A stretch of 64,000 bases of DNA. It comes from Candidatus Latescibacterota bacterium. GTDB lineage: Bacteria; Latescibacterota; UBA2968; UBA8231. The position numbers and the translations under genes are program-made. The stretch covers positions 384,001 to 448,000 of the forward strand of contig CBDFJF010000002.1 of assembly GCA_965248265.1 (NCBI GenBank). Reading direction: 5' to 3'. Positions 1-64,000 of this stretch are shown one piece after another. The notes beneath the pieces were generated by a model, which worked only from the letters and a program-made list of their open reading frames with translations, did no database searches and had not been told where the DNA came from. The stretch's first letter is position 1. Each line of letters starts with the position of its first letter.

Positions 1-741
1 CCGCACCCAGCTGGCGAAGTACTCGGGAGCCCATCTCCGCGCCAGGAAGTAAGAGCGCGTTGAGTGCTGGCTGTGGGGAGGACGAACCTCGGCATCGATC
101 CAGGCTTCGGCGCCGGCTACTTCCGGAAACTCCAGTACCCAGACAAGATGCCAGTTGTTCTGCGGGCCAATCAGTTTGAAAGCCTCATACCGCATCAAGC
201 CGTGCTCGCCAGCGACGGAGCGCATACGTGCAGTCCGCTCGGAGTCACCGCGCTCCTCGGGCGAGGCCTGATCCGACTCGGGGCGCCAACGTCCGAACAC
301 GAGCAGGATCACGCTATCGCTTTTGGCGCTCAGGTTGGGAATCGATCTGGGGTCCTTGTGGCGCTGCGGTACCATGGCCGCCGGATTCTCTACCCATTCA
401 CTGAAGAAATCCGGCCGCCACCGCTTGGACATGTAGTACTCGTAGAATCCGTAACGGCCGTAAGGCGGTGCCATCTCCGCTTCTATCCAGGCTTGTGCTC
501 CACCAACCTTAGGGAATTCGATGGTCCAGAAGCGCTCCCAGTTCTGCTGTGGGGTCATCAACCGGAAGCCCTCCACAAGCATGAGATTGTGCTCGTCGGC
601 GATCGACAGCATGAGTTCCACATGCTCGTCCTGATACGTCGACTGATCTTCCGGGCTCAGAGCATCCCACGAGGGCAGGCGGCCCCCTTTGTAGAGGACG
701 ACGACCCCGTCTTCGTTGTCTGTCTTGTGGTCGATGGGCAT
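1..741 (-). CDS. Hypothetical protein with an internal tandem duplication (probable dimeric alpha-beta barrel fold); 3' end runs off the window
   Basis: Not in the ORF track. Translated by hand from ATG at 741: [25 protein letters not shown]..., open to base 1. The two halves are similar: [33 protein letters not shown] vs [33 protein letters not shown]. Confidence 0.75.
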
Positions 742-804
742 GGCGCTAACTTAACGCAAGACATGACGCGATCTCAAGCATCCCTGAAACGGGCACAGGT
801 TACG

Positions 805-1212
805 ATGGCAGAACGGATAGACAAAACCGAAGAGGAGTGGCGGCAACAACTCACGCCCGACCAGTACGAAGTCCTGCGCAACAAGGGCACGGAGCGGGCT
901 TTCACTGGCAAGTATGACGGCTTCAAGGGCAGCGGCAAGTTCGTGTGCGCGGGGTGTGGGGCCGAGTTGTTCAGCTCCGAATCCAAGTTCGACTCGGGTT
1001 CGGGGTGGCCCAGTTTCTGGCAGCCAATCGCCGACAACCAGGTGGCAGAAGAGCGTGACACCAGCCACGGCATGGAACGGACGGAAGCCCTCTGCAACCG
1101 TTGTGGTGGCCACCTGGGTCACGTGTTCCCTGATGGCCCCGAGCCGACCGGTCTGCGCTATTGCATCAATTCGCTGTCACTCGATTTCGCTGAGGGCGAA
1201 GGCGACGAATAA
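805..1212 (+). CDS. msrB: Peptide-methionine (R)-S-oxide reductase
   Basis: C-terminal part of ORF 64..1212 from ATG 805. Motifs [45 protein letters not shown]. Confidence 0.95.
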
Positions 1213-1277
1213 GCCACTACTTCTACCTGCCACTGCACCAGCGGGGCCGCCGACTCCGACCCGGCTGGGATTACTGA

Positions 1278-2429
1278 CTACCGGGCCGAGAACCGGTATT
1301 CGGTGATCTGCCGATAGGTTTCACCCGGCCGCAGCACGACGGACGGGAAGTGCGGTTTATTGATGGCGTCGGGGAAGTGCTGGGTCTCGAGGCAGAACCC
1401 CTCGAATTGACTGTAGCCATCGCCGCCCCCCTTGCTCCTGTCCGTGTCCAGAAATCCCGACGTGTAAAGTTGTACTCCTGGCTCCGTCGTCAGCGCCTGC
1501 AGGACGCGGCCGCTGGCCGGATCGTAGACCTCGGCGAACAATACCGGCTCACTCCTGCTCTCGCCAGCCAACACGAAGTTGTGGTCATAGCCGAACTCGA
1601 GTTCATCGATGCGATCCCCGATCCGGGTCGGCTGCCTGAAATCGAGGGGCGTTCCCGTCAATGACAGGACCTGACCGGTCGGGATACCGTCCTCACCGCG
1701 CTCGGTAGCGTAGTCGGCGTCGATCCTAACCACGTGGTCGAGAATCTTGCCGGCGTCATGTCCGGACAGGTTGAAGTAGGCGTGGTTGGTGACGTTGAGG
1801 GGGGTAGGCTTGTCGGTGGTGGCTTCGTACTCAATGCGGAGACCGTTTTCCTCCGTGAGCACGTAGATCACGCTGATGGTCAGATTACCGGGGTACCCCT
1901 CTTCGCCATCGACGCTGAGGTAGTCGAAGCGCACGGCCTGGCCATCTTCGTGAGCGATCACCCGGGCATTCCAGAATTTGTGCGTGAAACCGGAGATTCC
2001 CCCGTGAAGGTGGTGATGCGTGGCGAAATTCTTGGCCACTTCGTAGGAGATTCCGTCGACGGCGAAACGAGCGTTCGAGATGCGGTTGGCGACGCGGCCG
2101 ACGATGCAGCCCATGTAGGCGGTGTTTTCGGTGTAATCGGCGACGGAATCGTACCCGAGGAGAACATCACCGAGGTTGCCGTCGCGGTCGCGCACGTGCA
2201 TTTCAGTCACAGCGGCGCCGACATTGGTCAGTCTCACGATGGTGCCGTGTGAGTTGGCCAGCGTGTAGCGATCGGCAACCTGGCCGTCTGTGCCGGTACC
2301 GAACGATTCGCGATGGACTTCAGTCACTTCGGGCTCTCCTGCGGTTGTGGGGAGGACGGTCAGAGTGAAGGAAGCGCACAAGAAGGCGGCTGCCAGCGTG
2401 AAGGAAGAGGCGATTGTCGTTCTCGTCAT
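1278..2429 (-). CDS. galM: Aldose 1-epimerase (mutarotase) with signal peptide
   Basis: Motifs GRVANRI, HLHGG, EEGYPG, NVTNHAYFNL, YDHNF, CLETQHFPDAIN; hydrophobic N-terminus. Confidence 0.93.
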   Translation of the reverse strand: MTRTTIASSFTLAAAFLCASFTLTVLPTTAGEPEVTEVHRESFGTGTDGQVADRYTLANSHGTIVRLTNVGAAVTEMHVRDRDGNLGDVLLGYDSVADYTENTAYMGCIVGRVANRISNARFAVDGISYEVAKNFATHHHLHGGISGFTHKFWNARVIAHEDGQAVRFDYLSVDGEEGYPGNLTISVIYVLTEENGLRIEYEATTDKPTPLNVTNHAYFNLSGHDAGKILDHVVRIDADYATERGEDGIPTGQVLSLTGTPLDFRQPTRIGDRIDELEFGYDHNFVLAGESRSEPVLFAEVYDPASGRVLQALTTEPGVQLYTSGFLDTDRSKGGGDGYSQFEGFCLETQHFPDAINKPHFPSVVLRPGETYRQITEYRFSAR

Positions 2430-2850
2430 GGCACAGAGATTATTTGGGGTCAGCTTCGTCAGGTACGGGTCGTAGGATACACCAGACGAATAGCTGCATC
2501 AAGACAAGCTACTCCCTCAAGGCTTCAATCCACCGTGGGATCTGGGAACAGGCGTTTTTGCCGATCGAGCGCGGCCGGCGCGACATAGGCAAGGTCAACG
2601 TGGACGACGGCCTGTTCGCCCCGCTATCCGAAGGGATTAGCAGCCCCCACCTCTGGTTGCGCGGCTCCGGAGCCACTGTGTGTCGTCCCTCGGGAAGGGA
2701 CTGAAGAAGTAACTCACGGTATCTCAGGGATCTCCCGACATATCGGGTCGACGGCTGCTTCCACCGGAGTGCCATTTACCGCCTGTCATACGTTCGTAAC
2801 TAGTTAATAACTATCCAGTTACGATCGCTATCGTGAAGCTGTATGGGAAC

Positions 2851-2866
2851 TGGCATGGCTTTTGAT
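2851..2866 (+). promoter_or_regulatory. Possible sigma54 -24/-12 promoter (imperfect)
   Basis: TGGCATG-GCTT-TTGAT vs consensus TGGCACG-N4-TTGC; the -12 element is GA rather than GC. Confidence 0.3.
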
Positions 2867-2916
2867 ACCAAGGGGTCAGAGCCATTGATCCACACACCGC
2901 ACCAGGTAGTGAATCC

Positions 2917-2994
2917 ATGCTACGAATCACCAGAAAGGATGTTGGCAGTGGCGGTGCAGCCCTCAAGCTGGAAGGCCGCCTGGTCGGACCCTGA
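2917..2994 (+). pseudogene. N-terminal remnant of a STAS/anti-sigma-antagonist-like protein
   Basis: MLRITRKDVGSGGAALKLEGRLVGP* resembles the MLRIT...L(K/R)LEGRLxGPW start of small STAS-like proteins; TGA stands where TGG (Trp) would be expected. Confidence 0.45.
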
Positions 2995-3038
2995 GACACC
3001 CCCCTGACAATCAAGCCTGGATGAAATGGAGGAACACA

Positions 3039-4322
3039 ATGGATACCCGATTAGCCCTAGCAATCGCTCTGGCTTCCACAGCACTCATTGCCTGTAGTGG
3101 AGGCAGTGACAAGACACCCGTCGGCTCTGTCGTCACAGACGATCAGCCGCCACTGTCGGACGAGACTCCAATCGGATCAAAACCCGGTGATGCTTCTGCA
3201 GATCAGAGTGATGTGCCGAACGCAGATGAACAGCCTGCGCCACCGGCCACCGATGTCGAAACGGACATCGGTACAGAGATTTCACTGTCTCCCTACGGAG
3301 CGAATTCACCCCTTCAGGGAAGCACGCTGGACCTTGATACCTTCCCGATCTCGGGAATCGTTTCCGGGGGCGTTCCAAAGGACGGCATTCCGGCGCTGAC
3401 CAATCCAGCGTTCGTCGGACCCGATGAGATCTCCTTCATGGCTGAAGACGATCTCGTCCTTGGACTGGTCGTGGGCGGAATCGCCCGGGCGTATCCGGAA
3501 AACATCGGTTGGTGGCATGAGATCGTGAACGACGAAATCGGCGGTCACTCGATCTCGGTGACTTTCTGTCCCCTGACCGGAACCGGCCTGGTGTTCGAGG
3601 CGGCTGACGGTGGTCAACTGGAGTTGGGTGTCTCCGGCCGTCTGTTCAACAACAACCTGGTCATGTACGATCGTCGCGACGGCGAGACTCTGTACCCCCA
3701 GATCTACTTCACCGGTGTCAGCGGCAGTCGTATGGGCGAGTCCTTGACCCTCCTGCCTGTCGTCGAAACAACCTGGCGGACCTGGAAACGACTGCATCCC
3801 GATACCGATGTAGTCGAAGGCGTCTTTGACGAGTCGCGCTACACGCGGTACCCGTACCGCAACTACCGCACCGATGACGACCACCTGATTTTTCCACTGA
3901 ATCCCCGCATCGTCGAGAATCTCAACCCTTACGCCGACGACTACGGAAGAAAGGACTCGATGCTGGGCGTGCGGTTGAATGGAGACCCCAGGGCATACCT
4001 GTTCGAGAAAATGGGTCAGCAGGCCGTCATCAACGACCAACTCGGTGGCGTCGATATCCTTGTGGTCTGGGACCAGCATAGTCATCTGGCCTTGCCGTAT
4101 GCCCGCGAGGTGGATGGACAGAGTTTGACCTTCGCGATCGAGGATGATGGGGGATTCCCATTCTCCCTCGTGGATGAACAGACGGGGAGTGTATGGGATA
4201 TTCATGGTAGGGCGATCGAGGGGCCCATGGCCGGTGCGCGTCTGACGCAGGTTCCGGCGCACAACAGCTTCTGGTTTGCGTGGGTGACCTTCTGGCAGGA
4301 CACGGACATGTGGACGCCGTAG
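3039..4322 (+). CDS. DUF3179-family lipoprotein
   Basis: GGAGG RBS before ATG 3039; lipobox LIAC; motifs GGVPKDGIPAL, WHEIVND, TFCPLTG, GVSGRLFNNNLVMYDR, FWFAW. Confidence 0.85.
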   Translation: MDTRLALAIALASTALIACSGGSDKTPVGSVVTDDQPPLSDETPIGSKPGDASADQSDVPNADEQPAPPATDVETDIGTEISLSPYGANSPLQGSTLDLDTFPISGIVSGGVPKDGIPALTNPAFVGPDEISFMAEDDLVLGLVVGGIARAYPENIGWWHEIVNDEIGGHSISVTFCPLTGTGLVFEAADGGQLELGVSGRLFNNNLVMYDRRDGETLYPQIYFTGVSGSRMGESLTLLPVVETTWRTWKRLHPDTDVVEGVFDESRYTRYPYRNYRTDDDHLIFPLNPRIVENLNPYADDYGRKDSMLGVRLNGDPRAYLFEKMGQQAVINDQLGGVDILVVWDQHSHLALPYAREVDGQSLTFAIEDDGGFPFSLVDEQTGSVWDIHGRAIEGPMAGARLTQVPAHNSFWFAWVTFWQDTDMWTP

Positions 4323-4368
4323 TTCGCTCACACCATTGAGCAACCGCATCCAAAATCAATCCATCACC

Positions 4369-4406
4369 CGGGCGTTGCTCCATGTGGAGCAACGCCCGAT
4401 GTTTTT
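4369..4406 (+). terminator. Intrinsic terminator
   Basis: Inverted repeat CGGGCGTTGCTCCA-TG-TGGAGCAACGCCCG followed by ATGTTTTT, downstream of the DUF3179 gene. Confidence 0.75.
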
Positions 4407-4463
4407 GCGCGATTCATGCGTCAACGCTACGGGTGCTCACCCAGAGAAACCAGGACTCCCAAT

Positions 4464-5733
4464 TTTGTCGTCATCGAAGCAACAGGCATTCGCCGATCTG
4501 GCCGTCAATGGTGGTCCCAAAGTCAGACAGCAGCCGTGGCCTGAGCGAGCTCTGATCGGCGATGAAGAGAAGGTCGCCGTGAATGAGCTTCTGGACGAAG
4601 TCGTGCGCAGCGGCGCGGCACCCTGGTACGATGGTCCAGTCGAAGAAGCCTATTGTCGAGAATTTGCCGAGTTCATGGGTGGGGGTTACGTCGACGCGGT
4701 CAATTCGGGCACCTCAGCCATCTACGTGGCGTTGCGGGCACTGGAGCTGGAATCGTTCACGGAGGTCATCGTCGGTCCCATCACCGACACCGGCGGAATC
4801 ATGCCGGTACCTCTATTGAACTGTATTCCCATTATCGCCGATTCTGCACCCGGTTCGTTCAACGTGGGTCCAGGCCAGATCGAGGAGTGCATCACTCCAT
4901 TGACGCGGGCGATCATCGTCGCTCACATCATGGGCGAGCCCGCCGACATGCCCGGCATCATGCAAGTGGCCGAGCGGCATGGCATACCCATCATAGAGGA
5001 TTGCGCCCAGGCACATTGCGCGCGCATCGATGAGCGACAGGTGGGTAGCTTCGGCAACATGGCCGCGTTCTCGACCATGGGCGGAAAACACCACTGCACC
5101 GGGGCCCAGGGTGGTGTCGTTTTCACCGCAGATGAGGATCTTTACTGGCGCTCTCGCCAGGCTTCGGACAGGGGGAAGCCGTTCGGTCTCAAGAGCGGGT
5201 CTACGAACTGCATCGCCGCCTTCAACTTCAACCTGAATGACTTTGCGGCCGCGATTGGCAGGGTCCAGCTCGCCAAGCTGCCCGGTATCGTCGCCCGTCG
5301 CAGGAGTGTGGTCGCCGACCTCAGCCAACGCTTCGCGGATCTGCGTTCCGTCGTTATCCCAGAACAGATCGCAGGGGCGGAGACCTCGTACTGGTTCTGG
5401 CGTCTGGGTTTGTCCGAGAAGGATCTCGCCTGCGACAAGATGACCTATTGCCGGGCGCTGCAGGAAGAAGGGTTGCTCCTGCGGCCGCAGTACGGCTTTC
5501 TGCCGCACACCTTCGAGTGGTTCACCGAGCGCCGTGTGTTCGGCACGAGCGGGTATCCCTGGACCGCACCCGAATACCAAGGTGACCGAGAGCGTACCTT
5601 TACCTGCCCGAACGCGAAGGAGGCGGATTCGCGGCATTTTCTGCTGACGGTTCTCGAAAGCTGGGGGCAAGAGGAAGTCGACGACATCGCCGCTGCATTC
5701 GAGAAGGTAGAACGCGCATATTTAAAATCATGA
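4464..5733 (+). CDS. DegT/DnrJ/EryC1/StrS-family PLP aminotransferase (start approximate)
   Basis: Motifs LAVNGGP, VNSGTSA, IEDCAQAH, FSTMGGKH, GGVV. The ORF-track start (4336) overlaps the terminator, so the true start is probably later. Confidence 0.88.
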
Positions 5734-5743
5734 GGAATCCAGT

Positions 5744-5818
5744 ATGCCAGATCTGCTGCGGGTAGGGATCATAGGGTTGCGAGCCACTCGGTCGAGGACC
5801 AGCGCGTGTAGCGCATGA
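5744..5818 (+). pseudogene. Short remnant resembling a Gfo/Idh/MocA oxidoreductase N-terminus
   Basis: GAGGA RBS, then MPDLLRVGIIGL...*; its stop overlaps the next ATG (ATGA). Confidence 0.35.
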
Positions 5819-6606
5819 AGATTCACGGACCCGTACTCAGCGAAGCGGAATTCGATCACTGGAAGGAACACGGCTATGTAAGGCTCGGTCATGTCGCACC
5901 AGCCGCCGACATTGAAGAGCTGTGCGAGCGCATCGATGCCATCATGCTTGGACAGATTTCGTACCCGAACATGATGATGCAACTGTGTCCGTCTGTCGGG
6001 GACCAGGAGAAGGCGCGCCAGACGAAGACCTTCAAGGGTTCGTCGCTGAAGTACCGGAAGATTGAGGCCCTGGAAAAGGACCCCCTATTCCTCGCCTACA
6101 TGCAGAATCCACTGTTCCGCGACATCACCGGCAAAATCCTCGGTGATCATGTCTCCTGCTTCCGCGCCATGTTCATGAACAAGCCGGCCGGGCAGGGCAT
6201 CCTGCTCAACTGGCACCAGGATGGCACCGGTCACTGGGGTTTGACGATTGCTCCTCAGGTCACCATCTGGACGGCCCTCGACGACACCAGCACCGCCAAC
6301 GGCTGTCTGCGTATCGTCCCGGGTTCACACAAATCCATGGTGACGGCGGGGCGTGACATCCTCAACGAGGAGGAGCTCGCCATCCACGCGCCCGTGGAGA
6401 AGCAGATGCCCCTGGAAATGGTCCGTGGCGAGGTCGTGCTGCTGCACAACTGGACCATCCACAGCTCCGAACCCAATCAGACGGATCGCCCCCGGCGTGC
6501 CTTCAGCACCTGCTACATCGACGCGGCGACGCGGCACAGGGACACCGGCGAAGCCTATCCGGAAATATTCCCGGCGTACCAGCCGGTGGTCGCAACCCGA
6601 GGTTGA
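5815..6606 (+). CDS. Phytanoyl-CoA dioxygenase (PhyH)-family 2OG/Fe(II) dioxygenase
   Basis: Motifs WHQD, WTALDD, NGCLRIVPGSH, HSSEPN. Confidence 0.9.
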   Translation: MKIHGPVLSEAEFDHWKEHGYVRLGHVAPAADIEELCERIDAIMLGQISYPNMMMQLCPSVGDQEKARQTKTFKGSSLKYRKIEALEKDPLFLAYMQNPLFRDITGKILGDHVSCFRAMFMNKPAGQGILLNWHQDGTGHWGLTIAPQVTIWTALDDTSTANGCLRIVPGSHKSMVTAGRDILNEEELAIHAPVEKQMPLEMVRGEVVLLHNWTIHSSEPNQTDRPRRAFSTCYIDAATRHRDTGEAYPEIFPAYQPVVATRG

Positions 6607-6730
6607 CAGCCATCGCGGGTTATGATATCGACGAATTGGCGAGGGATTTCCGGGTCAATGGATTCGCCGTTTTCGAGGATTTCACTGTGCCAGACCACGC
6701 GCGTCATGTGTTGCGATGGCAGCGGGTCGG
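6603..6730 (+). pseudogene. Truncated PhyH-like N-terminal fragment
   Basis: MTAIAGYDIDELARDFRVNGFAVFEDF resembles a PhyH N-terminus, overlaps the previous stop, then runs into the convergent GNAT gene. Confidence 0.4.
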
Positions 6731-7216
6731 TCAGGGGTTGGACAGGTCCAGTCCGAGAATGAGAAAGTCTTCGCCAACTTCATAGTAGTCGCCGAGCCTG
6801 CCTTCTTCTCTGAAACCGAAGCGCTGGTATAATCGCACGGCGTTGCTGTACCCGGCATCCGAACTGGTATCGACGTAGAGTTTACGGATGTTGAGCCGCT
6901 GCACATTCTCGATGACGTGCTGCAACAACATCGTGGCCACTCCACGACCCCGCTGGGCCTCGTGCACGTAAAACCAGTTGAGCCACAGGATGCCAGGCCA
7001 GTCATACTTGTCGGGGTACCACCCGACGACGCCGGCGATTTCACCCGTGTCCCCGGCGACTGCGACTACATTATGCTCACGCGGCGATTGTTCACCAGAC
7101 TCGAAAAACTCGTGGTAGTAGCTGTCGGCCAGTCTGCCGTCTTCTTGTTCGTGTGAACGGATGATGGCGACGACGGTGTCGATGTCCGCGGTGGTCATTG
7201 TCCGAATCGAGAACAT
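6731..7216 (-). CDS. GNAT-family N-acetyltransferase
   Basis: Acetyl-CoA motif VHEAQRGRGVAT and AVRLYQRFGF. Confidence 0.9.
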   Translation of the reverse strand: MFSIRTMTTADIDTVVAIIRSHEQEDGRLADSYYHEFFESGEQSPREHNVVAVAGDTGEIAGVVGWYPDKYDWPGILWLNWFYVHEAQRGRGVATMLLQHVIENVQRLNIRKLYVDTSSDAGYSNAVRLYQRFGFREEGRLGDYYEVGEDFLILGLDLSNP

Positions 7217-9156
7217 CAGCCGGTCGCCATCGAGGACGCGGCTTCCAACGCTGCCGGTATATCGAGGACATGATGGAGACGAGGGTGGCGTCGTCTCAGT
7301 TCTTCCGCGTGCTGGCTCAGAAGATCCTGTTGCTCGTCGGGCGGCAGACTGCCCGCGGCATCGCAGAGTTCGGCCAGTGAGCGGACATACCAGGCATGCT
7401 CACGCATGAGGCGCCATGCTGCCGCCGTTGTCGCATCACTCGAGCGGATTCCTCGCTCGATTCTGGGTAGGAATCTGTAAACCAGATCCGAGACTGCGGC
7501 CATGTTATTCGGCAACCTGTTATCCGGAGCGACCTTCTCTCCGCGCAGCAAGGGAGGATCGAAGAGCTCGCTCAAGCGGGTCAGGTATCCTCTCACCGCC
7601 GGTCCACCGCGACCGAACACATCGACGAAATACTCATCCGCGATTGTGTCAAAATCCACCTTCCGGTCCCAGAGGGTTTTGCCCATCGTGTGCATCAACA
7701 GGCCGGTGGGAAAACAGACCCGTGTCAGCTGACAACTGATGTAACCGTTCATGCCGAGTTTTTCTAGTCCGGCAAGGTCCTTGAACAGCACTGCGGCCAA
7801 TGCCAGCTGGCCGGGGTCGAAGCGATGGGCTCTCCACAGGTGGTAGTCGAAGTCGATGCAGTCACCATGGAACGACTTGCGCCAGCCCTCGAGCAATTTC
7901 AGGCTACCCCTTGGACTACGAGGAAATCGCAGCCTGTTGCGTACGAAGCGCGGTGTCCTGGTCGGCGCGCGGTCGTCGAGGATGGAGGTGGCATAGCTAC
8001 GGGTGATAGGGGCGAACATGAGGATGAACCTCGCGGGATTGTGGATGCGCTCTCTCGTAGGCGCCCATAGCAGATCGACGTAGGCGAGGAAGACGATGCG
8101 GGTGGCAAGAGTCCGGCGTGACAGCTTTTCGTCGATTTCGTTGAGAATCTGAACATAGAGGTCACTGGGTCTCGTCCTGGAGCAACTCGAGCACTCGCAG
8201 TGGTTGTTCGAGCCGTCGCCGAGCCAAACGTGGATGACCTCTTCATCCGGGTGTCCGGCAGCGTAGTCGACGACAGCACGCGCCATGGTGGCGCGCACCG
8301 TCTTGTTCGAAAAGCACAACTGGGTATTGATCGGTTTATTGCCGAAGAACGTTCTGTGGCCGTCACGCAAGGCCAGAAATTTTCTGATCGTAGCTGGTGG
8401 CCGTCCCTTGAACTCGGTCCACTCGTTGCCGGCCACACCGAACGGGTCGCAGGTCCATCCATGACCCACCCGGTGGACGATCATGCCGCGTTTGCGCAGT
8501 TGCAGGATGATACGGTCACAGAGTTCGAAGGCGTCGCTCTGCGACAAAGCGATCTTCTCTTTACCCCTGCCCTCTTCATCGCAGTACCATCGCCTAAAGA
8601 ATTCGTAGGAATTGCGGAACTGCAGGTAGTATGAGTTGAAGCCACGCTTGGCGGCCCAGTCGACGATGCTCTTGAGATGCTTCTCTGAGCAGGAGCCTTC
8701 GATACAGATGCAGCGATGGCGATTGGAAGGAGTCTCCGCAATGGCGATTCGCCGCGAGAGGGCGTTTGAACGCCGCGGCACACGCTCACCCTGCCTACCA
8801 GGTCGCAACCAACGGCAGCCCAGTTCCTCCAGGTAACGGTAGGCGGCGAAAACGACACTGCGCGAGTTGACGCCAGCTACCACGGCATGCCCTGCTTGCG
8901 CGCTGACGAATACGGCATCGTCAAACGGATGCTCTCTGGGTGGCAAGTCAACGGCAGCAAGAGTGCCAAATGCTTCGGAGGTACCGACCCAGATTCCCTT
9001 CATGTCCGGACGGTAGGCGGTTGCAGATCGTGTCTTCACAATCCGGCCTGTCATTCGACTCAAATAGCGCCTCAACTCACTGGCGGCGAACTGAACCGGT
9101 CGTTGGCTGCTCAACCGGTAGACGACTACCTCTTCATCGAATCTCAATTTCACCAT
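7216..9156 (-). CDS. DUF4838-family protein (hexosaminidase-like N-domain plus TIM barrel)
   Basis: FAASELRRYLSRMTG, YRYLEELGCRWLRPG, LCFSN, HCECSSC, FLAY. Confidence 0.75.
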   Translation of the reverse strand: MVKLRFDEEVVVYRLSSQRPVQFAASELRRYLSRMTGRIVKTRSATAYRPDMKGIWVGTSEAFGTLAAVDLPPREHPFDDAVFVSAQAGHAVVAGVNSRSVVFAAYRYLEELGCRWLRPGRQGERVPRRSNALSRRIAIAETPSNRHRCICIEGSCSEKHLKSIVDWAAKRGFNSYYLQFRNSYEFFRRWYCDEEGRGKEKIALSQSDAFELCDRIILQLRKRGMIVHRVGHGWTCDPFGVAGNEWTEFKGRPPATIRKFLALRDGHRTFFGNKPINTQLCFSNKTVRATMARAVVDYAAGHPDEEVIHVWLGDGSNNHCECSSCSRTRPSDLYVQILNEIDEKLSRRTLATRIVFLAYVDLLWAPTRERIHNPARFILMFAPITRSYATSILDDRAPTRTPRFVRNRLRFPRSPRGSLKLLEGWRKSFHGDCIDFDYHLWRAHRFDPGQLALAAVLFKDLAGLEKLGMNGYISCQLTRVCFPTGLLMHTMGKTLWDRKVDFDTIADEYFVDVFGRGGPAVRGYLTRLSELFDPPLLRGEKVAPDNRLPNNMAAVSDLVYRFLPRIERGIRSSDATTAAAWRLMREHAWYVRSLAELCDAAGSLPPDEQQDLLSQHAEELRRRHPRLHHVLDIPAALEAASSMATG

Positions 9157-9164
9157 TTGTCTGC

Positions 9165-10724
9165 CTACTTGACGAACACCATGCGTTGGATTCGCTGCAA
9201 CCCCCTTGCCTTGAGCCGGAGGAGATACACCCCAGCAGCCACCGCTCGACTGTCGTCGTCAACACCACGCCAAGTAGCTTCGTAGGTGCCTGGAGGCAAA
9301 TGGTCCTCCAATAGCGAGCTGACCTGCTGGCCGGCGAGATTCAGGACCTCCAGCTGCGCGAAACCCTGATCTGCAAGGCCAAAGCATATTTTTGCCGACG
9401 AATTGAACGGATTGGGAAATGGGGGCTGTATCCACAATTTGCTCTCCGCAACCTCACTGCGCACGATAGGTGCGTCTTCATCGAGGACTGCCCGGAAATA
9501 CCTCACCTGGTTCATGTCATCGGCAGTACGCACGAAGTAGAGCCCTTCGAGTGTTTCGGTCACCGTCGTCGAGCCGCGGTCAGCCGTCAGAAACAGGCGC
9601 CCATCGTTGAACCAACCATCCGAGCGAATCCCGAGTGAAACGGGCCTTTGCGCCAGATCGCCATTGGCAGCCAGCGGTGCCACCTGCACATCGGTGCGCC
9701 GAGGCAGTACGGCGTAGACGGTGCCAGCGGGAGACTCCCACAGCCGGCCCAGACCAAAGTCCCCCGATTGGCCAAGCTGGATGTGAGTCAGCGGTCCACC
9801 CGGTGGGCCGAAGGCATGCATGCAGCGGTCGCCTCTGAAGTCATCCTCAACGTCACGAGTACGGTACAGCAAGTGAATTTTATCACCGTTTCTGGTCAAA
9901 AGGATGTCATCGTTGTGGACCCTGTCGGCCGTAAGCTCGACGTTGGCGATCTCCGTGCGAGCGAACGGCACTGAGGTGACATCTGGGGTGTAGAAATACT
10001 GCAGGTTGCGGAAGGAGTAAACGAAGTCGACACCCGCCTCGATTTTATCCGGGTCTGCGATGTCGGACGTGGTGAATACGTGGGCGGCCTGTCCTGAAAG
10101 CACGACGAAGGGGTAGGCCTGACGGTCAAAACCAGAAGGAGACTCGGGTACTTCCGGATGTTCGGAAACGAGGCCGGCGCGCCAGCCGTTAAGGTCGCCG
10201 ATGGCGAAGGTGCTACGAGGATAGGGTGAGGCTACGACCAGAAAATCACCTTCGCCGCTGACACTGGCACCCGCATAGGGCCAAAGGTCATTGTAGGGCG
10301 ATTCTGGATTGTCAATGACTGGATCGTCGTCGCCTGCAGTAAATCGGTAGCGCGTGAAGAGTCCACCCGGCCAGGCGAACACGTGCAGCGTGCCGTCATT
10401 GTCTGCCAATAGGGAAGGAGGCTGGTTCAGCTCCTGCTCTCGCGGACTGGTCCACATTCGGCGCCAGCTGCCGTTGCTCTGGCGTTCGTACAGAGTCCAT
10501 TGCTGCGCGAATACTTCGTCCCACGGCTCAAGCAAAGCGCAAAACAGCGAGCCTCCGGTGTTGACGATGATGGACTGATGATAACCCCACACCGTGGCCG
10601 TGTTGCCGGGGAATGACTGAACTTCGGTGATTGGTTCCGTCGTAACCGTCCATGGATTCACCGCAGCCGCGGCTGTTGCCACGAGTCCACAGTACAGGAT
10701 CGTCAGCTGGCATACCCGACGCAT
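9165..10724 (-). CDS. Secreted protein with C-terminal FlgD-Ig/T9SS-like domain (start approximate)
   Basis: Signal-like MRRVCQLTILYCGLVATAAA; C-terminus FPNPFNSS...WRGVDDDSRAVAAGVYLLRL. Confidence 0.75.
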   Translation of the reverse strand: MRRVCQLTILYCGLVATAAAAVNPWTVTTEPITEVQSFPGNTATVWGYHQSIIVNTGGSLFCALLEPWDEVFAQQWTLYERQSNGSWRRMWTSPREQELNQPPSLLADNDGTLHVFAWPGGLFTRYRFTAGDDDPVIDNPESPYNDLWPYAGASVSGEGDFLVVASPYPRSTFAIGDLNGWRAGLVSEHPEVPESPSGFDRQAYPFVVLSGQAAHVFTTSDIADPDKIEAGVDFVYSFRNLQYFYTPDVTSVPFARTEIANVELTADRVHNDDILLTRNGDKIHLLYRTRDVEDDFRGDRCMHAFGPPGGPLTHIQLGQSGDFGLGRLWESPAGTVYAVLPRRTDVQVAPLAANGDLAQRPVSLGIRSDGWFNDGRLFLTADRGSTTVTETLEGLYFVRTADDMNQVRYFRAVLDEDAPIVRSEVAESKLWIQPPFPNPFNSSAKICFGLADQGFAQLEVLNLAGQQVSSLLEDHLPPGTYEATWRGVDDDSRAVAAGVYLLRLKARGLQRIQRMVFVK

Positions 10725-10829
10725 GGGGCTTGTCATTGATCGACCGGGGAATCCTCGCTGTTTCGCTGAATCGTCTCCATGTCCCACATCCGCCACAGGC
10801 TATCCGCTGAGGCGGAATCCGACGCCGGG

Positions 10830-11348
10830 TTAGCTCAGCAATCCCTTCAAGGCGCTCAACGCCGCATCGTAGTCGGGTTCCTCGGTCACCTCCGGCACGA
10901 TCTGGCCGTAGACGACCTTGCCGCTGGCATCGAGGACGTAGACGGCACGCGCCATGATCTTGAGTTCCTCGATCAGCGTGCCCCAGTCTTCACCAAACTT
11001 GCGGTCCTTGTAGTCGCTTCCCACGCGCATGTCGATATCTTCAGCGCCGCAGAAGCGTGCCTGCGCGAAGGGCAAGTCGCAGCTGACGGTCAGAGCGTTG
11101 ACCTGATCGCCCAGAGCGGAGAGATCCTGGTTGAAGCGTTTTGTCTGGATGGCGCACACAGGTGTATCCAACGAAGGCACGACGCTGACGATCGACGGTT
11201 TGCCAGTCAGATCGGCGAGGCTGAGGGTATGAAGGCCGTCAGCGAAGTAGGACAAGGTGAAGTCAGGGGCTTGCTGCCCGACGGTCAACTCGTCACCAAC
11301 TAGCGTAAGCGGTCCTCCTTTGAACGTTACTGCGCCTGCACGTGCCAT
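10830..11348 (-). CDS. tpx: Thiol peroxidase (atypical 2-Cys peroxiredoxin)
   Basis: Motifs VPSLDTPVCAIQTKRFN, DLPFAQARFC, EPDYDAAL. Confidence 0.95.
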   Translation of the reverse strand: MARAGAVTFKGGPLTLVGDELTVGQQAPDFTLSYFADGLHTLSLADLTGKPSIVSVVPSLDTPVCAIQTKRFNQDLSALGDQVNALTVSCDLPFAQARFCGAEDIDMRVGSDYKDRKFGEDWGTLIEELKIMARAVYVLDASGKVVYGQIVPEVTEEPDYDAALSALKGLLS

Positions 11349-11439
11349 GAATTCTCACTTTCTATGTTATTAACTGACATTGTGGTTTTATACACGGACA
11401 TTGTGGGACTTGATTGGGTAATTCAGGATCGGACGGCAA

Positions 11440-12300
11440 TCAACGCCGGCGGATAAATTTTTGCACTCGTTGATCGGTTTGCACCTCGCTGACATACAGA
11501 TCTCCGTTGCTGTCAGTCCAGATGCCGTGAGGGCAGCCCAGGAACTCACCGGGCTCGTCCAATCTCTCGCCCTTGCCCCAACGACACAGCAGCTCGCCCT
11601 TAAGGTTGAATATGCTGACGCGCTGTTCCAACTCAGCCACATAGACGATGCCATCTTCGTCGATATGGATGGTGTCGGGTTGAATCACGTCGTTCCACTC
11701 GCTCAGGTAGTTCCCCTCCGTGTCGAAAAACTGGATGCGGTCGTTGCCACGGTCGCAGACCATCAGGCGGTCGTCGGGGTCAACGCGGATGTTGTGAGGG
11801 GTGTCAAATTCTCCGGGGCCGGTGCCTTTACTGCCCCACGATTTGATGCGTTCACCACTGGCGTTGTACTTGTGAATGCGCTCGTTTTCGTAGCCGTCAC
11901 AGATGTACATATCTCCCTTGGAGTCGAAGGCGATATCGGTGGGTTGGCGGAAAGGCTCCCCGACTTCGGCTCGCTCTCCAGGTGTGCCCAGGGTCATTTC
12001 CAGCTCGCCGGCTGCATTGAACTGACGCATACAATGGGCTTCGCGCTCGACACAGAACACCCGATCCTGTTCGTCGATCAAGATGCCGTGCGCGTCGACG
12101 AGGACATCCTCGCCCCACGATTCCACGAAATGTCCATCTGAGTCGAGGAGGACGAGAGGGTGTTCGCTGCGATTGTACACATAAACCCGATCCTTCGAAT
12201 CGACAGCGACGGCGGCAACCCAGCCCAGTTTCCAGCCCTCTGGGTATGAGCCCCATCCTTGTGCCACTTCGAACGTGAAATCTCCCTGCCCGACGATCAT
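11440..12300 (-). CDS. NHL-repeat beta-propeller (peptidyl-alpha-hydroxyglycine lyase-like)
   Basis: Repeated units PTDIAFD, GPGEFDTPHNI, DRGNDRIQFF, PHGIWTD. Confidence 0.85.
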   Translation of the reverse strand: MIVGQGDFTFEVAQGWGSYPEGWKLGWVAAVAVDSKDRVYVYNRSEHPLVLLDSDGHFVESWGEDVLVDAHGILIDEQDRVFCVEREAHCMRQFNAAGELEMTLGTPGERAEVGEPFRQPTDIAFDSKGDMYICDGYENERIHKYNASGERIKSWGSKGTGPGEFDTPHNIRVDPDDRLMVCDRGNDRIQFFDTEGNYLSEWNDVIQPDTIHIDEDGIVYVAELEQRVSIFNLKGELLCRWGKGERLDEPGEFLGCPHGIWTDSNGDLYVSEVQTDQRVQKFIRRR

Positions 12301-12438
12301 GGTGATCCCCTCGATGTGTTATCTGCACTATTGGGTGTTGTCGATTCCGAAATTGAAGTATGCGCAAAGATTGATGGTTGGTCGAGGATGGAGACTGCAT
12401 CCTATGGGGACGACACACATCCTCGTGGCCGGCCACTG

Positions 12439-12467
12439 TTGACGGATCCCTCCCGTTCGGATAGTAT
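12439..12467 (+). promoter_or_regulatory. Sigma70-type promoter
   Basis: TTGACG-N17-TAGTAT upstream of the dehydrogenase. Confidence 0.5.
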
Positions 12468-12532
12468 GCCCCGCCACTGGAACTCCTCATCCATCTGAAT
12501 ACGCTCATCTGAACATCATGCACCACAGGGAG

Positions 12533-13552
12533 ATGACATACATGCTCAACATCGGGATTTCACGTGACACACTGGTAATTCGAGAGGGCTTCGGTGTTGA
12601 CAGCCTGGATGATGAGGCCTTCGTCAGTTGGAGATTCCTCGACGATGATACAATCGAGATGAGGCCGGCGGATATCACGTCGCTGGACGCCCTGTTGCTG
12701 GGCGGAACCAGGGTTACACCGGCGACCCTGGATGGCAACGAGCAACTTGCTCTCATCACCCGGTTTGGGGCCGGGTACGACCGCGTCGATTTGGAGGCCT
12801 GCACCAACAACGCGGTCATCGTAGCCAATACACCGCTCGCTGTGAAGAGGCCGGTGGCGGCGATGGCGGCCATGTTCATTCTGGCTCTTGGCCACGACGT
12901 AGCCAACCTGGATCGCCTGGTACGCGCCGGAACCTGGCCCACATCTGAGGGTAAGCGTGGGATCGGACTTGTCGGTCGTACCCTCGGTCTGCTGGGGCTG
13001 GGGAGTATCGGTCAAGAGATCGTCAAACTGATGGCGCCCTTCGACATGCGGGTCGTGGCGTTCGATCCGTACGTCTCGCCAGATACCGCGTCGGCGGCAA
13101 GCGTCGAGCTCGGCGATCTCGAAACGGTTCTGGCTCAAGCCGACTTCGTCTGTGTCAGCTGCACTCTCACCGAGGAGACGCGGAATCTTCTCGATTCGTC
13201 TGCGATAGGACTGATGAAACCGAGCAGCTTTGTCATCAACGTTGCCCGTGGGCCCATCATCAATCAACGGGCGCTCACCGAGGCGCTGAAGAACGGTAAG
13301 ATTCGCGGGGCCGGTCTCGATGTCTTCGAGGCCGAGCCCATCGACCCGAATGATCCGTTGCTGGCCTTGGACAACGTCATCGTCACGCCTCATCAGGCAT
13401 GCATGTCCGATCAGTGTGCCCATGACATTGGCAGACAGACGATGGACACGGCGCTGGGGTTACGCTCGGGCAAGCTCCCCGACAGCATCATCAACCGAGA
13501 AGTGTTGGACGATCCCAGGCTGCAGGAGAAACTGCGTCGATTGAGCGGTTGA
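12533..13552 (+). CDS. D-isomer-specific 2-hydroxyacid dehydrogenase (start approximate)
   Basis: Motifs GAGYDRVD, GLLGLGSIG, INVARG, GLDVFEAEP, TPH. Confidence 0.92.
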   Translation: MTYMLNIGISRDTLVIREGFGVDSLDDEAFVSWRFLDDDTIEMRPADITSLDALLLGGTRVTPATLDGNEQLALITRFGAGYDRVDLEACTNNAVIVANTPLAVKRPVAAMAAMFILALGHDVANLDRLVRAGTWPTSEGKRGIGLVGRTLGLLGLGSIGQEIVKLMAPFDMRVVAFDPYVSPDTASAASVELGDLETVLAQADFVCVSCTLTEETRNLLDSSAIGLMKPSSFVINVARGPIINQRALTEALKNGKIRGAGLDVFEAEPIDPNDPLLALDNVIVTPHQACMSDQCAHDIGRQTMDTALGLRSGKLPDSIINREVLDDPRLQEKLRRLSG

Positions 13553-13734
13553 GACGCCGTCGGCCGGCGCTGTGGCATTCGGCGACAAGTGATGGAGGCA
13601 GAATTCGATGGATCCATCGACAGGATCGACGGGAACTTCCGTCCAGTGCATCAGGCGTCGAGAACGCGAATCTCATAGATTCGCCGACATTGCCTTACTT
13701 CAGGAACAAACCGAATCAACTATCAAGGTCGGCG

Positions 13735-14823
13735 ATGAAGACCATTCGAATCATCCTGGAGCGGCGAGCCTGGCTGGCAAACACGGCCTTGCTCCTCTTC
13801 GGCCTGGTAGCCGGACTCGGATCGGCCGAGCTGCTGCTGCGCCTCTTTGATTCCGAAGACAATGTGCGCACAACCGCAGCGCTGGATATCTACGCCCCGA
13901 GCGAGTGTTGTGGAATTGCCCTCAAGCCGAACCTGTCGCGAGCCACATTCTGGAACGGCAAGAAGGTCTACATCGAGACGGACGACGAGGGACGACGGGT
14001 ACCGCACCGTGGCGTCGCGCCAATAGACGCGGAACGACCGTCAATTATTTTTTGCGGTGACTCGTACACCTTCGGCAACGAAGAAAACGCGGGCGACACG
14101 TTCCCTTATCTGGTCGGGACCGAGAGCAAGCGCCACACCATCAACCTGGGGGTGGGCAGTTACTCTACGTTTCAGGAAGTTTCCTCGCTCGAAAACTATC
14201 TCCGTCTCCACGGCAACGATTCAGTCGACCAGGTTTACCTGTGTTTCTTCGTCGGCAACGACTTCACCGACAACCTGCCGGGACGGGAACAACTCGAGAT
14301 CGACGGCCAGGGCCGCATTCGCCTCGGCAGATCGGAAGCCGCTGACTGGCTGCGACAATTCGTCTACGACAGCCGCTTGCTGTCCCTCGTCGTCTTGAGA
14401 TTGCGCACGGCGTACCTGAATCTCAGTTACAGGTTCACGACCTCGAGCCGGCCGTCCCTGTATGCCTCAACGTTCTACACCAGAGAGGTCGTGGATCATA
14501 CCCGGCGAGCATTGGAGAGGTTCAGCGACATATGTGCGGCCAATGAGCTCGACGCCGCTGTACTGATCATCCCTGACAAAGACCAGGTCTACAAGCCGTT
14601 CGCCAATGAGCAGGACCGGCATTGGCCCAATCGGGTGCTGAGCGGGCTTCTCGATGAGTTGCATGTTCCGCATGTCGACGCGCTGCCCCATTTTCTTCGG
14701 TCAAGCCAATCCGCAGCTGTTACGCTGTACAACATGACCCAGGCGGGGCATCTTTCGGTTCGCGGTCATCGAGTGGTGGCACAGATACTCCGGGACTTCG
14801 AGCAGGCGAGGCGAACCGAGTAA
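13735..14823 (+). CDS. Membrane-anchored SGNH/GDSL hydrolase
   Basis: N-terminal TM helix; GDSYTFG, NLGV, GND, GHLS. Confidence 0.8.
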   Translation: MKTIRIILERRAWLANTALLLFGLVAGLGSAELLLRLFDSEDNVRTTAALDIYAPSECCGIALKPNLSRATFWNGKKVYIETDDEGRRVPHRGVAPIDAERPSIIFCGDSYTFGNEENAGDTFPYLVGTESKRHTINLGVGSYSTFQEVSSLENYLRLHGNDSVDQVYLCFFVGNDFTDNLPGREQLEIDGQGRIRLGRSEAADWLRQFVYDSRLLSLVVLRLRTAYLNLSYRFTTSSRPSLYASTFYTREVVDHTRRALERFSDICAANELDAAVLIIPDKDQVYKPFANEQDRHWPNRVLSGLLDELHVPHVDALPHFLRSSQSAAVTLYNMTQAGHLSVRGHRVVAQILRDFEQARRTE

Positions 14824-14941
14824 AGATTGTAACCAGGAGAGATTTACGGTCTCGAAGATCTGGGAGAGGCCGTGCACCGGGCGCTGGAAATTGGGAACAC
14901 GCTGATCTCCCGAAGCCCGGTCATTGGCCGGCCGGCATCAT

Positions 14942-15430
14942 TCAGTGATGATGATGGCCACCGGGCCCGTGAGCGTGTCCGTGGGACAATTCCTCTTCCG
15001 TCGCTGCCCGCACCTCCTCAACGCTGACATCGAAGTGCAGCACCTCACCAGCAAGCGGATGATTGCCGTCGACGGTGACCTCGTCCTCGGCCACGTCGGT
15101 GACGACGATGAGCTGGGTTTGACTATCTTCACCGGAAGCCTCGAATCGCATGCCGGGCTCGATATTGTCCACCGCTCCGAAGTCGCTGCGGGGCACGGTC
15201 TGGATGAGATCCTCATTGACCACACCATAACCATTTTCGGGTTGGATCGTGACGCTGAGTGAATCCCCCGCGCCCTTGCCGGCCAGCTCATTCTCGAGGC
15301 CGGGAATCAGATTGCCGGCGCCGTGCAGATAAACCAGAGGTTCACCATCATCGGATGAGTCGAGGATTTCTCCTGCGTCGTCGGTCAGTTTGTATTGGAT
15401 GGATACGACACAGTTCGCTGCGATCTTCAA
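14942..15430 (-). CDS. slyD: FKBP-type peptidyl-prolyl isomerase SlyD
   Basis: TTG start after AAGGA; YLHGAGNLIPGLE, DGNHPLAG, His-rich tail HGHAHGPGGHHHH. Confidence 0.92.
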   Translation of the reverse strand: MKIAANCVVSIQYKLTDDAGEILDSSDDGEPLVYLHGAGNLIPGLENELAGKGAGDSLSVTIQPENGYGVVNEDLIQTVPRSDFGAVDNIEPGMRFEASGEDSQTQLIVVTDVAEDEVTVDGNHPLAGEVLHFDVSVEEVRAATEEELSHGHAHGPGGHHHH

Positions 15431-15510
15431 GGTTTCTTCCTTTGTGGGAGGCGATTGGATGACGAGCGAGTGTGCGGAATACAGGTCCGTACCGCAACCG
15501 GCCAACCGGT

Positions 15511-15546
15511 AATAAAAGCCTCCCGAAGTCGCTGACTCCGAGAGGC
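15511..15546 (-). terminator. Intrinsic terminator of the 15575..16039 gene
   Basis: Minus strand GCCTCTCGGAGTC-AGC-GACTTCGGGAGGC (13 bp including G-U pairs), then TTTTATT. Confidence 0.75.
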
Positions 15547-15574
15547 CTGTTTTGGTTGGACGCCGGTCGGCGTC

Positions 15575-16039
15575 TCACTCCGCCGAGGCAAGCACCTCGA
15601 CGCCATCCAACACGTCAGTGATAGCGGGAGCCGGGTAGCACAACCGGACGATCCCCGGGAGCTCCTTTGCGTTCGAGCTGGTTGTCATTTCAAAGGCCAA
15701 CTGCAAGCAGGTATGGTACATCGGCATGCCCAGCGCGAAGGGATCGACTTGGGATTCGATCCTGGTGGTGCGAAGCTCGGCCAGGGGCCGCCAGGTTTGC
15801 TCCAAACCGGCCATCAGGTCCAGGAGGGCCTGCCAGCTGGAAAAGCCGTATTCACCGGCAAGCACCTGTTGCGCATGACGCAGTCCAAACGAGTCGGTTG
15901 CCGCAGCAGGCAGATCGGCAATCACGGCCTGCACACGCGCTACGGCCTCGGACTGACCGTCTTTGTGATCGTTGAGAAGCTGGCGAGCCTGCTTTTTGAG
16001 AACATCGAGATTGGGTTGGGGCGGGAGCTGACGTGACAT
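15575..16039 (-). CDS. Hypothetical protein with the N-terminal 'LPxxPNLxxLKKQAxxL...AQxxLAxEYGFxSW' domain often seen ahead of ankyrin/VOC domains
   Basis: MSRQLPPQPNLDVLKKQARQLL...LRHAQQVLAGEYGFSSW; GAAGGAAGG SD; own promoter and terminator. Confidence 0.75.
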   Translation of the reverse strand: MSRQLPPQPNLDVLKKQARQLLNDHKDGQSEAVARVQAVIADLPAAATDSFGLRHAQQVLAGEYGFSSWQALLDLMAGLEQTWRPLAELRTTRIESQVDPFALGMPMYHTCLQLAFEMTTSSNAKELPGIVRLCYPAPAITDVLDGVEVLASAE

Positions 16040-16165
16040 AGAACACCACCTTCCTTCACTAATGCCTGCTGTCCGCTCAGATCAGGCTGAAAGAAGGTCT
16101 ATGTATACTGCAGAAGGTGGGTTTAACCCTTGCCGCGGACTGGAGGCTCCCTTTGAGCACTGCCG
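16040..16165 (-). ncRNA. Candidate structured cis-regulatory leader RNA
   Basis: Complementary segments GUCCGC/GCGGAC, GGGUUAAACCC hairpin, GCCUG/CAGGC, and two anti-SD segments (CCACCUUC and ACCUUCUUUCA) matching UGAAGGAAGGUGG. Confidence 0.55.
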
Positions 16166-16167
16166 TC

Positions 16168-16196
16168 AATGTAGATATCGTGGTGACGGTGGACAA
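16168..16196 (-). promoter_or_regulatory. Sigma70-type promoter for the leader RNA and gene
   Basis: Minus strand TTGTCC-N17-TACATT. Confidence 0.5.
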
Positions 16197-16324
16197 GGTA
16201 AGAGTCAAAGGCTCATGCTCGATTGAGACAGGCAGCGGCGAAAGCAGCTGTGTCCACTGGACTTCCCGACCACCCACTCGATTTGTTATCTTTAACTCCC
16301 TGAGCAAGTTACGCAGGAAATCTG

Positions 16325-18664
16325 ATGGCGAAGAAATCACAAATGACGCAGGTCGGCAAGCGCAAGTTGGAGATCTCCAACCTGGACAAGCCGCTGTGGC
16401 CGGAAGACGGCATCGTCAAGGCCGAGCTGATCGAATACTACCTGAAGATCGCGCCGACAATTCTCCGTCACATCAAGGGCCGGCCGCTGTCCTTTGTGCG
16501 TTTTCCCGACGGCATTCACGGTGAAAGCTTCTTCCAGAAAAACAGGCCCGACTGGGCGCCGGCATGGCTGGAGCACGAGAAGGTCGGCGACGAGGACAGC
16601 GCTCTCGACTACGTCTTTGCCAGCGAAGAGGCCTCGATGGTGTGGATCGGCAATCACGCCTGCATCGAGCTGCATCAGATTCACGCGCGGCGGCCCCACT
16701 TCGACAAACCGGACTACATGGTCTTCGACCTCGATCCTCCGGAGGGATTTCCATTCCCTGACGTGGTCGAACTGGCATTCGAGTTGAAGGATCACGTCGA
16801 ATCCCACGGCTACCACACCTTCGCCAAGACCACGGGTCGCAAGGGTATCCACCTGGTTGTGCCGGTCGAGCCCAAGTGGTCATTCAGCGAGGTGTTTGAG
16901 ACTGCCAAGGCGATCGCCCAACCATTCGTGCGCTCCCACTCGTCTTCGACGACTCTGGCCATAAAGAAGGAGGCGCGAAAAGGGCGGGTTCTCGTTGACG
17001 TTTTCCGCAACCGTCCGGCGCAGACGATCGTCGCTCCCTACAGCGTGCGCGGATCTGCCGGCGCACCGGTGTCGATGCCGTTGACCTGGGAGGATCTGGA
17101 AGGTCTCGAGGACCCGCGCGAGTTCAATCTGCGCACGGTCTTTGACCGGGTCGTCTCCGAGGGCGATCCGTGGGAGGCACTGGCGGCGTACGCCGTGGCC
17201 CTGCACACCGAGCGCAAGGCGCCTGCCCGCAAGCGCGCCAGGACGAGCAAGTCGAGGACCTACAAGACCCCTGAACAACTGGAGGATTACGAGGCCAAGC
17301 GCGCCTTTGACAAGACGCCGGAGCCCAAGGCCGAGCTTGTCGGTGGGGGAGGTAATGCCTTCGTCGTCCACCGGCATCACGCCTCGCGTCTGCACTACGA
17401 TCTGCGCCTGGAAAAGGACGGGGCGCTACAGTCGTGGGCTATCCCGAAGGGTCTGCCACCACGTCCGGGTATCAAGCGCCTGGCGGTGAAGGTCGAGGAC
17501 CACCCGCTGGAGTACCTGACCTTCGAGGGCCGCATCCCCAAAGGGGAATATGGCGCTGGTCCGATGTGGGTCTACGCACACGGACGCTACGAGATCACCA
17601 AGGACAAGCCGGACAGCTTTTACTTTAGGCTGCAAAGCAAGGAACTGACGGCCGAATACCGGTTGATAAACACCAAGGGGAAGGATTGGCTGCTGGAGCG
17701 TCTCGACAGCCCGCAGGTCGACTGGTTGAACGACCAAATCGAGCCGATGCTGGCCGAAAGCCGGGATGAGCCACCTACCGGTGACGAATATGTCTACGAG
17801 GTGAAATGGGACGGCATTCGAGCCATGGTCGCTCTCGAGGAAGGGGAGATCCGCATTCGCACACGCAGCCAGCGCGATGTGACTACCTCATTTCCGGAGT
17901 TGCAGTCGGCGGAGCTCTTCCGCGGCGCCACAGGGCTGTTCGACGGCGAGATCGTCTGCCTGGATGATGCCGGCAAGCCGGTGTTCACGGATGTGATGGG
18001 GAGGCTCCAGGCCAAGGGGGAGCATGGCATCGCGCGATCGATGGGGCGCCATCCCGCGGTCTGTTACCTGTTCGATTGCCTCTACCTGGATGGCCGCCCG
18101 ATCGTCAATGAACCGATGATGCGCCGGCACGAGTGGCTGGAGAGTGCCATCAAGCCGGATGGGCCGTATCGAGCCAGTGAAGTGGTCGAGGAAGGGGGTC
18201 AGGAGCTGTTCGAGGCTGCCAAAACGATCGGGATCGAGGGGATCGTGGCAAAAACGAGGGACGGCTCGTATCTTCCGGGAAGGCGCAGCGACACCTGGCT
18301 CAAGGTCAAGGTGCGCCAGACTATGGAGTGCCAGGTTCTGGGCTATACCAGTGGAAAAGGGGACCGACTGAGCCACTTTGGTGCCCTGCATCTGGGGGTC
18401 TCAAACGGGGAAAACGGGGGCATCAAGTACCTGGGCAAGGTCGGTAACGGCTTCGACGACAAGTTGCTGAAGTCCATTCACTCGCAACTCAAAAAAGTCA
18501 AAGAGACCAAGCGCCAGATCAGCCAGAAACCAGCGGACGACGCTGAGACCACCTGGATCGAGCCCAACCTGATCTGCGAGGTGCAGTTCGCGTCGCTGAC
18601 GAACATGGGAACGCTGCGAGAGGCCGTGTTCCTGAGAATGCGACCTGACCTCGACGAATTCTAA
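16325..18664 (+). CDS. ligD: NHEJ DNA ligase D (POL-PE-LIG domain order)
   Basis: Primase-polymerase motifs SNLDKPLWP, VFDLDP, KTTGRKGIH; phosphoesterase HHASRLHYDLRLE; ligase EVKWDG, EGIVAK, WLKVK. Confidence 0.95.
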   Translation: MAKKSQMTQVGKRKLEISNLDKPLWPEDGIVKAELIEYYLKIAPTILRHIKGRPLSFVRFPDGIHGESFFQKNRPDWAPAWLEHEKVGDEDSALDYVFASEEASMVWIGNHACIELHQIHARRPHFDKPDYMVFDLDPPEGFPFPDVVELAFELKDHVESHGYHTFAKTTGRKGIHLVVPVEPKWSFSEVFETAKAIAQPFVRSHSSSTTLAIKKEARKGRVLVDVFRNRPAQTIVAPYSVRGSAGAPVSMPLTWEDLEGLEDPREFNLRTVFDRVVSEGDPWEALAAYAVALHTERKAPARKRARTSKSRTYKTPEQLEDYEAKRAFDKTPEPKAELVGGGGNAFVVHRHHASRLHYDLRLEKDGALQSWAIPKGLPPRPGIKRLAVKVEDHPLEYLTFEGRIPKGEYGAGPMWVYAHGRYEITKDKPDSFYFRLQSKELTAEYRLINTKGKDWLLERLDSPQVDWLNDQIEPMLAESRDEPPTGDEYVYEVKWDGIRAMVALEEGEIRIRTRSQRDVTTSFPELQSAELFRGATGLFDGEIVCLDDAGKPVFTDVMGRLQAKGEHGIARSMGRHPAVCYLFDCLYLDGRPIVNEPMMRRHEWLESAIKPDGPYRASEVVEEGGQELFEAAKTIGIEGIVAKTRDGSYLPGRRSDTWLKVKVRQTMECQVLGYTSGKGDRLSHFGALHLGVSNGENGGIKYLGKVGNGFDDKLLKSIHSQLKKVKETKRQISQKPADDAETTWIEPNLICEVQFASLTNMGTLREAVFLRMRPDLDEF

Positions 18665-18676
18665 CGAATTCATTTG

Positions 18677-18700
18677 CGAGTTCGACTCCTGTCGAACTCG
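18677..18700. repeat. Perfect hairpin between ligD and ku
   Basis: CGAGTTCGAC-TCCT-GTCGAACTCG. Confidence 0.7.
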
Positions 18701-18753
18701 TGACAGGTGACTCACCGTTAGAAGGGATTTTGCGTGACTAAAAGGAGTGAACC

Positions 18754-18801
18754 ATGAGAAGGACGAGTTCTGCGAACTCGTTTCATAGGAGGGTACTATG
18801 A
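18754..18801 (+). CDS. Candidate 15-aa uORF (MRRTSSANSFHRRVL) coupled to ku
   Basis: AAGGAG SD ahead of ATG 18754; its TGA overlaps the ku ATG (ATGA). Confidence 0.35.
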   Translation: MRRTSSANSFHRRVL

Positions 18802-19685
18802 GAAGCTTATGGAAGGGTCACATTCGGTTTTCGATGGTGACGATTCCTATTCGTCTCTACACCGCCGTCGACAGCGGGGCCACGGTCAGCTTTAATCAGC
18901 TGCACAAGGAGGACAATGGCCGCGTCGGCTATGACAAGAAGTGCAAGAGCTGTGGCGAGGCGCTCAGTGCCAAGGATATCATCAAGGGCTACGAGTATTC
19001 TCCGGATGAGTACGTCGTCGTCGAGGATGAGGATCTGCAGAAGCTCAAGCTGAAGAGCACGAAGATCATCGAGATCGAAGGCTTCGTCGATACCGAAGAG
19101 GTACACGAAACCCTATACGACACTCCGTATTACGCAGGTCCGGATGGCGAGGTTGCGGTCAAGGTCTATGCCCTGTTAAACGAAGCCTTGAAGGCCAGTG
19201 GCAAACTCGGTGTCGGGAAGGTGGTCATGCGTGACCGTGAGGACATGGTGCTGATCGGCCATCACGAAGGTGGTCTGGTCATCTACAAGCTGAGGTATCC
19301 TCAGCGAGTGCGTGCGATCGGCGAGGTTCCGGGGATCGATCAGACCGAGGTCAACTCCGAGGAGTTGAAGCTGGCGCAGAGCCTGGTAGACTCGATGTCG
19401 AAGCCGCTGGCCGACATGGAGCTCAAGGATACCTATAATGATGCCATCAAGGACCTGATCAATGCCAAGGTGGAGGGCCAGGAGATTGTCATGGCGGCCG
19501 AAGAGGTCAAGCCGGTCGTCGACATCATGTCCGCTCTCAAGGACAGCATCGAGCAGGCCAAGGAAGAGAAGAAGCCGATGAAGAAGGCGGCCGGTGAGAA
19601 AGCCGCAGCCAAGAAAAAGGCGCCAAAAAAGAAGGCAGCTCCCAAGAAGGCCAAGGCCAAGGCCAAGGCCAAGAAGGTGGCGTGA
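18798..19685 (+). CDS. ku: NHEJ protein Ku with Lys/Ala-rich C-terminal tail
   Basis: MRSLWKGHIRFSMVTIPIRLY, IIKGYEY, VVDIMSALKDS; basic tail. Confidence 0.95.
   Translation: MRSLWKGHIRFSMVTIPIRLYTAVDSGATVSFNQLHKEDNGRVGYDKKCKSCGEALSAKDIIKGYEYSPDEYVVVEDEDLQKLKLKSTKIIEIEGFVDTEEVHETLYDTPYYAGPDGEVAVKVYALLNEALKASGKLGVGKVVMRDREDMVLIGHHEGGLVIYKLRYPQRVRAIGEVPGIDQTEVNSEELKLAQSLVDSMSKPLADMELKDTYNDAIKDLINAKVEGQEIVMAAEEVKPVVDIMSALKDSIEQAKEEKKPMKKAAGEKAAAKKKAPKKKAAPKKAKAKAKAKKVA
19647..19670 (+). repeat. (AAGGCC)4 repeat encoding KAKAKAKA in the Ku tail
   Basis: Read directly from the sequence. Confidence 0.8.
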
Positions 19686-19719
19686 GTGCGCGTCATATCG
19701 AACAATAGATCATGAGATC

Positions 19720-20325
19720 ATGGCTACCATCCTAAAATTCCCCGCGCAGGCACCGACCAAGTTCGGCTTCAAACGGGTCAGTCCGCGCCGGCGCAAAGAT
19801 GATGAAAACCAACTGGATCTGTTCGTCCCCAATGAGGGAAAGATCCTGCGGCTACCGACTGGCCTGAGCGCCTTCGAAGAAGCCCTGTCGATGGAGGAAC
19901 GGGGTGATGAGCAGGCGGCAATCGAGATGTACGGCAGGGCCATAACGGAAGGGGATTCGGTCGCTGATTCGCACTGCAACCTAGGTGTGCTGCAGTCCCA
20001 GCGCGGTGAGACGGGCACGGCCTTCGAGTCCTTCAAGAACGCGCTCAAGCAGGACCAGCAGCACTGGGAGACGCATTACAACATCGGCAACCTCTACTTC
20101 GATACAGAAGACTACCGTCCTGCCCGGTTGCATTACGAGCTGGCAGCCGAAGTCCAACCGGAGTTCCGCAACATCTTCTACAATCTGGGGCTTGTCCTGG
20201 CCATCCAGGAGGAGGTCCATCCCGCCATCGAAGCGCTCAACCGCTATCGCGAGCTCGCCCCAGACGGGGAAGCCGGAGCGGCTGCAGATCTACTCGAGAC
20301 CCTGAGGAGGTCGCTGGAGGGATAG
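19720..20325 (+). CDS. TPR protein with N-terminal QLDLF motif, downstream of ku
   Basis: ATG 19720; TPR units SHCNLGVL, THYNIGNLY, IFYNLGLVL. Confidence 0.85.
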   Translation: MATILKFPAQAPTKFGFKRVSPRRRKDDENQLDLFVPNEGKILRLPTGLSAFEEALSMEERGDEQAAIEMYGRAITEGDSVADSHCNLGVLQSQRGETGTAFESFKNALKQDQQHWETHYNIGNLYFDTEDYRPARLHYELAAEVQPEFRNIFYNLGLVLAIQEEVHPAIEALNRYRELAPDGEAGAAADLLETLRRSLEG

Positions 20326-20329
20326 ACGC

Positions 20330-21889
20330 TCAGGCCTGCATCTGGCGTTTCAGTTCGCGCTCGTACTCGCCGAGGATGTTGCCGTAGACATCCTCGCTCA
20401 TGAACCCGGTCACCCGCAACGACAATGTGTTTTGCTGCCTTCCCGCCGGGACGTAGTGGCGCTTGTCGGTCCCCTGAGGGCGGCCCCACAAATGGCCGTC
20501 ATGCGGCGAGACGTAGTCGAGCCGCCGCTTGGTGCTATCCGTTCCGGGTCCGAACAGGGTTATCAGATGAGGGGAATAAAGGTCATCGGTATGCCACATG
20601 CTACCAGCCTCGTAATCCGTCATTTCGATCTCTCCACCAGGACCGACGATGGAACCACTGAGCGCCACGTAGGCTCGGCGGGGGGCGATCACGTCTACCT
20701 GTGAGTTACACAGGGCGATGATGTAACGCAGGTAGGGACCTTCATGGGCATGGCCGGCCAGCCGGCTGATGACTTCAGGGCGTGTTTTGGCGCTGAAACC
20801 CTCAGTCTGGGTAATGCAGTATTCGGCTACCGCTACTGGAATTACCTTGTCGAGGTCATGTTCGTCGAGGACCTGGGCGATGGCGTTCCCCGCCCGCATT
20901 CCAGCCGCGGTCCGGGCCTCCTCCAGCGTGCGATAAAACTCTGACTTGAAGGTCCTCTTTCTGTCGTCATCGGGTTGATCAATGATCATTACCAGCGCCG
21001 GCTTGGTGGCAATGCGTATGGCATCGGAGTGAAAGAGGACTATCTGAGTCAGGGAAGGCAGGAAGTCGCTGATTTCCGAGATCTGCGAAATCAGGTGAGC
21101 ACCACTTACCTCGTGGCTTTCATCAGCGCCGGGCTCCTCATTCCACAGACCGCAATCGTGCATGAAGCCACCAAGAAAAATCTCCGCAAGGTCCCGTCGG
21201 CACCGAGCGTTATCCTCCGTATCCTCGCCATTGCCAGCCGTGTCTACCGACTCGGAATCTTCCGATTTGAGCAAGGCCTGCGAAGCCAACTCCGTTGCGA
21301 ACACGGCGACGTTGAGGGCGTGCTGCACCGTGCGCGTGGCCAGGTCGTGGCGGGCGATCAGATCCATGATCAGGGTATTGCCAATCAGGTACTCGTCGAT
21401 GGCCGTGCGCACAGCCGTGTGGAAGTGCCGGATGCGTCCTTCCAGTTCCTGCAGGTTTTCGACGACCTCCCGGTTGCGCAGGGCGGACATCGTAAAGGCG
21501 CCGCCGCCGACGATGCGGTAGATCTCCGTGGCTTTGCGGGCGACGTCCTCCGCTTTGACGACGACTTCCCGGGAGATCTCCGTGGCCTTGCGGGTGCGTT
21601 CGCGCGCCGCCGAAACCGGCTCCGCCAGATCGGGAGGCGTTCGGCTGGCACCCCGTTCCTGGCTGATGACGACGTCCACGTAGGTGGGCCGGCGGCCGGC
21701 GGCCGGGTTGCGCTGTTCGAGCCAACTGAGGTGTCGCTCTGTGATTTTGGCATTGACGGCGATGAATACGGATCCGCCTGGACCGTAGATGTCCTTGGCG
21801 GCACGCACGGCGAGGCCCATGTCCTTGCCCCTGGCTTCCTGCAGGATGACACGCAAATCCCGAGTGCTGATGCTGATAGCGCTGCTCAT
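20330..21889 (-). CDS. Divergent HD-domain protein (HD-GYP-like N-terminus, no GYP motif)
   Basis: HALNVA, GGFMHDCG, HEVSGA; N-terminal KDIYGPGGSVFIA. Confidence 0.6.
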   Translation of the reverse strand: MSSAISISTRDLRVILQEARGKDMGLAVRAAKDIYGPGGSVFIAVNAKITERHLSWLEQRNPAAGRRPTYVDVVISQERGASRTPPDLAEPVSAARERTRKATEISREVVVKAEDVARKATEIYRIVGGGAFTMSALRNREVVENLQELEGRIRHFHTAVRTAIDEYLIGNTLIMDLIARHDLATRTVQHALNVAVFATELASQALLKSEDSESVDTAGNGEDTEDNARCRRDLAEIFLGGFMHDCGLWNEEPGADESHEVSGAHLISQISEISDFLPSLTQIVLFHSDAIRIATKPALVMIIDQPDDDRKRTFKSEFYRTLEEARTAAGMRAGNAIAQVLDEHDLDKVIPVAVAEYCITQTEGFSAKTRPEVISRLAGHAHEGPYLRYIIALCNSQVDVIAPRRAYVALSGSIVGPGGEIEMTDYEAGSMWHTDDLYSPHLITLFGPGTDSTKRRLDYVSPHDGHLWGRPQGTDKRHYVPAGRQQNTLSLRVTGFMSEDVYGNILGEYERELKRQMQA

Positions 21890-21935
21890 AGCTGTATAGG
21901 ATAGAGCGGGGCGGACCTGACTAGCGTGACCGGCC

Positions 21936-22202
21936 TCACATTTGGCCGGGCGGGTTTATCGCCACAATTGCCCGATTGCGGCCAGTTTCTCGTCGCCGAG
22001 GTAGCCGTAGCGTATCGAACAGGCGCGGGCTGCTGCCGGCGTCGTCAGACGGCTCTGTTACCGTGGGATTGATGGCGACGGCCGTGGCGCCAGCGCGCTC
22101 GAGGTTGTCGAGTACGGGGTCGATGCCCTCGCTCTGAATGAAATCACAGAAGACGGTAAAGCCCAGCAGGCGGCGGGTGCGGTCCGCAGTTTTGGACATC
22201 AT
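21936..22202 (-). pseudogene. Probable truncated gene fragment
   Basis: LLGFTVFCDFIQSEGIDPVLDNLERAGATAVAINP reads like the start of a TIM-barrel protein; the ORF degenerates after about 65 aa. Confidence 0.4.
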
Positions 22203-22338
22203 CCGTTCCTGGCGCGCGCACACGCACGCGATTAGGATTGAGCCCTAAACCAAGTTATCGTCTCGACCGCGACCCGAGACGGTACACGATTCACACGAAG
22301 GCGCAAGCGTTACCGAATCTCACCGAGGTGAATGAGAA

Positions 22339-23745
22339 ATGAGTTCGACTGAATTCTGTTTTTTGTCCGCCACCGAACTGCGGGCATTGTACCTGAGCGG
22401 TGAGGTTTCCCCGGTGGAGGTGACGGGGGCGTTGCTGGGGCACATCGAAGAACACAATCCCCAGATCAATGCCTATGTGACGGTGACCGCCGAACTGGCC
22501 CTGGAGCAGGCAGCGGAGGCGGAGAAGGTGTTGGCAGACTCCGCTGATTCGTCGCCGCCCCTGACAGGGATTCCGTTTTCGCTGAAGGATCTAACCGCCA
22601 CCAAGGGCATCAGGACAACACGCGGCTCTCTGCTGTACAAGGACTGGGTGCCCGATTTCGATGGGCCCATGGTCGGTAGCATGCGCGAGGCGGGCAGCGT
22701 GCTGCTCGGCAAGACCAACACGCCCGAGTTCGGTTGGAAGGGTGATTCGGGCAATCGCGTTGTCGGGCCGACGCACAATCCGTGGAAGATCGGTCGCACC
22801 GCCGGTGGCTCCAGCGGTGGCGCCTCCGCTGCGGTGGCTGCCGGCATGGGACCCCTAGCGCAGGGCACGGACGGCGCCGGTTCGATTAGGATTCCTGCCT
22901 GCTTCTGCGGTGTCTTCGGGCTCAAGCCATCCTTCGGGCGCGTGCCACAGTACCCGGCGAGCCCGGTCGAGATGCTGTCGCATGCCGGCCCGATAACGCG
23001 AACGGTCCGCGATGCCGCGCTCATGCTGGACGCCGTCGCCTGTCCTGATGTCGTCGACAAGCTGTCGCTGCCTCGCGAGGAGGAGTTCGCCGCGGCCGTC
23101 GACGGAGGCATCGCCGGTCTGCGAGTCGCCTGGACTCCGGATCTGGGGTATGCCCCGGTGGATCCCGAAGTAGGACCAATTGTACAGAGAGCGGCTGAGA
23201 TGTTTACCCAATTAGGCTGTGAGGTCGAAGAAGCGAATCCAGGTCTGGCCGATCCGTGGGATTTCGTCGATCCCACCTGGGCCTGTGCCTTCGCGGCGGT
23301 TTACCGCGACAACTGGGACGCGGTCAAGGATCAGCTGGAGCCCGGCTTGAGGGACGTCGTCCTCCATGGCCGTGAGTTTAGCGGCGCCGACCTGGCTGCC
23401 GCCAACATCCGGCGCAATGAATACTATCACGGATGGCGCGAGTTCATGGAGAGTTATGATCTGGTGCTGATGCCGACGCTGCCGGTGGCTGCCTTTGCCG
23501 CGGGTGACGATCACCCCGGTCAGGTCAATGGCATGCCGACGACTTACCTGGGGTGGACGGCCTTCACCTATCCGTTCAATGTGACCGGACAACCGGCCGC
23601 GACGTTGCCGTGTGGCTTCACCAGTGAAAGTCTGCCGGTGGGCTTACAGGTAGTGGGCAAGTGGCGGCAGGATGGCACCGTACTGCGAGCCTGCGCCGCA
23701 TTCGAGGAGCTGCAACCCTGGCAGGGCACACGGCCCCCGCTGTAA
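22339..23745 (+). CDS. Amidase (GatA/amidase-signature family)
   Basis: KD, GKTNTPEFG, GGSSGG, GTDGAGSIRIPA. Confidence 0.93.
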   Translation: MSSTEFCFLSATELRALYLSGEVSPVEVTGALLGHIEEHNPQINAYVTVTAELALEQAAEAEKVLADSADSSPPLTGIPFSLKDLTATKGIRTTRGSLLYKDWVPDFDGPMVGSMREAGSVLLGKTNTPEFGWKGDSGNRVVGPTHNPWKIGRTAGGSSGGASAAVAAGMGPLAQGTDGAGSIRIPACFCGVFGLKPSFGRVPQYPASPVEMLSHAGPITRTVRDAALMLDAVACPDVVDKLSLPREEEFAAAVDGGIAGLRVAWTPDLGYAPVDPEVGPIVQRAAEMFTQLGCEVEEANPGLADPWDFVDPTWACAFAAVYRDNWDAVKDQLEPGLRDVVLHGREFSGADLAAANIRRNEYYHGWREFMESYDLVLMPTLPVAAFAAGDDHPGQVNGMPTTYLGWTAFTYPFNVTGQPAATLPCGFTSESLPVGLQVVGKWRQDGTVLRACAAFEELQPWQGTRPPL

Positions 23746-23817
23746 TCAGGTGATCTTGCCACGCGGGCACGGCGATCGTACATGGGAAAGCCCGGGATCG
23801 CAGAACGCGGGACCGCT

Positions 23818-25185
23818 TTAGGGAATCGCGGCTTCGAAAGCAGCGATGATCTTGTCGGCTTCCGGCTCCGTGAGCACGAGTGGAGGCGACAGAAACAGCA
23901 TGCTCTCAAGGCCCGGCAGGCAGTGACTCATGCCGCCGACGAGGACGCCTTCTTCCTTGATGCGGCCTTTCACCTGAGTGAAGCGCTGTCCGTCCAGGGG
24001 ATCTCCAGACTCGGGGTCGATCAACTCAACTGCGATTAACAGACCCAGGCCGCGGACGTTGCCGACCAGCGGTGATTTGAGCTGTTTGAGTCCTTCCAGC
24101 AGGTAGGCACCGACGCGTGCCGAGTTTTCCCAGAGACGCTCTCCCATGACGATGTCGAGGTTAGCCAGCGCGGCAACACAGCAGGCGGGGTGACCTCCAT
24201 AGGTTGATACCTGTGCCAGTTCCCGCTCCTCGCCAGGATCGCCCATGAAGGTCTCGAAGATCTCCGGGGTGACGGCGCAGGCCCCCAACGGCAGGTACCC
24301 GCTGGTGGCACCCTTGGCCATCGTCATCATGTCCGGGACGACATTCCATTGCTCGCTCGCGAACAGGGTGCCGGTGCGTCCGAACCCGGTGATGACTTCG
24401 TCCAGGATCAGCAGAACGTCGTAGCGGTCGCAAATCTCACGCAGACGCGGCAGGTAGTCATCGGGAGGAATGATTACCCCACCGCCGCCGATGACCGGCT
24501 CGACGATGACGGCGGCTACCGTCTCCGGGCCTTCGCGTTGGATGACCTGTTCAAATTGATCTACGCAGGCGATTTCGCATTCGGGGTACTTCAGCTTGAC
24601 CGGACAGCGGTAACAGTAGGGCGGATCGACGTGCAGGAATCCGGGGACCAGCGGTTCGAATTTCTTGCGCCGGCCCACCTGCCCGGTCGCTGACATGGCG
24701 CCGAAGGTGAAGCCGTGATAACCCTGATAGCGGGCGATGATCTTGTAGCGGTTCTGGCCGGGGTACTTCTGTCTGCCGTATTGGCGAGCGATTTTGAAGG
24801 CGGTCTCGTTGGCCTCTGAGCCACTGTTGCTGAAAAACAGGTGATTGAGATCGCCCGGTAGAATTTCGGCCAATCGAGCCGCAAGCGTGGCGGCCGGGAC
24901 GTTGATCTGGGACAAGGGATAGTAGCACAGCTGCTGCATCTGCTCGTAGACTGCGCGGGCAATTTCTTCGCGACCGTAGCCGACGTTGACATTCCACAGC
25001 CCGGCATAGCCATCGAGGTAGGTACGGCCCTCACCATCGACGAGGGTGCAGCCGTTGCCCTCGCGGATCACCATCAGGTCCTGCTCCTCCAGCGCCCGGT
25101 GCTGAAACAGCGGATGCCAGACGTGTCCGCGATCCTGCTCGCGGACGGCGTCCACGTCGATTTCGGCCAATTGCTGCTGTGTCAT
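23818..25185 (-). CDS. Class III PLP aminotransferase
   Basis: SGSEANE, GYHG, DEVITGFGRTG, AKG. Confidence 0.93.
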   Translation of the reverse strand: MTQQQLAEIDVDAVREQDRGHVWHPLFQHRALEEQDLMVIREGNGCTLVDGEGRTYLDGYAGLWNVNVGYGREEIARAVYEQMQQLCYYPLSQINVPAATLAARLAEILPGDLNHLFFSNSGSEANETAFKIARQYGRQKYPGQNRYKIIARYQGYHGFTFGAMSATGQVGRRKKFEPLVPGFLHVDPPYCYRCPVKLKYPECEIACVDQFEQVIQREGPETVAAVIVEPVIGGGGVIIPPDDYLPRLREICDRYDVLLILDEVITGFGRTGTLFASEQWNVVPDMMTMAKGATSGYLPLGACAVTPEIFETFMGDPGEERELAQVSTYGGHPACCVAALANLDIVMGERLWENSARVGAYLLEGLKQLKSPLVGNVRGLGLLIAVELIDPESGDPLDGQRFTQVKGRIKEEGVLVGGMSHCLPGLESMLFLSPPLVLTEPEADKIIAAFEAAIP

Positions 25186-25282
25186 CTTCTCTTACCTTGA
25201 AAGGTTGGTGCGTGGTCGATCAGATCGGATTACTGATATAGGTATTTGACCCTCTCATCTCAAGAAGGTTTGTGAGCAAGCC

Positions 25283-26527
25283 ATGGAGATCCGCACGGTC
25301 CGAGAGTCGGAAGTAGAGGAGATGATCGAGCTTATGTGTCTGGTGTTCCGGCCCAAGGGTCACGAACGCTACCGGCAGTACATGGTAGGAGATCAATTCT
25401 ACCAGAGGGACCAATCACGGGTCGTCGTCGTTGATGGGCGCATCGTCGCCACGCTGCGCGTGTGGGACAAACAGATGCGGGTGGGCAGTACGCCAGTACG
25501 CTTCGGAGGTATCGGCAACGTCTGCACCCACCCGGAGGCGCGCGGCAAGGGTTACGCTACAGCGATGATGGAGGAGGCTGTCCGTTATATGAAGGAGTCC
25601 GATTACCCTATCAGCTGCCTGTTCACGGACGCCGGCAATCGATTCTACCACAGGATGGGGTACCGGGGAGTGCCGTTCAATGGTTTCCGCATGAGCCAGT
25701 GGAAGTTGGGAGGGGACATCGAGTCAGGCTGGGAGGTTACGCCGTTCGATGAGGCACGCGACCTGGCCCCGGCGGCGGAGCTGTACGAGATCTGTAATCG
25801 AGACCGCAGCGGAAGTCTGGTGCGCGATATGGCCTACTGGACGTCCGGAAACGTTCGGGTGCGGGATGTGTTCCCCAAACTCGTGGCCCGCAAGGGTGAC
25901 GTCCTGGGGGGGTACCTGACCTATGACGATTCAGCCGATGAGGTGGAGATTCTGGATGTCGCCCACCAGTCGGAGCCCGGCGTGCTGACGGCGCTGGCAG
26001 GCCAATTCCTCGGGGCCTGCACGAGTCAGGGGATCGAAACCGTCCATGGATTGCTGCCGCAGCGGCATCCATTCGTCGACGCCATGCTGGAGCTGGGCAT
26101 GGGCAACCTGGTTTCAGCCGGCAACAATAAGCTGATGATGAGCACCCTGAACCTGCAGCCGCTGTCCGAGCAGATTCTACCGGAGTTGCAGGGGCGTCTC
26201 GATGCGTCTGATATTGAGGTTAATGCACAGGTGACCGTGGTGATTCAGGTGGATGGCGAGGAATGTGTGCTGATGCTGGGCGCGGATCGAATACTACAGC
26301 TGGGAAGCGCATCGGCGAGTGATGCGGCGGCCGTCACCGGAGCCGATATGGTGGCGCTTTCGGGCGAATTATTCTGGCGCATGTTGCTGGGCGAATCCGG
26401 ATGGCGTGATCTGCAACCAACCCTGTATGAGCGTTCGGAGATGTCGATCAGCCCCCAAGCGGACGGGTTGATGCGAGTGCTGTTCCCGACGAACGAACCA
26501 GTTTTCTGGCAAGCGGATCACTTCTGA
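25283..26527 (+). CDS. Eis-like GNAT acetyltransferase
   Basis: GGIGNVCTHPEARGKGYA, FYHRMGY; tandem GNAT plus C-terminal SCP2-like region. Confidence 0.8.
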   Translation: MEIRTVRESEVEEMIELMCLVFRPKGHERYRQYMVGDQFYQRDQSRVVVVDGRIVATLRVWDKQMRVGSTPVRFGGIGNVCTHPEARGKGYATAMMEEAVRYMKESDYPISCLFTDAGNRFYHRMGYRGVPFNGFRMSQWKLGGDIESGWEVTPFDEARDLAPAAELYEICNRDRSGSLVRDMAYWTSGNVRVRDVFPKLVARKGDVLGGYLTYDDSADEVEILDVAHQSEPGVLTALAGQFLGACTSQGIETVHGLLPQRHPFVDAMLELGMGNLVSAGNNKLMMSTLNLQPLSEQILPELQGRLDASDIEVNAQVTVVIQVDGEECVLMLGADRILQLGSASASDAAAVTGADMVALSGELFWRMLLGESGWRDLQPTLYERSEMSISPQADGLMRVLFPTNEPVFWQADHF

Positions 26528-26564
26528 CCGGCTGTTCGAGACAGCTGCTAAAGGGCATAGCACC

Positions 26565-26936
26565 ATGGCGAAACCCCTCGATCTGGAATTCCTGTATTTT
26601 TTTTCCAGCCCATCGACATACGTGTTGAAGGTGAAGATTAACGGCCTGGGAGAAGGGGTTCCACCTGACAGGGTGTTTCACTGGCTTCGTTGCGACCGCA
26701 CGGTCCAGGGGGAAATCCAGAGACTCAGCTTTAAATCGATGGGTTCGGATGGCGGTATGGACTACCGCATCTTTGCGCAGGGTGCGCTTCACTTCAACAG
26801 ATCTGAAGCTCGGCTGGAGTTGCACGCTGGGAGTGACAGAGAGGAATTCGAGCTCGAGATCAACGAACCCAGTTCGGTTCCGGAAGAACTCGCATCGCAG
26901 GTCGATGACCTTCTGCGTCAGGATACAGACGCCTGA
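26565..26936 (+). CDS. Hypothetical protein
   Basis: 123-aa ORF co-directional with the GNAT gene; plausible protein composition. Confidence 0.6.
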   Translation: MAKPLDLEFLYFFSSPSTYVLKVKINGLGEGVPPDRVFHWLRCDRTVQGEIQRLSFKSMGSDGGMDYRIFAQGALHFNRSEARLELHAGSDREEFELEINEPSSVPEELASQVDDLLRQDTDA

Positions 26937-27033
26937 TGTCTTGCTTCAACCCCTCGGGTCACCCTCTGCTCGGGTTACCCTCTGATGGTGGCGATGCGGC
27001 AGGGACCATGGGCACCGCCGGTGTGATGCCGGG

Positions 27034-28107
27034 TTACATGTCATAGCGCCTGGCCAGTCCGAGCTCGTCCAGGATTTCCTCGATGTCCGACACCGTCTTG
27101 CCGTACACGGGGATTCCATCCCGGAGTCGGCGCTCACGTTCTCTGAACGCGCGCTCGCCTGGTACCAGGATCTCTTCGACTCCAGGCGCGCGACGCGAGC
27201 CTTTGACACCATCGATGAACTGAGACGCGATTCCCTCAAAGACGTTGGTGGACGCGAACCGTCCCGGATCGATGGCCAGGGCGAAGATGCCGTTGAGGTT
27301 GATGTCCCACGACTTGCCGGTGCTGCAACCGGCACCGCTGAGGGCGCCGCAAAGGATGTCGATGAGCATGCTCAAACCGAATCCCTTGTGTCCGGCCTCC
27401 ATGCCACCCAGTGGCAGCACGGCTCCTCGTTGGGGGTCACCCAATACCGTGTCGACATCTGTCGTGGTCTCACCATCTTCGCCGATGATCCACCCGAGTG
27501 GGGCAGGCTCTCCGGCCGCCGCCTTCATGTGGAGTTTGCCGAGTGCGACGACGCTCGTGGACATATCTACTACAATAGGCTGTCCATCCTTCCAGGGTAT
27601 GCCGGCCGCCAGCGGGTTCGTGCTCATGAAGGCTTCAACCGAGCCCCATGGCGCCGTGGCTGGGCTACCGCCGCCGTCATTGACGGCGATCAAACCGATC
27701 TGGCCGCGCAACGCCGGCGCTACGACGTAGCCACCAAGACGGGCAATGTCGCAAGACTCGGTCACGCTCACACACCCAACACCTATTTCGCGGGCCTTGT
27801 CGCTGGCAAGCTCCATCGCCCGGGTTGCGGCCACGGGTCCGAAGGCGCGGTGGGCGTTGATGAGGGCACTGGCTGCCGTCTCCTGCACAATCTCCAACTC
27901 AGCCCTGGTGTCGATGTGGCCATGGCGTGCGTCCTTGTAAAACATCGGAATGCGCATGACCCCATGGCTGTCGTAGCCGCACAGGCTGGCCTCCATCAGG
28001 GTATCGACGACGATCGAGCGCTCCTGCTCGGGCACGCCGGAGGCCTCGAAAATGTCCTGCATCAACTGCCTCAGGGTGTCGGCTGCGAGGATTACGTCAT
28101 CTGACAT
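27034..28107 (-). CDS. Ldh_2-family (malate/L-lactate/ureidoglycolate) dehydrogenase
   Basis: GYDSHG, STNPLA, VDMSTS, GHKGFGL, PGER. Confidence 0.92.
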   Translation of the reverse strand: MSDDVILAADTLRQLMQDIFEASGVPEQERSIVVDTLMEASLCGYDSHGVMRIPMFYKDARHGHIDTRAELEIVQETAASALINAHRAFGPVAATRAMELASDKAREIGVGCVSVTESCDIARLGGYVVAPALRGQIGLIAVNDGGGSPATAPWGSVEAFMSTNPLAAGIPWKDGQPIVVDMSTSVVALGKLHMKAAAGEPAPLGWIIGEDGETTTDVDTVLGDPQRGAVLPLGGMEAGHKGFGLSMLIDILCGALSGAGCSTGKSWDINLNGIFALAIDPGRFASTNVFEGIASQFIDGVKGSRRAPGVEEILVPGERAFRERERRLRDGIPVYGKTVSDIEEILDELGLARRYDM

Positions 28108-28137
28108 TCCTGGTGCTCCAGTGGCTGGGGTGCGGGT

Positions 28138-28926
28138 TTACGCGCCTTCGATGCTCGGATGCGTATCGAGAACAATCTGACGGCTGTGCCTGATGGCCTC
28201 GAGGGGGTCCGGCAGGTCGGGGCTCAATTCCAGGCTGACGGCGGAATCGTAGCCGATGCCTTCGAGGGCAGCAAAGGTCGAGTCGAGGAAATCCTGAGTC
28301 ATGACGCCATCCAGGAGGCTGAGGTGCAGGTCCCTTTCGCCGTCGTTGTCGTCGAGATGGACGTACCCCAGTCGATCTCCGGCAGAGGCGATCACACTGT
28401 CCGGATTTTCACTGGTCATAAGCAGATGGCCGATGTCGAGGAGGAGGTACAGGTTGGGATGAGCGATGTCGCGGACGAATCGCAGCGTGCCAGCCGCCGT
28501 CGGCAGGGCTCTGCCCGGGGCGTGCTCGATGCACAGGCGCATGCCGCGTTGGGCAGCCTGCTCAGCCAGGGTTTCCAGGGTCTGCGCGAAGCGCGCCAGG
28601 GCCTCCGTAGTGGTATCGAGATCGGGGATGAGGTAGGCGGTTTTGGCCTGCAGGTGAGCGGCGTGATCCAGGCCTCGGATGGCGTGGTCGATGGCGGAGG
28701 CGGAGATCTTCACACTGGCGCTGTCGAGGTTGATGCCCTCGGGTAAGGCGACTGAGGCAGCCACGCAGGACACGCTGAGACCTGTCTCGCGCAGGCTGTC
28801 GATGCCCTGTTGTCCGGCATGGGTGAAAGGTCGCACGTCGACCCAACGCAGACCCTCATCGCGCAGGGCAGCAAGGATTTCGTCTTCGGTCGCGGTCAGG
28901 GCCCAGGTGCAAGAGGATAGAATCAT
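28138..28926 (-). CDS. Sugar phosphate isomerase/epimerase (xylose-isomerase-like TIM barrel)
   Basis: Start at ATG 28926; CIEH, LDIGH, HLDDNDG, SLE. Confidence 0.8.
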   Translation of the reverse strand: MILSSCTWALTATEDEILAALRDEGLRWVDVRPFTHAGQQGIDSLRETGLSVSCVAASVALPEGINLDSASVKISASAIDHAIRGLDHAAHLQAKTAYLIPDLDTTTEALARFAQTLETLAEQAAQRGMRLCIEHAPGRALPTAAGTLRFVRDIAHPNLYLLLDIGHLLMTSENPDSVIASAGDRLGYVHLDDNDGERDLHLSLLDGVMTQDFLDSTFAALEGIGYDSAVSLELSPDLPDPLEAIRHSRQIVLDTHPSIEGA

Positions 28927-29159
28927 GAGCAGGGCGATCGCTCTCGCTGGTATGGTTGGGGTAAAGGATTGACCGCGCAGTTGGCTGCAAGCACAAGAGT
29001 AAGGAGCCTGTGGCAGGGGCGACAGCGTGGCCATCCGCCCCTCGCCCGTCTTTGTCATGGCGGAAAAATGTGCCGACTCTTTCTGGGTCTCTCTGGTGGA
29101 CGATGGCATATTTGCCGTGTTACCGGCTATTGTGCCGGGCGCCTGGCAGTCAGAGAGCG

Positions 29160-29175
29160 TGGTATGTTTTTTGCG
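29160..29175 (+). promoter_or_regulatory. Sigma54 (-24/-12) promoter
   Basis: TGGTATG-TTTT-TTGCG matches TGGYAYR-N4-TTGC, about 50 bp before the GT-C gene start. Confidence 0.6.
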
Positions 29176-29227
29176 CCACTACGGTAATGTGCGTTCAATT
29201 AATGATAGCGGAGTACTGGGAGGGACA

Positions 29228-31444
29228 GTGACCGGCGTCACAAAGATCGACGAAAGGCCAGTGACGAGACGACGGATTGACCTCCGTGTGCTTGGTGCTC
29301 TGGTCCTCATCCTTGTGTTGGCTGCGTACTTGCGCTGGCTTCCCATCAGCGATGGCAATCTCGATGGCATTATCTCGGGCGACGCGCGCGAGTATCAGAG
29401 CCTCGCCGAGTTCTTCGTCGACAGGGATAGCCAGCTTCCCCCTGACCGCTACCCTGGATACCCTTACCTGCTGGCCGGTCTATTCGCCGTCCTGCCCTTC
29501 GCCCACGACACGGTCCAGATCGCTACCAGCATGGTGCTGGGAGTTCTCGTCATCGCGTTGGTGTACGTCCTCGCCGCTCCCCTTGTTGGCCGCGGTCTCG
29601 GTGTGGGGGTTGCCACTCTGGCGGCAATCCAACCAGAGATGGTTGATAACGCGCACCGGGGCATGTCTGAGGAGCTGTTTCTCACGTGCCTGCTACTATT
29701 GCTGATACTGTTTCGCCGGATCTATCTGTCGACTTCGATCGGTTGGGGGGGTTACTCTATCCTCGGTCTATTGTGTGGGGCGGTGGCGCTGGTGAGGCCC
29801 GACGGAGCTTATGTCTTCGTACCCATTTTTCTGGGTTTTCTATGGCGTGAAAGGGCGCAAGGAATAGGCAGGCTGGTTCAGATATTACCCATCCTTGTGC
29901 TTCCCCTGGCGTTGCCGGTACTGAGCCGGATTTGGACGGAGTCCCTCGGCATTTACGACATGAACATGCGCCTGGGTCGCGTGATTCTGTGGATGGAGTT
30001 CATGCTCGGACGCATGCCGTACAGCTACACGTTCTACAAGGAAACGCACGTCAACGAGTGGCTCTGGGAATACCATTCCCTGGCCGAGTTGGTCATTCTC
30101 GGCATGAAGAGTTCGATCCGCAATCTACTGGCACTCGGTGAAGCGATCTGGGGTCAAGTGGCTTTGCTGCTAGCCATGGTCGGCGCCGCGACCTATGTGC
30201 GCGAACACAGAGACTGGGCACTGCCCCTGGCGGTACCGTTGGTGGTGTTGCCGCAGTGGGGAATCGTCACCCTGTGGATGGAGGCGGACGTGGAGCGTTA
30301 CAGCATCCGAGCCGTGCCGATGTTACTGATCCTGCTTGCCCTTGGGGCGCGGCAGGCTGCCACGTGGACTCGCGTCCGGTTTTCCCTCGATGGGGTGGTG
30401 ATACGCTGGCTCCCGGCCGGGTTCGCTCTACTCTCCCTGGCACCCGCCCTGCTGCCTTTCTCTCTTTACGCGAGTGTGCGCCCGAACGTTTACGCTCTCA
30501 TCACCGAGCGTGAAGAATACCTGCCAAAATCGAAGAAGATCCATCCCCAACTGGTGGCGACCTGGCAGGAGTTCGTCAAGGGTCGCATGCCGATTCAAGA
30601 AGCGGAAGAGAAGGCGATGCGGTTGCTCGCTCGCCATGATGCCTACGCCCCGACTCATTTCGTGTTGGCAATTCTCTCCCTGACTCAAGGGCAGCGCGCC
30701 GAAGCGATCGAGAGTCTGGAGCGTGCCGTGGAAATCGTCCCTTTCTTCGCCGAAGCGGCTGTGATGCTCGCCGAGCTCTACGCCATAGAGCAGCGCTGTG
30801 AGGAGGCCCTGGCGCTATTGGAACAGACTGCCGTCCTGCGGTCGGATTATCCGCTGGTCGAGCTGATGCGAGGTCACCTGAACATCATGACTGGCGACAT
30901 GCAGAGCGCGCGGACAGCGTACATGGAATATCTGCGTCTCAACCGACACCAACACGAGCGCACGTTCGTGCGGCATGAACGAATCATGAAGCGCAAGGGT
31001 GTGGACACGACGAAGCTTCATCAAATACGTGCAGCCCTACAGGCAGACGCCTCCGGCCTGACGAGTCCACTGCTATGGGATTACCTGAGCCTCGATCTGG
31101 ACGGCATCAAGATGGCGCCGCCGGCGGACCAGACACTCTATCTCAACTTGGGGGTGTGTGACTTGCTAGCTGGCGATGTGAATGCGGCGCGGCAACACTG
31201 GATGGCGATGACACGCCTGATGCCCACCCACGCTCACGCCTGGGCAAATCTCGGGACTCTGCTGGCCGTAGGTGGACACCACGAGCAGGCGCGGACCAGC
31301 TGGGCGCAGGCGCTCTCGCTGGCGCCGGAAAACGCCATAGCCCGCGATGGGCTGCGGCAGCTCGAGACGGCAACCTTCAGCGCCGAGACGGCGCGTTACG
31401 AACCCATTCGGGTGGTCTTACCCTTGACCGGGGCGCATTTGTAG
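29228..31444 (+). CDS. GT-C fold (ArnT/PMT-like) membrane glycosyltransferase fused to C-terminal TPRs
   Basis: Many TM helices; DAREY, RYPGYP, SEELF, LVRPD; C-terminal TPRs (AIESLERAVEIVP, AWANLGTLL). Confidence 0.78.
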   Translation: MTGVTKIDERPVTRRRIDLRVLGALVLILVLAAYLRWLPISDGNLDGIISGDAREYQSLAEFFVDRDSQLPPDRYPGYPYLLAGLFAVLPFAHDTVQIATSMVLGVLVIALVYVLAAPLVGRGLGVGVATLAAIQPEMVDNAHRGMSEELFLTCLLLLLILFRRIYLSTSIGWGGYSILGLLCGAVALVRPDGAYVFVPIFLGFLWRERAQGIGRLVQILPILVLPLALPVLSRIWTESLGIYDMNMRLGRVILWMEFMLGRMPYSYTFYKETHVNEWLWEYHSLAELVILGMKSSIRNLLALGEAIWGQVALLLAMVGAATYVREHRDWALPLAVPLVVLPQWGIVTLWMEADVERYSIRAVPMLLILLALGARQAATWTRVRFSLDGVVIRWLPAGFALLSLAPALLPFSLYASVRPNVYALITEREEYLPKSKKIHPQLVATWQEFVKGRMPIQEAEEKAMRLLARHDAYAPTHFVLAILSLTQGQRAEAIESLERAVEIVPFFAEAAVMLAELYAIEQRCEEALALLEQTAVLRSDYPLVELMRGHLNIMTGDMQSARTAYMEYLRLNRHQHERTFVRHERIMKRKGVDTTKLHQIRAALQADASGLTSPLLWDYLSLDLDGIKMAPPADQTLYLNLGVCDLLAGDVNAARQHWMAMTRLMPTHAHAWANLGTLLAVGGHHEQARTSWAQALSLAPENAIARDGLRQLETATFSAETARYEPIRVVLPLTGAHL

Positions 31445-31552
31445 GTGGTAAGCGGTCGCTGGGGATTCGTCACTATCTTAGAATGCGATTTTTGCCTGAC
31501 TGAGAGGGTCAGGTGATGCGATTCGCGTTAGCATCGGCTTGAGGATCTGGCA

Positions 31553-32656
31553 ATGAACAAGGCATTCGCCTCGTATCAAGGGAAGCGAGTACTGATCACC
31601 GGCCATACCGGCTTCAAGGGAAGTTGGTTGACGATCTGGCTCAAGATGCTGGGAGCGGAAGTAGCGGGGTTGTCCCTCGTTCCTGAAGAACCGGAGCGCT
31701 GTTTGTTCAATGCGGCGGGAGTGGCCGACGGCATGGAATCTGTCGTCGGAGATGTTCGGGACATCACCGTTGTCGAGAAAGTGTTCGAAGCACACAAGCC
31801 CGAGATCGTCTTTCACCTCGCTGCCCAAGCCTTCGTGAGGCGCTCCTACGATGATCCCGTTGACACCTATACGACGAACGTAATCGGAACCGTGAATGTT
31901 CTGGAGATGTCGCGTCGCTGCCAGTCAGTCCAAGCTCTGGTGAACGTGACCACGGACAAGTGCTACGAAAACAAGGAGTGGGATCGGGGCTATCGTGAGA
32001 TGGATCGTCTCGGTGGCCGTGACGTCTATAGCAGCAGCAAGGCCTGTTCGGAGTTAGTCACGGCGGCCTATCGAACATCGTTTCTCAACGGGGCCAAAGA
32101 TGGCGCGGCCGTGGCTTCTGCACGGGCGGGAAACGTGATCGGCGGCGGCGATTGGTCCCCGGATCGGCTCGTGCCCGACACCATTCGATCCCTGTTGCGG
32201 GGAGAAGCGGTAGTCTTGCGCTACCCAGCCGCGGTGCGACCCTGGCAGCATGTTCTGGAACCCCTGTCGGGCTATCTCCTGCTTGGAAGCCTCCTGATGC
32301 AAGAGACAGAGCAGGGAGCCGCGAGCGAGACCAGTGTCGCGGAGGCGTGGAATTTTGGCCCCGATTCGGTGGATTCGATTACCGTCGAGGAACTCACTCA
32401 ACGCCTGATTGAGCTGTGGGGTGAGGGATCGGTGATGGCGAAGCCAGACGAGAGCGCATGTCACGAGGCCGGCCAGCTGAGGCTGGACTGCTCCAAGGCC
32501 AGGGAACGGCTTGGTTGGTATCCCCTCACGGACGTCGCAGAAGCTCTTACCCTGACCGTCGACTGGTATCGCAAGCAATCAGAGAATGAAACAGTGGCTC
32601 GCGAACTGACAGAGCAACAGATACGAGACTATGTGGCTAGGAGGGCTGTGCAGTGA
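31553..32656 (+). CDS. rfbG: CDP-glucose 4,6-dehydratase
   Basis: GHTGFKGSW, TTDKCY, YSSSK, RAGNVIGGGDW, RPWQHVLEPL. Confidence 0.96.
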   Translation: MNKAFASYQGKRVLITGHTGFKGSWLTIWLKMLGAEVAGLSLVPEEPERCLFNAAGVADGMESVVGDVRDITVVEKVFEAHKPEIVFHLAAQAFVRRSYDDPVDTYTTNVIGTVNVLEMSRRCQSVQALVNVTTDKCYENKEWDRGYREMDRLGGRDVYSSSKACSELVTAAYRTSFLNGAKDGAAVASARAGNVIGGGDWSPDRLVPDTIRSLLRGEAVVLRYPAAVRPWQHVLEPLSGYLLLGSLLMQETEQGAASETSVAEAWNFGPDSVDSITVEELTQRLIELWGEGSVMAKPDESACHEAGQLRLDCSKARERLGWYPLTDVAEALTLTVDWYRKQSENETVARELTEQQIRDYVARRAVQ

Positions 32657-33594
32657 GATTTGACGGCCCCGTCGTTGTCACCGGTGCAAGCGGATTCATC
32701 GGCGGTGCCTTAGCTATGAGGCTTCTTGATGAGCAAGCGGATGTTTACTGTTTGCTGCGCCCAACGGGATTGGGGTCGGCGCGCGCGCGCGGAATACCGG
32801 CCGACAGGATGATCGAGCTGTCGACGTTCGAACACTCGGACCTTGCTCCCGTCATGGAATCTCTGCAGCCGGCCTACGTCCTGCATCTGGCAGCCAGTGG
32901 CGTCGATCCCCGATGCCTCGATCCCGAGGTCATTCTCGCAGGCAATGTGGATCTGGTGACCCAACTGCTGCTCGCCGTCCGTGCCTGTCCCGTCAAAAGG
33001 TTCATTCACACGGGCAGCTGCTTTGAGTACGCGATGCAGGCCTGTCCGGAGCGCCTGACAGAAGAGAGTCCGATCGCCCCTGAGACGCTATACGGAGCAG
33101 CCAAAGCAGCGTCTGTCCTGTGCGGCAACGCGCTCGCCAGGCAACTCGACAGTCCCTTCACCACCCTGCGCCTTTTCGGTGTTTTTGGTCCTGGAGAAGC
33201 GCCGGAGCGTTTGCTTCCCTACTTGATCGACCATCTTGTGGGTGGTCGCTCGGTGGATCTTACAGAAGGAGAACAGATCCGTGATCTGCTCTATGTCGAT
33301 GATGTCGTAGAGGCGTACCTGGCGTCAGTGGTCAGTCCTGATCTTGTCCCTTACCGGGTCTACAATGTCTGCTCAGGACGTGGCACGCGGGTCAAAGACC
33401 TGGCCCTGGCCGTAGCCCGATCCCTGGACAGGCCCCCGGCCCTGCTGGGCTTCGGAAAACGTCCTTACCGTGCAGAGGAATGCATGCGAATTCTCGGAGA
33501 CAACGCACGCTTCCTTCGAGACACGCAGTGGAAACCACGGACCAGCTTGCAAGATGGGATCAGTCGAACGATTGAAGCGGAGATGGCAAAGTGA
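32653..33594 (+). CDS. NAD-dependent epimerase/reductase (CDP-dideoxyhexose 4-reductase-like)
   Basis: GASGFIG, GSCFEY, YGAAK, RDLLYVDDV; located in the rfb cluster. Confidence 0.8.
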   Translation: MRFDGPVVVTGASGFIGGALAMRLLDEQADVYCLLRPTGLGSARARGIPADRMIELSTFEHSDLAPVMESLQPAYVLHLAASGVDPRCLDPEVILAGNVDLVTQLLLAVRACPVKRFIHTGSCFEYAMQACPERLTEESPIAPETLYGAAKAASVLCGNALARQLDSPFTTLRLFGVFGPGEAPERLLPYLIDHLVGGRSVDLTEGEQIRDLLYVDDVVEAYLASVVSPDLVPYRVYNVCSGRGTRVKDLALAVARSLDRPPALLGFGKRPYRAEECMRILGDNARFLRDTQWKPRTSLQDGISRTIEAEMAK

Positions 33595-34592
33595 CCACGA
33601 CGAGACCACTCATCTCGCTGGTAATCCCGGTGTACAACGAGGAAGACAGCGTCGAAACCGCTTACCACGCCTTGTGTGAGGTAATGCAGAAGATCGAGTC
33701 GCGATACGACTACGAGTTTGTCTTCACCGACAATCACAGTTCCGATCGCACCTTCGAGATTCTCAGACGATTGGCTGAACAAGATGTGCGAATACGCGTA
33801 TTCCGCTTCTCGCGCAATTTCGGCTATCAGCGCTCCATCAAGACAGGGTTCTTGAAAGCACGTGGCGCGGTGGCCATCCAGATAGACTGCGACCTGCAGG
33901 ACCCTCCGGAAATGATTCCCGATTTCATTCGCCACTGGGAGGAGGGCTGTCACGTCGTGTACGGCGTTCGCGAAAGCCGCAAGGAGTCGCTGGTCATTAC
34001 CTCTATTCGGCGAATTTTCTATCGGCTCATCAACTCGCTCAGCGATGACGAACTGCCTCCCGACGCGGGAGACTTTCGACTGATTGACCGGCGCATTCTG
34101 GAGGAGTTATCCAGAATCGATGACTCCCAGCCCTACCTGCGTGGCGCTATCGCGGCTATGGGTTTCCGGCAAAAAGGCATTCCCTACGAACGACATGCCA
34201 GGACACGGGGGGTCAGTAAGTTCTCCTTTTGGGATCTTGTCCGTCTGGGTCTGGACGGTGTCCTGAACCATTCCATCGTGCCGCTGCGCATCGCCTCCCT
34301 ATGCGGCGTCATCGTCACGGCGATTGTCTTCCTGGCGGCCGCTGGTTACATCGGAGGGCGAGTTCTGTTCGGCACCAACTGGCCGGCTGGATTCGCCACC
34401 CTCGCAGTGCTGACGCTAGCGGGCATCAGCCTGAACGCTTTCTTTCTTGGCATAATCGGCGAGTACCTGGGCAGGATTTATTTGCAGGTCAGAGCGCGTC
34501 CATTGACGATAATAGAACAAACGATTGAACCGCAGTTTCAAACCCAAGAGTGCAGTCAAAAAGAAAATGTGGCCAGAGAGGTTAGTCCATGA
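33591..34592 (+). CDS. GT2 GtrB/ArnC-like polyprenol-phosphate glycosyltransferase
   Basis: PVYNEE, SRNFG, DCDLQDPP, GDFRLIDR, two C-terminal TMs, GIIGEY. Confidence 0.9.
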   Translation: MTTTRPLISLVIPVYNEEDSVETAYHALCEVMQKIESRYDYEFVFTDNHSSDRTFEILRRLAEQDVRIRVFRFSRNFGYQRSIKTGFLKARGAVAIQIDCDLQDPPEMIPDFIRHWEEGCHVVYGVRESRKESLVITSIRRIFYRLINSLSDDELPPDAGDFRLIDRRILEELSRIDDSQPYLRGAIAAMGFRQKGIPYERHARTRGVSKFSFWDLVRLGLDGVLNHSIVPLRIASLCGVIVTAIVFLAAAGYIGGRVLFGTNWPAGFATLAVLTLAGISLNAFFLGIIGEYLGRIYLQVRARPLTIIEQTIEPQFQTQECSQKENVAREVSP

Positions 34593-36106
34593 AAATCGCC
34601 CTGGTACGAGTTCCCACGATCATCGACGCTTCCGCGTCCACGGCGCCGGTGTGTCCACCTATCGGTATGGCGTACCTCCATACGATCTGCCTCAAACACA
34701 CATCTGACGTCAAGGTCATCGATTCCATCGGCAACTACCCTGGCACCAGAGCGGTCACGGGAGCCCATCATGATTTTCATCTGTTGGGACAGAAGAAGGA
34801 TGAGATCGCTGGAGAGATCGAGCCGGATACAGATATCGTCCTGGTCTCAGTCATGTTTTCTCAGGATTGGCCCTACACCAAAGAGCTGCTCACGGAGATA
34901 CGCAATCGGGTTCCCGCAGCCAAGGTGGTCGCTGGCGGCGAGCACGTCACCGGTGTTCCCGAATTCAGCCTCAGAAGCGCGCCCGAAATCGATCTCATCG
35001 TCCTGGGTGAAGGAGAGGACTGTCTCGACAGTATTCTCAGTTTCTACAGCGAATCGGGAGAGCTCCCCCGAGACGAGCCAGGTACCGCTTTCATGGTGGA
35101 TGGGGAGTTCGTCGGTCAATTGAGAAGGCCAAGGATCAAGGAACTCGATGCGATCGAGCGCCCGACCTGGGAGGGATTTCCCCTGGCGAATTACCTCGAC
35201 AACGGCCATGGATTTGGAGCCACCGGTGGCGGCCGCTCCATGCCCATCCTGGCCTCGCGCGGGTGTCCGTATCAGTGCACCTTTTGCTCAAACCCACTGA
35301 TGTGGACGACGGCATGGAAATGCCGGGATCCGCAGGATGTAGTCGATGAAATGGAAGGGTATATTCGAGACTATCAAGTCGACAACTTTGATTTCTACGA
35401 CCTCACAGCGATCGTCCGCAAGGATTGGATCGTCGATTTCACCAAGCTGCTGATCGAGAGAGATCTCGGAATTACCTGGCAGTTGCCCAGCGGTACTCGG
35501 TCAGAAGCCATCGACGGCGAGGTGGCACCACTGCTATACGAGTCGGGGTGCAGGAATCTTTCCTATGCTCCCGAATCGGGCTCCCCGGAAGTTCTGAAGA
35601 TGATCAAGAAGAAGGTCGACCTGGACCGGATGCTGGAGTCCATGAAGTGCTGTTCGACAAACAGAATGTCCGTCAAGGTCAACCTTATCAGCGGCTTTCC
35701 CAAAGAGAAACTTCAGCATCTCCCCGCGACCTTGAAATTCATCTGCAAGATGGCCTGGGTGGGATGCGATGACATGTCAATCAACCAGTTCTCTCCGTAC
35801 CCGGGCAGCGAACTGTTTGACGACCTTGTCGAGGCCGAGCGAGTGTTCCTGGACGAAGAATACTTTCGAGCACTTTCATTCTACAGTTCGATGACGAACG
35901 CCCAATCGTTCAGTGAGGGTCTTTCGAGCAAACAGATACTCGCATACAAATTCTTCGGAACAGCTCTTTTCTACTTCCTCAACTTTCTCTTCCATCCCTC
36001 CAGGGTGTTTCGAACGATCATTAACGTGTGGAAGAAAAACGATACTACACGATTGGAAAAAGCCCTCATCGCCTATCTCGCGCGGGGCAAATACGCCACA
36101 AACTGA
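34589..36106 (+). CDS. Cobalamin-binding radical SAM enzyme (class B methyltransferase-like)
   Basis: PIGMAYL, GGEH, GEGE, SRGCPYQCTFC, ESGS, PYPGSEL. Confidence 0.9.
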   Translation: MKIALVRVPTIIDASASTAPVCPPIGMAYLHTICLKHTSDVKVIDSIGNYPGTRAVTGAHHDFHLLGQKKDEIAGEIEPDTDIVLVSVMFSQDWPYTKELLTEIRNRVPAAKVVAGGEHVTGVPEFSLRSAPEIDLIVLGEGEDCLDSILSFYSESGELPRDEPGTAFMVDGEFVGQLRRPRIKELDAIERPTWEGFPLANYLDNGHGFGATGGGRSMPILASRGCPYQCTFCSNPLMWTTAWKCRDPQDVVDEMEGYIRDYQVDNFDFYDLTAIVRKDWIVDFTKLLIERDLGITWQLPSGTRSEAIDGEVAPLLYESGCRNLSYAPESGSPEVLKMIKKKVDLDRMLESMKCCSTNRMSVKVNLISGFPKEKLQHLPATLKFICKMAWVGCDDMSINQFSPYPGSELFDDLVEAERVFLDEEYFRALSFYSSMTNAQSFSEGLSSKQILAYKFFGTALFYFLNFLFHPSRVFRTIINVWKKNDTTRLEKALIAYLARGKYATN

Positions 36107-36196
36107 CCCCTGTGGATGGGTGCCTGTGAGCGGGCATCTGGCACCCGGCACTCGCGCACGGAAACATTCCCGCGACTCAGGCTCACGGAAAAGAAT

Positions 36197-36976
36197 ATGA
36201 AATCAGTCATTCTAGCAGGCGGTTATGGCACGCGCTTGTCAGAGGAGACCACGTCGATTCCCAAGCCGATGGTTGAGATCGGCGGTTGGCCGATACTCTG
36301 GCATATCATGAGCATTTTCGCCACCTACGGACACAAGGAATTCATCGTTGCATGTGGCTACAAGCAGGGGATCATCAAGGAGTTTTTCCACCATCTCTAT
36401 CTTCATCGCAGCGATATGGTAATAGATCTGCGGACCAACTCGAGCGAGACAACGGACGCTCGTAGCCCGGACTGGCGTGTCGGTTTATTCGACACGGGTC
36501 TGGATACAAAGACAGGTGGCCGGATCCTCCGATTGAAGGAGCACCTGGACCAGGAAACCTTCATGGTCACCTACGGCGACGGATTGAGCGATATCGACAT
36601 ATCGAAGCTCGTCACGTTCCATCGTGGCCACGGGAAAATCGCTACGCTGACAGCCGTCCGCCCGCCCGCTCGCTTCGGCGCCTTGTACCTGGATGGCGAT
36701 CAGGTCGCCGGTTTTTCCGAGAAGGCGCAAGCAAACGAAGGCTGGATCAACGGTGGTTTCATGGTTCTGGAGCCGGCCGTGTTCGACTATCTGACGGGGG
36801 ACTCCTGTGTCCTGGAGCGCGATCCCCTTGAACAGTTGGCAACCGATGGGCAACTCATGGCATACCAGCACGGCGACTTCTGGCAGCCGATGGATACGCT
36901 TCGCGACAAGCATCTACTGGAGGAGCTTTGGGAATCTGGCATGGCGCCCTGGAAGGCTGTGGAAGGGAGATACTGA
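36197..36976 (+). CDS. rfbF: Glucose-1-phosphate cytidylyltransferase
   Basis: LAGGYGTRLSEET, PKPMVEIG, TYGDG, INGGF, FWQPMDTLRDK. Confidence 0.96.
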   Translation: MKSVILAGGYGTRLSEETTSIPKPMVEIGGWPILWHIMSIFATYGHKEFIVACGYKQGIIKEFFHHLYLHRSDMVIDLRTNSSETTDARSPDWRVGLFDTGLDTKTGGRILRLKEHLDQETFMVTYGDGLSDIDISKLVTFHRGHGKIATLTAVRPPARFGALYLDGDQVAGFSEKAQANEGWINGGFMVLEPAVFDYLTGDSCVLERDPLEQLATDGQLMAYQHGDFWQPMDTLRDKHLLEELWESGMAPWKAVEGRY

Positions 36977-38296
36977 ATGGACGTTCTGGAACAGAAGCGA
37001 CGGGAGATCGCAGAGCTTGTCAGGGCGTATCATTCCGCCGCGTTTCCGAGCACTGAGTTTGTGCCGGGAGAAACGCCGGTTCGTTATGCAGGTCGAGTGT
37101 TTGACCGCGAGGAATTGACCCATGCCGTTGATGCGGTCCTGGACTTCTGGCTAACCGCTGGTCGTTTCTCCGAAAGCTTCGAAGCCGATCTGGCGAATCT
37201 ACTGGATATCGACACCGCCCTTCTGGTGAACTCGGGTTCTTCCGCCAATCTCGTAGCTGTATCCTCCCTCACATCTGCTTCCCTCGGCGCCCGCCGGATC
37301 TGCCCCGGGGATGAAGTGATCACGGTAGCGGCAGGATTTCCGACTACGGTCAATCCAATTGTACAGAACGGGGCGACTCCCGTATTCGTGGACGTCGAAT
37401 TGGGCACTTATGTACCCACCTTCGAAGCGATCTCGGCAGCCGTAACTGCCCGCACCAAGGCCGTGATACTTGCCCATACGATGGGCGTGCCCTTCGAAGT
37501 GTCCGCCGTGAGCGAGTTTTGCCGCGAGCGTGGCATCTGGCTCATCGAAGATTGTTGCGATGCGCTTGGCGGCAAGGCTGATGGGCAATACCTGGGTACG
37601 TTCGGAGACATCGCGACGATATCGTTCTACCCCGCGCACCAGATAACGATGGGAGAGGGTGGGGCCGTTCTGACCAATGACGATCAGCTTGCCCGCATCG
37701 CCAGTTCGTTCCGCGACTGGGGGCGCGACTGCTACTGCAGTGGGGGAGAGAGCAATACCTGCGGCATGCGATTCAGCCAGCAGTTTGGCACGCTGCCCCC
37801 GGGTTACGACCACAAGTACGTGTATTCGCACATCGGCTATAACTTGAAAGTGACCGATATCCAGGCGGCTATCGGGTGCGCTCAACTGAAGAAACTCCCT
37901 GACTTCGTCGCCACTCGACGTCGCAACTGGACGGCGATGGGAGAGGCTATAGCGCCCTTCTCCAACCACCTGATTCTGCCCACAACGCCGGCGCGGAGCG
38001 AGCCGTGTTATTTCGGCTATGTCATCACCGTGGCTGATAACGCCCCGTTCACACGCAACCAGCTGACTGCGTGTCTCGAAGATGCGAGGATCGAGACGCG
38101 GAATCTCTTTTGCGGCAACATCACTCGCCAACCCGCCTATACCGAGGTAGAGTACCGGGTCGAAGGGAAACTGGAGAACACGGACAGGGTAATGAACAAC
38201 ACATTCTTCATCGGTGTGTATCCCGGAATCGGGGATTCGCAGATCCAGTACACCGCCAGTGTTTTTGAGAAGTTCATGGGAGAGCATGCCAGCTGA
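36977..38296 (+). CDS. rfbH: CDP-4-keto-6-deoxyglucose 3-dehydrase (E1)
   Basis: VNSGSSANL, EDCCDALG, SFYPAHQITMGEGG (His in place of Lys), RDWGRDCYC, YDHKY. Confidence 0.95.
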   Translation: MDVLEQKRREIAELVRAYHSAAFPSTEFVPGETPVRYAGRVFDREELTHAVDAVLDFWLTAGRFSESFEADLANLLDIDTALLVNSGSSANLVAVSSLTSASLGARRICPGDEVITVAAGFPTTVNPIVQNGATPVFVDVELGTYVPTFEAISAAVTARTKAVILAHTMGVPFEVSAVSEFCRERGIWLIEDCCDALGGKADGQYLGTFGDIATISFYPAHQITMGEGGAVLTNDDQLARIASSFRDWGRDCYCSGGESNTCGMRFSQQFGTLPPGYDHKYVYSHIGYNLKVTDIQAAIGCAQLKKLPDFVATRRRNWTAMGEAIAPFSNHLILPTTPARSEPCYFGYVITVADNAPFTRNQLTACLEDARIETRNLFCGNITRQPAYTEVEYRVEGKLENTDRVMNNTFFIGVYPGIGDSQIQYTASVFEKFMGEHAS

Positions 38297-39018
38297 TGGC
38301 TACACCTGTGAGGTTCCAGGCTGCAGTCGCTCGAATTCTCCGTCACAGTGACGACGATGTCACCTACGAATTTCGATACTTGGGGAACCGGCCACGATAC
38401 AGACCAGGCCAATTCCTGCACCTTGCCCTCGATCCCTACGATCCTTCAAAGCACTGGCCGGAGTCACGGGCATTCACGATCGCCAACGGAACCACAGATC
38501 GTGAGATCATCCGTCTGACGATCGCAGCCAAGGGTACCTTTACCCGGCGAATTATCGGCGAACTCCAGGTCGGCGATGAAGTCTGGATGAAGGCCCCATA
38601 CGGTACATTCATCGTCAAGACAGCGACAGAAACCGAAGCGGTTTTGATTGCCGGCGGAACCGGCGTGACACCCTTCGTGGCACTTATGGAAGACGCGCTC
38701 GTGGAAGGGCTTGAGGGTTCCGTAACTCTGCACTACGGCGCTCGCGTGCCCGAGCTTCTCGTCTTCAAAAAATTGGCCGATCGGTGCGTGAGTGAACTCC
38801 CCCTGTTTCGCGCATGCTACTACACCGAGTTCGGTTCCGCCGACGGTGTCACTGCGGGGCGCGTGGATTTGGATACTATCTGCTCCGGAGTAGCCGACAT
38901 CGCACGGTCTGTATTCTATCTCTGCGGTCCGGCGGAGATGGTAATGGCTTTCTCGGGGCGCCTTCAGGGCGATTTTGGCGTTTTACCCGAGTGCATACGG
39001 ATCGATGAGTGGGGCTAG
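38296..39018 (+). CDS. FAD/NAD(P)-binding oxidoreductase (FNR-like; possible E3 reductase without a 2Fe-2S domain)
   Basis: PGQF, RAFTIA, PYG, IAGGTGVTP, YLCGP. Confidence 0.8.
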   Translation: MATPVRFQAAVARILRHSDDDVTYEFRYLGNRPRYRPGQFLHLALDPYDPSKHWPESRAFTIANGTTDREIIRLTIAAKGTFTRRIIGELQVGDEVWMKAPYGTFIVKTATETEAVLIAGGTGVTPFVALMEDALVEGLEGSVTLHYGARVPELLVFKKLADRCVSELPLFRACYYTEFGSADGVTAGRVDLDTICSGVADIARSVFYLCGPAEMVMAFSGRLQGDFGVLPECIRIDEWG

Positions 39019-39088
39019 CCTATCCGCTGACACCGAGGCGGCTGGGGAATGTCGGTGAGGCCACTAGTGCTCTGTTAAGAAATCGAGC

Positions 39089-39117
39089 TTGTACTTTGTC
39101 GTAAGTCGTGGTATCAT
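39089..39117 (+). promoter_or_regulatory. IS630 transposase promoter
   Basis: TTGTAC-N17-TATCAT with an extended -10 TG. Confidence 0.55.
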
Positions 39118-39153
39118 GGATACATATGGTGAATCCTTCAGGAGGGTCATGCT

Positions 39154-40199
39154 ATGTGTCTCCATGCTCGTTCGCCGAACGCGGCGGAGTCTAAGGAACT
39201 GGGACGGTGGCTGAAACGGCCTCGCAACGCCGTGCAGATGCGCCGTGGGCAGTTGATCTCGTTCAGCGCCCAGGAGATCTCGGATACACTGCATCTGCAT
39301 GAGGAGTACGTTCGCCAGTTGATCCGCCAGTACAACGAAGGGGGATTGACGGTTTTGCGCACTCGGGCACGTCCGGGGCGTCCTTCGAAGTTGACGCCGG
39401 AGGACGAATCCGTGGTGGTGGAAATTGCCACGATGCCCCCCCGTGCATTCGGCCAGCCGTTCAACCAGTGGTCGTTGCGCAAGCTGACCGACTGCCTGGT
39501 GGGACGGCAGATGATTCCCGAGGTTTCGCATGTGACCATCGGAAAAATCCTGGATCAACATAAGGTTACCTATCAACGGACGCGCACCTGGAAAGAATCA
39601 AAGGACCCGGAGTTTGTCTCTAAAAAAAACGCATCAACCGACTCTACAAGCGGGCGCCGAAAGACACGGTCGTAGTCTGTTTCGACGAACTGGGACCAGT
39701 CCAGATCAAGCCGCATGCCGGTGCTTCCTGGGCCCCACACAAGCGCCCGGTCCGGCATCGGGCAACCTATAGCCGCCACGGCGGCGTCAGCTATTTCTTT
39801 GGAGCCTATAACGTCCATGAGGACATCCTGTGGATGCATCACAAACCCAAGAAACATGCGTCGGTCGTACTCGATTTCCTCAAGGCCATTCGGCTCCGCT
39901 ATCGCACGGCGGAGCGGATCTATGTCGTCATGGATAATCTGTCGACGCACAAGACACCGCCGATCCTGCGTTGGTGCCGACGAAACCGGGTCTCGCCGGT
40001 CTTCACCGCCACCAACGCGTCATGGATGAATCGGCTCGAATGTCACCTCACCGCAGCCCATTATTTCGTCATTAAAAACAGCGATCCCAACGATCATCGA
40101 GAAGTCGGCCAGCGCATGCAGGAGTACCTGAGGTGGCGAAACAAGAACACCGACAACGCCAAGCTGGCCAAAGTCCAAAACTCAATGCCCACTCTTTAA
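39154..40199 (+). CDS. IS630 transposase, joined by a -1 frameshift at the A8 run (39622-39629)
   Basis: OrfA HTH region (RPGRP, WSLRKL); after A8C the -1 frame reads KRINRLY...CFDE...VMDNLSTHK...SWMNRLE. Confidence 0.88.
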
Positions 40200-40206
40200 C
40201 AGAGCA

Positions 40207-40983
40207 CTAGCCGTAGGCACCCCTCGGCAGAAAGCCCAACAAACGTCGTCGACGCTCGTCGGCACCCTTGTAGACGTGCTCGGGCATCTGGTAATTCATG
40301 AAGGGATAGTACTTGTGGCCCACCAGCCGACGGGCGTAGCTGATCTGGGTGATGTAACGGGTTCGGTCACTGGTGTTCGGAGCGCCGCGGTGCCATACCT
40401 GGTTGTTGAACATGATGACACTGCCTGCCGGTCCGAGATTCGACACCACCTGATCTTCGTGACCGCTGTGTTCAATCGGATTGGGAGGTCCTGAGCCGAA
40501 CAGGTGGGACCGGGGCACCGTCTGGGTCGGGCCGTGGTCGACGGTATCGACATCGGTCAGATAGTAGTTGCAAGTGAACAGGAGTACAGGCAGGCGCACA
40601 TTGTCCGGCGGCTCCCCGTGGGTGATCTCGAAGTGCGGGGCATCGTCCTGGTGCCAGTTGCTGATGGCCGCCCCGGGCGGCGAGCGGAAGCTGTTGTTGT
40701 GGATTATATGACAATCGGGCGCCACCAGGCGCTCAGCAAAGGTGACGATTGGCTCGACGTCGAAGAGCCTGAGATTGGCGTCGCTGGTTTCGAACATGCG
40801 GTGGTGGATCTGGATTGTCGGCCTGATGTCACAATCGAGGGCGAGATCCAGGTCGTGGCTCAGCTCAGAGCACCAGCCGGGTGGCAGGACGTTGCGAAGA
40901 AAGAGGCAGCCGTCTCGATGGAATTGCTCGACCCAGCTGTCTATGAGCGCGTCGTCGGGGGGTTGGCCAGCGAGGTAGGTCAT
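40207..40983 (-). CDS. PhyH-family dioxygenase
   Basis: WHQDD, HGPTQTVPRSH, WHRGAPN. Confidence 0.9.
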   Translation of the reverse strand: MTYLAGQPPDDALIDSWVEQFHRDGCLFLRNVLPPGWCSELSHDLDLALDCDIRPTIQIHHRMFETSDANLRLFDVEPIVTFAERLVAPDCHIIHNNSFRSPPGAAISNWHQDDAPHFEITHGEPPDNVRLPVLLFTCNYYLTDVDTVDHGPTQTVPRSHLFGSGPPNPIEHSGHEDQVVSNLGPAGSVIMFNNQVWHRGAPNTSDRTRYITQISYARRLVGHKYYPFMNYQMPEHVYKGADERRRRLLGFLPRGAYG

Positions 40984-41999
40984 GGTGTCGGTGCGGTGTC
41001 GGGCAACAGCTGCTCGGACTTGAGCTCTGCCCAGAGTTCAGCCGGAATGCTCTGCTGCAAGAGCCGCGCGTTGTCCTCGACCTCGGAGACGTTCGAGGCT
41101 CCGGGAATGGTGGTGGAGACAGCCGGATGCGCCGAGACGAACTGCAGCGCCGCCGCCTTTAACTCGACCCCATGGCGGTCGCAGACCGCCTTGATGCTGC
41201 GGGCTTTGTCGACCATCTCGGAAGGAGCCGGCTGGTATTCAAAGCTCACCGGTTGATCGAGATCCCGCGCCAGGATACCGCTGTTGTAGGCCCCACCGAT
41301 CGACAATCTGACGCCGCGCTCTACGCATAATGGCATGAACTTGGGCAGGGCGGACTGGTCCAACAAGGTGTAACGACCTGCCAGCAGGATCAGGTCGAGG
41401 TCGAAGCGCTCAATCATGCGGGCGGTCACCTGCCACTGATTCATGCCCATGCCGATGGCTTTGACGACACCCTGTTCCCGCAGGTCGACGAGGGCTTCCA
41501 AACCCTCGGCAAACTGGTCGTCTGTATGCTGATCGGCGACGTCGCTGTCGTGCAGGTAGAGGATGTCGGCACGGTCCAGCTTGAGTCGTTCGAGGCTGGA
41601 TTCGAGGGTCTGGCGGATGCCGGTGGCGGTGAAGTCGAACTCGTATGTGTACTCAGGTATGCCGTCCATGTCATCAGCGGCCGGGTCTGGTTGGTTCGGA
41701 TCCGCGAGGACGAGGCGGCGTGACACCTTCGTCGACAGGCTGAAGCTGTCACGAGGCAGTTCGCTCAGAACGCGGCCGTAGCGCACCTCACTGCGACCCA
41801 GACCGTACAGGGGAGCAGTATCAAAATGACGGACGCCGAGCTCGTAGGCACGGCGGATGATGCGCAGGCCTTCCTCGGCGTCACTGCCCTGATAGATACC
41901 ATCGGCCAGCACCATGCCGCTCAAGCCGGCACCGCCAAGGCCCAAACGAGTGACGGTGGCGCCGGTACTGCCGATGACGACTGATTCGAATGGGTTCAC
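40980..41999 (-). CDS. Aldo/keto reductase (D-threo-aldose 1-dehydrogenase-like)
   Basis: GTG start 41999; FDTAPLYG, STKV, LYLHD, AGRYTLL, IPGA. Confidence 0.9.
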   Translation of the reverse strand: MNPFESVVIGSTGATVTRLGLGGAGLSGMVLADGIYQGSDAEEGLRIIRRAYELGVRHFDTAPLYGLGRSEVRYGRVLSELPRDSFSLSTKVSRRLVLADPNQPDPAADDMDGIPEYTYEFDFTATGIRQTLESSLERLKLDRADILYLHDSDVADQHTDDQFAEGLEALVDLREQGVVKAIGMGMNQWQVTARMIERFDLDLILLAGRYTLLDQSALPKFMPLCVERGVRLSIGGAYNSGILARDLDQPVSFEYQPAPSEMVDKARSIKAVCDRHGVELKAAALQFVSAHPAVSTTIPGASNVSEVEDNARLLQQSIPAELWAELKSEQLLPDTAPTP

Positions 42000-42219
42000 G
42001 TCGTCTTTCCGGTCTAGAAAAGGATGGGGCTCCTCACCACGTTGAAACTCGAAACAGATCATCCTGCGCACAACTTGGCGACGGCAGTGTGTCGCATCGT
42101 GTACCGTTGATGCCGCCGTCCATTCCCGATCCCGATGTGGTGCTGTCGGGGACAGGGGATCTTGTGCATCTTGAGGAGAATGTGGATGCAGTTCTGCCGG
42201 ATTTTCTCGGGAGGTGTAC

Positions 42220-43044
42220 ATGCCAATGATTGGAGCTGACGAACGGGAAATCTATGAACAGCAGGGGGTTCTGCGAGGGTTCAAGGTTTTTGAGGCAGAC
42301 ACGGTGGCGCGGTTTAATCGGGAGTATGAGCGGTTGGTGGGGCTTTTGCCGGAAGGGAAGACGGTGGGGGAGATTTTGAACTGGCATCATTATGATCGGT
42401 TTTTGTATGAACTGGTTTCGGAGGCGCGGATTCTGGACTATGTGGAAGATTTGCTGGGGCCGGATTTTTATGTGTGGGGGAGTCAGTTTTTTAGCAAGGC
42501 GCCGCATGATGAGACCCCGGTGCACTGGCACCAAGATGCGTTTTATTGGCCGTTGACGCCGCGGGAGACGGTGACGGTTTGGATTGCGTTTGGCGATTCG
42601 AGTGTGGGAAATGGGTGTATGCAGGTAGTGCCAGGGAGCCATCGGGCGGGGATGCTGAAGCATCGGGAGGCGTCGGGGCAGTCTACGGGGTTGTGGATTG
42701 AGTTGGAGGGCGGGCAATTTTTGGAGTCGGACGCGATGAATGTGGAATTGAAGGCGGGCGAGATTTCACTGCATGACGATCATATGGTGCATGGGTCCGG
42801 GGGGAATTTCTCTGACAGGGCGCGGGTGGGGCTGGCGGTTCGATATTCGCCCACGTATGTGAAGTGCGACACGACGATCTGGCCGAAGTTTGTGAGCCAC
42901 CTGGTGCGGGGGGAGGATCGATACGGGCACAATCCAAAGGGGGAGCCGCCTGTTGCGGCACTGGATCACTATGTGCAGGTGATTCCGCTGACGGCGCCTG
43001 ACGTGCGGCATAAGTTGCTTGAGATGCGGGAAGCGGGGCTGTAG
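42220..43044 (+). CDS. PhyH-family dioxygenase with atypical G/T-rich codon usage
   Basis: WHQDAFYW, NGCMQVVPGSH, HGSGGN. Confidence 0.9.
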   Translation: MPMIGADEREIYEQQGVLRGFKVFEADTVARFNREYERLVGLLPEGKTVGEILNWHHYDRFLYELVSEARILDYVEDLLGPDFYVWGSQFFSKAPHDETPVHWHQDAFYWPLTPRETVTVWIAFGDSSVGNGCMQVVPGSHRAGMLKHREASGQSTGLWIELEGGQFLESDAMNVELKAGEISLHDDHMVHGSGGNFSDRARVGLAVRYSPTYVKCDTTIWPKFVSHLVRGEDRYGHNPKGEPPVAALDHYVQVIPLTAPDVRHKLLEMREAGL

Positions 43045-43167
43045 CCCTTGTGGTGAACATGAAACTGTAGTGCGTCCAAGCGACTGCATGGACTCATCCC
43101 GTTTCTTTACCATTAGCTCAACCCTACCGTAGGCGTTCGGTCACCTGACACACACGAGCGAGGAGAC

Positions 43168-43584
43168 ATGGGGGTCATCAGAGCCGAGGCGCGGCCGACC
43201 AAGGTGGGGGCGACAGAGCGTTTCACCGGGCAAGTCTGGCAGGACGAGCTCGTCGTCGGCACCACTCCATCTCGTTTACGTGCCTCTATCGTTTCGTTCA
43301 GCCCCGGTGCTCGCACCGCCTGGCATTCGCATCCCGTCGGGCAGACTCTCTACGTCGTATCAGGAATCGGGCGACTCCAGCTGGAGGGTGAGGGCGTGCA
43401 GGAGCTCAGACCTGGAGACACCGGGATCATTCCTTCCGATACCCGGCACTGGCACGGTGCCGGGCCGGATCGCTTCTTCGTCCATCTGGCGATGACGGAG
43501 GTCGATGACACGGGGGGCGTGACTGATTGGTTCGAGCATGTGACCGACGAGGTCTACGTTACCGCGCCAGACCCCGTTGCCTGA
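43168..43584 (+). CDS. Cupin-domain protein
   Basis: PGARTAWHSHPVGQTL, HWHGA. Confidence 0.9.
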   Translation: MGVIRAEARPTKVGATERFTGQVWQDELVVGTTPSRLRASIVSFSPGARTAWHSHPVGQTLYVVSGIGRLQLEGEGVQELRPGDTGIIPSDTRHWHGAGPDRFFVHLAMTEVDDTGGVTDWFEHVTDEVYVTAPDPVA

Positions 43585-44134
43585 GTGCGTTCGATGACCG
43601 TTCTCGTCATCGGCGGTGCCGGATTTATCGGACGGCGCCTGGTTGCCCTCCTGGTCGCGCGTGGCGAGCGGGTGGTGTTCATGGACATAAATCCGGCTCA
43701 GGCATCGTTTGAGCAGTTCGGTGAGGCCGTAGAAGTGGTGCACGGTGACGTCACCCAGTTCGATGACGTAGTCGGCACCATGACGATGGCGAAGCCCGAC
43801 CGTGTCCTCACCCTACCACATCAGCAGCGATCTGCCCCCGCATCAGGCCCTCAAGCTCAATGTGATGGGCATGGGCAACTGCTTCGAAGCGGCGCGGTTA
43901 TGTGAGGTGCCTCATACGGTCTATGCCAGCTCGGTCGCCGTCAACGGGTTGCAATCGCACTATGGGGACCGGCTGGTCCACGAAGACGGGCGCGAGCTAT
44001 GCGACAACTACCTCATCGACAATGCCCGACTGGTCGAGGAGTTCGGTGTGGAATTCCCACCATTCGAGGACCGGGTGCGGCAGACGATCAACGACGTGCG
44101 TCGAGCACACGACCTGCCAGCGATCGACTGTTAG
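43585..44134 (+). pseudogene. Degraded NAD-dependent epimerase/dehydratase
   Basis: GGAGFIG N-terminus; frameshift near 43810; second frame has YASS; the catalytic YxxxK region is missing (internal deletion). Confidence 0.75.
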
Positions 44135-44145
44135 GCAGATCATCC

Positions 44146-45458
44146 GGTACAAACCGGGTAGATTGGTAACACATCTGACCGGGTTGATGGGTGACACTCC
44201 TTCTACTTTTTGACCAACCCAATTGGGAGGTTGGTCGATGCCCTGGATGGAGACAGCACCCATGGAACAACGTAAGCGATTTATCGCCGACGATCAGCGC
44301 GGGCACTACTCGAGAGCGGAGCTGTGCGAGCGATACGGGATCAGCCGCAAAACCGGATACAAGTGGCTTCAGCGGCACGCCGAAGAGGGGGTGCCCGGGT
44401 TACAGGACCGCAGTCACGCGCCCCACACCTGTCCGCATCGCATGGCGCCAGAGATTGCCGAGCTCATTCTCGGAGCGCGCACACGGCACCCCGATTGGGG
44501 ACCGAACAAACTGTTGGACTGGCTGGCGCCTCGACATCCGCACATCTGCTCCTGGCCGGCGGTCAGTACGGCAGGCGATCTGCTGGTGCGCGAAGGCCTG
44601 GTGAAGAAGCGACGACGACGACGCCCACGTCAGCACCCCGGAGCCGTGCCGCCGACCACCGACAACCCCAACGATCTGTGGACGGCCGACTTCAAAGGCC
44701 AATTTCCTACCAAGAACGGAGTTTGGTGTTTCCCTCTCACCATCAGCGATCAGCACACTCGCTATCTCCTGACCTGCCGCGCCCTGCCCGACATCAAGAC
44801 CTTGCATGCGCGTCCGGTCTTCGAGAGAGCCTTCCGCGAATTCGGCCTGCCTCAGGCCATTCGCACCGACAACGGCGTTCCCTTTGCTTCCAGAGGATTG
44901 CATGGGCTATGCCGACTCAACGTTTGGTGGATGAGGCTCGGCATCGTGCACCAGCGGATCCGCCCGGCATCGCCGCAGGAAAATGGCGCCCACGAACGCA
45001 TGCATCGCACCTTGAAGGCCGCTACCTGTCGGCCACCCGCCGCCAACAAGGCCGCCCAGCAGCGATCCTTCCAGCGCTTCCGACAGCTCTACAACGACGA
45101 GCGTCCCCATGACGCCCTCAACGGCAAGACTCCTGGCTCCCGGTACCACCCATCACCCCGGCCCTATCCCGGCCGCATGCCGACCATTGAGTACCCCGGT
45201 CACTTCGTCATCAAGCACGTCACCCGAGCCGGGACCATACGCCTCGGCCACAAGCTCATCTTCATCGCTCAGTCTCTCAAGCATCTCGACATCGGTCTCG
45301 AGGAGATCGACGACGGCGTCTGGGCCATCTACTTCAACACCGTCCTCCTAGCCACCGTCGACGAGAGGGACATGATCGTACGGGAGTGAATTCAATCAAA
45401 ACAATAGTGTCACCCATCAACCCGGTTTAGACTGTTACCTATCAGCCCGGTTGCTGCA
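44146..45458 (+). mobile_element. IS481-family insertion sequence (ends approximate)
   Basis: Perfect 21-bp subterminal IR ACCGGGTTGATGGGTGACACT (44178-44198 / 45406-45426) plus a second imperfect copy at each end; transposase inside. Confidence 0.88.
44238..45389 (+). CDS. IS481-family transposase
   Basis: MPWME, GISRKTGYKW, WTADFKG, RTDNG, PQENGAHERMHRTLK, YNDERPH. Confidence 0.95.
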   Translation: MPWMETAPMEQRKRFIADDQRGHYSRAELCERYGISRKTGYKWLQRHAEEGVPGLQDRSHAPHTCPHRMAPEIAELILGARTRHPDWGPNKLLDWLAPRHPHICSWPAVSTAGDLLVREGLVKKRRRRRPRQHPGAVPPTTDNPNDLWTADFKGQFPTKNGVWCFPLTISDQHTRYLLTCRALPDIKTLHARPVFERAFREFGLPQAIRTDNGVPFASRGLHGLCRLNVWWMRLGIVHQRIRPASPQENGAHERMHRTLKAATCRPPAANKAAQQRSFQRFRQLYNDERPHDALNGKTPGSRYHPSPRPYPGRMPTIEYPGHFVIKHVTRAGTIRLGHKLIFIAQSLKHLDIGLEEIDDGVWAIYFNTVLLATVDERDMIVRE

Positions 45459-45472
45459 TCCCGGTTGCTGCA
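45446..45472 (+). repeat. Tandem duplication CCCGGTTGCTGCA at the IS481 right end
   Basis: Identical 13-mers at 45446-45458 and 45460-45472. Confidence 0.8.
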
Positions 45473-45606
45473 ATCCTGCAGACGGTGCCGAGCGAGCGGC
45501 GAGTGACCCTCAAAGCCCATTGACAGAGTACCGATAACGCCGTTTATAACCACCACCACCGCCAATACTCGCGTCTCCGACCGCAGGTACCTACCAAGGG
45601 GAATGA

Positions 45607-46596
45607 ATGGAATTGAAAATGCGTCCGGGCTTAGGCCAGTTTTCGGAGCTCACCGACGACATGTTGCGTTTCATCAAGCAGCTCGGTGCCGACGATTTCC
45701 TCATGAACAGGGCCAAGCTGCCCGGCGACCACGAGTGGTCGTATGAGGATCTCAAAGCACTCAAGGACAGAGCCGATGCCGCCGATCTGCGGCTGATGGC
45801 GCTCGAGAACGTGCCCATCGACTTCAACATAGACATCATGGTCGCCGGTCCAGCCAGAGACCAGCAGATCGGCCACATGGCCAACATAGTCCGCAACATG
45901 GGTAAGGCCGGCATTCCCATCCTCGGTTATCACTGGATGCCCAACCACGTCTGGCGCACCGAGCCCATGGCCGAGCTGCGGGGCGGTGCGCGGGCGACGC
46001 GCTTCGACATGGCCGAGCATGATCCCGTCGAGCTCACCCACGGCCGCGTCTATACCAAAGAGGAAATGCTTGAGAACTTCGACTATTACCTCGAACGCAT
46101 TCTCCCGGTAGCGGAGGAAGCCGGCGTAACCCTGGCGCTGCATCCCGACGACCCCCCGGTGGACTCGCTGGGCGGTATCGGACGCATCTTCGGATCGTTC
46201 GAGGAGTTCAAACGGGGTATCGACAAATTCGACAGTCCCAACCATCAGCTCGATTTCTGCATGGGCTGCTGGTCGGAGATGAGCGCTGAGGGCGCCATCC
46301 CCGCCATCAGTCATTTTGCCGAGCGCGATCGCATCGCCTACGTCCACTTTCGCTTTGTTCAGGGGGAAGTGCCCTGTTTCAATGAGTGCTTCATCGACGA
46401 GGGCAGCGTCGACCCATTCGAAGCCGTCAGGGCGTTGAAGGAAGCCGGTTTCACCGGGTTCTTGATCACGGACCATGTCCCCAAACTGGAAGGCGACACC
46501 ACCTGGGGCCATCGCGGACGGGCATACGCGCTGGGGTACATCAAGTGTCTGATTCAGTGGGCGGAGAGGTTAAATGGAGGGCGACACAATGCTTGA
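45607..46596 (+). CDS. uxuA: Mannonate dehydratase family
   Basis: YHWMP, LALHPDDPP, CMGC, HFR, DHVP, YALGYIK. Confidence 0.85.
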   Translation: MELKMRPGLGQFSELTDDMLRFIKQLGADDFLMNRAKLPGDHEWSYEDLKALKDRADAADLRLMALENVPIDFNIDIMVAGPARDQQIGHMANIVRNMGKAGIPILGYHWMPNHVWRTEPMAELRGGARATRFDMAEHDPVELTHGRVYTKEEMLENFDYYLERILPVAEEAGVTLALHPDDPPVDSLGGIGRIFGSFEEFKRGIDKFDSPNHQLDFCMGCWSEMSAEGAIPAISHFAERDRIAYVHFRFVQGEVPCFNECFIDEGSVDPFEAVRALKEAGFTGFLITDHVPKLEGDTTWGHRGRAYALGYIKCLIQWAERLNGGRHNA

Positions 46597-47473
46597 AATG
46601 AGCGAACGTGAGAAGTTTCTGTTCGATCTGCAGGGATTCCTGCACGTGGGCGACTTTCTCACCGCCGACGAGGTCGGCGCCCTGAATGAAGCCGTGGATG
46701 CCAATGTCGTCCCCATGGAGGAGTACGACTATCCGGGACCCAATCAGTATGCCGGCGGCATGGACGGCAAATTCGGCGTCCGCTCCGAACACGGCATGCT
46801 GGCCTGGGAAAAGCCCTGGTGTCTGCCGTTTCGCGAGCTCATCGCCCATCCCAAGCTCATCCCGTACACGAACTCGATCTTCGGCCGCGGTTGGCGCCTG
46901 GATTCGGAGCCCGCCATCATTATGGCCCGCAAGGGTACGGGCGGACACGGTCTGCACGGCCATACCAGCCGGCGATGCGACGCGTCGCAGGGGTACGCCT
47001 TCGCCAACGGCGAGTTCCGCGGCGGCATGACGGTGTTTCAGTATGTGCTGCGCGACATGGGCGAAGGATCTGGTGGTTTCGCCTGCATTCCGGGCAGCCA
47101 CAAGGCCAACTTCAAGTGCCCGGAGGATATCATGCTCCACAACTGCGACCGCGAGGCCGTGCGCAGCGTGGCCGCCAAGGCAGGAGACCTGATCATCTTT
47201 CTGGAGGCCACCATTCACGGGTCGCTGCCCTGGCAGGCGGACTACGAGCGCCGGGTGCTCCTGTACCGCTACAGCCCCAAGTTCAGCAGCTTTCACAACT
47301 TGTGGGAAGTGAAGATGCCGGAGTGGGTCGACGAGCTCACCGATGTCCAGCGAGCGGTACTGGAGCCGCCGTACAATTCCCGGCGGCCATTGATAGAAGA
47401 CGACGGGACCACGCTGGTTCAGCCCTCGCAGGAGCCCAAGCCGTACATACCCCGCAAGCGTCACGAGATGTAG
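46589..47473 (+). CDS. PhyH-like dioxygenase (non-canonical LHG motif)
   Basis: FDLQGFL, GGFACIPGSH, IHGSLPW; LHGH in place of HxD. Confidence 0.8.
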   Translation: MLEMSEREKFLFDLQGFLHVGDFLTADEVGALNEAVDANVVPMEEYDYPGPNQYAGGMDGKFGVRSEHGMLAWEKPWCLPFRELIAHPKLIPYTNSIFGRGWRLDSEPAIIMARKGTGGHGLHGHTSRRCDASQGYAFANGEFRGGMTVFQYVLRDMGEGSGGFACIPGSHKANFKCPEDIMLHNCDREAVRSVAAKAGDLIIFLEATIHGSLPWQADYERRVLLYRYSPKFSSFHNLWEVKMPEWVDELTDVQRAVLEPPYNSRRPLIEDDGTTLVQPSQEPKPYIPRKRHEM

Positions 47474-47500
47474 CAGCAAGCAAACCAAAGGAGAAACGTC

Positions 47501-48100
47501 ATGGGAGCTGATCCGAACAAAGTCCGCGTCAGCGGCGAAAACTCATTCTTGCGCCTGGGCGAGTCGGAGGACGGCGATCCGACGGTGGAGATGAGCCACT
47601 GGCGGGTGGTGGCATCCCCCAAGGGAGTCGGACACATCCTCTTTGCCAAGAGCGTCCTGTCGAAGGGCGAGCCGCGGATCTATTCAGACAACTTCGCTCT
47701 GGCACGTTGGCTCCAGGAAGGCGTCCAGGCTTCCATGCGCGACACCTATTCCGGCGACATCCCCATCATCGATGCCGAATTCTCGAAAAGCGGTGATATG
47801 TTGACCTGTTGGGTCGAACGCGTCGCCTCGCGGGATGAGGAGATCGTCCTGGTCTGGTCAGACTTCATGGCACCAGTCCAGGTCGCCAATCAGCCGTTCG
47901 ACAATCCCGAGCAGCCCCACGGCGTCTACAGCCTGTTGATTCCCGCCCGGCGGGCACAACTGACCATCAATGGCAACACCGCTCCGGGGCGCGTCCTGTC
48001 CAGAGACCTGTTCGGCAGGGAGGGCACCAGCTGCTGTCTGGCCCTTTCCGAGACCTGGACGATTCCGCCCGATCACGAATGGGCGCAGGATGCGCTATAG
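47501..48100 (+). CDS. Conserved hypothetical protein
   Basis: AAGGAG RBS; lies within the operon; GENSF, SHWRV, LSETW. Confidence 0.7.
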   Translation: MGADPNKVRVSGENSFLRLGESEDGDPTVEMSHWRVVASPKGVGHILFAKSVLSKGEPRIYSDNFALARWLQEGVQASMRDTYSGDIPIIDAEFSKSGDMLTCWVERVASRDEEIVLVWSDFMAPVQVANQPFDNPEQPHGVYSLLIPARRAQLTINGNTAPGRVLSRDLFGREGTSCCLALSETWTIPPDHEWAQDAL

Positions 48101-48109
48101 AACCGTCTG

Positions 48110-49141
48110 ATGATTTCGCCGAGCAACAAGGCGTGGCTCGAGCGCACGGTTGAGGAGACGATCGAGCCGGCGCTGCCGATCTGCGATCCGCACCACCATC
48201 TCTGGGAGTTCCGCCACGAGCGGGTCGCCCATCGCTACCTGCTCGACGACCTCCTGGACGACGTCAACGCCGGCCACAACATCGTGTCAACCGTATTCAT
48301 CGAATGCGGCGCCATGTACCGCTCCACCGGCCCGGAGAGCCATCGCGTGATCGGCGAAACGGAGTTTGTCAACGGCATCGCGGCGATGAGCGCCTCCGGT
48401 CTCTACGGCCCGTGTCGCATCGCGGCCGGCATCGTTGGCACCGCGAACCTGAACCTCGGTGGAGCCGTGGGTGAGGTGCTCGACGCACACGTGCGGACCG
48501 GTGGCGGCCGGTTTCGCGGCATCCGTCACCAGGGCACCTGGGACTCCAGCGAAGCGGTGCCGAACGGCCGCAACGATCCGGGCCAGCACGCATTTCTGGA
48601 TCCGATTTTTCGCCAGGGGTTCGCCCAGTTGGCACCCCGCCGACTAAGCTTCGAGGGCTGGTGTTACCACCCCCAGATTCCCGACCTCACCGATCTGGCA
48701 CGCGCCTTCCCGGACACCACCATCGTGCTCAACCACTTCGGCGGTCCGCTCGGCATCGGACCCTACGCGGGCAAACGTGAGGACGCTTTCCCGGGCTGGA
48801 AGTGGCATGTGGCGGAGCTTGCGGCCTGCGACAACGTCGTGGCGAAGCTCGGTGGCATCAACATGGAGCTGAACGGCTTCAGCTGGAACGAGCAGGTGGC
48901 ACCGCCAACCAGCCAGGCGCTGATGGAGGCGACCCGGCCCTACTACGAGCACACCATCGACGTGTTCGGGCCGGACCGCTGCATGTTCGAGTCCAACTTC
49001 CCGGTGGACATGGTGACCTGCAGTTACAATCTATTGTGGAATTCGTTCAAGCGTCTCACGGCAGCGTACAGTGCGCAGGACAAGGCGAAGCTCTTCCACG
49101 ACACGGCCACCCGGGTCTATCGACTGGACTCGGCGGAATGA
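48110..49141 (+). CDS. Amidohydrolase_2-family protein
   Basis: DPHHHLW, RFRGIRH, LNHFGG, FESNFPVD. Confidence 0.9.
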   Translation: MISPSNKAWLERTVEETIEPALPICDPHHHLWEFRHERVAHRYLLDDLLDDVNAGHNIVSTVFIECGAMYRSTGPESHRVIGETEFVNGIAAMSASGLYGPCRIAAGIVGTANLNLGGAVGEVLDAHVRTGGGRFRGIRHQGTWDSSEAVPNGRNDPGQHAFLDPIFRQGFAQLAPRRLSFEGWCYHPQIPDLTDLARAFPDTTIVLNHFGGPLGIGPYAGKREDAFPGWKWHVAELAACDNVVAKLGGINMELNGFSWNEQVAPPTSQALMEATRPYYEHTIDVFGPDRCMFESNFPVDMVTCSYNLLWNSFKRLTAAYSAQDKAKLFHDTATRVYRLDSAE

Positions 49142-49184
49142 GCCCGCAATAAAGCTGCTCCCACCTCCAACAGGAGACTGTGCC

Positions 49185-49565
49185 ATGACCGATGTCAGCA
49201 CCATCGAAATGATCAGCGCCAGCGCGCCACAGGGCCCCCTTCCCGACATGCCCATCGATGCACAATTAGTCACGGCCGGCAGCCCGGTCGCCCGTGGCGC
49301 CGTCCTCAACCAGTCGGCCGACAAAACCCTTTCGAGCGGGCTGTGGACGTGCGAGCCGGGCGAGTTCGACTGGACCTACACCTGGGACGAGTTCGTTTAT
49401 GTGCTGGAAGGGGATGTGACGATCACCGAAGGGGGCGGCAGGAGCTACGACGTCGGCCCCGGCGACATGGCGCACTTTCCGATCGGGCTGAAGGCGCACT
49501 GGAACGTCAAGAAAGCTATGAGGAAGTTCTTCGTGCTGAAGACTACAGAGCCGCTGGAGTTATAG
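49185..49565 (+). CDS. Cupin (DUF861/EutQ-like)
   Basis: AGGAG RBS; GLWTCEPG, DEFVYVLEG. Confidence 0.88.
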   Translation: MTDVSTIEMISASAPQGPLPDMPIDAQLVTAGSPVARGAVLNQSADKTLSSGLWTCEPGEFDWTYTWDEFVYVLEGDVTITEGGGRSYDVGPGDMAHFPIGLKAHWNVKKAMRKFFVLKTTEPLEL

Positions 49566-49615
49566 GTAGGCGCTGAGCCGACTGGCACCGGAAGGAGATC
49601 AACCGGTCGTACCGG

Positions 49616-50902
49616 TTAGTCCGTCGACTGAATCGGGGCGTAGGGATAGACGGCGACGGAGGCGGATGTGCTGCGGTCCCGCTCGAGCAGGGAGCGTGCT
49701 TCCGGCCATGTCTTGACGAAGGACACACCCTGGAAGTTGTCGCGGTCTGACTTTGTGGTGTAGGGGGAGCAGATGATGACCCGATCTGCGCCGCCAATTT
49801 TGAATTGCCGTCGTCCCGGCGACCATCCGCGGCCGCCGAAGGCAGTTCCGAAGCGGCCGAACAGATAGTGGGTATGGCTGAGGCCATTGTCGCTGTGTGA
49901 GAGGATGACGACATCTCCACCCGGTTTCACGGATTGACCAGCCAGCCAGAGCCCCTTGGTAGGTTGATCCTCCATCGGGTAGGCATTGACGACGACGATG
50001 TCCGATTCAGCCGCCACCGTCGTCGAGTAAATCCCCTTGCCGAAGGCCGAGGCGCGCCGATGGGTCTCGACGAAATCGCCGGCAAAAAGGCCAACAACCT
50101 CGCGACGATTATTCTGCACCAGGTCCACCTTCATGTCGAGTTCAGCGATTCGGGCGGCCTCTTCAATGTTGAGGCGTGGAAGCGGGATCTCGTCGGTGAC
50201 ATGCGGATCGGGCGGCCGGTCAGCGACCCGCTCCTGGAATTTCAGGTGATGGTCCGAGATCGTTTCAATGCCGGAAACGCCAGGCAACACAATCTTGCCG
50301 CCGCCGTTGTAGATGTGCTTCGAGTAGTAGGGAATGACGCCGCCGATGGCGACTCTCAGATCGCAGGAGGCGACCTCCCTGTTGATGTAAACGGGCGTGC
50401 CAAAACTGGTTTCGCCAACGAGGACTACGTTTTCATACACGTTGTGATTGTAGACGGCGTAGTTCTCGACGATCTCAGTCCCGAGTTTCTTGACGATCTC
50501 CGCCCGCATCATCGGCGCATGGGTACCGATGGCGGCGACAAAGCGGATTTGATCTTCCTCCATGCCGCCGCTGAGCAACTCTCCGAGCACAAAGGGAGCA
50601 ACGCGAGATACAGGTGTCGGTCGAATGAGGTCGTCGAACAGAATGGCGACCCGGCTGGCACTGGCGGCCATCTCACGCAGGCGCGCTGTTCCGTGTGGTG
50701 CCGCCAGGCTGGCGCGGATCTCAGCGTCGCTGAGGGCAAGTGCGTCGTGACCCAGCATGGTGCAGTTCGTCACGGTCCAGCTGTCGGGGAAGGTCAGATC
50801 GAGATCGGTTGTCTCGCCCCAGGCGGCAATCTGGACTGTAACCTTGTTTGAGATCACCGGGTCAGTCCGGGGGCTGGCCACTTCAGTCGAATGTTCTCCC
50901 AC
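49616..50902 (-). CDS. LarA (nickel-pincer racemase/epimerase) family protein
   Basis: DDLIRPTP, AIGTH, GTPVYINR, GGGKIVLPGVSG. Confidence 0.85.
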   Translation of the reverse strand: MGEHSTEVASPRTDPVISNKVTVQIAAWGETTDLDLTFPDSWTVTNCTMLGHDALALSDAEIRASLAAPHGTARLREMAASASRVAILFDDLIRPTPVSRVAPFVLGELLSGGMEEDQIRFVAAIGTHAPMMRAEIVKKLGTEIVENYAVYNHNVYENVVLVGETSFGTPVYINREVASCDLRVAIGGVIPYYSKHIYNGGGKIVLPGVSGIETISDHHLKFQERVADRPPDPHVTDEIPLPRLNIEEAARIAELDMKVDLVQNNRREVVGLFAGDFVETHRRASAFGKGIYSTTVAAESDIVVVNAYPMEDQPTKGLWLAGQSVKPGGDVVILSHSDNGLSHTHYLFGRFGTAFGGRGWSPGRRQFKIGGADRVIICSPYTTKSDRDNFQGVSFVKTWPEARSLLERDRSTSASVAVYPYAPIQSTD

Positions 50903-50905
50903 GCC

Positions 50906-51725
50906 TTAAAGCCCCCGCATCACCTTCTCAGCTGTGCTGTGGAAGAGCCACTCCTTGTCATCCTCGGTGAAAAAGGGGATGTGGGTCCGCACCAGATCGA
51001 CGGCATTGGCGTAGCCGCACTTGAGCTGGACACCAGGGAAGTCGGTCCCCCATAACAGACGCTGCGGGCCGTAGAGATCATATATGCGGTGGATGAGGTC
51101 GTAGGTCGGGGAATGGGTAATCCTCCTGGGACTTGCCCTGCACGTTCGACACCTTCACATGTACGTTCGGGTACTTAGCAAGACGAATCGTGGCTTCGAT
51201 TAGGGGCGCCTGCTTTTCAGGGTCTATTGGCAAACCGTTGAGATGGTCAAGGAGGATGTTGACGCCGGGAAAGCGCTGTGCCATCGGCTCGACGCAGGAG
51301 TGATCTCTGGACGAGCCGAGAATGCCGAAGGCGACCCCCAACTCCTGGGCCCGCTCCCACAGCGGCCACCGATCCTGGCCGTGAAAATCGTCGAGATTCT
51401 TCTCCCATCCCAGTTCGAGACGCAGACCGCTGAAGCTGTGCTCGCGGATCAGTTCCTCCAACTTGCTGGGTCCCTCCGGTGAAACCGGATCGACGAGGCC
51501 CAGGGCGGTGAAGCGATCGGGGAACCGCTTGATACAGTCGGCGATATAGCGGTTGTCCCACGAGTAGGTCCGCGGCTGGACAATGACGGCCTTGTCGACG
51601 CCGGCTTCGTCCATTATCGGGAGCAGGTATTCGACCGAAGCGGGCCGGTTGGGCTTGCCACCGACGACATAGGGAAACTGGCTCTCGTCATCGGCGTAGA
51701 CATGCAGGTGTGAATCGATGATCAT
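50906..51725 (-). pseudogene. Amidohydrolase_2-family gene with a frameshift near 51104
   Basis: IDSHLH...LDHL in the first frame; continuation YDLIHRIYDLYGPQRLLWGTDFP...EKVMRGL* in another frame. Confidence 0.8.
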
Positions 51726-51762
51726 GGGTTAGCTCCTTCTACCTTGACTTCTCGGGTCGAAA

Positions 51763-52152
51763 TCAGCTTGTCATAAGCTTGTGGCTGCCTTTGGTCCGTA
51801 TCAACTCAAAATGCGTGTCACGGCAGTAGACCGGCGTGTCATACACAAGCGCCGCACTGGCTACAAAGATGTCGTCGCGGGGAACCGTGATACCGCTTCC
51901 TCGAAGCGTACGTTCCAGTTCCGCGGCACGTCGCCAGCAGATTGACGAGAACTCGAGCATCGTGCAAAAAGTCATGGCCGTGCGGATGTCAGCGGTTTCG
52001 GCAGGACGGGCACCGGTGAGCAGTTCGAACTCGATGGGGCCGCATACTGCTGCCTGTCCCGCATCCAGATAGGAGGCTACGCGTCCTTTGACGTCGGGGT
52101 TGCCTGCACGCCGGAGGAACTCGACCCAGGCCGAGGTATCAATCAGCGTCAT
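51763..52152 (-). CDS. vapC: PIN-domain toxin VapC
   Basis: IDTSAWVEF, ELLTG, DIFVA, DTHF. Confidence 0.9.
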   Translation of the reverse strand: MTLIDTSAWVEFLRRAGNPDVKGRVASYLDAGQAAVCGPIEFELLTGARPAETADIRTAMTFCTMLEFSSICWRRAAELERTLRGSGITVPRDDIFVASAALVYDTPVYCRDTHFELIRTKGSHKLMTS

Positions 52153-52354
52153 AGGTCCCGCGGGCCTCTAACTCGTCATTCGTCAGTTTGTAGTCGACGC
52201 TCCCCTCCATCACCTTGAGCAGGAACTGTTTGCGCTTTCGCTCGGCCACGAATTCGTCCAAGGCTTGCCGGATTGCCGGCGACTTCTTCCGCTGTCCCGT
52301 GGCCTGCTGAATCGCGTGCAGTTGAGATTCATCAATATCGACAGTTATGCGCAT
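52139..52354 (-). CDS. vapB: VapB-family antitoxin
   Basis: MRITVDIDE...KKSPAIRQAL; overlaps vapC. Confidence 0.85.
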   Translation of the reverse strand: MRITVDIDESQLHAIQQATGQRKKSPAIRQALDEFVAERKRKQFLLKVMEGSVDYKLTNDELEARGTYDAD

Positions 52355-52371
52355 CTTTTCATACTCCTATT

Positions 52372-52400
52372 TGATGCGAATATACATAGATGGCGCATCA
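52372..52400. promoter_or_regulatory. Inverted repeat, candidate VapBC autoregulatory operator
   Basis: TGATGCG-N15-CGCATCA just upstream of vapB. Confidence 0.45.
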
Positions 52401-52557
52401 TCAGCAATATCCCAATATCTATTTGAGCCAGTACCTGCGGCGCCATGGACTGTTGCCGCGAGAGTAAACGATGACACACGGGGCAGCCATCAGCGCTGCG
52501 ATGCCACCGATTCCAAAGGCCGTGATCGCATCGTACTGCAGTGGATCACCATCACCC

Positions 52558-53238
52558 TCATGCGCCGGGTGCTATCTGAAATTGGTGTTCTGAGTCGGCG
52601 TGGAGGAGAATCGCTGCATTGACCCTTGAGGGGATGACATTGTCCCGGGTATCCGGGATGATTCCCTCCGCCCAATGCTTTTCCATGTGCGCGGCGCTCT
52701 TGCTGACGGGCTTAGCGGCTTCCTGTTCGAAGCGCCAGCGCCTGCGGTCTTCGTCCGCCGCCTCGATGAAGACCGGTAGGTCGACGACATCGAGCAAGCT
52801 GCCAAGTCCGGGATCGCTGCTGACGGCGTAGAGGCCTTCCAATACCACGACGCTGATGTCATCGAGGACGATCGTCCACGGGTAGAGAGCCTTTTCCGGT
52901 AACCGTCGGTACTGCATGGTCTCCAGCGGGCTGCGGTCACCGGCGACGATGTGATTGAGGACGCGGCGCAACTCACTGAAGCGCACGTGGTCTGGACCCC
53001 ATTCGCCGAGTCTATCGCGATCTCGAGGATCTTTGAAGAAGCCATCGACGCCGATGATGAGGACGCGATGGTCCGCATGCTCCAGCAACCCGCGGATTCC
53101 GTGAGCCAGCGTTGACTTACCGACGCCGGAAGGGCCGCCGATGCCGATGACGAAAGGACGGGAACCGGACCAACCTCGAACCGCGTCGAGTAGCTGATTC
53201 TCGAGTTCTGGGGGTATCTGCAGCTTGCTCTCGGTCAT
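52558..53238 (-). CDS. Uridine kinase/phosphoribulokinase-like P-loop kinase
   Basis: IGIGGPSGVGKST, DGFF, LEGLY. Confidence 0.8.
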   Translation of the reverse strand: MTESKLQIPPELENQLLDAVRGWSGSRPFVIGIGGPSGVGKSTLAHGIRGLLEHADHRVLIIGVDGFFKDPRDRDRLGEWGPDHVRFSELRRVLNHIVAGDRSPLETMQYRRLPEKALYPWTIVLDDISVVVLEGLYAVSSDPGLGSLLDVVDLPVFIEAADEDRRRWRFEQEAAKPVSKSAAHMEKHWAEGIIPDTRDNVIPSRVNAAILLHADSEHQFQIAPGA

Positions 53239-53248
53239 GCAGCAATTA

Positions 53249-53446
53249 GTGTCCCGTCTCAGAAATACGTCGACATTCTTCCGCCGATCCATCCCTGCTC
53301 GCGGCGTGGGACCGAACTCTTAGAGTTCGGCCTCGTCCCTGAGCGCCTTCGCTCGCCGTATCCCACTGATACGACTCGCTCAGGCGCCTTGCGAGCAGGG
53401 CGCCTCGGCGGCCGAATTTTGTCAACCTATTTCTGAGACGGGACAC
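53249..53446. mobile_element. MITE (198 bp, non-coding) with 19-bp perfect TIRs and TA duplication
   Basis: GTGTCCCGTCTCAGAAATA (53249-53267) / TATTTCTGAGACGGGACAC (53428-53446), flanked by TA at 53247-48 and 53447-48; internal hairpins. Confidence 0.85.
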
Positions 53447-54882
53447 TAGACATTCAGCACGATCAGCTTCGGCTGCGTCATCTCCTCGATCGAGTACTTC
53501 ACACCCCCCATGCCGAGGCCGGAATGATGCCGGCCTCCGAAGGGCATCCAATCGACGCGAAACGCGGTCGAGTCGTTGATCATCACCGCACTGAAATCGA
53601 GAGCCCTCGCGGCCTGGAAGGCGACGTTGACATCCCTGGTGAAAACGGCTGACTGGAAGCCGTTGGGACCGTCGTTGGCAGCCACGAGCGCCTCCTCGAG
53701 TTCGTCGTATACGAACAGACAGACCACGGGACCGAAGACCTCGCGGTCGACGACATCCATTCCCGGTTCGGCGTTCAGCAACAGGGTTGGTTCATAGCAA
53801 CTGTTGTCGAGTGTGTGTCCTCCCGTGAGAACTTGAGCGCCTCCGGCCACGGCAGCATCGACCCAACTGCTAACCCGTTCGACTTCGCGTGGCCGTATCA
53901 GAGGGCCGACATCCGTATCGGCAGAGGTGGGGTCACCGACCGTCAGTCCTTCCACGGCAGGCTTGTACATGCTGATGAATTCTTCCGCGATCGAACGGTG
54001 AAGGTAGATCCGTTGCACCGACACGCAGACCTGTCCCGCGTGGTAGTAGCCGCCACTGAGACAGACCCGCACCGCCTGCTCCAGGTCGGCAGCGGCGTCG
54101 ATGATGGCCGGGGCGTTGCCGCCGTGCTCCAGGCCAACTCTGGTGCCGTCGGCGGCAACCCGGCGCAGGTGCCAGCCGACTTTGGCACTGCCGATGAAGC
54201 TCAAATAATTGATACGCGCATCGGAGGCCAGCTGCTCGGCCACCGGTGGCTCGCAGGGCAGGATGGTCAGGAACCCGTCCGGGAGTCCGGCTTTGGCCAG
54301 CATTTCTCCCATCTTGAGAGCCGATATGGGGGTATCACCCGATGGTTTCAGCAGCACGGTGTTTCCGGCCGCCAACGGCGGCGCCACCTGATGGGCAATG
54401 AGGTTTACCGGATGGTTGAATGCGGAAATCGAGCTGACCACGCCTACGGGTTCGCGCAGGGTCATCGTCAGTTTGTTCTCGTTGCCTGCGGTGCCCCCCA
54501 TAGCTTGTTGTTCGCCGTCGAGCTCGGTTGCCGCTGCTGCCGACAGCGTGACGGTGTTGATGGCCCGGGTTACCTCGATGCGAGCATCCTTGAGCGGTTT
54601 TCCGCCTTCCTGCGCGATCGTCAGCGACAACTCATCATGACGAGTCTTCATCCGAGCAGCGAGATCCTCCAGGATGGCGGCGCGACGATGGGGCGGCATG
54701 CTTGCCCGCTCGCGCGCGAAGGTATCTGCCGACAGCTGCATGGCTGCCTCCACGGCGTTGGCATCAGCTTGCTCAACGCGGGCGATCACCGCGCCACTGA
54801 ACGGAGAAACGACATCCTGGAATTGACCGCCGCCCGTGACGCCGGGCACCTTCAAGGGATAGCTGTCGACTGAGTCAGACAT
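53446..54882 (-). CDS. Aldehyde dehydrogenase family protein
   Basis: FNHP, LKPS, FIGS, LEHGGNAP, AGQVCVS, EVFGP, PFGG. Confidence 0.93.
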   Translation of the reverse strand: MSDSVDSYPLKVPGVTGGGQFQDVVSPFSGAVIARVEQADANAVEAAMQLSADTFARERASMPPHRRAAILEDLAARMKTRHDELSLTIAQEGGKPLKDARIEVTRAINTVTLSAAAATELDGEQQAMGGTAGNENKLTMTLREPVGVVSSISAFNHPVNLIAHQVAPPLAAGNTVLLKPSGDTPISALKMGEMLAKAGLPDGFLTILPCEPPVAEQLASDARINYLSFIGSAKVGWHLRRVAADGTRVGLEHGGNAPAIIDAAADLEQAVRVCLSGGYYHAGQVCVSVQRIYLHRSIAEEFISMYKPAVEGLTVGDPTSADTDVGPLIRPREVERVSSWVDAAVAGGAQVLTGGHTLDNSCYEPTLLLNAEPGMDVVDREVFGPVVCLFVYDELEEALVAANDGPNGFQSAVFTRDVNVAFQAARALDFSAVMINDSTAFRVDWMPFGGRHHSGLGMGGVKYSIEEMTQPKLIVLNV

Positions 54883-54910
54883 CAATACGATCCTGTGTTC
54901 GGGAGGGGCA

Positions 54911-56215
54911 CTACGAGCTGTCGGCCAGCAGTTGCTTGACGTCGTTGACGAGGGCATCCTCGAGCTTGGCTCTGATGCCATCGATATCCTCCTGGGACAT
55001 CGACAGGGCCTCCAGGACAGCCGGGCTGTAGGTGACTTCCGGTTCCGGTGGGTACCCGAATCCCACTTCTTTACTGATGTTGTTCGCTATGTGCAGGAGA
55101 CATTGTAGATCCGAAGGCGATTCCGTGATGGAATCATGCGTCTTGACCCAGTCCGTTATCTGCTGGCTCATTCCGGCCTTCAGTAACAGCAGCTGTCCGA
55201 TGCGCTCGTGATCGGCGACATCGCCTCGCTTCTTCTCCGCCTCCCGGAAGGAAATTCCATCCATGACGGTGTCGCCCATGGCATCGGAGAAATGATTCCA
55301 GAAAAAGATTCCGAGCACGAGCTTGCCGATGTCGTGCATGAGAGCGCCGATCCAGTAGTCGAGAAACTCTACCGGCTCGGACAATTGCAGAAGCTTTTGC
55401 TTGTAGAGACGGTCCGCGGCCAGCGCGCTGCCGACAGAGTGTCCCCAGAATCTTCGGAAGTCGAAGAGGCTGTTGCCCTCGGTGACGAAGCCACTGACAA
55501 GCTTGACCTGCATCGCCAGCGCGCCGACCTCTCTCAAGCCCAGGCGTACGATGGCATCCTTGACCGACAGTTGTTGTTTGGCGCCCGAGCCGGCAAAGAC
55601 CGGTGAATTGACCGCCTGCTGTATCTTGTGGAGAATCGCAGGATCGGCCTGCACCGCCTCCTCCAACTCTTCCATCTTGGCTTCGGGATTAGCCACCAGC
55701 CGTAGAATACGCGCCACGGAGCCGGGCATGGTGGGGAGGGCGTCGAGATCGGCCATGCGCTCCTCGACCCGCTGTTGGAGTTCCTCGTGGGATAAGTCCT
55801 CGGAAAACGGATTGTGGATCCCGTTCTCAGTCAGAATCGACTCGATCAACTCTCGCAGGAAAGACCCGCCCTTGCGGAACGACTCTTCCCACGTACACAC
55901 ATGGGCATTTTCGATCCTGTTGCATTTGGCTTCGTAGTCTTTCGCTACCGTCGAAGGCACCACGCAGAACAGGGGGAACTGTCCGTTCATGTTGAAACCG
56001 GATATCCCTATGTCGGGAGGCACCAACCCGTTCTGGATCAAGATCGTACACTTTACGTCCTGGCCGTGCTCTGCAATCGCGGAGATGACCCCCTTGAAAT
56101 CGGTGGCGTCAACGGTCTGGATGCCGTAGTTGAAGTTGAACAGCAGGCCTACGTAGGAGTGCAGGAGGATCTGCGGCCGGGTATCGCCGTGGGAGATTAC
56201 CGCATATTCAGGCAT
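54911..56215 (-). CDS. HDOD-domain signalling protein
   Basis: LPTMP, VNSP, AIVRLG, FWGHS, LMHDIGK, HERIG. Confidence 0.88.
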   Translation of the reverse strand: MPEYAVISHGDTRPQILLHSYVGLLFNFNYGIQTVDATDFKGVISAIAEHGQDVKCTILIQNGLVPPDIGISGFNMNGQFPLFCVVPSTVAKDYEAKCNRIENAHVCTWEESFRKGGSFLRELIESILTENGIHNPFSEDLSHEELQQRVEERMADLDALPTMPGSVARILRLVANPEAKMEELEEAVQADPAILHKIQQAVNSPVFAGSGAKQQLSVKDAIVRLGLREVGALAMQVKLVSGFVTEGNSLFDFRRFWGHSVGSALAADRLYKQKLLQLSEPVEFLDYWIGALMHDIGKLVLGIFFWNHFSDAMGDTVMDGISFREAEKKRGDVADHERIGQLLLLKAGMSQQITDWVKTHDSITESPSDLQCLLHIANNISKEVGFGYPPEPEVTYSPAVLEALSMSQEDIDGIRAKLEDALVNDVKQLLADSS

Positions 56216-56351
56216 GGTGTCGACTCATCCTATTGTCAGCCATGGCTCCACCTCGAGTTCGCGGCCGCCGCGGATAGACAGGCCGGTTACCCAATATAGC
56301 CTTCCAGCGGCGAGAGGGAGAGCCCCCTGGTCGCGTTAGTAGTCTGACGGC

Positions 56352-57179
56352 TCAGCCGTAGGCTCCCTTCTCGTGGCGGCCGAGCATACGCTGCAACCTG
56401 GGCGCAGCGCCTTCCCACACATGTTCCGGCATGCGATAGTCGATGAAGGGGTAGAATTTCTGGGCTACGAAACGCTTGCTATAGGTCACGCCGGCCATCA
56501 GCCGGGTCCGGTCAGAGGCGTTGGGCGCCCCACGATGCCACATCTGGTTGTTGAACAGGTAGGCATGGGTTTGCCGCGTCAAAAACGAATGCGGTCCGTT
56601 GCCATCGAACGCGGGATGATCCTGCACTTCTGGGTGGCGGCCCGAGTAGTGACTGCGGGGTACAACCTGAGTGGGCCCGTACTTGAGTTCCTCGACATCG
56701 CTCAGCGGGATGAAAACCTGCACCACGAAGCAGGGCAGTGGGACGGCGGGTTCGTGACGAGGAATGTCGGACGGCAACGGAAAGTGGACGAGATCATCGA
56801 CGTGCCAACCACCGGGGCCGTCGGCCACCGTCTCCGAGTCCGACGGAGTCACCAGGGCGTTCTGTGACATGCAATGGCAATCTTCGCCGAGGATGGCCTC
56901 GGCTAGACTGGCGAACGGTTCGCGTACGATCAGATCCCGGAAAGCGGTCGAGTATTCGAACATGCGCATGAGGTTGGTATTGCGAATTTGATCGAGTTCG
57001 GGTTCTCGCATGCGAGGATCGTCCCACTTGCGTTGCAGATCCGCGCGCAGGGCCTCGACTTCGTCTGTGTCCATTACGGGGCCAAAATCGAAGTAGCCAG
57101 CTTGCCTAAACTGAGCCACAATCCGCGCTGTCTCGGTTTCCGTGAACGGCTCACCAGCACGAATGGCACTGCTTGCCAT
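56352..57179 (-). CDS. PhyH-family dioxygenase (paralog of 40207..40983)
   Basis: WHVDD, YGPTQVVPRSH, WHRGAPN, C-terminal GAYG. Confidence 0.9.
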   Translation of the reverse strand: MASSAIRAGEPFTETETARIVAQFRQAGYFDFGPVMDTDEVEALRADLQRKWDDPRMREPELDQIRNTNLMRMFEYSTAFRDLIVREPFASLAEAILGEDCHCMSQNALVTPSDSETVADGPGGWHVDDLVHFPLPSDIPRHEPAVPLPCFVVQVFIPLSDVEELKYGPTQVVPRSHYSGRHPEVQDHPAFDGNGPHSFLTRQTHAYLFNNQMWHRGAPNASDRTRLMAGVTYSKRFVAQKFYPFIDYRMPEHVWEGAAPRLQRMLGRHEKGAYG

Positions 57180-57308
57180 GGCGAATTCCTTCCCTTACGG
57201 CATACGAAAGCCACACTGACGTCGATAGTCCATGGCTACCAGTATACACGCTCCTAGGGTGCAAGGGCGAGGGTGCCGGACCGAGGGTGGTGAGGTCGGG
57301 TAAGGGAT

Positions 57309-60300
57309 CTACGCCGGGGCGGCTCGTCGCGGCTCGAGTCGCGGCTTCGCGGAAGAGCGCGGCGCCAGTTCTGTCTGCAGCATTCTATTGTCAGCAGGTA
57401 CCAGATTCTGTAACTGCCAACCGACGGGCAGCCGCATTCGGCCCTGTTCCTTGCGCTCGAACACCAGGTAACCCTTGTCGAGGCCGTGGCGGAAGAGGTC
57501 GCGGGTGATCTCGACGTCATGGCGACAGTATCTTGCAATTAGATCCAATCGCCCCTCCTTGTACCAGCGCAACGCTTGTAAACCGTCCGCCGTTTTCTTG
57601 GTGTTCAGGGTTGCTTGAGCGAGACCGTCGAGGCTGACGCGGTGGTTGAGGTGGGAGTGGACGTCACGCATGATGTCGAGGGTGTTGAGCTCGAGGAAAT
57701 CGAAGCGGGTGTAGCCGCGCAGGACGCTGTAGTCGAAGCCGATGATGTTGAAGCCGACGATGAGTTCGGCGCGTTGGAGATGGGCGACGAGTTTGTCGAC
57801 CTGGCCTTCAAAGTAGGTGGTGAAGCCGTCGCGGCTGTCCCAGACGATGCCGCATGACATGCGCATGAGGTAGCTCTTGTTCCAGCCGCCAACCTCGGCA
57901 GCGCTCAACTGGGTCTCCAGATCAAACACGACGACATGGGGTTCTGTCGGCCTGCTGGCCGCTGGGGGGGTGTCCGCATGAGCGCTTTCCCAGTCGGCGA
58001 ACTCAGGCGGTTCCTCCTCGATGTCGCTGACATCCATGGATTCGGCGTCGATGGCACGGTGTCCGCACAGCAGCTCGAGCAGGTGGATGGCGCCGGCCTT
58101 GTCGAGGGGGACGTTGCCGTGGCCGCAGGTGGCGAAGTGGATGCAGGAGGGACAGCCGGTCTCGCAGTCGCAGGCCTGTATCATCCGCAGCGTCATCTCG
58201 AACAGCCGGTCGAGCATGTGGAAGCCCTTTTCGGCCAGTCCAATGCCACCAGGGTACATGTCGTAGACGAAGATGGCCCCCTTGCGCAGTTGTGGGTGTA
58301 GCGGGTAGCAGATGCCGCCCACGTCCGTTCCCTTGCTCAGCGCCAGCAGCGGAAACAACGACTTCACCGCGTGTTCGACGGCATGCAGAGATCCCATGTG
58401 TTTGAAGCCGTTGCGTTTGAGCTGCTTCTTGAAGGGCGCGTCCATCTCCAGCCAGAAACCGATGGTCTCGAAGGTTTGCACCGGGCTTTCGAGCGGGTGG
58501 CGACTGAGAATCTGCTGATCACCGACGCGGACTTTTTCGTAGGCGACGACCTGGGAGCTGACAAGCAGGCGGCCCAACTTGGCGAGGTAGCCATGCATGG
58601 GTTTGGACTGCAGCTCTTCGAGAACCTCCGTCTCCTTTTCCTGCTTGGGCCGGGTGTAGTAGGGGACATCGACGAGCTCGGCCTGGATCTGCCGTTTGAC
58701 CGGGTTGCGCTCTCCGATCAGGTACTGGCGTCCGCGGTGGAGGTAGATGGCCCCCGCATGACATTCGGTGTAGAGCTGGCCGCCGCTGACCGTGCCAATG
58801 ACGCGGCGACTACCCTCGGGGTAGATGCTCCAGGACTCGCCGATGGCCCGCATGTTGACGAGTCGATGCGGTTGTTTGCGCGCAGCGAACCAGGCGTCGC
58901 CGTCGGCACTCTGCAACAGGTCACCGGATGCGGTCAGTTCCGCCAGCGCGGCGTTGTAGCCATCAATACGGTACTCGGGTTCATCCAGCGTCAGTGGCAA
59001 TTCACTGGCGGCGCAGGTGAGGTGGGCCTTCATGATGTGGCGATTCGACGGGTCGGCGACGGCGTCTTCGATGTCCCGGCCGAAAAAGAGCGATGGGTGC
59101 TTCATGAAGAACTGGTCGAGGGCATCGCGGCTGGCAACCAGGATGATCAGGGATTCGCGCCCGGAACGGCCGACCCGGCCAGCACGCTGCCAGGTGTTGA
59201 CGATGGATCCGGGGTAGCCGACGAGGACACATACGTCTAATCCACCAATGTCGATCCCAAGTTCGAGTGCCGATGTGGAGACGACACCGTAAAGCTCACC
59301 CGAGTGCAGAGCAGCCTCGATCTGGCGGCGTTCCTCCGGTAGATAGCCAGCTCTGTAGGAACTGATACGGTCACGCAGCTCGCGACGATTCTGGGTGGCC
59401 CAGCGGTAGATGAGCTCGGTGGTGACACGAGCGCGGGTGAAGACGATGGTGCGGAACTGCTTGACCACGCTCATCTGCAACAGGCGCGCCGCCACAGTGT
59501 TGGGGCTCTCCGATGGATTGAGAAAGACGAAGTGACGGGCCGCCATCGGGGCGCCGTTGTCGGTAACGGCGTGGAAGGGGCGGTTGAGCAGGCGGCCGGC
59601 GAGCTCCTGCGGGTTGCCGATGGTGGCCGAGCAGGTGATGTAGGTCGGCTCACTGCCGCAGCTGGCGCAGACGCGATTGATACGCCGGAACAGGTGGAGG
59701 ACGTGGGAGCCGAAGATGCCGCTGTAGGTGTGCAGCTCGTCGATGACGACGAAGCTCAGATTCTTGAGGAAGGTTTCCCATTGTTCGTGAAACGCCAGAA
59801 TACCAGAATGCAGCATGTCTGGCGTGGTGATAAGGATGTTCGGGGGATTCTCCCGGATTTTTTGTCTGATGTGCGGTTTGGTATCGCCGTCGTAGATCTC
59901 GGCCCGAAGGCTGCCGCCCAGCCGTGTCAGCAGGCTTTGTAGCTCCTCCAGCTGATCCTGCTCCAGAGCCTTGAGCGGGAAGATGTAGAGGGCGCACCGA
60001 TGCGGGTCCTCGAGCAGTTTGGAGAGCACGGCCGTGTTGTAGATGAGGGTCTTGCCGGAAGCCGTCGGGGTCGAGACGACGACGTTATGACCCTCCATGA
60101 TCTTGCGTATACTCTCCTCCTGGTGGGTGTAGAGGGCCTCTACGCCGGCGGCCCGCAACACGCGCTGGGCATTGGCCCCAAGGTGCTGACAGTCGTGAAC
60201 GAGGCGCTCCTCGACTGCCGGAAGGAGTTCGTGATGGACGATGGCATCGCCGATCAGATCTCGCTTGAGAAACTCGAGGAAAGTGGCAACTGACGTTGGG

Positions 60301-60344
60301 TCGGGAGAAGACAGAAACTCCTCTGCCGAGAGCTTTCTGATCAC
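57309..60344 (-). CDS. Hrq1/MrfA-like DEAD/DEAH helicase with DUF1998, fused to a C-terminal RNase H-like (YprB/MrfB-type) exonuclease
   Basis: TASGKT, DELH, SAT, LELGIDIG, QRAGRVGR, CDCETGCPSC, then FDLETQ, GFNIIGFD, YCRHDV. Confidence 0.9.
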   Translation of the reverse strand: MIRKLSAEEFLSSPDPTSVATFLEFLKRDLIGDAIVHHELLPAVEERLVHDCQHLGANAQRVLRAAGVEALYTHQEESIRKIMEGHNVVVSTPTASGKTLIYNTAVLSKLLEDPHRCALYIFPLKALEQDQLEELQSLLTRLGGSLRAEIYDGDTKPHIRQKIRENPPNILITTPDMLHSGILAFHEQWETFLKNLSFVVIDELHTYSGIFGSHVLHLFRRINRVCASCGSEPTYITCSATIGNPQELAGRLLNRPFHAVTDNGAPMAARHFVFLNPSESPNTVAARLLQMSVVKQFRTIVFTRARVTTELIYRWATQNRRELRDRISSYRAGYLPEERRQIEAALHSGELYGVVSTSALELGIDIGGLDVCVLVGYPGSIVNTWQRAGRVGRSGRESLIILVASRDALDQFFMKHPSLFFGRDIEDAVADPSNRHIMKAHLTCAASELPLTLDEPEYRIDGYNAALAELTASGDLLQSADGDAWFAARKQPHRLVNMRAIGESWSIYPEGSRRVIGTVSGGQLYTECHAGAIYLHRGRQYLIGERNPVKRQIQAELVDVPYYTRPKQEKETEVLEELQSKPMHGYLAKLGRLLVSSQVVAYEKVRVGDQQILSRHPLESPVQTFETIGFWLEMDAPFKKQLKRNGFKHMGSLHAVEHAVKSLFPLLALSKGTDVGGICYPLHPQLRKGAIFVYDMYPGGIGLAEKGFHMLDRLFEMTLRMIQACDCETGCPSCIHFATCGHGNVPLDKAGAIHLLELLCGHRAIDAESMDVSDIEEEPPEFADWESAHADTPPAASRPTEPHVVVFDLETQLSAAEVGGWNKSYLMRMSCGIVWDSRDGFTTYFEGQVDKLVAHLQRAELIVGFNIIGFDYSVLRGYTRFDFLELNTLDIMRDVHSHLNHRVSLDGLAQATLNTKKTADGLQALRWYKEGRLDLIARYCRHDVEITRDLFRHGLDKGYLVFERKEQGRMRLPVGWQLQNLVPADNRMLQTELAPRSSAKPRLEPRRAAPA

Positions 60345-60403
60345 TGATGAGTGCTCCGGACTGCGAATGGACGGTGGTCTGGGTCAGGGAGGCGTACGTC
60401 GTG

Positions 60404-60433
60404 TGCACAAACGTATACTTGCACATAAGTATA
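60404..60433. promoter_or_regulatory. Two tandem TGCAC-N4-GTATA boxes (candidate LexA/SOS operators)
   Basis: TGCAC-AAAC-GTATA (60404-60417) and TGCAC-ATAA-GTATA (60420-60433), 60-90 bp upstream of the helicase start. Confidence 0.5.
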
Positions 60434-60495
60434 GCAGTGTCTGGCGTGGGGAACAAGGAATTTCCGGAGCTGCAGGGGTGGTGCGGAGGTCGGTG

Positions 60496-62346
60496 TTACT
60501 GGTCTCTGACTACGGCGAGCCGTTTCGTGGCGCGGTTTCCGTCTGCTTCGAGCACGTAGTAGTAGATGCCCGAACCAACCAGATCGCCACGCTGATTGCG
60601 CCCATCCCAGCTCACATCCTCGTACACCCCCGAAGAACGGCGATCCAGGTCGATGACGCGGACGAGCTGGCCGTCGAGCGAGAGGATGGACAGACGGGTG
60701 ATGAAACTGGGCGTGTTGAGGTCGAAGGGTAGCCAGGTTACGGAGTCGAGCCCGAGACGGAAGGGATTCGGGATGTTTTGCTTGAGTGAAAGCGCCACCG
60801 GCACTTCACGCTCCGACAGCTGACGGTCGTAGTCCGCCGTGATCTCATAGTCAAAACCCAAGCCGATGAAATCAGTGTTCGTCAACACGGTGACGATTTC
60901 GTCATAGGCGTCCCAGTCGAGCACTTCAGCTGGATCGCGGGCATCGAGGCTGCGCACGATCTCGACTGTATCCCTGCTCACGAGGGCAATCCTTCGCTGC
61001 CAACTGGGGCGTTGGCCCAACTCGTTCTCGATGAACACGCCGCCAGGCCGCAGGTTGGGCTCGATTCTGAAGTAGGCCGAGGTGAGGTGGTCGATGCTTC
61101 CGCTGTCGACGATCGTGGACTCGACCGCCGTACCTGTCGGTCCCACTGAGATCTCCGGCCACATGTTCCCCTCGTCGTAGAACTGCTCACGGTGGCGGAT
61201 GCCGGTGAAGTAATTCCACACCCCGAACTCCCCGACGGCGTCCGCCAGGCCTCCATTGTTGAGCGGGCGCAGAACGCGGTCGATGTTCGACAGGTCTGCA
61301 TTCGCCCACGTGGCGTGCTCTTCCCAAATCTGGCGAATGACATCCCGGCCGTAACGCTGATCGAGGAAGTGAGGAAACGCAGAGGCGCCGTAGATGTGGT
61401 TGTCCCTGCCCAGCGCCCGGCCACTGTCGAGCGAGCGGCTGTTTTCATGTAGGAAGGCACACAGGTAAATCAAATAGTCGTTGACTTCGGGGTAGGCGAC
61501 TTCCTCGATCCAGGTGGCAGTGGCTTCCTGCCACCAGGCTTCCTGTGGCTGGGGCTGGTAATAAGCGAAGTGGACGGCGTGGTAGAACTCGTGCGCCGCC
61601 GTCACCCGCAGGGCGTCGAGGCCCCGCGCCCCTCGAGCGCCATTACAACCGCTCGGCGTGCCGTAGCCCGAGTCGGTGTAGTCGTTGTCGATTTGTATGA
61701 AACTGGCCGTCGTCGTTGCACCGGGCGAGAGCGCAGTCGTGGTACCGTAAAAGTTGCTACCAGCTCCCCCGTATTCAATCACGTAGACGTCGTACTCGTC
61801 GCCGCCACCGGCGCCACTGTCCGAGGGTGGGACCCGGTAACCAAGCTCATCTACCTCAAGTCTCCAGGAGCTGTCCAGGGCGGCGGCGGCGTGGTCGATG
61901 TAATCGGGGATGCCGTTGCCGTCCTCGTCTGTCGAATCGACGGCATCGCCCCCGCTGAGTTCATAGTGAATGCGGAAATGTCCGGAGGGAGACAGCGTGG
62001 ACTCTTGGAGAATCGGGCGCTGCAGCGTCTTGAAGAGTTGCTGGCCGTACTCCGCGCTCGATTCATCAATGGCAGCCAGTGCATCGCTCACGACCGGCGT
62101 GCCGCAGGCAGCGATGCCACCGGAGGAGCCGCGGAACTTCGCTGGCACGGCAGTTGGGTTGACGGCTTCGTAGACCCGGTAGAGCCGCGTGGTCTCGAGA
62201 TCGATCGCCCCTGATTCGTATGCTTGCTCGATCAGGGGGCCAGCGGAGAGTCGTGCGACGGAGCATGCAAGAATGCAAACCAGTGCCAGTGCCTTTGACA
62301 GATTCAGCATGCGGTGATCGTTATTGGTATCAACCGGCGGCTCCAT
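60496..62346 (-). CDS. Secreted zinc metalloprotease (MXAN_6640-like) with C-terminal FlgD-Ig domain (alternative start 62310)
   Basis: Signal peptide; HFRIHY, AAHEFYH, WQEATA; QNIPNPF...WDGRNQRG...SGIYYY. Confidence 0.82.
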   Translation of the reverse strand: MEPPVDTNNDHRMLNLSKALALVCILACSVARLSAGPLIEQAYESGAIDLETTRLYRVYEAVNPTAVPAKFRGSSGGIAACGTPVVSDALAAIDESSAEYGQQLFKTLQRPILQESTLSPSGHFRIHYELSGGDAVDSTDEDGNGIPDYIDHAAAALDSSWRLEVDELGYRVPPSDSGAGGGDEYDVYVIEYGGAGSNFYGTTTALSPGATTTASFIQIDNDYTDSGYGTPSGCNGARGARGLDALRVTAAHEFYHAVHFAYYQPQPQEAWWQEATATWIEEVAYPEVNDYLIYLCAFLHENSRSLDSGRALGRDNHIYGASAFPHFLDQRYGRDVIRQIWEEHATWANADLSNIDRVLRPLNNGGLADAVGEFGVWNYFTGIRHREQFYDEGNMWPEISVGPTGTAVESTIVDSGSIDHLTSAYFRIEPNLRPGGVFIENELGQRPSWQRRIALVSRDTVEIVRSLDARDPAEVLDWDAYDEIVTVLTNTDFIGLGFDYEITADYDRQLSEREVPVALSLKQNIPNPFRLGLDSVTWLPFDLNTPSFITRLSILSLDGQLVRVIDLDRRSSGVYEDVSWDGRNQRGDLVGSGIYYYVLEADGNRATKRLAVVRDQ

Positions 62347-64000
62347 CAGCGGATAATGGCGATCTTGTCTTGGCGCAGAAGATCTCCAGTAAAACTTCGA
62401 ATGGTGTAGACGTAGACACCGGACCCAACCAGGGAGCCGTCGTCATTCACCCCGGTCCAGCGAACTTCGTTTATCTGGTCGAGGGGGCTCTCCCGTTCCA
62501 AGCCACTCCAGATCGACTCTCCATTGAGCGTGGAGATAGTGATTTTGGCGGATGACAGGGCGGTACCACTGAACGCCAGGAATGGGTCAACGCCGATCTG
62601 GTACGGGTTCGGGAACACAGCGATCCGGTTCTGAGGCACGATTCTCAGATCGATGAACGAACGGTTGTCTTCTTCGCTGGCTTCAACAAGCTGGTCGTCG
62701 GGATCGACGTGGACGAGAAGGATTGCCTCGCCGATGCGATCCCATTCCACCGTGATGTCTTCGACGCCACCGGCCAGCAATGGTCCCGGGCGCTCGGCGT
62801 CGAAGAAGACGGCGCATCCGGTGGTATCCGGGTCGCAGTGTGCTACCTGAACCCGGTAGGATGTATCCAAGTCCACCGGCCCGATGTTGCTGACGCGGAT
62901 CGTCAGGTCGTCATCGCCATCGCCGCGGCCATCGCCGGAGAACACGGCCAGGTTCGGCAGCCCCTCTTCGTTACCGAACTGTGACAGTGTCGCTACCGTC
63001 AGACGGGTGACCCGGCCGACGAGTTCCCAATTGATGCTGTCGGCCACATCACTGACGCTGTGGTACTGTGAGTTGAGTCGATATATCCCTTCCCGCACGC
63101 CAACGCTGGTCGAATCGGTCGGTAGATAGTTCTCGATACCGAGAATGGCGTCGTAACCACGAGCCCAGAACGGGGCGTGGTCGCTGAGTCCGGCGAAGCG
63201 GTCATTGAGTACGTCAACCGTGAGGCCGACGTCGTACCGCTGGTTGGCGTCCTGCAACAGGCCGACGAGCCACGCAGAGGCAGGGTTGCTGACTAACTCT
63301 ATCCGATCGACGGTATCGTTGAAGCCGACCATGTCGAAGTTGAGCACGCCGAGGATTCGATGGTCCTCCTCCCGAGCGATTTCGGCGTAGTGCTGGCTAC
63401 CCCACAGCCCCAATTCCTCTCCCGACCAGGCGATGAAGCGGATGGACCAGGGAAAGGACTGCGTCGACAGCAGGCGAGCACTCTCCAATACCAGGGCCAC
63501 TCCCGAGGCGTTGTCATCAGCCCCGGGTGCCGGATCCTCACGCCAGTCCCAACCGCCGGGAGAGCGGGAGCCGATGGCGTCATAGTGAGCGCATATGACG
63601 TAGTAACCGGCCTCCGGATCGGTACCAGCATGCTCGCCGATGACGTTGTACAGTGGTATGGCGTCGCGCGCCGGTTGGAGGCCGGTGATTCGAGAGGTTG
63701 CCTGAAACGGATTGCCCGGGAATTCCTGAAGACTGACCGCATCGTCGCCGAGAGCGGTTGCAAGTTGAGCGCGTATGTATTCGGTCGATTCGAAGGTCTC
63801 GTCACGAAAGGCGAAGCGGGTTCTGATGTTGCCAGTCACCGAACCCAGCTGTGGGTCAACCAGGCTCAGACTCTCTACGTGGGCGCGAAGGCGCTCTTCG
63901 TCCACCTGGGCGATGAGATCGGCAACGGTCCCTGACTCGATCCGCTGCAGCGGCTTGGCCGACACCCCCGCGAGCAGACCGCTCGCGTCGTACTGCTGCG
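62346..64000 (-). CDS. M28-family peptidase with CARDB-like and FlgD-Ig domains; 5' end outside the window
   Basis: AHYD, GADDNASG, GEELGLWGS, NFDM, SDH, YH; FPNP...GSGVYVY; the frame is open to the window edge. Confidence 0.88.
   Translation of the reverse strand, partial: QQYDASGLLAGVSAKPLQRIESGTVADLIAQVDEERLRAHVESLSLVDPQLGSVTGNIRTRFAFRDETFESTEYIRAQLATALGDDAVSLQEFPGNPFQATSRITGLQPARDAIPLYNVIGEHAGTDPEAGYYVICAHYDAIGSRSPGGWDWREDPAPGADDNASGVALVLESARLLSTQSFPWSIRFIAWSGEELGLWGSQHYAEIAREEDHRILGVLNFDMVGFNDTVDRIELVSNPASAWLVGLLQDANQRYDVGLTVDVLNDRFAGLSDHAPFWARGYDAILGIENYLPTDSTSVGVREGIYRLNSQYHSVSDVADSINWELVGRVTRLTVATLSQFGNEEGLPNLAVFSGDGRGDGDDDLTIRVSNIGPVDLDTSYRVQVAHCDPDTTGCAVFFDAERPGPLLAGGVEDITVEWDRIGEAILLVHVDPDDQLVEASEEDNRSFIDLRIVPQNRIAVFPNPYQIGVDPFLAFSGTALSSAKITISTLNGESIWSGLERESPLDQINEVRWTGVNDDGSLVGSGVYVYTIRSFTGDLLRQDKIAIIR

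Follow-up and report, generated by a model that had tools for sequence, protein, structure and literature searches.

The minus strand of the window (the whole 64,000-nucleotide stretch of a Candidatus Latescibacterota contig analysed here) carries a gene for a protein of 154 aa (ORF 15575-16039, ATG at 16039-16037) behind a leader RNA of about 120 nt (16162-16040), and the locus raises the question of what this leader is and what controls it. The initial annotation described a unit of promoter, switch-like leader, gene and terminator at 15511-16196, and all of these elements were confirmed at those coordinates. The −35-like hexamer TTGTCC (16196-16191) and the −10-like hexamer TACATT (16173-16168), separated by a 17-nt spacer, make up the best match to TTGACA-N16-18-TATAAT, with 8 of 12 positions, and the match ends at +1 of the start of the leader model. 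This is also the modal end among 149 homologous leaders, in 117 of which the best promoter match ends between −3 and +4. Scores of at least 9/12 were obtained for 71/149 leaders and for 3/146 control windows placed 100 nt farther upstream. A sigma-70-like promoter at a constant distance 5′ of the leader is thus inferred from the sequence alone; the 5′ end of the RNA is likewise deduced from the promoter and is unmapped. Downstream of the gene, folding indicates an intrinsic-terminator-like hairpin of 15 bp followed by UUUUAUU (15548-15511); the 81-nt stretch containing it folds at −39.3 kcal/mol (z −4.87), and none of 200 shuffles were equally good. A simple promoter and terminator scan of the locus called neither element.

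The window leader (16034-16168) is recognised by covariance models R1 and R2 with 128.3 and 117.7 bits. Its 5′ half forms an H-type pseudoknot. Hairpin P1 (16158-16146) pairs GCUC (16158-16155) with GAGC (16149-16146) around the loop A-AAGG, and the AAGG of this loop (16153-16150) pairs with CCUU (16117-16114), the four bases just after hairpin P2, to give PK1. The stretch between the PK1 strands contains P2 itself (GGGU-UAA-ACCC, GGGUUAAACCC, 16129-16119) along with unpaired bases that hardly vary, ..YCCA-GUCCGC-GGAAA... A long helix, P4, makes up the 3′ half; it reaches toward the AUG and is capped by P3 (16087-16064; GCCUG 16087-16083 with CAGGC 16068-16064). The 5′ strand of P4 (16103-16088) consists of an anti-start segment CAUAG and the anti-SD ACCUUCUUUCA (16098-16088), which base-pairs with the SD region UGAAGGAAGGU (16058-16048); the 3′ strand (16058-16037) ends in CUAUG (16041-16037), so that the start codon of the window copy is buried along with the SD. 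The P3 loop contacts the 5′ half via PK2, a 6-bp pseudoknot formed by GUCCGC (16140-16135) and GCGGAC (16076-16071), and P4b, P4 and P3 together amount to an almost uninterrupted duplex of ~21 bp. Since all helices are mutually compatible, the folded leader is inferred, from sequence and covariation, to be a closed, non-translatable state.

The four helices and two pseudoknots are backed by covariation both in related leaders and across phyla. Among the related leaders, 75 distinct sequences gave 83.9% paired cells, with changes on both sides at 30 of the 34 pairs; no shuffle out of 500 reached any of five measures, and sliding the partner strands left just 32–52% of cells paired. A set of 94 cross-phylum leaders gave the same outcome. 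PK1 and PK2 were absent from the model that aligned the sequences. In the 94-sequence alignment an example pair of P1 occurs as UA 36, GC 30 and CG 3 times, P2 is paired in 99.7% of cells (closing pair CG 74, UA 12, AU 4), P3 in 98.5% (one pair UA 46, CG 35, UG 13) and PK1 in 90.8%. The PK1 strands were found as AAGG/CCUU (17), GAGG/CCUC (10), CAGG/CCUG (8), CGGG/CCCG (4), AGGG/CCCU (3) and others. PK2 is paired in 95–97% of cells (95.4% in the 94 cross-phylum leaders), and both-side changes were seen at 5/6 of its pairs in one alignment and at 6/6 in the 94-sequence one.

P4 was assigned by folding and duplex tests. The 63-nt hairpin comprising the anti-SD, P3 and the SD folds at −23.2 kcal/mol (z −2.55), and one of 200 shuffles was equally good; the folding energy of the whole leader is weak (z −1.28; 18 of 200). 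Calculated for each of 153 leaders, the anti-SD duplex has a median of −15.5 kcal/mol, versus −7.2 for shuffled 5′ tracts, and reaches −12 kcal/mol or better in 141. The features of the window stand beyond chance because homologues carry them, as seen in covariation, copies in the same genome, relatives and promoter spacing.

The mutual-information scan of the 94 leaders revealed no further long-range pairs, the top pairs outside the helices being neighbouring columns that reflect alignment slips, and these leaders offered no helix that would exclude another and so act as a switch. Two pairings considered by eye were rejected. GGAAAGGG as an anti-anti-SD is not kept across copies (the window, for example, has GGCAAGGG), and neither is the pairing of the P1 3′ strand as an anti-SD partner. 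The first codons are not part of the RNA either, their third positions being free (0.06–0.9 bits, versus up to 2 at positions 1 and 2); this codon-position variability marks the conserved MSxxLPxxPNL..LKKQAK as a protein feature. The pairings claimed in the initial annotation fared unequally. The 11-bp anti-SD pairing and its GCCUG/CAGGC extension held as P4 and P3. GUCCGC/GCGGAC, offered as a pseudoknot or an alternative helix, held as a covarying pseudoknot that coexists with all helices and failed as an alternative. The second anti-SD, CCACCUUC, failed, as its CCUU (16117-16114) is the PK1 strand pairing with the P1 loop. The word switch-like found no support in the form of an exclusive helix among the 94 leaders. 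The check proposed there, a comparison of the regions upstream of homologues, turned up shared sequence, covariation in GUCCGC/GCGGAC and a maintained anti-SD pairing (141/153).

What the leader precedes is an N-terminal domain of about 80 residues (N-domain), which in the window gene is encoded at 15800-16039 (residues 1 to ~80; HMM match 8e-30). No family in Pfam or NCBIfam covers it, and the leader offers a first functional handle on this uncharacterised family. There are 9,479 cluster representatives, and in 147 of the 150 best of them the domain begins no later than residue 19. The annotation had called it small, basic and helical, and the basic character holds for the family: the median net charge is +3 and the median pI 9.5 (131 sequences, 85% of them basic). 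The AlphaFold2 model has five helices (mean pLDDT 77.9). The window copy is atypical in being acidic (pI 5.5). Foldseek of the model against the PDB returned nothing at E ≤ 0.001, with no nucleic-acid-binding structure matched; a sequence-profile search of the PDB gave only de novo designed proteins (E ≥ 0.08), and the ESM Atlas only "hypothetical protein" clusters with scores below 0.9. The cargo fused behind the domain includes FliM-like, FliG-like, sigma-54 AAA+, ankyrin, TPR, glyoxalase/VOC, APH kinase, BFN nuclease, Clp_N and LRR parts, which bears out the varied C-termini (ankyrin, VOC, Clp) named in the annotation. This set has no common metabolite, pathway or metabolic theme. In the fusions the domain occupies the position of an input domain, replacing a receiver-type domain before the sigma-54 AAA+ core and also preceding FliM-like and FliG-like parts.

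The RNA search gathered 76 leader copies from the window genome and its relatives, and 72 of the 151 related genomes gave full-length matches. The window genome itself has five full copies, and nhmmer with the window leader against this genome matched other leaders only. Seventy of the 76 copies sit 5′ of an N-domain, and most of the remaining six are broken. Conversely, the leader was found 5′ of 79/80 N-domain genes from named genomes with about 10 phylum-level labels, and of 71/80 actinobacterial-type N-domain-ankyrin genes from metagenome contigs. Leaders of the type CCGCGG.AAGGG...CCCACC, described in the annotation as accompanying such genes, thus do so. Both 80-locus sets were picked by similarity to leader-linked genes or as close relatives of one protein type, and because of this selection the two fractions may overstate the coupling across the family. 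All six N-domain genes of the window genome have the leader (complete in five cases, reduced to the 3′ half in the sixth), as do all eight strong domain matches in five genomes from other phyla. One hit, L006, is a transposase-like ORF rather than a copy of the domain.

Among the 151 relatives, RNA and domain occur together in 68, the RNA alone in 4, the domain alone in 8 and neither in 71. The RNA-alone cases are mostly weak matches or decaying copies beside pseudogenes; one genome taken to have leaders without the domain (G016) was discarded, its copies adjoining broken, frameshifted N-domain starts. The domain thus persists without the RNA and the RNA rarely without the domain, an asymmetry that hints at a dependence of the RNA on the domain. 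One genome of 88% completeness (G119) has two intact leaders (90 and 79 bits) and no detectable N-domain, and one leader sits 5′ of an ankyrin-only ORF. At four loci the leader is followed by a SnoaL-like gene and then by an N-domain gene in the same orientation, an arrangement resembling operons whose regulator is not the first gene. At several loci the leader and the N-terminus have been lost together. Genomes carry up to 16 leader copies, and leader GC-content ranges from 44 to 79%. The records are labelled Acidobacteriota, Gemmatimonadota, Latescibacterota, Poribacteria, Verrucomicrobiota, Chloroflexota, Planctomycetota and others, and some are titled Pirellulaceae and Proteobacteria. The leader therefore accompanies, as an association only, one uncharacterised N-domain in at least 10 phyla regardless of the fused cargo. 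An RNA tied to a protein domain, rather than to a whole gene or pathway, is unusual. The comparative data support the annotation's proposal of a portable RNA-element/protein-domain module with interchangeable cargo, its control of translation being inferred.

In order to establish whether the leader belongs to a described family, Rfam and the literature were searched. Cmscan with Rfam 15 over window positions 15000-17000 (E ≤ 10) returned only two weak, unrelated plus-strand matches, and a cmscan of 20 diverse leader loci (E ≤ 1) gave nothing at the leader positions, in agreement with the annotation, which could name no RNA family. No published description was found in the literature searched, supplements excluded, and term look-ups in PMC5737381, PMC11109978 and bioRxiv 10.64898/2026.10.21.760802 (again without supplements) did not reveal the leader. 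The Rhodopirellula-1 motif of Weinberg et al. 2010 (PMC2864571, Table 1) is listed as possibly cis-regulatory in Proteobacteria and Planctomycetes, without an Rfam accession; it is rated "?" as an RNA, and only Additional file 1 describes its sequence and structure. The taxa overlap with those of the leader (Pirellulaceae and Proteobacteria records), whereas the leader shows abundant covariation and a far wider range. We consider the leader previously uncatalogued, with the caveat that identity with Rhodopirellula-1 is not excluded, as the consensus of that motif is available only in a supplement. If confirmed and truly unpublished, the leader would extend the bacterial cis-regulators by a large class of structured RNAs that have two pseudoknots.

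As for function, the annotation left open a riboswitch or an autoregulatory RNA bound by the N-domain; neither is excluded, and the second is favoured. In the favoured reading, an effector would bind the conserved 5′ domain and the PK2 junction and so set how tightly the ribosome site is closed. The likeliest effector would be the small, usually basic N-domain encoded directly behind the leader, and its binding would act as negative feedback, as in ribosomal-protein leaders. Leader and N-domain would then constitute a portable, self-limiting cassette ahead of varied cargo; a transferable expression cassette of this kind, if true, is of interest to synthetic biology. Taken jointly, membership of the leader in a large, so far uncatalogued family of RNAs that control translation in cis and its regulation by N-domain feedback form a proposition on which the evidence is nearly balanced, the effector not having been shown. 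Feedback is preferred over a small-molecule riboswitch, in the absence of binding data.

The feedback reading is favoured by the coupling of RNA and domain, the N-terminal position and basic charge of the domain and cargo without a metabolic theme. The feature expected of an autoregulatory leader, a position upstream of the gene or operon of its presumed binder, is present, by association only. Several observations speak against it. The closed helix is very stable without an effector (−23 kcal/mol), and the route to translation is unexplained; no alternative switch helix was found among the 94 leaders. The genome with intact leaders and no detectable N-domain and the leader before the ankyrin-only ORF also count against it. 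Unpaired bases so strongly conserved across phyla, and a fold with two pseudoknots, are what metabolite aptamers typically show; the domain model has no nucleic-acid-binding structural match, and the window N-domain is acidic. A bolder version, which is no more than possible without binding data, is that the N-domain, first off the ribosome, folds and grips the leader of the very transcript that encodes it, in cis, and locks the closed state. Each transcript would then give a small, fixed burst of protein, and the same cassette would serve dozens of unrelated cargoes in at least 10 phyla.

Autoregulatory ribosomal-protein leaders with pseudoknots are exemplified by the E. coli rpsO/S15 operator and the L20 operator of rpmI-rplT. 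Like the present leader, they lie 5′ of the gene or operon of the binder (here a presumed one), and the region where the ribosome binds takes part in their pseudoknots, some of which are long-range. A further likeness, feedback repression of translation initiation, is a proposed one only, as there are no binding data for the present leader. It differs from them in that its partner would be a domain common to thousands of unrelated proteins rather than one essential protein, in its several copies per genome and in the lack of any rRNA-like mimicry in the nhmmer search of the genome.

The strongest rival is a new riboswitch class, which we rate as clearly less likely than not. Here the 5′ double pseudoknot and the P3 loop would bind a small molecule or ion, stabilising or loosening the helix that buries the ribosome binding site, and the N-domain proteins would be the regulon, the domain itself handling the same signal. 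In favour are the near-invariant junction bases and compact pseudoknotted fold, kept across about 10 phylum-level labels and the whole GC range, an expression platform built into the fold (the SD is paired in P4), the intact leaders in the genome without a detectable N-domain, the leaders before a first gene lacking the domain and the input-domain position in fusions. Of what is expected of a riboswitch, a conserved structure supported by covariation and an expression platform coupled to the fold are present; the cargo survey did not yield genes pointing to one metabolite or pathway. Against this rival, the regulated genes have only the domain in common, leaders before unrelated genes are nearly absent (the 6 of 76 not preceding the domain are mostly broken), the gene set suggests no candidate ligand and no alternative pairing was found in the 94 leaders.

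Two known groups invite comparison with the riboswitch reading. The ZTP (pfl) riboswitch has two subdomains joined by a linker of variable length, a long-range pseudoknot and an adjacent expression platform. Its likeness to the leader is one of architecture only: neither cmscan, of the window stretch or of the 20 other loci, gave a match at the leader, the helices and the conserved bases are different, the SD helix of the leader lies within the fold, and the genes are non-metabolic. The yjdF and raiA motifs are orphan riboswitch candidates, complex conserved leaders largely confined to positions upstream of a single gene family, and as with the present leader their effector is not evident from gene context. 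The leader differs in being tied to an N-terminal domain with interchangeable cargo and in having no Rfam entry.

Control by another trans factor is unlikely, be it a global RNA-binding protein, a small RNA or RNase III with the ~20-bp P4-P3 stack as its substrate. The N-domain genes would be the regulon of this factor, and processing or unwinding of P4 would switch translation on. The closed helix is too stable for unaided opening, which makes an activator plausible, and the near-continuous duplex of P4b, P4 and P3 would be a suitable target. However, no candidate factor was found, the cross-phylum bond of the RNA to one protein domain is left unexplained, and the conserved 5′ domain is accounted for no better than by the other readings. 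Still less probable is a constitutive structural element without any sensing role, passed on along with the gene's 5′ end, whose effect is to lower translation or to make the mRNA more stable. All helices can coexist with no switch helix detected, and leader and N-terminus are jointly lost at several loci, as such an element would allow; yet P4 alone would suffice for it, while the 5′ domain, two covarying pseudoknots and invariant unpaired bases are strongly selected in distant phyla. A self-cleaving ribozyme or ribozyme-riboswitch in the 5′ UTR can be all but discounted, as it rests on a general likeness only (double-pseudoknot fold, invariant bases), no result indicates cleavage, no Rfam ribozyme family matched and the invariable link with the SD and start codon is in keeping with control of translation. 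An RNA thermometer, expected to be a plain hairpin that masks the SD with weak pairs and lacks a conserved distal domain, was rejected given a helix of about −15 to −23 kcal/mol and the conserved double-pseudoknot 5′ domain.

Two minor observations concern the window itself. A second match to the leader at 47952-48084 (13 bits, E 0.043) is taken as chance, as no N-domain gene lies nearby. The cargo of the window gene is a remnant: residues 74-153 (15581-15820, minus strand) are 48% identical to residues 267-347 of a 352-aa FliM-like homologue (locus L018), about 190 intervening residues are missing, and there are weak matches to the true FliM genes of the same genome. On this sequence evidence the window gene is a FliM-like fusion with an internal deletion.

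The unit on the minus strand comprises a sigma-70-like promoter, a leader RNA of about 120 nt, an ORF of 154 codons (16039–15575) and a terminator. The promoter features a −35-like hexamer, TTGTCC (16196–16191), and, after a 17-nt spacer, a −10-like hexamer, TACATT (16173–16168); the terminator is a 15-bp hairpin with a U-tract (15548–15511, folding energy z = −4.87). A second small GC-rich hairpin, GACGCC-GACC-GGCGUC (15559–15574, minus strand), lies directly 3′ of the stop codon, before the terminator hairpin. The unit is divergent from a gene for a three-domain LigD (primase-polymerase, phosphoesterase and ligase; 16325–18664, plus strand), and 14942–15505 (minus strand) encodes an FKBP-type isomerase that ends in a His-rich tail. 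Neither neighbour has an evident tie to the unit, whose ORF encodes an uncharacterised N-terminal protein domain (the N-domain) behind the leader. A simple consensus scan of the window missed both promoter and terminator, and the folding energy of the entire leader is unremarkable taken alone (z = −1.28); hence, the case rests on comparison and not on a single sequence. For the 63-nt anti-SD/P3/SD hairpin the folding energy is −23.2 kcal/mol, a value matched by 1 of 200 shuffles.

An nhmmer search with the leader as query revealed homologous leaders in the window's own 7.3-Mb genome, immediately 5′ of N-domain paralogues found independently by protein search. The covariance model R1, built from five in-genome copies, detects in this genome, besides five full copies, a degenerate copy with no gene and a copy of the 3′ half, and has full-length matches in 72 of 151 related genomes (up to 15 per genome). 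With a second model, R2, derived from 94 copies across phyla, the leader was detected in 58 of the 151 genomes that sampled the window's phylum and, as a single copy each, in 13 of 151 from the phylum of an acidobacterial-labelled carrier. Copy number thus varies strongly with lineage, with one leader per carrying genome in the latter sample versus up to 16 in the window's phylum.

Covariation is seen for each of the nested helices P1, P2 and P3 and for the long-range GUCCGC/GCGGAC pairing (PK2; 16140–16135 with 16076–16071) when 76 leaders are aligned to R1. The initial annotation had proposed PK2 among its pairings, all of which are present, each at the position it had assigned. A second pseudoknot, PK1, which it had not noticed, was found by reading the alignment. 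Here the P1 loop contributes its last four bases, which pair with the four nucleotides directly after P2 (AAGG, 16153–16150, with CCUU, 16117–16114, in the window). Variants include AAGG/CCUU (17), GAGG/CCUC (10), CAGG/CCUG (8), CGGG/CCCG (4) and AGGG/CCCU (3), together with GGGG/CCCC, UGGG/CCCA, CCGG/CCGG and GAGA/UCUC. When both pseudoknots are counted, 83.9% of cells are paired, two-sided changes occur at 30 of 34 pairs and none of 500 shuffles reaches any of the five measures; when the partners are slid by 1–3 columns, only 32–52% are paired. The paired fractions in the 94 cross-phylum leaders are 95.4% for PK2 (double changes at 6/6 pairs), 90.8% for PK1, 99.7% for P2 and 98.5% for P3. 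Since neither pseudoknot was present in the aligning model, their fractions are independent tests.

The anti-SD:SD helix, P4, reaches only 60–65% in the alignments because the register of its pyrimidine and purine tracts shifts. When tested sequence by sequence, the duplex was at or below −12 kcal/mol in 141 of 153 leaders, with a median of −15.5 versus −7.2 with shuffled 5′ tracts. P4 often reaches the start codon; CAUAG is paired with CUAUG in the window copy. In the folded leader the ribosome binding site is buried, and the P3 loop is where the 5′ pseudoknot domain docks. A mutual-information scan of the leader alignment found no additional and no competing long-range helix, so the fold is a single closed state and not a demonstrated two-state switch.

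One degenerate and one partial copy occur elsewhere in the window's genome (G000). The degenerate copy (G000:C2:1565239–1565376, plus strand; locus L016), outside the window, scores 39.6 bits, has mutated GUCCGC and GCGGAC strands and lacks an N-domain gene behind it. At G000:C1:1765540–1765585 (plus strand; loci L003 and L017), a paralogue keeps the 3′ half only (anti-SD, P3 with GCGGAC in its loop, and SD), without the 5′ pseudoknot domain, though the docking partner of the latter is retained. This paralogue has 412 aa, an apparent GTG start and uncharacterised cargo after the N-domain.

In 117 of 149 distinct leaders, the best match to TTGACA-N16–18-TATAAT ends between −3 and +4 relative to the model start, and the promoter score is at least 9/12 in 71 of the 149, versus 3 of 146 control windows placed 100 nt further upstream. 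The window promoter scores only 8/12, yet it is located at the modal position. This fixed position places the putative transcript start a few bases 5′ of P1, an inference made without RNA data.

The N-domain is helical, comprises about 80 residues at the ORF start (MSxxLPxxPNLxxLKKQAK ... AQxVxAREYGFxSW) and has no Pfam or NCBIfam model and no PDB relative by sequence. The AlphaFold2 model contains five helices (mean pLDDT 77.9), and a structure search gave no match to the predicted fold. The conserved N-terminal peptide is a feature of the protein and not part of the RNA, since third codon positions are free to vary. At E ≤ 0.001 the profile matches 9,479 cluster representatives, and at E ≤ 1e-10 it still matches 4,719; in 147 of the 150 best, the domain begins within the first 19 residues, often in 2–3 tandem copies. 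Members of the family are typically basic, with a median net charge of +3 and a pI of 9.5 in 131 sequences; the window's own domain is unusual in being acidic (−2, pI 5.5). The cargo fused behind it is of unrelated types: FliM-like (5 of 22 scanned), FliG-like, ankyrin, TPR, glyoxalase, APH kinase, BFN nuclease and sigma-54 AAA+ without a DNA-binding domain, to which a wider protein search added Clp_N and LRR.

Genes with the domain mostly carry the leader. A six-frame HMM scan found exactly six N-domain genes in the window's genome, and the leader is present at all six (3′ half only at one). Eighty loci were selected by the N-domain from genome records titled as Acidobacteriota groups, Latescibacterota, Gemmatimonadota, Poribacteria, Verrucomicrobiota, Chloroflexota, Planctomycetota, Dormiibacterota, Baltobacteraceae and Proteobacteria; 79 carry a full-length leader on the gene strand, and at the single exception the upstream sequence is just 50 nt long. 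Among 80 metagenome loci selected with an actinobacterial-type double-domain ankyrin protein, 71 have the leader (up to 79% GC), and nine have none even with search filters off. Two of these nine lack upstream sequence, and most of the others have truncated or altered N-termini or lie close behind another gene. In five genomes of other phyla, the leader is found at 8/8 strong N-domain matches and the N-domain at 8/8 leaders with E ≤ 1e-6.

Conversely, most leaders are followed by the domain. An N-domain lies within 600 nt downstream of 70 of the 76 leaders found by RNA search; three others precede frameshifted N-domain starts, one a FliG-like protein (by-eye call) retaining only the first 12 N-domain residues, one an ankyrin-only ORF, and one is unclear. 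The 151 relatives comprise 68 genomes with leader and N-domain, 4 with RNA only, 8 with the domain only and 71 with neither; these counts are descriptive, as related genomes are not independent. Two of the RNA-only genomes have weak matches only, and a third (G016) has decaying leader copies next to broken genes. The fourth (G119, 88% complete) has two intact leaders of 90 and 79 bits (L087, L181) and no detectable N-domain; one leader is followed by a 21-codon remnant and the other by a FliG-like protein (by-eye call) with only the first 12 N-domain residues. At four closely similar loci (L101, L102, L107, L112), the leader is directly 5′ of a 330-aa SnoaL-like/DUF4440 ORF, and an N-domain gene without its own leader lies about 1 kb further downstream, oriented the same way. 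At L020, L022, L033, L039 and L262, N-domain starts behind leaders are cut off after 3–20 codons by a frameshift, a stop or loss of the ATG; they might be pseudogenes or draft-genome assembly errors.

No Rfam 15 family matched the window stretch at E ≤ 10 or 20 diverse carriers at E ≤ 1. Neither full-text literature searches nor term look-ups in Weinberg 2017, Narunsky 2024 and a 2026 preprint (main texts) turned up a description of this leader. The motifs in Table 1 of Weinberg et al. 2010 include "Rhodopirellula-1", a possibly cis-regulatory motif of Proteobacteria and Planctomycetes that has no Rfam accession, and "Solibacter-1". Either may partly overlap the present family; their details are in a supplement outside the texts compared. 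The nearest systems are the pseudoknotted autoregulatory leaders of ribosomal-protein operons in mechanism and two-subdomain riboswitches such as ZTP in architecture; the leader is a member of neither.

In the proposed mechanism, an effector bound to the conserved 5′ domain and the PK2 junction would set how tightly the ribosome site is closed. The favoured effector is the N-domain protein, acting in feedback on its own leader, a reading at least as likely to be wrong as right without binding, ligand or expression data. It is favoured because the RNA tracks the domain and not the cargo or a pathway, because the domain is confined to the N-terminus and in most cases basic, because the RNA rarely persists without the domain, whereas the domain persists without the RNA, and because the two-gene layout (SnoaL-like plus N-domain) resembles operons with a downstream autoregulator. 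The main rival, a small-molecule riboswitch, appears the less probable of the two and, lacking ligand data, more doubtful than credible; the unpaired bases invariant across phyla, the compact double-pseudoknot fold and the intact leaders of G119 without a detectable N-domain speak for it. Both readings fit poorly with a closed helix so stable that the route to translation is unclear and with the absence of a conserved alternative pairing. An activating factor, or processing of the ~21-bp P4–P3 stack, is no more than a possibility.

The initial annotation had labelled the window protein an orphan domain, and this part did not hold. Residues 74–153 correspond, at 48% identity, to the final 80 residues of the cargo, a FliM-like middle domain, in a 352-residue homologue. 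About 190 residues between the N-domain and the FliM-like remnant are missing, in frame, relative to 352-aa homologues. The protein is an internally deleted FliM-like member and may be a decaying paralogue. At loci L029 (345 aa) and L037, the N-domain is fused to a sigma-54 AAA+ core and lid lacking the C-terminal DNA-binding domain, where it occupies the position of the usual receiver or sensor domain.

Follow-up and report, generated by a model that had tools for sequence, protein, structure and literature searches.

Bacterial NHEJ is described in abstracts up to 2026 as the work of two proteins, Ku and LigD. The canonical systems of Mycobacterium, Bacillus subtilis, Pseudomonas, and Sinorhizobium and the locus studied here have in common a bona fide Ku and a LigD of three domains. 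In contrast to the canonical pairing of a Ku homodimer with LigD, however, the module in our window (the whole stretch of 64,000 nucleotides that was analyzed) has a third conserved gene after ku, which encodes a small tetratricopeptide repeat (TPR) protein with the pentapeptide QLDLF near its N terminus. Peptides of this type are known from proteins that dock on the beta clamp, DnaN. According to the 2024 review PMC11139829, the consensus for clamp binding is QL(S/D)LF, the canonical motif is the pentamer Q-phi-x-[L/M]-[F/L] or the hexamer Q-phi-x-[L/M]-x-[F/L], and QLDLF is the peptide of strongest clamp binding; the same source counts MutS among the clamp partners and places the clamp motif of Hda in a disordered N terminus. 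In the mycobacterial mutasome, ImuB is reported as a catalytically inactive adaptor through which a repair enzyme is tied to the clamp (PMC10421592, PMC11791113).

The three genes of the module lie in one string, ligD-ku-TPR, on the forward strand. LigD is encoded at 16325..18664 (+), and its 779 residues follow the order primase-polymerase, 3'-phosphoesterase, and ligase. Pfam places LigD_Prim-Pol at residues 32-283 (E = 1.3e-83), LigD_N at 349-448, DNA_ligase_A_M at 474-662, and DNA_ligase_A_C at 683-775, and the protein scores 479.6 bits against TIGR02776 (cut-off 373.2). Ku, encoded at 18798..19685 (+), has 295 residues with a Lys-rich C-terminal tail; it matches PF02735 (E = 6e-44) and TIGR02772 (273.8 bits; cut-off 150) and is the sole Ku match in its genome. 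The TPR-protein gene (P0001) runs from 19720 to 20325 (+) and encodes 201 residues, the translation beginning MATILKFPAQAPTKFGFKRVSPRRRKDDENQLDLF. Its ATG at 19720 follows the ku stop at 19685 on the same strand after a gap of 34 bp, so that the position and spacing given for it in the first-pass annotation are exact. A convergent gene ends 4 bp beyond the TPR ORF. The longer ORF that would start at an alternative GTG at 19594 and overlap ku is not supported, since the aligned Met is where the homologues begin. A promoter and terminator scan of positions 15400-20800 returned one promoter-like and three terminator-like sites, which did not rise above shuffled sequence, and zero sites of either kind in the gap between ku and the TPR gene.

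Pfam assigns the protein to TPR families alone (TPR_1 with E = 3e-18 and 10 further TPR models). The AF2 monomer model, computed with a 49-row alignment, has a mean pLDDT of 83.9. Its N-terminal arm, residues 1-50 (19720..19869, +), is predicted to be disordered, with no secondary structure and a pLDDT below 50 at residues 1-6, 30-32, and 34-45, and it is basic, with a net charge of +5 over residues 1-46. The acidic solenoid that follows, residues 51-200 (19870..20319, +), is modeled as nine helices, equivalent to 4 to 4.5 TPRs, with a pLDDT of 92-98 across most of the domain. The top Foldseek matches are designed consensus TPRs (E = 1e-7) and the TPR part of O-GlcNAc transferase, and the fold search returned nothing beyond generic TPR solenoids. 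By Pfam, AF2, and Foldseek alike, the protein is therefore a TPR repeat protein, that is, a solenoid of tandem 34-residue helix-turn-helix units. The earlier description of a basic N terminus with QLDLF at 19810-19824, followed by about four TPRs, agrees with the translation, with Pfam, and with AF2.

The QLDLF motif occupies residues 31-35 (19810..19824, +), conforms to the published definition of the clamp motif, and sits in a segment that AF2 leaves disordered, an unstructured and accessible position of the kind expected for such a motif. In an alignment of 49 of the 91 sequences (query plus matches), Q31 and F35 never vary, and at least 90% of the sequences keep L34. For a wider count, 80 loci and 91 proteins were combined and de-duplicated on their last 120 residues, giving 167 non-redundant members. 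The published clamp motif is present in 159 of these 167, as a pentamer in 157 and as a hexamer in 2, so that the conservation of QLxLF, named as a check in the first-pass annotation, is borne out. Variants within the family include QLNLF, QMNLF, QLSLF, and QLHLF, all of which obey the published rules for clamp motifs. The other eight members comprise two with QLNIF, two N-terminally truncated fragments, and four in which the motif is lost. Because these last four (L026, L031, L037, and L078) are full-length and keep the other motifs of the arm, the clamp motif is not indispensable everywhere. Within the window's genome, Q[LM][SDN]LF occurs in just 9 of the 10,893 ORFs with 150 or more residues, which argues that QLDLF is more than a chance match. 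One of the nine is the TPR gene itself, and another is the MutS of the same genome, with QMDLF at residue 830 of 887, beyond domain V; the remaining seven are transporters, enzymes, or proteins without a Pfam match.

Besides QLDLF, the arm holds three more conserved motifs: I-L-x-F-P at residues 4-8, K-F-G-F-K-R-V at residues 14-20, and I-L-x-L-P at residues 42-46. The first, I-L-K-F-P in the window protein (19729..19743, +), is conserved across the family alignment, with F7 and P8 kept in at least 90% of the 49 sequences, and a loose ILKFP expression matches 159 of the 167 members. The second is basic (19759..19779, +), is followed by RRRK, and is similarly conserved, with G16 and R19 kept in at least 90% of the 49 sequences and a loose KFGFKRV expression matching 160 of 167; it is possibly a contact with DNA or with a partner protein. 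A MerR-type HTH was recorded in three members (P0064, P0065, and P0081), in P0064 between the KFGF motif and QLNLF, and this sequence feature hints that the arm may work beside DNA.

The docking of the motif was modeled with the genome's single DnaN (387 residues, 30-row alignment) and residues 1-60 of the TPR protein (49-row alignment). The predicted complex reached a score of 0.68 (runs of 0.70, 0.66, and 0.68), and the best of three controls reached 0.00, so that the multimer prediction with DnaN suggested in the first-pass annotation came out in favor of a complex, as far as a model can indicate. Of 80 solved complexes, 58 attain the score mark applied, as do 2 of 110 mismatched pairs; these rates are approximate here, with our own alignments as input. 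Contacts agree between the runs to at least 53%, and the pLDDT of the partner is at least 41; as the latter lies under 50, the fold of the partner itself is uncertain. The sole confident contacts of the partner are made by residues 29-35 (ENQLDLF). We mapped DnaN by alignment to the 366-residue solved clamp 6amq_A and took the pocket residues from PMC11139829. Of the 20 DnaN residues contacted in the model, 14 are among the 18 pocket residues that this review names, namely T172, G174, H175, R176, L177, P242, V247, N320, V344, V360, M362, P363, M364, and R365. In agreement with the binding mode set out there, Q31 is modeled beside the residues of subsite II and L34 and F35 beside those of subsite I, and the peptide is predicted to lie in the pocket bounded by domain II, domain III, and the C terminus of the clamp. 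Docking of the motif in the canonical DnaN pocket is thus supported in silico. The passing score may reflect memory of solved clamp-peptide structures; because many such complexes have been solved, it speaks for likeness to them rather than for binding by this particular copy.

The TPR gene is closely linked to ku far beyond the window. Among the best 80 loci that encode a relative, 75 have Ku immediately upstream in the same orientation, and these come from several phyla. Of the five others, two are truncated at a contig end (L082 and L084), one has an intact TPR gene with only frameshifted ligD remnants upstream (L050), and in two Ku is absent within 7 kb upstream (L057 and L083). The TPR match begins a median of 40 nt after the Ku stop, and at most 100 nt after it in 61 of the 75. 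In 40 of the 80 related loci, a LigD with 57-73% identity to the window's LigD precedes ku. When the full set of 2,034 ORFs with 90 or more residues from the 80 loci was clustered, the TPR protein was represented in every locus, Ku in 74 of the 80, and LigD in 38, and no other gene was widely shared; an Abhydrolase_11 protein (14 loci) and a DUF72 protein (13 loci) were the next to recur. Fusions of Ku with the TPR protein were not found, and a search for longer forms, which is weak evidence, gave just two generic TPR proteins.

Co-occurrence was surveyed in samples of genomes from four phyla, with up to 15 or 26 first-look candidates scored per genome for the TPR family, so that an occasional miss is possible. 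In the window's own phylum (121 genomes including the window's), Ku was found in 19 genomes and the TPR family in 22, which include all 19 with Ku. Of these 19, 16 have the two genes side by side, one has them on separate small contigs (G077), and two, both of one genus (G060 and G085), have them unlinked, with ligD and ku still together and the TPR gene kept elsewhere. The three remaining genomes have the TPR family and no detected Ku: in one the gene is at a contig edge (G098), and in two an intact TPR gene lies beside ligD remnants and Ku was not found (G059 and G069). These last two belong to the same genus as locus L050. Because Ku was not found in L050, G059, G069, L057, and L083, the TPR protein may have a role without Ku. 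Elsewhere the association is narrower. The Bacteroidota sample (201 genomes) has Ku in 21 genomes and the TPR family in five, all adjoining Ku; the Verrucomicrobiota sample (121 genomes) has Ku in nine and the TPR family in the seed genome only; and the Nitrospirota sample (121 genomes) has Ku in 23 and the TPR family likewise in the seed genome only. Without the seeds, the family is present in 4 of 20 Ku-bearing genomes of Bacteroidota, 0 of 8 of Verrucomicrobiota, and 0 of 22 of Nitrospirota. Seven Nitrospirota genomes that matched at E ≤ 1e-20 were rejected as carrying generic TPR proteins, since they matched profile positions 68-214 only.

These distributions resolve into a subtype: the TPR family accompanies one kind of NHEJ only, which combines a LigD of the order Pol-PE-Lig with a distinct Ku clade. 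The Ku proteins of TPR-bearing loci share 50-97% identity among themselves across phyla (median 63.7%), whereas those of 18 TPR-less loci (Bacteroidota, 10; Verrucomicrobiota, 8) are just 24-39% identical to them, with a maximum of 39.1%. LigD in the 18 TPR-less loci is mostly of the order PE-Lig-Pol or split, and some of these loci have a ligase piece alone or no LigD match. On plasmids, Ku is present in 674 of 72,556 records, in every case less than 60% identical to the window's Ku, and at E ≤ 1e-8 the TPR protein matches none of the 72,556. In these respects the Ku clade of the window stands apart from canonical NHEJ. Across related loci, which come mostly from other phyla, the window's Ku is 54-74% and its LigD 57-73% identical, whereas DnaN is merely 36-50% identical within the window's own phylum. 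This disparity hints that the three-gene module may have spread horizontally.

The linkage and co-occurrence are thus those expected of a component of a Ku/LigD system, within one Ku/LigD subtype alone. The check on co-occurrence with ku and ligD that the first-pass annotation had proposed is therefore positive, on the strength of the best 80 loci and of the own-phylum genomes. The broader proposal of a three-component NHEJ holds in part: there is a conserved third gene of the ligD-ku module, and this applies to one Ku/LigD subtype and not to bacterial NHEJ generally.

The TPR protein is a well-defined family without a curated name. A word-indexed protein search found 90 relatives of about 200 residues, named at most "tetratricopeptide repeat protein", and among species-representative genomes at least 572 of the 595 matched stretches listed encode a relative. 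The best 80 loci are from metagenome-assembled genomes (MAGs) of Gemmatimonadetes, Bacteroidota (Ignavibacteria, Chitinophagales, Cytophagia, and Rhodothermales), Nitrospirae, Thermodesulfovibrionales, Verrucomicrobia, KSB1, Krumholzibacteriia, Calditrichaceae, a "delta proteobacterium", and one Chloroflexota; the three closest relatives among the matches listed are from Gemmatimonadetes. NCBIfam has no model above its cut-off for the protein (the best is MamA, 54 bits against 200), Pfam has no curated family beyond generic TPR, and ESM Atlas offers merely clusters of "tetratricopeptide repeat protein". PADLOC assigned zero defense families to the TPR protein and to the two flanking proteins of unknown function. 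A profile search of 1.84 billion proteins, intended as a measure of family size, was discarded, since it was swamped by giant multi-TPR proteins (8,503 at E ≤ 1e-30).

Taken together, we consider the TPR protein to be a non-enzymatic accessory of one end-joining subtype that tethers Ku or LigD to the beta clamp, a reading to which we give a probability of about 0.58. The clamp half of the tether is supported in silico by the predicted complex, and we infer the half that concerns Ku or LigD from gene order and co-occurrence. In such a tether, the flexible basic arm would present QLDLF as an optimal clamp-docking peptide, and the acidic solenoid of about 4.5 TPRs would offer a surface of the type to which an extended peptide of a partner protein binds. 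The TPR domain would hold Ku, perhaps by its Lys-rich tail, or LigD, and the arm would plug into the hydrophobic pocket of a beta clamp on the same DNA, so that the Ku/LigD machinery and the clamp would be brought together at the break. The tether could serve in recruitment to breaks born of replication, in aiding synthesis or ligation by LigD, or in the removal of Ku rings.

It is conceivable, though we hold it to be doubtful, that end joining is in this way physically wired to the replication clamp, and hence replication-coupled as the first-pass annotation proposed, with Ku and LigD held through the TPR tether to clamps left on the DNA. Such wiring might allow breaks born of replication to be found, or might lend the clamp to the polymerase or ligase step of LigD. 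It might also let an arriving replisome strip off the Ku rings that become topologically trapped after ligation. We know of no bacterial mechanism for removing trapped Ku rings after ligation.

The same observations accommodate readings other than a tether that promotes repair. The data are equally compatible with a recruiter and with a protein that is anchored on the clamp and restrains Ku at forks, since the evidence for clamp binding and for linkage with Ku applies equally to an inhibitor of NHEJ. The TPR domain could then sequester the basic tail of Ku or mimic DNA, keeping Ku and LigD off one-ended breaks at forks, where end joining would be harmful. The strongly acidic character of the domain (net charge -17 in the window protein, median -11 in 159 members) would suit either activity, and the Ku of the TPR-bearing clade ends in a conserved Lys-rich tail on which it could act. 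However, the TPR-less Ku proteins of Verrucomicrobiota carry long basic tails too, which means that such a tail does not mark TPR-bearing systems in particular, and activation and inhibition are not separated by any computed result. We regard an inhibitory role as rather unlikely.

Slightly less probable, in our judgment, is a cofactor of Ku or LigD that works independently of the clamp, as an assembly factor, bridging factor, or chaperone inside the NHEJ complex only, with the motifs of the arm docking on Ku, on LigD, or on the protein's own TPR groove. Such a role would account for the three conserved motifs of the arm unrelated to clamp binding (ILKFP, KFGFKRV, and ILRLP) and for the four members that lack QLxLF and keep the rest, and residues 11-20, which form a block with a pLDDT of 75 in the AF2 monomer, above that of the neighboring segments, look as if they were docked on the TPR domain. 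Against it, QLDLF matches the highest-affinity clamp consensus to the letter, and its variation in the family follows the clamp rules; moreover, the model seats exactly residues 29-35 in the clamp pocket, with all three controls at 0.00. As TPR proteins are very common, and 34 stretches of the window's genome match P0001, it could also be asked whether a generic TPR protein happens to lie beside ku with no role in end joining. A bystander of this kind is highly improbable: Ku is upstream in 75 of the best 80 loci across phyla, all 19 Ku-bearing genomes of the window's own phylum have the family, all five members in the Bacteroidota sample adjoin Ku, and the gene is kept even where it has moved away from ku. 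The tether of Ku or LigD to the clamp therefore remains the reading that we prefer.

The ligD-ku module of this subtype probably has a third partner that has not been described. Full-text literature searches found no description of a TPR protein with a clamp motif in bacterial NHEJ and no paper that pairs a clamp-binding motif with a tetratricopeptide. The main text of a comparative study of NHEJ (PMC7719229), whose supplements may hold neighborhood data, and a review of LigD (PMC8656161) contain neither TPR or tetratricopeptide nor the clamp in the text consulted, apart from one author surname among the references of PMC7719229, and the terms NHEJ, end joining, and LigD are absent from the body of the clamp review (PMC11139829). 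Most carriers belong to uncultured environmental lineages, and this may be the reason that the TPR protein was missed. If the proposed role is correct, at least one widespread subtype of NHEJ is not minimal, as more than 570 species-representative genomes hold a relative, and end joining would be connected to the replication clamp for the first time. Bacterial NHEJ would thereby gain both a third core component and a connection to replication for which the two-protein model has no place.

A TPR protein next to Ku is also encoded on pSymB of Sinorhizobium meliloti, where a protein of 361 residues, annotated "tetratricopeptide repeat protein", starts at the ku stop, upstream of xth. Pfam places its TPRs at residues 206-343 and finds no BRCT domain in it (E ≤ 0.01). 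Its N-terminal 200 residues are different, with no QLxLF visible, and orthology is not supported, because a search with its TPR part back into the window's genome ranks P0001 19 of 32 matches (E = 3.7e-5). The S. meliloti arrangement of ku and a TPR gene thus appears to be analogous to that of the window. In eukaryotic NHEJ, APLF, XLF, and PAXX are small non-enzymatic scaffolds that dock on Ku via short motifs in disordered tails and so assemble the end-joining complex. These motifs bind a domain of Ku80 that bacterial Ku lacks, and the TPR protein matches TPR families alone by Pfam, with no relationship found to these scaffolds in sequence or fold.

On the clamp side, the TPR protein resembles the clients Hda, MutS, Pol IV, and Pol V, since it likewise has a QLxLF-type peptide in an unstructured region, modeled in the same pocket. 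Unlike these clients, however, it has no enzymatic or AAA+ domain, and the remainder of the protein is a TPR solenoid. A parallel in design is ImuB of the mycobacterial mutasome. ImuB has a Y-family polymerase fold and acts in translesion synthesis, whereas the TPR protein sits in an end-joining operon and shows no homology to ImuB by Pfam. The logic is nevertheless the same, in that a protein without catalytic activity is predicted to join repair machinery to the beta clamp.

The TPR gene of the window is followed by a convergent gene on the minus strand (20330-21889), which encodes a 519-aa protein with only a weak match to the HD domain (Pfam E 0.0013, under the cut-off) and no matching NCBIfam or PADLOC family. 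A copy of this protein with 57% identity occupies the equivalent position in L049, a locus from Gemmatimonadetes; in two further related loci, L009 and L023, C-terminal fragments at that position also match it. Upstream of ligD lies a 154-aa ORF on the minus strand (15575-16039), for which neither Pfam nor PADLOC returned a family and no relatives were found in the best 80 related loci. ORF clustering across these 80 loci identified an Abhydrolase_11 gene in 14 and a DUF72 gene in 13; in related locus L060 the two genes (1764-3321) are encoded on the strand opposite to ligD and immediately precede it.

The TPR gene also occurs where no Ku was found. In one genus, represented by locus L050 and genomes G059 and G069, an intact TPR gene is preceded only by frameshifted remnants of the ligD N-terminus (about 3170-4615 of L133 in G059 and about 3150-4610 of L134 in G069). 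Ku was not found in either genome, and the TPR protein of L050 carries QLNLF. Either the module is decaying in this genus or the TPR protein has a Ku-independent role. Genome G098 has a tandem pair of TPR-family matches at the start of a contig (C22:670-1802), which may represent a duplication.

Domain additions were also detected within the TPR family. Precomputed Pfam labels assign an additional MerR-type HTH (PF13411) to all three of the variants P0064, P0065, and P0081, with PF00376 further labeled in the first two and PF13518 in P0081, while variant P0029 carries an added DUF433 (PF04255). The alignment places the MerR-type HTH of P0064 between the conserved basic KFGF motif and QLNLF. 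Elsewhere in the window's own genome, a clamp motif, QMDLF, is present in the 887-residue MutS (C2:663711-666374, locus L142), where it sits at residue 830, on the C-terminal side of domain V.

Within the own-phylum sample, the Ku of G106 (C125:8466-9008) falls in a 1093-aa open frame and that of G061 (C1:5146477-5147019) in an 806-aa open frame; these may be LigD-Ku fusions or merely long GC-rich open frames. A tandem ku pair is present in 9 of the 23 Ku-bearing genomes of the Nitrospirota sample (for instance, G478 C59:14491-15833 and G487 C10:107590-109000), which suggests a heterodimeric Ku, and G463 has two ku genes on separate contigs. With the seed genome set aside, 22 Ku-bearing genomes remain in this sample, and the TPR family was found in none of them.

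A Ku-adjacent TPR protein is also encoded on pSymB of Sinorhizobium meliloti (CP130050.1; L151 6876-7961), where a gene annotated "tetratricopeptide repeat protein" (361 aa) begins right at the stop codon of ku and is followed downstream by xth. Its product has no specific kinship to the TPR family of the window and shows no visible QLxLF. The gene is an analogous third gene of a different Ku subtype.
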